Assembly: GCA_038108555.1 (NCBI GenBank)
Contig: JAYNIA010000064.1
Span: 1 to 12,579 of the forward strand
Direction: 5' to 3'
Origin: Nitrospinota bacterium
Lineage (GTDB): Bacteria; Nitrospinota; Nitrospinia; Nitrospinales; VA-1
Length of the DNA: 12,579 nt
A model generated the notes under the pieces. That model was not told the DNA's origin. It ran no database searches and was given only the letters and a program-made list of their open reading frames with translations. Of the stretch, positions 1 to 12,579 are shown piece after piece. The position numbers were made by a program, and so were the translations under genes. How positions within the stretch are numbered: position 1 is the stretch's first letter; each line of letters begins with the position of its first letter.

Positions 1-122
1 ATTATTCCCGCCAATTCTTCAAAGGTGGTGTCAGGATCTTCCACGGCCTCTACAAAATCAAAATAAACCTGTGGCAGTGAAGGAATGCGTTTTCCATCAC
101 TAAATAAATCATCCAGCTTCAT
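1..122 (-). CDS. HDOD-domain signalling protein, 5' portion only (continues beyond the window's left edge)
   Basis: Not in the ORF track. Manual minus-strand translation from ATG at 122 gives MKLDDLFSDGKRIPSLPQVYFDFVEAVEDPDTTFEELAGII, open to the window edge. The (I/L)PSLP...DP....EL..II pattern is the typical HDOD N-terminus. An AGGA SD lies upstream on the minus strand. Confidence 0.8.
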   Translation of the reverse strand, partial: MKLDDLFSDGKRIPSLPQVYFDFVEAVEDPDTTFEELAGI

Positions 123-543
123 TTGGTTTTTCCTATCTTTTGCATCTAAAAATTCTATGGTTGCAATGTAAATATAGTCCTTATTTTGGGATTGGTCGAG
201 CTAAATAAAGCCTTTAAACAGGGGCTATACCTCTTTCTAATATTTCTTCTTTCTTATTCCCTATGGGTAATTTTTTCGCTGGAATTTTTTTAGGGCTTTA
301 GGAATTTTTAATTCCCTTTTCCAAAGTAACCAAAAACGAACTGTCAAATGTGCTGTTTTTTGAAGACTGAATAGAGGGACTTCTAAAATACTCGTTTTTG
401 CTTAATAAATTGAAATTTGTTGGTGAGAATAATCGAAAGAAGGGGTAATTGATATTTGGATATTTTTACTTTTGGGAAGATAAAATTTTTTTAGGGGAAA
501 AGCAAATTGCAGACAAACTTTTGCTTATTAAGCTTATTTCAAA

Positions 544-587
544 ACGGACCCGAAGCTCGAAAATCTATCCAGCTGAGTTACGGACAC
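544..587 (-). pseudogene. Degenerate 5' half of a tRNA-Arg (anticodon TCG)
   Basis: Minus strand reads GTGTCCG TA ACTC AGCTGGATA GATT T TCGAG CT-TCG-GG TCCGT. It has U8-A9, the tRNA-Arg-type D-loop AGCTGGATA including the A20 Arg identity element, C32-U33, and TCG (553-551) at the canonical anticodon position. The D and anticodon stems carry mismatches. No T-arm (GGTTCGA) or 3' acceptor strand follows. Confidence 0.7.
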
Positions 588-718
588 ATTGTCTGGGTTC
601 TTTGGGATTAACAGAAATTGGAATGGTACCAACCATGATTCCACAATAAAGACACCACAAACTAGAGGTAACAATCTCCGCTTGTTTTTAGTCATGAAAA
701 TCATTTCGAGTTTTTGTT

Positions 719-747
719 TTGAAATAAGGAAAAGAAATATTTATAAT
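719..747 (+). promoter_or_regulatory. sigma70-type promoter for the 863..1702 gene
   Basis: TTGAAA (719-724), 17-bp spacer, TATAAT (742-747); the predicted transcription start is ~754. Confidence 0.65.
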
Positions 748-862
748 TATTTTTCGGGGGTTTAACCGTTTTGGGTATACATAAAGGGGTAGCGCAACCT
801 CTTTTGGGTTCTTTTGTTTTTTTCGCCTGGAACGACTTTTTAGTAAATAGGATTTTTCTTGG

Positions 863-1702
863 ATGTTCCGCTGTTTTTTCCCCAAAATAATTTTTCTCTT
901 CATTACAGTCCTTTTAATTCCTCTTTCTTCATTTGCAGAAAATGAAGAAAATAAATCAAGAGAAGTTCCCCAGCCCATTCAGGAATTGTTTCAATCGAAC
1001 CTTGTTTATCCGCAGGAGGAGGATGAAATTCAATTTACGTTGTTTCCCTCTTTTAGAAAAAATGAAAACTCTAAAAGAGTGAGAACCTTATTTGAGGTTG
1101 AATATGGAATAACAGATGCGTTTCAAATTATTTTTGAATGGGACGGATTGTTATATCAAAACCCGAAGTCGGGTCCCACCATTTCCGGTCCGGGAAACAT
1201 CGAAGTAGGTGCGCAATACAGTTGGATGGCGTTGGGAGATGGCAATACCCATTTTTCTTTCGGAAACTTAATAGAACTGCCTGTAGGGCCGGTGGATAAC
1301 GGACTTACAGATGGATTTTTAGAGGTACAACCGTTTGTCGTTTTAGCTCGGGATTTTCCCCAATTTAACCAGAGCCAGATTTTTGCCGAGTTTGGTTTTA
1401 GCTGGGCGGATAAAATTAGAGATACTCCAGCCGGCTCTGACCCCGCATTCGATAGTATTAACTGGAACGTGGGAGGGTTCGTACCCATTGGCCCCTGGCG
1501 GGCCACTATGGAGATCAATGGGAGTAATAATAAATGGGATGGCGGAGATCAAAACGAAATTTACATTACGCCTGGAGTAATTAATAAATTATCCAGGGAA
1601 TGGGAAATCGGTATTGCTGCACCTATTGGAACCACTAAGTCTTCAGATGATTACCGGGTGGTGGGTTATTTAATGTGGGAATTTGAACTGGACGATGATT
1701 GA
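863..1702 (+). CDS. Exported protein, probable outer-membrane beta-barrel (MetA-pathway/'transporter'-like), function unknown
   Basis: 279-aa ORF with an N-terminal signal peptide (KIIFLFITVLLIPLSSFA|E) and alternating amphipathic strands (FEVEYGITDAFQIIFEW, GNIEVGAQYSW, IYITPGV, WEIGIAAPIG, YRVVGYLMWEF). An AGGA at 849-852 lies upstream. The family assignment is by eye. Confidence 0.7.
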   Translation: MFRCFFPKIIFLFITVLLIPLSSFAENEENKSREVPQPIQELFQSNLVYPQEEDEIQFTLFPSFRKNENSKRVRTLFEVEYGITDAFQIIFEWDGLLYQNPKSGPTISGPGNIEVGAQYSWMALGDGNTHFSFGNLIELPVGPVDNGLTDGFLEVQPFVVLARDFPQFNQSQIFAEFGFSWADKIRDTPAGSDPAFDSINWNVGGFVPIGPWRATMEINGSNNKWDGGDQNEIYITPGVINKLSREWEIGIAAPIGTTKSSDDYRVVGYLMWEFELDDD

Positions 1703-1726
1703 TCCGGCCAGATCTTTTATTAGTTC

Positions 1727-1846
1727 CTAAGTTGTTGTCTCGGCATGTTGTTTCAACTCAATGCAATCGAACCTGGCTAATTGTTTGCTTGCCAACTCCT
1801 GAATTTCTTTCAACCGGTTTTTAGATTGCGCTTCAAACCTTAAAAC
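1727..1846 (-). pseudogene. 3' remnant of a phosphomannomutase/phosphoglucomutase (AlgC/ManB-like) gene
   Basis: The minus frame reads VLRFEAQSKNRLKEIQELASKQLARFDCIELKQHAETTT* (stop 1729-1727). VLRFEA.S...L.EI matches the PMM/PGM domain IV C-terminus (RASNTxPxLVLRFEA...). The expected upstream RASNT part is missing and an in-frame TAA lies ~50 nt upstream. Confidence 0.55.
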
Positions 1847-1896
1847 CGCACCTTTTTTTCTTGTCAATTTGTGGGAAAATGGGTGCGGTTTTTTTT
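1842..1896 (+). terminator. Long inverted repeat with T-tract; probable intrinsic terminator
   Basis: AAAACCGCACC (1842-1852) pairs with GGTGCGGTTTT (1882-1892), extendable inward with AU/GU pairs. It ends in a T8 run (1889-1896). Confidence 0.55.
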
Positions 1897-1984
1897 ATTG
1901 TAGCTAATAATCATTTGCCATTAAAAATGGCCTGGAAAATTTTCCGAACCCTGGGCATTCAGTTTCTTAAAAAAGGTTGATGAA

Positions 1985-2671
1985 ATGAATAAATACATCT
2001 CAGAATTTTTAGGAACATTTTTTCTTGTGTTTGTTGGAACTGGCGCGATCATTGTCAATGATATTACCGGGGGGCAGGTGACCCATGTAGGAGTTTCGCT
2101 AACCTTTGGTTTGGTGGTTACTGTAATGATTTATTCCATCGGAAATATTTCCGGGGCGCATATGAATCCGGCAGTGACTCTAGGGTTTTTGGTTTCAGGA
2201 CGTTTTGAAAGGCGAGACGTTGTTCCTTTTATCGCAAGCCAGCTATTGGGGGCTATTTTTGCCAGTTTGATTTTGCAGGTACTATTCTTAGAGCATCACA
2301 GCCTGGGTGCAACGGTTCCAAGTGTTTCCACATATCAGGCATTTTTGTTGGAAATCATCCTTTCCTTTTTATTGATGTTTGTCATTTTAAATGTTTCTAC
2401 GGGTGCCAAGGAGAAAGGGATCATGGCCGGGGTCGCCGTTGGGGCAACCATTGCACTGGAGGCTTTGTTTGCAGGACCGGTCACCGGGGCTTCCATGAAC
2501 CCGGCCCGTTCCCTGGGGCCTGCCTTGGTCAGCGGCCAATTACAGGTTATCTGGATATATTTGACAGCTCCTGTCTTAGGGGCCCTGGCCGCCTGTCCCC
2601 TCTGCCGGTTAATTCAAGGCAAAGATTGTTGTCCGGATATTGGGAGTCAGGCCTGGCCTGAAACCCATTAA
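1985..2671 (+). CDS. aqpN: MIP-family aquaporin, AqpN / bacterial NIP-like (probable metalloid/arsenite channel)
   Basis: Contains SGAHMNPAVT and GASMNPARSLGPA (two NPA boxes). The ar/R filter, placed by spacing against AqpZ, is F41-A160-A169-R175, the FAAR filter known for AqpN/ancestral NIPs. Confidence 0.9.
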   Translation: MNKYISEFLGTFFLVFVGTGAIIVNDITGGQVTHVGVSLTFGLVVTVMIYSIGNISGAHMNPAVTLGFLVSGRFERRDVVPFIASQLLGAIFASLILQVLFLEHHSLGATVPSVSTYQAFLLEIILSFLLMFVILNVSTGAKEKGIMAGVAVGATIALEALFAGPVTGASMNPARSLGPALVSGQLQVIWIYLTAPVLGALAACPLCRLIQGKDCCPDIGSQAWPETH

Positions 2672-2698
2672 TGCGGTGTTTATTTTTAGAAAAAATAA

Positions 2699-2720
2699 TT
2701 GCAAATTATTTGCAAATAAT
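2699..2720. promoter_or_regulatory. Palindromic operator, Fur-family (Zur-like) candidate
   Basis: Perfect 8-1-8 inverted repeat TTGCAAAT-T-ATTTGCAA (2699-2715), overlapped by a perfect 16-bp palindrome ATTATTTGCAAATAAT (2705-2720). It sits ~75-95 nt upstream of a metal-uptake module. Confidence 0.6.
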
Positions 2721-2793
2721 GTAAAAATTTGAATCTTTTTTAGTTCTATTTTATCCTAGAGTCTTGAAACACCTGTATTTCAAGGAATAACAA

Positions 2794-3102
2794 GTGGCAA
2801 ATTTGAATCATAAAAAAACCATTTTTATGCGTTCCAAAAGGGGAATCCTGGGGCTGGTGTTTTGTTTCAGCCTAATCACCCTCTTCGGAAGTCCTTTGCA
2901 TGACCATGATCTGGATTCGTCACATGTGGATCTGGATTGTATTTCTTGTCACTTGGTCCAGTCCAATATCGGCCTTGAGGGAGAGGAACCCAACTTTTCT
3001 CCTTTTGCCCAAATCACACAATGGGTTTCAGTGGCCGCAACTGCAACGTTTACCGCTGTGCATACTACGGCATCCAGCCGCGCTCCTCCAGCCTTTCTCT
3101 GA
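2794..3102 (+). CDS. DUF2946/CruR/CutF-like upstream regulatory protein with RAPP ribosome-arrest motif
   Basis: GTG start with AAGGA SD (2782-2786). It has a basic N-region plus hydrophobic segment (GILGLVFCFSLITLFG), H36-x-H38, H44, C49xxC52H53, and C-terminal SRAPPAFL*. It lies directly upstream of a TonB-dependent receptor. Confidence 0.8.
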   Translation: MANLNHKKTIFMRSKRGILGLVFCFSLITLFGSPLHDHDLDSSHVDLDCISCHLVQSNIGLEGEEPNFSPFAQITQWVSVAATATFTAVHTTASSRAPPAFL

Positions 3103-3304
3103 TCTGATTAATTTTAAATAATAAATATTCCTGACATGGTTGCAATTGGACATTTATTGTCTGGATTGAGAAGACTGTCCATGGTTCCCATTTAACGTGT
3201 GGAAACCTTTTTAAAGGCATTTTGGGGTTTTTGCATGAGTTTGGAAAATTCCAAATGAAAAGTAATGGTCTGTCTGTGTTGGGAAGCAGTCAATGGAGGA
3301 GGTT

Positions 3305-5359
3305 ATGTTGAGGTTTTTAGGTTTTTATATTTTTGTATATTTTGTTTTGGGAGGAATTCCAGTTTCCTCAGTATTTGCTATTGAGTATGAGAAGGAAAGT
3401 GAAGGACCCAAAGAGCATTACGCGATTCATTTGGATGAAGTTGTTGTGTCCACACCGATGCAGGAAACAATTGCTACTTCTGCAAAACCGGTGACTGTTT
3501 TACACGATGACAATTTACGGATGAAAACCGGCGCCACCCTGGGTGAAACCCTTCAAAATGAAATGGGGGTTCACGGGCAGTCCTATGGCCCGGGTGTCGG
3601 GCTTCCTGTGATCCGTGGTCAGGATGGCCCTCGAGTGCGTGTCCTTAATAACGGTCTGGGGGCCAACGATGCTTCCCAGAACAGCCCCGACCACGCTTCA
3701 ATCGCCGTTCCCATGACCGCAGAGCGGATCGAGATTCTGCGTGGACCTGCAACCTTGTTATACGGTAGTGGGGCTATTGGCGGTGTGGTCAATGTGATCG
3801 ATAACCGCATTCCGGAAAAAGTTCCTGACGAACTGGTTGGGGGATCGGTAGAGACAAAATTCAATTCCGCTACCACTGCACGTTCTACCGCGATGAAAAT
3901 AGAAGGTGGTAAAAATAAATTCGCCTACCATTTCGACGGATTTTATCTAAGGAAGGGTGATACCAAAATCAGTGGCGATGCCATCGATGCCACCCGTGCC
4001 CAGGTCAGTCAAGCCGGTACGGCTTTTCCTGAAAACTCGGATGGCTTTATTAACAATTCCGAAGCCGATAACTTAAGCGGAACGCTTGGTGCTTCTTATG
4101 TAGGTGATTTCGGATTTATCGGACTTTCAGGAAATATGATTGATATGGAATACGAAGTTCCATCCGGAGGTACCGCAGGGGGTGAACAGGCCTTTATCGA
4201 GATGCAGTCAAGAAAACTCGATTTAAAAGGAGAGTATAAAAATCCAAACGGATTCTTTGAAACGTTCCGCACTAAACTAAGTATTACCGATTATGATCAC
4301 AACGAAGGAACGGAGGCTATTTTTTCAAATGATACTTTTGAAGGCCGGGTGGAAGCTCCTCATAAACGCATCATGGGAATGAAAGGTGTAATGGGCTTTC
4401 AGGTAATAACCGGCCGGTTTTCCGCTTTGGGTCTTGAGGATGCCAGTTTTATTACTCCCATTACAAGGACCAACAGTTACGCAGTGTTTGCTCAGGAAGA
4501 GTTCAATGTGGGGGCAACGGTAGCTCAAATCGGGTTGCGTATAGAGCATACCGTTTTAAAATCGGAATTACGCGCGAACCCTGATCCTGAATTTACACCT
4601 ATCAGTGTGTCCGTTTCAGACCTGTGGAAAATCAATGATCATAGTTCCTTCAACGTAGCATTGACCCGGTCACAACGGGCTCCCATGGTTCAGGAACTGT
4701 TTTTTAACGGTGGACATGAAGCGACGCGTACTTTTCAGGAGGGCAATCCTTTCCTGGATATGGAAACTTCCTATAATATTGATCTGGGTTACAAGTATAA
4801 TTCCAAAAGAGTGGCTTTTGAATTAAACCTGTTCCATAACTGGGTCAATGACTATATCTTCACAGAAAGGACGGGCGGTACTTCAGCGGACGGCGACCCG
4901 ATAGTGGCTTTTCGGCAGGCCTCCGCCACTTTTATAGGTTACGAAGCTCAGCTGATCTACCATGTCTGGAAAAACGCACAGCAGGATGTCGATTTAACTG
5001 TGTTCAGTGACTACACCCGGGGTCAATTTGAAAATGAAGGGGATGTTCCACGTATTCCACCGCTTCGGGTGGGTTTCCAGGTGGATCATCGCTATGGTAA
5101 CTGGAGTTCCAATCTGCGCTTTACCCATGCCGCAACGCAGGAATATGCAGGCACTTTAGAGGCGAGTACACCCAGTTATAATTTGCTCAACATCAATACG
5201 CATTATCACGTTGACAAGTTTAAAAATACCGATTTGACTATTTATGCGAAAGGGAAAAATTTGCTGGATGAAAACATCCGAAATGCAACTTCGTTTCTGA
5301 GAAACTTTGCCCCGGAACCAGGAATAGGAGCTGAAATCGGAATCAGAATTGATTATTAA
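3305..5359 (+). CDS. TonB-dependent outer-membrane receptor, ZnuD-like metal transporter
   Basis: Signal peptide, TonB box LDEVVVS, ZnuD-family plug signature TLGETL...GPGVGLPVIRGQDGPRVRVL...DAS..SPDHA...RIEILRGPATLLYGSGAIGGVVNVID, ELFFNGGHEAT motif, and C-terminal aromatic residue (RIDY). Start moved from 3293 to the in-frame ATG at 3305 because GGAGGAGG (3295-3302) is then a normally placed SD. Confidence 0.92.
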   Translation: MLRFLGFYIFVYFVLGGIPVSSVFAIEYEKESEGPKEHYAIHLDEVVVSTPMQETIATSAKPVTVLHDDNLRMKTGATLGETLQNEMGVHGQSYGPGVGLPVIRGQDGPRVRVLNNGLGANDASQNSPDHASIAVPMTAERIEILRGPATLLYGSGAIGGVVNVIDNRIPEKVPDELVGGSVETKFNSATTARSTAMKIEGGKNKFAYHFDGFYLRKGDTKISGDAIDATRAQVSQAGTAFPENSDGFINNSEADNLSGTLGASYVGDFGFIGLSGNMIDMEYEVPSGGTAGGEQAFIEMQSRKLDLKGEYKNPNGFFETFRTKLSITDYDHNEGTEAIFSNDTFEGRVEAPHKRIMGMKGVMGFQVITGRFSALGLEDASFITPITRTNSYAVFAQEEFNVGATVAQIGLRIEHTVLKSELRANPDPEFTPISVSVSDLWKINDHSSFNVALTRSQRAPMVQELFFNGGHEATRTFQEGNPFLDMETSYNIDLGYKYNSKRVAFELNLFHNWVNDYIFTERTGGTSADGDPIVAFRQASATFIGYEAQLIYHVWKNAQQDVDLTVFSDYTRGQFENEGDVPRIPPLRVGFQVDHRYGNWSSNLRFTHAATQEYAGTLEASTPSYNLLNINTHYHVDKFKNTDLTIYAKGKNLLDENIRNATSFLRNFAPEPGIGAEIGIRIDY

Positions 5360-5411
5360 TTCAGTTTCATTTATGAAAATTTTTTAATTTTATAAATAGG
5401 AGTTTTTATAG

Positions 5412-5443
5412 AAACCCTGTGGCAAAATTTGCCACATGGTTTT
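5412..5443 (+). terminator. Inverted repeat between the receptor gene and putA (intrinsic terminator or operator)
   Basis: TGTGGCAAA-A-TTTGCCACA (5418-5436) is a perfect 9-1-9 repeat, extended by AAACC/GGTTT and ending in TTTT (5440-5443). Confidence 0.5.
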
Positions 5444-5488
5444 AAATTATAAGGGTGATGAGAAATTGAGATTTTGGAGGGATTCAAA

Positions 5489-8400
5489 ATGGAAAACTTC
5501 TCAAATATCCTTACTTATGATGAAATAGAAGAAATAAAAGCCCTGGCCCCTAAATTGGCTGAAGAAATTCAGAAAAAGGCCAATAAAGCCATTCGAATTA
5601 ACGAAAGGTTACAGGCAAAAGAATTTTCGCGAATGGTTTCCGACCCCAAAAGTCGTGCGGTTTTCATGACTATCGTCGACCAGGTGTTCAGGCTCAGTAA
5701 AGATTCAGCTATCCTTAAAAAGTTTATTGACCTGTTAAATGAACATGGTGTTCCTTCCTTTTTCGGTCCTGTCGAAAAGTTTTCCCTTAAAGTTCTAAAG
5801 CTATTTGGACCCTTTATCCCCGGTTTTCTGGCCACTCCTGTGGTTTGGTCCATCCTGACGGTAATGCGTTTCAAAACCAGGAATGTCATTCTCCCCAGTG
5901 AGCAAAGACCTTTAAATGACTATTTTGAGAAATGTAAAAAGGAGAATCTCAAAATTAATATAAACCATTTAGGGGATATGGTTTTAGGGAAGAGGGAAGA
6001 GCAAAGGCATTTAGAAAATTATCTGAAGGAACTGGAAAACCCTGACGTCTCTTGTATATCTGTAAAAATTTCCACACTATTTTCGCAAGTCGATGTGGTT
6101 GCTTCAGAGCACACCATTACAAATGTAATGGAAAGACTTGAAACCCTTCTGATTGCAGCAAAAAAAGCAGAAAAAGAATTTGGTACTCCCAAGCTTATAT
6201 ATTTGGATATGGAGGAATACAAGGACCTTATCCTGACGGTTGAAATTTTCACGAAGTTTCTTGAAAATCCAAAGTTCGATTCTTTCACATTGGGGATTGC
6301 TCTCCAGGCCTACATTCCGGATTCATTCGTTTATCAACAGAAACTCACACGATTGGCAAAAGCCAGGTTGTCCAAAGGGGGTGCGCCCATCCGAATCAGA
6401 ATTGTTAAAGGGGCAAATATGGAAATGGAAAAATGTATTGCCTCTGTCAATGACTGGGAACAGGCCCCATACACCCAAAAAGTTGATACGGATGCCAATT
6501 TTAAAAGAATGACGGCTTATGCTTTCCAACCTGAAAATTTGAAAGCAGTAAAGATTGGAATCGGCAGTCACAATATTTTTGAGATTGCTTTTGCAAAAAT
6601 CCTTCAAACTAAAAGGGGCCTTGATCCTTCTTGCTTTGATTTTGAAATGCTTGAGGGAATAGCCAATCATACCCGACGGAGTGTTCAGGAGCTGATTGGC
6701 CCAGTATTGACCTACACCCCGGTTACCAGTGAAAGTGAGTTTCTCAATGCAATTGCTTACCTGGTTCGAAGGTTAATGGAAAACACAGATAAAGAAAACT
6801 TTCTTAGTAATTCATTTGATCTAGACGTTGGAACAAAAGAATGGAACGTAGAACTAGAAAAATTTCAGTTGGCTTTGAATAAAGTGTCAACTTTGGAGTC
6901 TCCTGCTCCTCGCCATAAACAGGACCGTAAGTTGGCGCATTTTTTGGAAGATGAAAAAACTCCTGAAGTTGAAATGTTTACTCCAAATAGCCCGACCAAT
7001 TTTGCGCTTCCGGAAAACCAGGAATGGTTGAAGAATGAAATTTTGAGAGATGATCTTATCCTAAATGATTTTCCAAAATTTGTTCCATTGAAAATTGGAG
7101 GAAAATATTTTTATGACAAAAGAAGCTTGCTGCCATCCAGAGATCTTTCAGGTGAAGGAAAAGTGGTCGCAAGGTTTCTGGGTGCCAATTCTGACGATAT
7201 AAACAATGCCATTGATTTTTCCAGCGATACTGAGGACTCTCGATGGGATAATGACGAAACCTATCGTCTAAATATTTTGGAGTCGGTAGCAACGACGATC
7301 GAAAAAAACCGGGGCTCATTAATTCTAAACGGAATGAAAAATGTGGCAAAAGGAATTACTGAAGTTGATGCTGAAGTATCCGAAGCTATCGATTTTGTAA
7401 GGTACTATTCCAGCGCATTTAAACATTTTCGAGACTCTTTCCCTGAAATTGACTTTAAGAAAAAAGGAACGGTGCTGGTCGTTTCTCCCTGGAATTTCCC
7501 CATTGCTATTCCAACGGGGGGTATTGCCGCAGCCCTGGTGATGGGGAATCGGGTGATTATTAAACCCTCGCCCTATTCATTGTGGGCCACCTGGAAAGTA
7601 GTAAAACTGTTCTGGAAGGCTGGGGTTCCTGAGCATGTGTTGCAATTTGTTCCTTGCGAAGATAAAGAAGCCCATCATCTGACTCGTCATCCAAAAATTA
7701 AGAAGGTGGTTTTTACTGGAAGTGGAAAGACCGCGGAAAAAATTATGAAAGGTCGGCCAAGCCTCGATTTTTCGGGGGAAACAAGTGGGAAAAACGTATT
7801 AATAGTCACCGATTCGGCAGATAAGGAATTGGCAATCAAACATCTTGTTGAATCAGCCTATGGATTTAATGGGCAAAAATGCTCCGCAGCGTCCCTGGCG
7901 ATACTTACCAAAGAAGTTTATGCAGACCCTAAATTTAAGCTTCAGCTAAAAGATGCAGTGGAAAGCTTGCCGGTGGGGGTTTTGGAATCGCAGCCTCAAA
8001 ACAAGATTACTCCCTTAATCACTTTTCCCAAAAAAGAATTGTTGAGAGCGTTGACCCAATTGGATGCAGGAGAAGAGTGGGTGGTTCAACCCAAAGAGTA
8101 TGAAACGGCGAATTTGTGGAGCCCGGGTTTGAGATGGGGAGTCCAACCGGGAAGTTTTATGCATTTAACCGAACTATTTGGCCCCGTTTTGGGAATAATG
8201 ATGGCAAATGATTTAAAACATGCCTGCGAATTGGCAAATCAAACAGAATATGGATTAACGGCGGGTTTACATAGTCTGGATGAAAAAGAAATTGATTATT
8301 TTACTGAAAATATGAAAGCCGGGAATTTATATATAAACAGCAAGACCACGGGGGCTATTGTAGGCAGGCAACCGTTTGGAGGAATCAAGAACTCCTGCCG

Positions 8401-9253
8401 TGGGGCAGGCGGAAAGGCGGGAGGGATAAATTATATTCTTCAGTTTGCAACTATCGAAGAGGTCGAAAGTAGAAAATTAGAAAAATTCAATTTTATGGAC
8501 TCATCCCTGGAATCTTTAATTTCTTTTTGGGAAGAAAATATCTGGTCGGGAAATTTCAGAGCCTTTGAAAATGAAGCCATAAGAGCCATTCAAGGAGTTC
8601 GAAAATGCCTGAATCAACAATCAGTCTATTTCTCGCGTGAACATTCCCTGTCAAAAGCACAGCAGGTGATTGGACAAACCAATACTTTTCGTTATCGCAA
8701 AATAGGAAAATATGCAATCAGGGTTTCCCCTGAGGACTTCCTTTCAGACATTCTTTTACGCCTAATGGCTGGAATTATTGCTGGAAACCAAATTGAAATA
8801 AGTATTCCCACGGAAATGAAGGGAAATGAAATAGTTTCATTTCTTGAGTCTCACTCCTTAAAAGAAATTCAAAATAAATTTTCCATGATTTTTGAAAGTG
8901 ATAAAGAGCTTTGCCAAAGAATTTTAGAAAAATCTATAGGCCGATTGGCCTATTCTTCTCCCGATTGTGTTCCTCTGGAAGTTTATACGGTGGCCAATGA
9001 GGTAAACCTTCCAATATTTAGAAACAAACCCGTAGTGGAAGGTAGATACCTGATGCTGGAGCAATATTACGAACAAACCATCTCGAATACCTATCATCGA
9101 TATGGAAATCCAGGATTAAAGCAGTTTGAGTTGCCTGATCCTAAAGCTATCCCCTTCCACAATATGGGAGTTGATTGTCGGACCGAACGTGAGGTGAAGC
9201 AGAACCTAAATCATTCAGTAGCTGTTTGTATGGAAGTTCCAATTGTTAGATAA
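5489..9253 (+). CDS. putA: Bifunctional proline dehydrogenase / L-glutamate-gamma-semialdehyde (P5C) dehydrogenase
   Basis: PRODH motifs LDMEEY, LQAY, RIVKGANMEME, GSHN, FEMLEG and AYLVRRLMEN. ALDH motifs SPWNFP, FTGS, ETSGKN, GQKCSA (catalytic Cys), ELFGPV and QPFGG. It has a C-terminal domain containing HRYGN and no N-terminal ribbon-helix-helix domain. The probable start is ATG 5489 after GGAGG (5476-5480), not TTG 5474. Confidence 0.95.
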   Translation: MENFSNILTYDEIEEIKALAPKLAEEIQKKANKAIRINERLQAKEFSRMVSDPKSRAVFMTIVDQVFRLSKDSAILKKFIDLLNEHGVPSFFGPVEKFSLKVLKLFGPFIPGFLATPVVWSILTVMRFKTRNVILPSEQRPLNDYFEKCKKENLKININHLGDMVLGKREEQRHLENYLKELENPDVSCISVKISTLFSQVDVVASEHTITNVMERLETLLIAAKKAEKEFGTPKLIYLDMEEYKDLILTVEIFTKFLENPKFDSFTLGIALQAYIPDSFVYQQKLTRLAKARLSKGGAPIRIRIVKGANMEMEKCIASVNDWEQAPYTQKVDTDANFKRMTAYAFQPENLKAVKIGIGSHNIFEIAFAKILQTKRGLDPSCFDFEMLEGIANHTRRSVQELIGPVLTYTPVTSESEFLNAIAYLVRRLMENTDKENFLSNSFDLDVGTKEWNVELEKFQLALNKVSTLESPAPRHKQDRKLAHFLEDEKTPEVEMFTPNSPTNFALPENQEWLKNEILRDDLILNDFPKFVPLKIGGKYFYDKRSLLPSRDLSGEGKVVARFLGANSDDINNAIDFSSDTEDSRWDNDETYRLNILESVATTIEKNRGSLILNGMKNVAKGITEVDAEVSEAIDFVRYYSSAFKHFRDSFPEIDFKKKGTVLVVSPWNFPIAIPTGGIAAALVMGNRVIIKPSPYSLWATWKVVKLFWKAGVPEHVLQFVPCEDKEAHHLTRHPKIKKVVFTGSGKTAEKIMKGRPSLDFSGETSGKNVLIVTDSADKELAIKHLVESAYGFNGQKCSAASLAILTKEVYADPKFKLQLKDAVESLPVGVLESQPQNKITPLITFPKKELLRALTQLDAGEEWVVQPKEYETANLWSPGLRWGVQPGSFMHLTELFGPVLGIMMANDLKHACELANQTEYGLTAGLHSLDEKEIDYFTENMKAGNLYINSKTTGAIVGRQPFGGIKNSCRGAGGKAGGINYILQFATIEEVESRKLEKFNFMDSSLESLISFWEENIWSGNFRAFENEAIRAIQGVRKCLNQQSVYFSREHSLSKAQQVIGQTNTFRYRKIGKYAIRVSPEDFLSDILLRLMAGIIAGNQIEISIPTEMKGNEIVSFLESHSLKEIQNKFSMIFESDKELCQRILEKSIGRLAYSSPDCVPLEVYTVANEVNLPIFRNKPVVEGRYLMLEQYYEQTISNTYHRYGNPGLKQFELPDPKAIPFHNMGVDCRTEREVKQNLNHSVAVCMEVPIVR

Positions 9254-9265
9254 ATAGGAAACGGA

Positions 9266-11230
9266 TTAATTTCCTCTATGGTTTTCCTGCCACTCCATTG
9301 CTAGCTTTTTTGCATTTTTAATCTGATCTGAAGACATAAATTTTTCTACCTTTTTTATATTTGAGGTGGATTCTTTATCTCCGGCAAGGTTCCACCACAT
9401 ATGGGCAAGGGTAAAATCTTTTGGGACTCCTTGACCCTGGACGTACATCAACCCTAAATTAAATTTTGCTGAGACATTTCCCCGTTCGGCGGATAGATTG
9501 AACCATTTAAATGCCTCATTAAATTCTGAATCCAAATAATATAACGTTCCCAATTCAAATGATGCTTCGGAAAATCCGGGTTGGAGATGGTGGGCTCTCT
9601 TAAAGTTAAAAACCGCTTTTCCCTTTTGTCCCAATTTTAAATATGTTTTTGCAATATTAAAATGTGGCGCATAAAAATCTCCCTGCAATTTGATCGCTTT
9701 TTCAAATTGCGTGATTGCTTCTTTCATCTTTTTTTCGGCAACAAAAGCGTTGCCGAGATTGTTGTATGCCAGGGGATAATTGGGTTTCAGTTCGACAGCT
9801 TTTTTAAAGTGGGGGATCGCTTCCCCGGCTTTTTTCTCCGACAACAGGGTCACGCCCAAATTATAGTGAGCGTCTGGGTATTCCTGGCGAAGTTTAATGG
9901 CCTCTTTAAAGTTTAAAATTGCTTCTTTGGTATTGCCCTCTAAAAACAAAGCTGCCCCAAGATTGTTGTAGGCGAGGTCAAAATGGGGATACTTTTTTTC
10001 AGTTACATTAATAGCGTGTTTGAAAAGAGTGATGCTGTTTTTCCAGTGCCATGCCTGGTTCCAGGTCATGATTGACAAAGTTATAACGATTAATCCGAAA
10101 AGTAGGGTGGCTAACTTTTTTTCATTAGAAAGTTTTGATAATAAGTCGGGGATACCCCAGGCCACCATACAGAAAATTCCGATGAGAGGGACATAGGTAT
10201 ATCGGTCTGCCATGGCTTGTGCACCCACCTGTACTAACCCAATTACAGGAAACAGGGTTCCAAGGTACCAGAACCAGCAAAATGAGAGATAGGGCCTTAC
10301 TTTTGTGAGTTTTAAAACAAGGAGCGAAATCGATAACAAGAAAAAGGCGCTGACTGTTCCCTTCCAAAGTTCCAGTTCCTCACCTGGATGGGGGTATAGA
10401 ACTGAAAGACCTGTGGGCCAGAATGTTTTTCCCAAATAGGAAATGTAGGAAACCATGGCATTGTTCAATCGTGCAATCAATGAAAAATGCTCGTTACCTT
10501 CCATAGCGCCGCCTAATTTTTGCGTGAGAAGGGTCATCAAACAGGATGCTATCGTGAGAAGGAATAAAGGGCTTTTTTCCACAATCAAGCGAACGAATGG
10601 GGTTCCTTGAATGGAAGGATCATTTTGTGAGTTTTTAAAGCCTAAACGTTGCAACGGCCAGTAGTCCATCAGGAGTAGTACAAAGGGAAGGGTAACCAAC
10701 ATGGGTTTGGACATCAGCCCCATTAGGAAAAACAGAAGAACCAGAAAATAAAATTTTAATTTCTTTCTTTTCAGGTATTCAATGTAGACAGCCATGGTCA
10801 ACAGCCAGAAAAATGTGCTGAGGACATTTTTGCGTTCAGAAATCCATGCCACCGATTCAACATTGAAGGGGTGGAGGGCAAAGAGGGTCGCAACTACTAT
10901 GCTTTTCGAATATTCCCCCGTCATCCTATTAAACACAAAAAATAATAGGAGCGCATTGGCAATATGAATAATAAGGCTGGTTAGATGGTGACCTGACGGG
11001 TCGGAACCGTATAACTGATAATCCAAAACATGCGAAATCCAGGTAAGAGGATGCCAGTTAGAGGTTTCTAAAGTTGTGAAGGCCCAGAAAATACTTTTAA
11101 GAGTGAGTCCCTCCTGTACTCTTAAGTTTTCAGTAATATATTCTGGATCATCGTAATTGATAAAATCATGATCCAGTATCGGGAAATAAACTGCGAATGT
11201 GGCGAGGGCCAGAAAAAGGCAGACTTTCAT
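9266..11230 (-). CDS. TMTC-like multi-pass membrane glycosyltransferase (GT-C fold) with C-terminal TPR and Sel1-like repeats
   Basis: Contains FINYDDPEYI (acidic DD motif), WHPLTWISH, HPFNVESVAWISERK and ADRYTY, with about ten or more hydrophobic segments. These are followed by TPRs (AYNNLG, AHYNLG, AYNNLG) and a Sel1 unit AKFNLGLMYVQGQGVPKDFTLAHMWWNLA. Confidence 0.85.
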   Translation of the reverse strand: MKVCLFLALATFAVYFPILDHDFINYDDPEYITENLRVQEGLTLKSIFWAFTTLETSNWHPLTWISHVLDYQLYGSDPSGHHLTSLIIHIANALLLFFVFNRMTGEYSKSIVVATLFALHPFNVESVAWISERKNVLSTFFWLLTMAVYIEYLKRKKLKFYFLVLLFFLMGLMSKPMLVTLPFVLLLMDYWPLQRLGFKNSQNDPSIQGTPFVRLIVEKSPLFLLTIASCLMTLLTQKLGGAMEGNEHFSLIARLNNAMVSYISYLGKTFWPTGLSVLYPHPGEELELWKGTVSAFFLLSISLLVLKLTKVRPYLSFCWFWYLGTLFPVIGLVQVGAQAMADRYTYVPLIGIFCMVAWGIPDLLSKLSNEKKLATLLFGLIVITLSIMTWNQAWHWKNSITLFKHAINVTEKKYPHFDLAYNNLGAALFLEGNTKEAILNFKEAIKLRQEYPDAHYNLGVTLLSEKKAGEAIPHFKKAVELKPNYPLAYNNLGNAFVAEKKMKEAITQFEKAIKLQGDFYAPHFNIAKTYLKLGQKGKAVFNFKRAHHLQPGFSEASFELGTLYYLDSEFNEAFKWFNLSAERGNVSAKFNLGLMYVQGQGVPKDFTLAHMWWNLAGDKESTSNIKKVEKFMSSDQIKNAKKLAMEWQENHRGN

Positions 11231-11322
11231 GTTTTTTTGTGAACAAAATTTTTACAAGTAAGGGAGAGGGCCTTTATTCAGGAAGGTTTGGTTTTAAACC
11301 GGTTTTGGCTCAACGTGTAATT

Positions 11323-12324
11323 TCACTTGTTTTCTAAAACAATTTTTCCAACATGCTTGTTACTTGCAAAAAGCGCATGCGCTTCGTTGACATGTTTGAA
11401 TTTAAATACTTCTTCATTAATAAGAGGTTTAACCATTCCTCGATCGACCCAATTGGCAATTTTTTCCAAAATAAACCCATGGTGGGCTCGTCCCTTTCCG
11501 GTCAGCATGGGTATAAGCATGAAGACTAAATGCAGACTCAGTCCTTTCATATGCATGGGCGAAAGATCGTGCTGATTGGTTCCAACGATACCGATGACTT
11601 GGCCGCTGGTTTTAACTGCTTGTAAGGATTTGTCGAGGTTCTGTCCCCCGATGGTATCAAAAACCACATCAAAACCTTTTCCTCCAGTTAAACGTTCGCA
11701 GTAATCCTTAACATCTTCATCGCGATAAAAAATAATTTCATCGGCTCCCAGTCCCCTTGCCATCTGGGCTTTGTTTTCTGAAGAAGCCGTAGTTGCCACA
11801 CGTGCTCCATGCTGTTTTGCAAGTTGTAAAGCAATATGACCGACACCCCCTGTGCCTCCATGGATCAGTACATGGTCCGTCTTGTTTATTTTTGCTCTGT
11901 CAAACAATCCTTCCCAGGCGGTGATCGCTACAAGAGGCAAAGCTGCCGACTCTGCAAAGCACAAAGAATTAGGTTTTAAAGAAATAAGGTCGGCATCGAC
12001 CAGCATGAAATCTGCCAGGGCTCCGTCAATATTTCCTGCTGCTCCTTTCAATCCGCCCGCACAACCATAGATTTCGTCACCCGTCTTAAATTTGGTGACC
12101 CCTTCCCCCACTTCTGTTACGACTCCAGCAACATCCATATGCAAAGTGGCCGGAAGAGAAGGGTTGATACCATAATTGTTTGTAAGCAATTTATGGTCAA
12201 CGGGATTAAGACTGGAAGCTTTTACCTCGATCAATACATGCCCGGGCTTTATAACGGGTTTATCAATTTCCTCTTCAACAAACTTCGCAGCTTTTCCATA
12301 TTCATGAACCCGGTATGCTTTCAT
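11323..12324 (-). CDS. Medium-chain dehydrogenase/reductase, zinc-independent NADPH:quinone oxidoreductase-like
   Basis: Contains VLIEVKASSLNPVD, LPLVAITAW, VLIHGGTGGVG (Rossmann), GFDVVFDTIGG and GKIVL. It lacks the GHE and Cys4 zinc ligands. The likely start is ATG 12324 (MKAYRV) after a GGAG SD (12336-12333), rather than 12363. Confidence 0.9.
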   Translation of the reverse strand: MKAYRVHEYGKAAKFVEEEIDKPVIKPGHVLIEVKASSLNPVDHKLLTNNYGINPSLPATLHMDVAGVVTEVGEGVTKFKTGDEIYGCAGGLKGAAGNIDGALADFMLVDADLISLKPNSLCFAESAALPLVAITAWEGLFDRAKINKTDHVLIHGGTGGVGHIALQLAKQHGARVATTASSENKAQMARGLGADEIIFYRDEDVKDYCERLTGGKGFDVVFDTIGGQNLDKSLQAVKTSGQVIGIVGTNQHDLSPMHMKGLSLHLVFMLIPMLTGKGRAHHGFILEKIANWVDRGMVKPLINEEVFKFKHVNEAHALFASNKHVGKIVLENK

Positions 12325-12342
12325 ATTACCCACTCCAAAAAA

Positions 12343-12354
12343 ATAAGTACTTAT
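12343..12354. promoter_or_regulatory. 12-bp palindrome just upstream of the oxidoreductase SD; candidate operator
   Basis: ATAAGTACTTAT is a perfect palindrome located between a possible minus-strand TTGTAT-16-TATCAT promoter and the SD. Confidence 0.3.
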
Positions 12355-12579
12355 ATGATACAAACAAGAACCAAATATACAAGTGGATAAAATTAGATGA
12401 AAATCCGATTAAGGAATGTGCAAGAAAAAGTAGATGCTTTGCAAAAATTAAAAAGTATAGAAATTCCAAAGTTCGCTTGATTTTGGTTTCCAACTTTTGA
12501 AAATTGTTCCAACGATCTAGTTTGAAACCGTTAATTCCTGGAGGCTGAAATTTGTTTGAGGGCTAATAATAAATTTTCT

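Follow-up and report, generated by a model that had tools for sequence, protein, structure and literature searches.

A predicted CruR/CutF-type arrest leader upstream of a ZnuD-like receptor gene in a Nitrospinota bacterium

The window analysed here, a stretch of 12,579 nucleotides from a Nitrospinota bacterium, carries a short leader ORF ahead of a gene for a ZnuD-like TonB-dependent receptor. In our estimation there is an even chance that the leader is a cis-acting arrest leader of the CruR/CutF type, which would maintain expression of the ZnuD-type receptor under shortage of metal, probably zinc, and allow it to be switched off when supplies are ample. What can be read from the sequence is the anatomy of the leader, its conservation, a zinc-type receptor and a zinc-regulon context. 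The leader is likely a version, linked to zinc, of a switch that has been demonstrated for copper only.

Results

The leader ORF (2794..3102, forward strand) encodes 102 amino acids, begins with GTG (an alternative ATG lies at 2827) and is a DUF2946/CruR-like predicted arrest peptide. The initial annotation had described a signal or transmembrane segment, His/Cys motifs and a RAPP end, all of which are present where it placed them. A hydrophobic signal/anchor segment (residues 17–35, 2842..2898, forward strand; mean hydropathy 2.0 over 19 residues, hydropathy being the sole measure of export used) is followed by a predicted metal-binding patch, H36-x-H38, H44, C49-x-x-C52 and H53 (2899..2949, forward strand), of which HDH forms residues 36–38 and CISC residues 49–52. 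The RAPP codons, residues 96–99, occupy 3079..3090 (forward strand), with three further residues before a TGA stop; in CruR this motif has been shown to cause arrest (PMC12992588). Between C52 and R96 lie 43 residues, close to the 44 or so first estimated.

Codons 24–60 differ from those of nine relatives at 11–18 third positions and at 0–4 second positions. Because the differences are mostly third-position, the ORF is protein-coding: selection acts at the protein level on the 102-codon leader. Of the 11 stop-to-stop frames in the genome with an R[AGS]PP end, no other is built like a leader; a profile search found no leader paralogue in the same genome. Rfam gave no match to 2500–3500 up to E 5, which excludes a known riboswitch from that interval.

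The DUF2946 search suggested by the initial annotation gave nothing, the window's leader having no Pfam match of any kind, DUF2946 (PF11162) and DUF2607 (PF10795) included. Pfam searches of the genome for these two families came back empty as well. Across 58 representatives of the leader family, PF11162 gave eight weak matches and one above cut-off (P0063, 28.4 versus 23.7), and five of the representatives scanned matched PF10795, all under cut-off. The nearest neighbours of the leader in a language-model comparison are DUF2946 clusters (0.94–0.95).

The leader precedes all 18 orthologous receptors that have upstream DNA, the synteny on which the initial annotation had made its reading depend. 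Among 17 leader orthologues H36, H38 and C49 are invariant and C52 is lost in two; P98 and P99 are invariant, R96 is kept in 16, and no indel falls between the HxH and PP motifs. In the wider family CxxC occurs in 62 of 64 members; the spacing from CxxC to the RAPP-type motif is 43–44 in 54 of the 57 that match the pattern, and nearly all end motifs are RAPP, RSPP or RGPP (50/57), all arrest-capable or partly permissive (PMC12992588). In sequence the C-terminal half varies widely, but it keeps its length, and its final motif is of the arrest type in every case. The stop codon is TGA at 16 of 17 loci, and in the seventeenth the RNA arm described below survives a frameshift. Paralogous leaders head zinc-uptake operons other than the receptor's in 44 of 61 relatives, ZnuA-like/ABC-3 and zrg operons among them.

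The receptor gene (3305..5359, forward strand) lies in an ORF whose longest form begins at 3293. The ATG at 3305 is the likelier start, with GGAGG 5 nt upstream and orthologues that start there. The gap from the leader is 190 nt to the first ATG and 202 nt to the second, in keeping with the spacer of about 200 nt and the TonB-dependent receptor noted at the outset. This intergenic spacer (3103..3304, forward strand), which is 99–218 nt long in relatives, has no Rfam match and contains the receptor ribosome-binding site at 3294–3301. A terminator-like hairpin, a consensus match only, lies 3' of the receptor (5418..5436, forward strand). Against the NCBIfam ZnuD model (NF038289, cut-off 950) the receptor scores 370 bits, compared with 75 bits as a copper receptor. 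Its residues D133, H134, E338 and H475 (numbered from 3293) align to ZnuD D99, H100, E340 and H499 (PMC4557270), and these four zinc-ligand positions do not vary among the 14 receptors aligned. The receptor has no counterpart of the His-rich loop 3 found in neisserial ZnuD. By these comparisons the receptor is ZnuD-like and not a neisserial equivalog.

Neighbouring genes in relatives encode ZnuABC, ZIP, COG0523 with WD40, FolE2, HisI, PyrC-like, MerC-like and ZrgA/DUF3299 proteins; these are Zur-regulon markers (PMC2770081, PMC6103462). Copper genes were not recognised beside leaders in the neighbours scanned, and in place of the downstream copper-homeostasis genes typical of the CruR family we found zinc-uptake and Zur-regulon genes. 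This neighbourhood points toward zinc and away from nickel and cobalt, which narrows the earlier suggestion that the leader senses zinc, nickel or cobalt: zinc is favored by gene neighborhood and the other two are not. As an observation in its own right, CxxC is a copper-type motif, and CruR and CutF both sense copper, with opposite signs; these features count against zinc.

The end of the leader has a possible RNA role. A candidate anti-Shine-Dalgarno (SD) arm runs from the Ala-Pro-Pro codons to the stop (3083..3102, forward strand), where a stalled ribosome would cover it. Positions 3083–3090 pair with 3294–3301 in both minimum free energy and centroid structures. Helices between leader end and SD also form in relatives, where they are 87% paired as against 37–60% when slid, and the stop-proximal bases and those just ahead of the SD are conserved together despite very different spacer lengths. 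Proline codons are complementary to any SD by composition; 8% of ordinary SD regions pair with the window's arm at least as well as its own SD does, and only one of ten helix pairs shows a two-sided change. Folding of 3070–3320 is no more stable than that of shuffled sequences (z −0.59). A thermodynamic switch, in which stalling opens the SD, looked good in short context (favorable in 16 of 17 loci) and faded in longer context, where blocking the footprint raised SD-core unpairing from 0.09 to 0.15 and a control block raised it to 0.13. In these models the last codons of the leader can pair with the receptor ribosome-binding site, and folding weakly suggests switch behavior.

Upstream of the leader, the palindromic operator of the initial annotation is indeed present: a predicted Zur-type operator, the perfect 8-1-8 palindrome TTGCAAAT-T-ATTTGCAA (2699..2715), precedes the −35 of a predicted sigma-70-type promoter, TTGAAT-17-TATCCT (2729..2757, forward strand). 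A weaker overlapping box with three mismatches (2710..2726) ends just ahead of the −35, and tandem boxes 11 nt apart occur in relatives too. By eye TTGAAT recurs at the same place in most orthologous loci; a strict pattern matches 6 of 17, and a promoter scan showed no excess over shuffled sequences (8 found versus 5.6).

Perfect 8-1-8 palindromes are not rare as such, numbering 116 in the genome with 30 outside long ORFs. The exact box pattern, by contrast, occurs at seven sites in 61 genomes, five of which lie no more than 2 kb ahead of a receptor of this family, and the reversed pattern has no match in the same genomes; because the exact pattern recurs and its reverse does not, the box is more than chance. 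It is the sole perfect site in its own genome and scores highest (30.4; next site 19.7) when the genome is scanned with a matrix derived from 25 sites in relatives. In relatives the box stands ahead of a Fur-family paralogue and of zinc-starvation genes that are typical Zur targets, which agrees with the Fur/Zur-like label first given to it, and 7 of the 8 genomes that have the paralogue also have the box, against 5 of the 53 that lack it. The paralogue itself falls short of the cut-off of every Zur model, and a siderophore-type receptor follows one of the exact boxes. We considered an iron-Fur site and judged it less likely, given that the box tracks a separate Fur paralogue and that genomes with ordinary Fur only are mostly without it. 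On this distribution we regard the palindrome as a real regulon box that behaves in a Zur-like manner.

In only 4 of 17 leader–receptor loci does the box lie within 700 nt; the other 13 have none nearby. Four queries did not find the cognate repressor (the relatives' Fur paralogue) in this 91.85%-complete assembly, whose two Fur-family genes score best as Fur, and no box precedes this genome's znuABC or cobW. The "two-tier" module originally proposed is seen in a minority of loci: judged from these loci, the leader is the constant tier and the Zur-like operator an optional one.

Discussion

Under the proposed mechanism the ribosome would stall with Pro98 and Pro99 in the P and A sites, and during the stall the His/Cys patch, 43–60 residues back, would sit just beyond the tunnel at the translocon. 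While stalled, the ribosome would occupy the end of the leader, stop codon included, keeping these bases from pairing with the receptor ribosome-binding site and so allowing receptor translation; protection of the C-rich leader end against Rho may be a further effect. Metal on the patch would release the stall, as proposed for CruR, whereupon the helix would form and the receptor be shut off. A Zur-like repressor, where present, would add transcriptional repression through the palindrome, although in this genome that tier may be vestigial. A broader proposal, tentative and to our minds rather doubtful, is that a His-tuned branch of RAPP leaders, comprising the Nitrospinota family and Vibrionaceae ZrgD/DUF2607, is a widespread co-translational sensor of periplasmic zinc that replaced Zur as the zinc-import switch in most Nitrospinales, sometimes as tandem double leaders.

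The metal could be copper (or Ni, Co, Cd), the same arrest leader shutting the zinc importer against mis-metallation while zinc is read only by Zur. We think this unlikely. Two tiers for different metals would explain why both are retained, CxxC is near-universal in the family, and CruR and CutF sense copper, zinc having only a moderate effect on the CruR target (PMC9426467). Yet the receptor scores far better as ZnuD than as a copper receptor, copper genes were not recognised beside the leaders scanned, and it is HxH that is invariant whereas C52 is lost in two orthologues and ZrgD has a single Cys; moreover, in 10 other receptor-bearing genomes without a repressor match no candidate sensor besides the leader was found at the locus. 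A zinc-linked arrest leader might also work by Rho-dependent termination, as in CruR, with SD pairing incidental. In all 17 loci the final 120 nt of the leader are rich in C (C/G 41/23 in the window), the long spacer resembles the 162 nt of CruR, and the SD switch is weakly supported by folding; but C-richness is also expected from Pro, Ser, Thr and Ala codons, the window's spacer is itself G-rich (C/G 24/49), and bases near the stop and ahead of the SD are conserved together across differing spacers. We judge this output improbable.

Two readings dispense with metal sensing in cis. We give little credence to the idea that the ORF encodes a small zinc-binding protein or chaperone of the periplasm that does not regulate in cis: an export signal, a His/Cys patch and a weak match to CzcI (E 0.094) would suit it, but CzcI lacks the proline motif, the predicted structure is poorly folded (pTM 0.24), the ORF is always first in the gene string, and its diverging C-terminal half keeps constant length and terminates every time in an arrest-type motif, a kind of sequence otherwise avoided by proteomes (PMC12992588). 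Least probable of all is a SecM- or ApdP-like monitor of Sec export or membrane insertion capacity with incidental His and Cys residues; RAPP with an export signal is the anatomy of such a monitor and every target is an exported protein, but the His/Cys residues are invariant and at fixed distance from the motif, and the genes nearby serve metal uptake rather than sec functions.

Returning to the zinc-linked arrest leader, the CruR paper (PMC9426467) points out that neither zinc nor copper has a known riboswitch, a gap that peptide leaders, shown there for copper, may fill; a zinc-reading leader, if real, would close it for zinc. It would also assign a role to ZrgD/DUF2607, the unexplained first gene of a well-studied Zur operon, and would explain control of zinc uptake in the many marine nitrite-oxidiser relatives in which Zur was not found. 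The value of this is tempered, as the design is known. Published surveys cover CruR/CutF-like leaders, and in their source data such leaders are listed before zinc genes; the initial annotation's statement that the pairing has no characterised example stands as regards experiment, though the pairing itself is already on record there. Its central idea, CruR/CutF-like logic wired to a ZnuD-family receptor, is one with which anatomy and synteny agree.

Comparison with known systems

CruR (Bp2923 of Bordetella pertussis, DUF2946/PF11162, the bfrG leader; PMC9426467) is likewise a first gene with an export signal (seen by hydropathy in our case), has CxxC at a fixed and functionally important distance before RAPP (45 residues against 43 here) and three residues after the motif, and is followed by a long spacer and a TonB-dependent importer. 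Its arrest is demonstrated in PMC12992588, where arrest by the motif depends on upstream context; RAPP arrest peptides as a class stop the ribosome at the PP codons in an Arg-dependent way. Unlike CruR, the present leader precedes a ZnuD-family receptor in a zinc-regulon context, has an invariant HxH ahead of CxxC, lies below Pfam profile detection, is accompanied in some genomes by a Zur-type box, and has a candidate anti-SD helix in place of the Rho terminator shown for CruR. On the initial annotation's suggestion of sensing during export the two relatives differ: the signal peptide is dispensable for CruR and required by CutF.

CutF of Rhodobacter capsulatus (PMC9973294, bioRxiv 10.1101/2022.11.11.516240) is also an exported His/Cys leader with a proline end, and shares the output proposed here, unmasking of a ribosome-binding site. 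CutF, however, stalls upon copper binding and turns on a detoxifying oxidase; because the target here is an importer, the opposite sign is expected. The CutF-like superfamily survey (PMC9973294; 10.1101/2025.02.05.636593), reports TonB-like genes nearby as well as members without specificity for copper, for which it names nickel and cobalt but not zinc.

In Vibrionaceae the Zur-repressed zrg zinc-uptake operon begins with the gene for ZrgD (DUF2607/PF10795), a protein without assigned function in PMC9817125 that is similarly exported, His-rich and about 100 amino acids long. All seven Vibrionaceae-type zrgD loci have a Zur box, a ZrgD ending in RSPP, RAPP or RGPP, and then zinc-uptake genes; Nitrospinota leader paralogues likewise head zrg operons, and the window's leader family has a remote profile match to DUF2607/ZrgD (probability 75.9, E 2.3e-5). 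ZrgD differs in having one Cys rather than CxxC, an ABC-system target and a classic gammaproteobacterial Zur box. No zrgA locus was found in viral contigs.

ZnuD of Neisseria meningitidis (PDB 4rdr; PMC4557270) is the best structural-sequence match to the receptor (E 8.5e-63), which keeps the four buried ligands and lacks the extracellular His-rich loop 3; none of seven proteobacterial ZnuD-like plasmid loci examined has a leader of this kind. Finally, the operator differs from the Desulfovibrio Zur box ATGCAAC-n3-GTTGCAT (PMC545781) in its inner bases (AT-n-AT) and its outer base (T/A); both boxes are predictions, and they have in common a 17-bp palindrome with a TGCAA-n5-TTGCA core ahead of zinc-uptake genes.

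Conservation of the leader and its receptor

An ORF of 102 codons (2794–3102, forward strand) lies 190–202 nt upstream of the TonB-dependent receptor gene (start at 3293 or 3305, end at 5359). The hydrophobic, signal- or membrane-like segment and the HDH, CISC and RAPP motifs ascribed to it by the initial annotation were all found, at residues 17–35, 36–38, 49–52 and 96–99, respectively. Comparison of codons 24–60 with nine relatives revealed changes at 11–18 third positions and 0–4 second positions; because changes favor third over second positions, we conclude that the leader is a genuine gene.

The receptor occurs in 19 of 61 genomes (60 relatives and the window's own), at 22 loci, of which 18 are informative once one distant clade and three loci devoid of upstream DNA are set aside. 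The proposed survey of synteny gave a uniform answer: the leader lies upstream in 18 of 18 (the window counted; one leader is cut by a contig end). In the 17 complete leaders F25, H36, H38, C49, P98 and P99 are invariant, and the interval from HxH to PP contains no indels.

The receptor's best family model is ZnuD, whose score of 370 bits falls short of the 950 cut-off; the model for copper receptors gives 75 bits. The closest solved structure is ZnuD 4rdr (E 8.5e-63). ZnuD binds its buried zinc through four ligands (PMC4557270), and a single constant offset aligns these with D133, H134, E338 and H475, all of them invariant across 14 aligned receptors; ZnuD's His-rich loop 3 is absent. Calling the receptor ZnuD-like was thus well founded.

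Other genes at the locus include an aquaporin (MIP; 1985–2671) with a Cys-rich tail (CxxC...CC), possibly metalloid-related; an aquaporin is near the receptor in two further genomes (L055, L057). A 279-aa exported protein (863–1702) weakly matches the HAEPLYID family (E 0.003), and a similar protein is also upstream of the leader in one relative (G004). Directly 3' of the receptor is a PutA-like bifunctional proline dehydrogenase/aldehyde dehydrogenase gene (5474–9253), a neighbor not conserved among the relatives examined.

A leader family linked to ZrgD

Profile searches found the leader family in 44 of the 61 genomes; phylum-wide it turned up in 64 of 120, the 18 genomes from five distant families all being negative. 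Nor was a leader present at the seven proteobacterial ZnuD-like plasmid loci inspected (of 22 matches). Among 64 family representatives drawn from a library of 1.8 billion proteins, 57 match a CxxC-spacer-xxPP pattern. The spacing of about 44 residues noted earlier proved typical, being 43 in 47 and 44 in 7 (54 of 57); end motifs include RAPP (27), RSPP (14) and RGPP (9).

Paralogous leaders head three contexts: an outer-membrane protein/ZnuA-like/ABC-3 string, DUF3299-zrgABC, and tonB-exbBD. At L112:4701-5405, L113:4206-4900 and L119:6430-7173 two tandem leaders, a possible double attenuator, precede one such string (ABC-3 permease; outer-membrane protein of ~400 aa). At L054:7945-8787 (G016) one of two divergent leaders faces a ZnuD-like receptor with znuACB and the other tonB-exbBD, and no box was found between them. 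In the window's genome (G000:C53:2376-2587) the znuACB genes are preceded by a 231-aa gene that in relatives precedes a leader/outer-membrane-protein cassette; cassette and box are both missing here.

The suggested DUF2946 search gave no Pfam match of any kind for the window's leader, whose only family match was a sub-threshold one to CzcI. One of 58 family representatives passes the DUF2946 cut-off, seven more match it weakly, and five match DUF2607 weakly. A language-model search placed DUF2946 clusters on top (0.95), with a DUF2607 cluster at 0.93, and comparison of the family profile with ZrgD gave a moderate match (probability 75.9, E 2.3e-5). DUF2607 is ZrgD, encoded by the gene that opens zrg, a Zur-repressed zinc-uptake operon, and described as functionally uncharacterized (PMC9817125). 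In a survey of zrg ATPases (80 metagenome loci), the order at all seven Vibrionaceae-type loci is Zur box, DUF2607 ORF with an RSPP, RAPP or RGPP end (one being the Vibrio cholerae gene), and zrgA. Fourteen Aeromonas-type loci carry a CxxC and RAPP leader and no match to the Zur-type box; the other 59, five with little upstream DNA, matched no leader type. An unannotated CxxC and RAPP leader precedes zrgA in Aeromonas species (as at L131:1307-1621), whereas Pseudomonas-type loci carry the box but lack a leader.

An optional Zur-type operator

The palindromic operator reported previously is a perfect palindrome at 2699–2715 (the box). Its exact pattern occurs at seven sites across the 61 genomes, five of them no more than 2 kb upstream of this receptor. 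Allowing one mismatch raises the number to 24, of which 17 fall in seven of the eight genomes bearing a particular Fur-family paralogue (truncated in the eighth) and seven in five of the 53 genomes without it; these counts are a tally over kin genomes, which are not independent.

In relatives the box precedes the paralogue itself, COG0523 with WD40 genes, ZIP transporters and MerC-like genes; FolE2, HisI and a dihydroorotase-like gene share clusters with box-preceded genes. Such gene types are described as Zur-regulon markers (PMC2770081, PMC6103462), and the core resembles that of a predicted Desulfovibrio Zur box (PMC545781). The window's 91.85%-complete assembly holds two ordinary Fur genes and no detectable match to the paralogue. 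Its box is the sole strong site in the genome, with none at znuABC or cobW. Either the gene for its regulator went unassembled, or the operator is a recent relic. The two-tier module first envisaged therefore stands in part: the leader is constant and a Zur-type box precedes zinc-starvation genes in relatives, but a box lies within 700 nt of only 4 of 17 leaders and the repressor match is absent from the assembly. The leader is the constant part, the operator the optional one.

Two genes that match no Pfam family (L045:5219-5890, 223 aa; 4962-5219, 85 aa) come immediately after the box in several relatives and are candidate new zinc-starvation genes. The exact box pattern also stands before a TonB receptor of siderophore type at L048:3428-6020 (G055), a candidate zincophore receptor or a hint that the regulator is not zinc-only. 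A more distant (35–40%) ZnuD-like receptor at L060:714-3442 (G035), which may be foreign or misbinned DNA, has two TGCAAC-n3-GTTGCA boxes, an adjoining Fur-family gene and no leader.

How stalling may act on the receptor

CruR, the copper leader before bfrG in Bordetella pertussis, stalls at RAPP, whose prolines then occupy the P and A sites (PMC12992588); stalling keeps the importer on, and copper at a CxxC 45 residues back releases the stall (PMC9426467). The shared geometry suggests the same logic for the window's importer: stalling would keep the receptor on and metal binding would release the ribosome. Genomic context and a His-rich, partly Cys-losing ligand set make zinc the probable metal.

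In both predicted structures of the window, 3083–3090 pairs with the receptor's ribosome-binding site (SD, 3294–3301). In relatives the end of the leader, its last codons plus TGA, pairs with the stretch that ends in the SD. This helix was taken from the consensus itself, and 87% of its cells are paired, versus 37–60% in slid controls. One pair only has changes on both sides, and RNAalifold instead selects the Pro codons as partner of the SD region, at only -0.45 kcal/mol. A stalled ribosome would cover both of these leader arms, the last codons and the Pro codons. When stalling was simulated in a short context, the SD region opened at 16 of 17 loci; in a longer one, SD unpairing rose from 0.09 to 0.15, little more than the 0.13 with a control block. 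All 17 loci have a C-rich leader end, so the output may instead be Rho termination. In the leader at L012:3541-3678 (G043), the frame shifts by one base after the PP codons; the tail grows to seven residues, yet the bases pairing with the receptor SD region are retained.

Comparison with known leaders

The main texts of the CruR paper (PMC9426467), two preprints on CutF (the Rhodobacter capsulatus copper leader; 10.1101/2022.11.11.516240, 10.1101/2025.02.05.636593) and an EMBO J survey do not contain the word zinc; a moderate effect of Zn on bfrG mRNA is nonetheless described in the CruR paper. TonB-like neighbors and non-copper members were already described in the CutF survey. Published leader-survey data already place CruR/CutF-like leaders ahead of zinc genes; 'Nitrospin' and 'ZnuD' are absent from the searched portion of these data. 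In literature that included few subscription papers, we found none in which a zinc-responsive arrest leader is put to the test or ZrgD is given that role. Added here are the Nitrospinales Zur-type box with its patchy regulator, the extension of the leader family over several zinc-uptake operons, and its tie to ZrgD.

The ORF is very probably a metal-linked arrest leader; the best explanation as a whole, an arrest leader of the CruR/CutF kind that holds the receptor on under metal scarcity, has in our judgment an even chance of being correct. Although it fails the profile of CruR and CutF and lies outside their copper context, the window's leader is a genuine conserved leader, probably cis-regulatory and CruR/CutF-like in its working.
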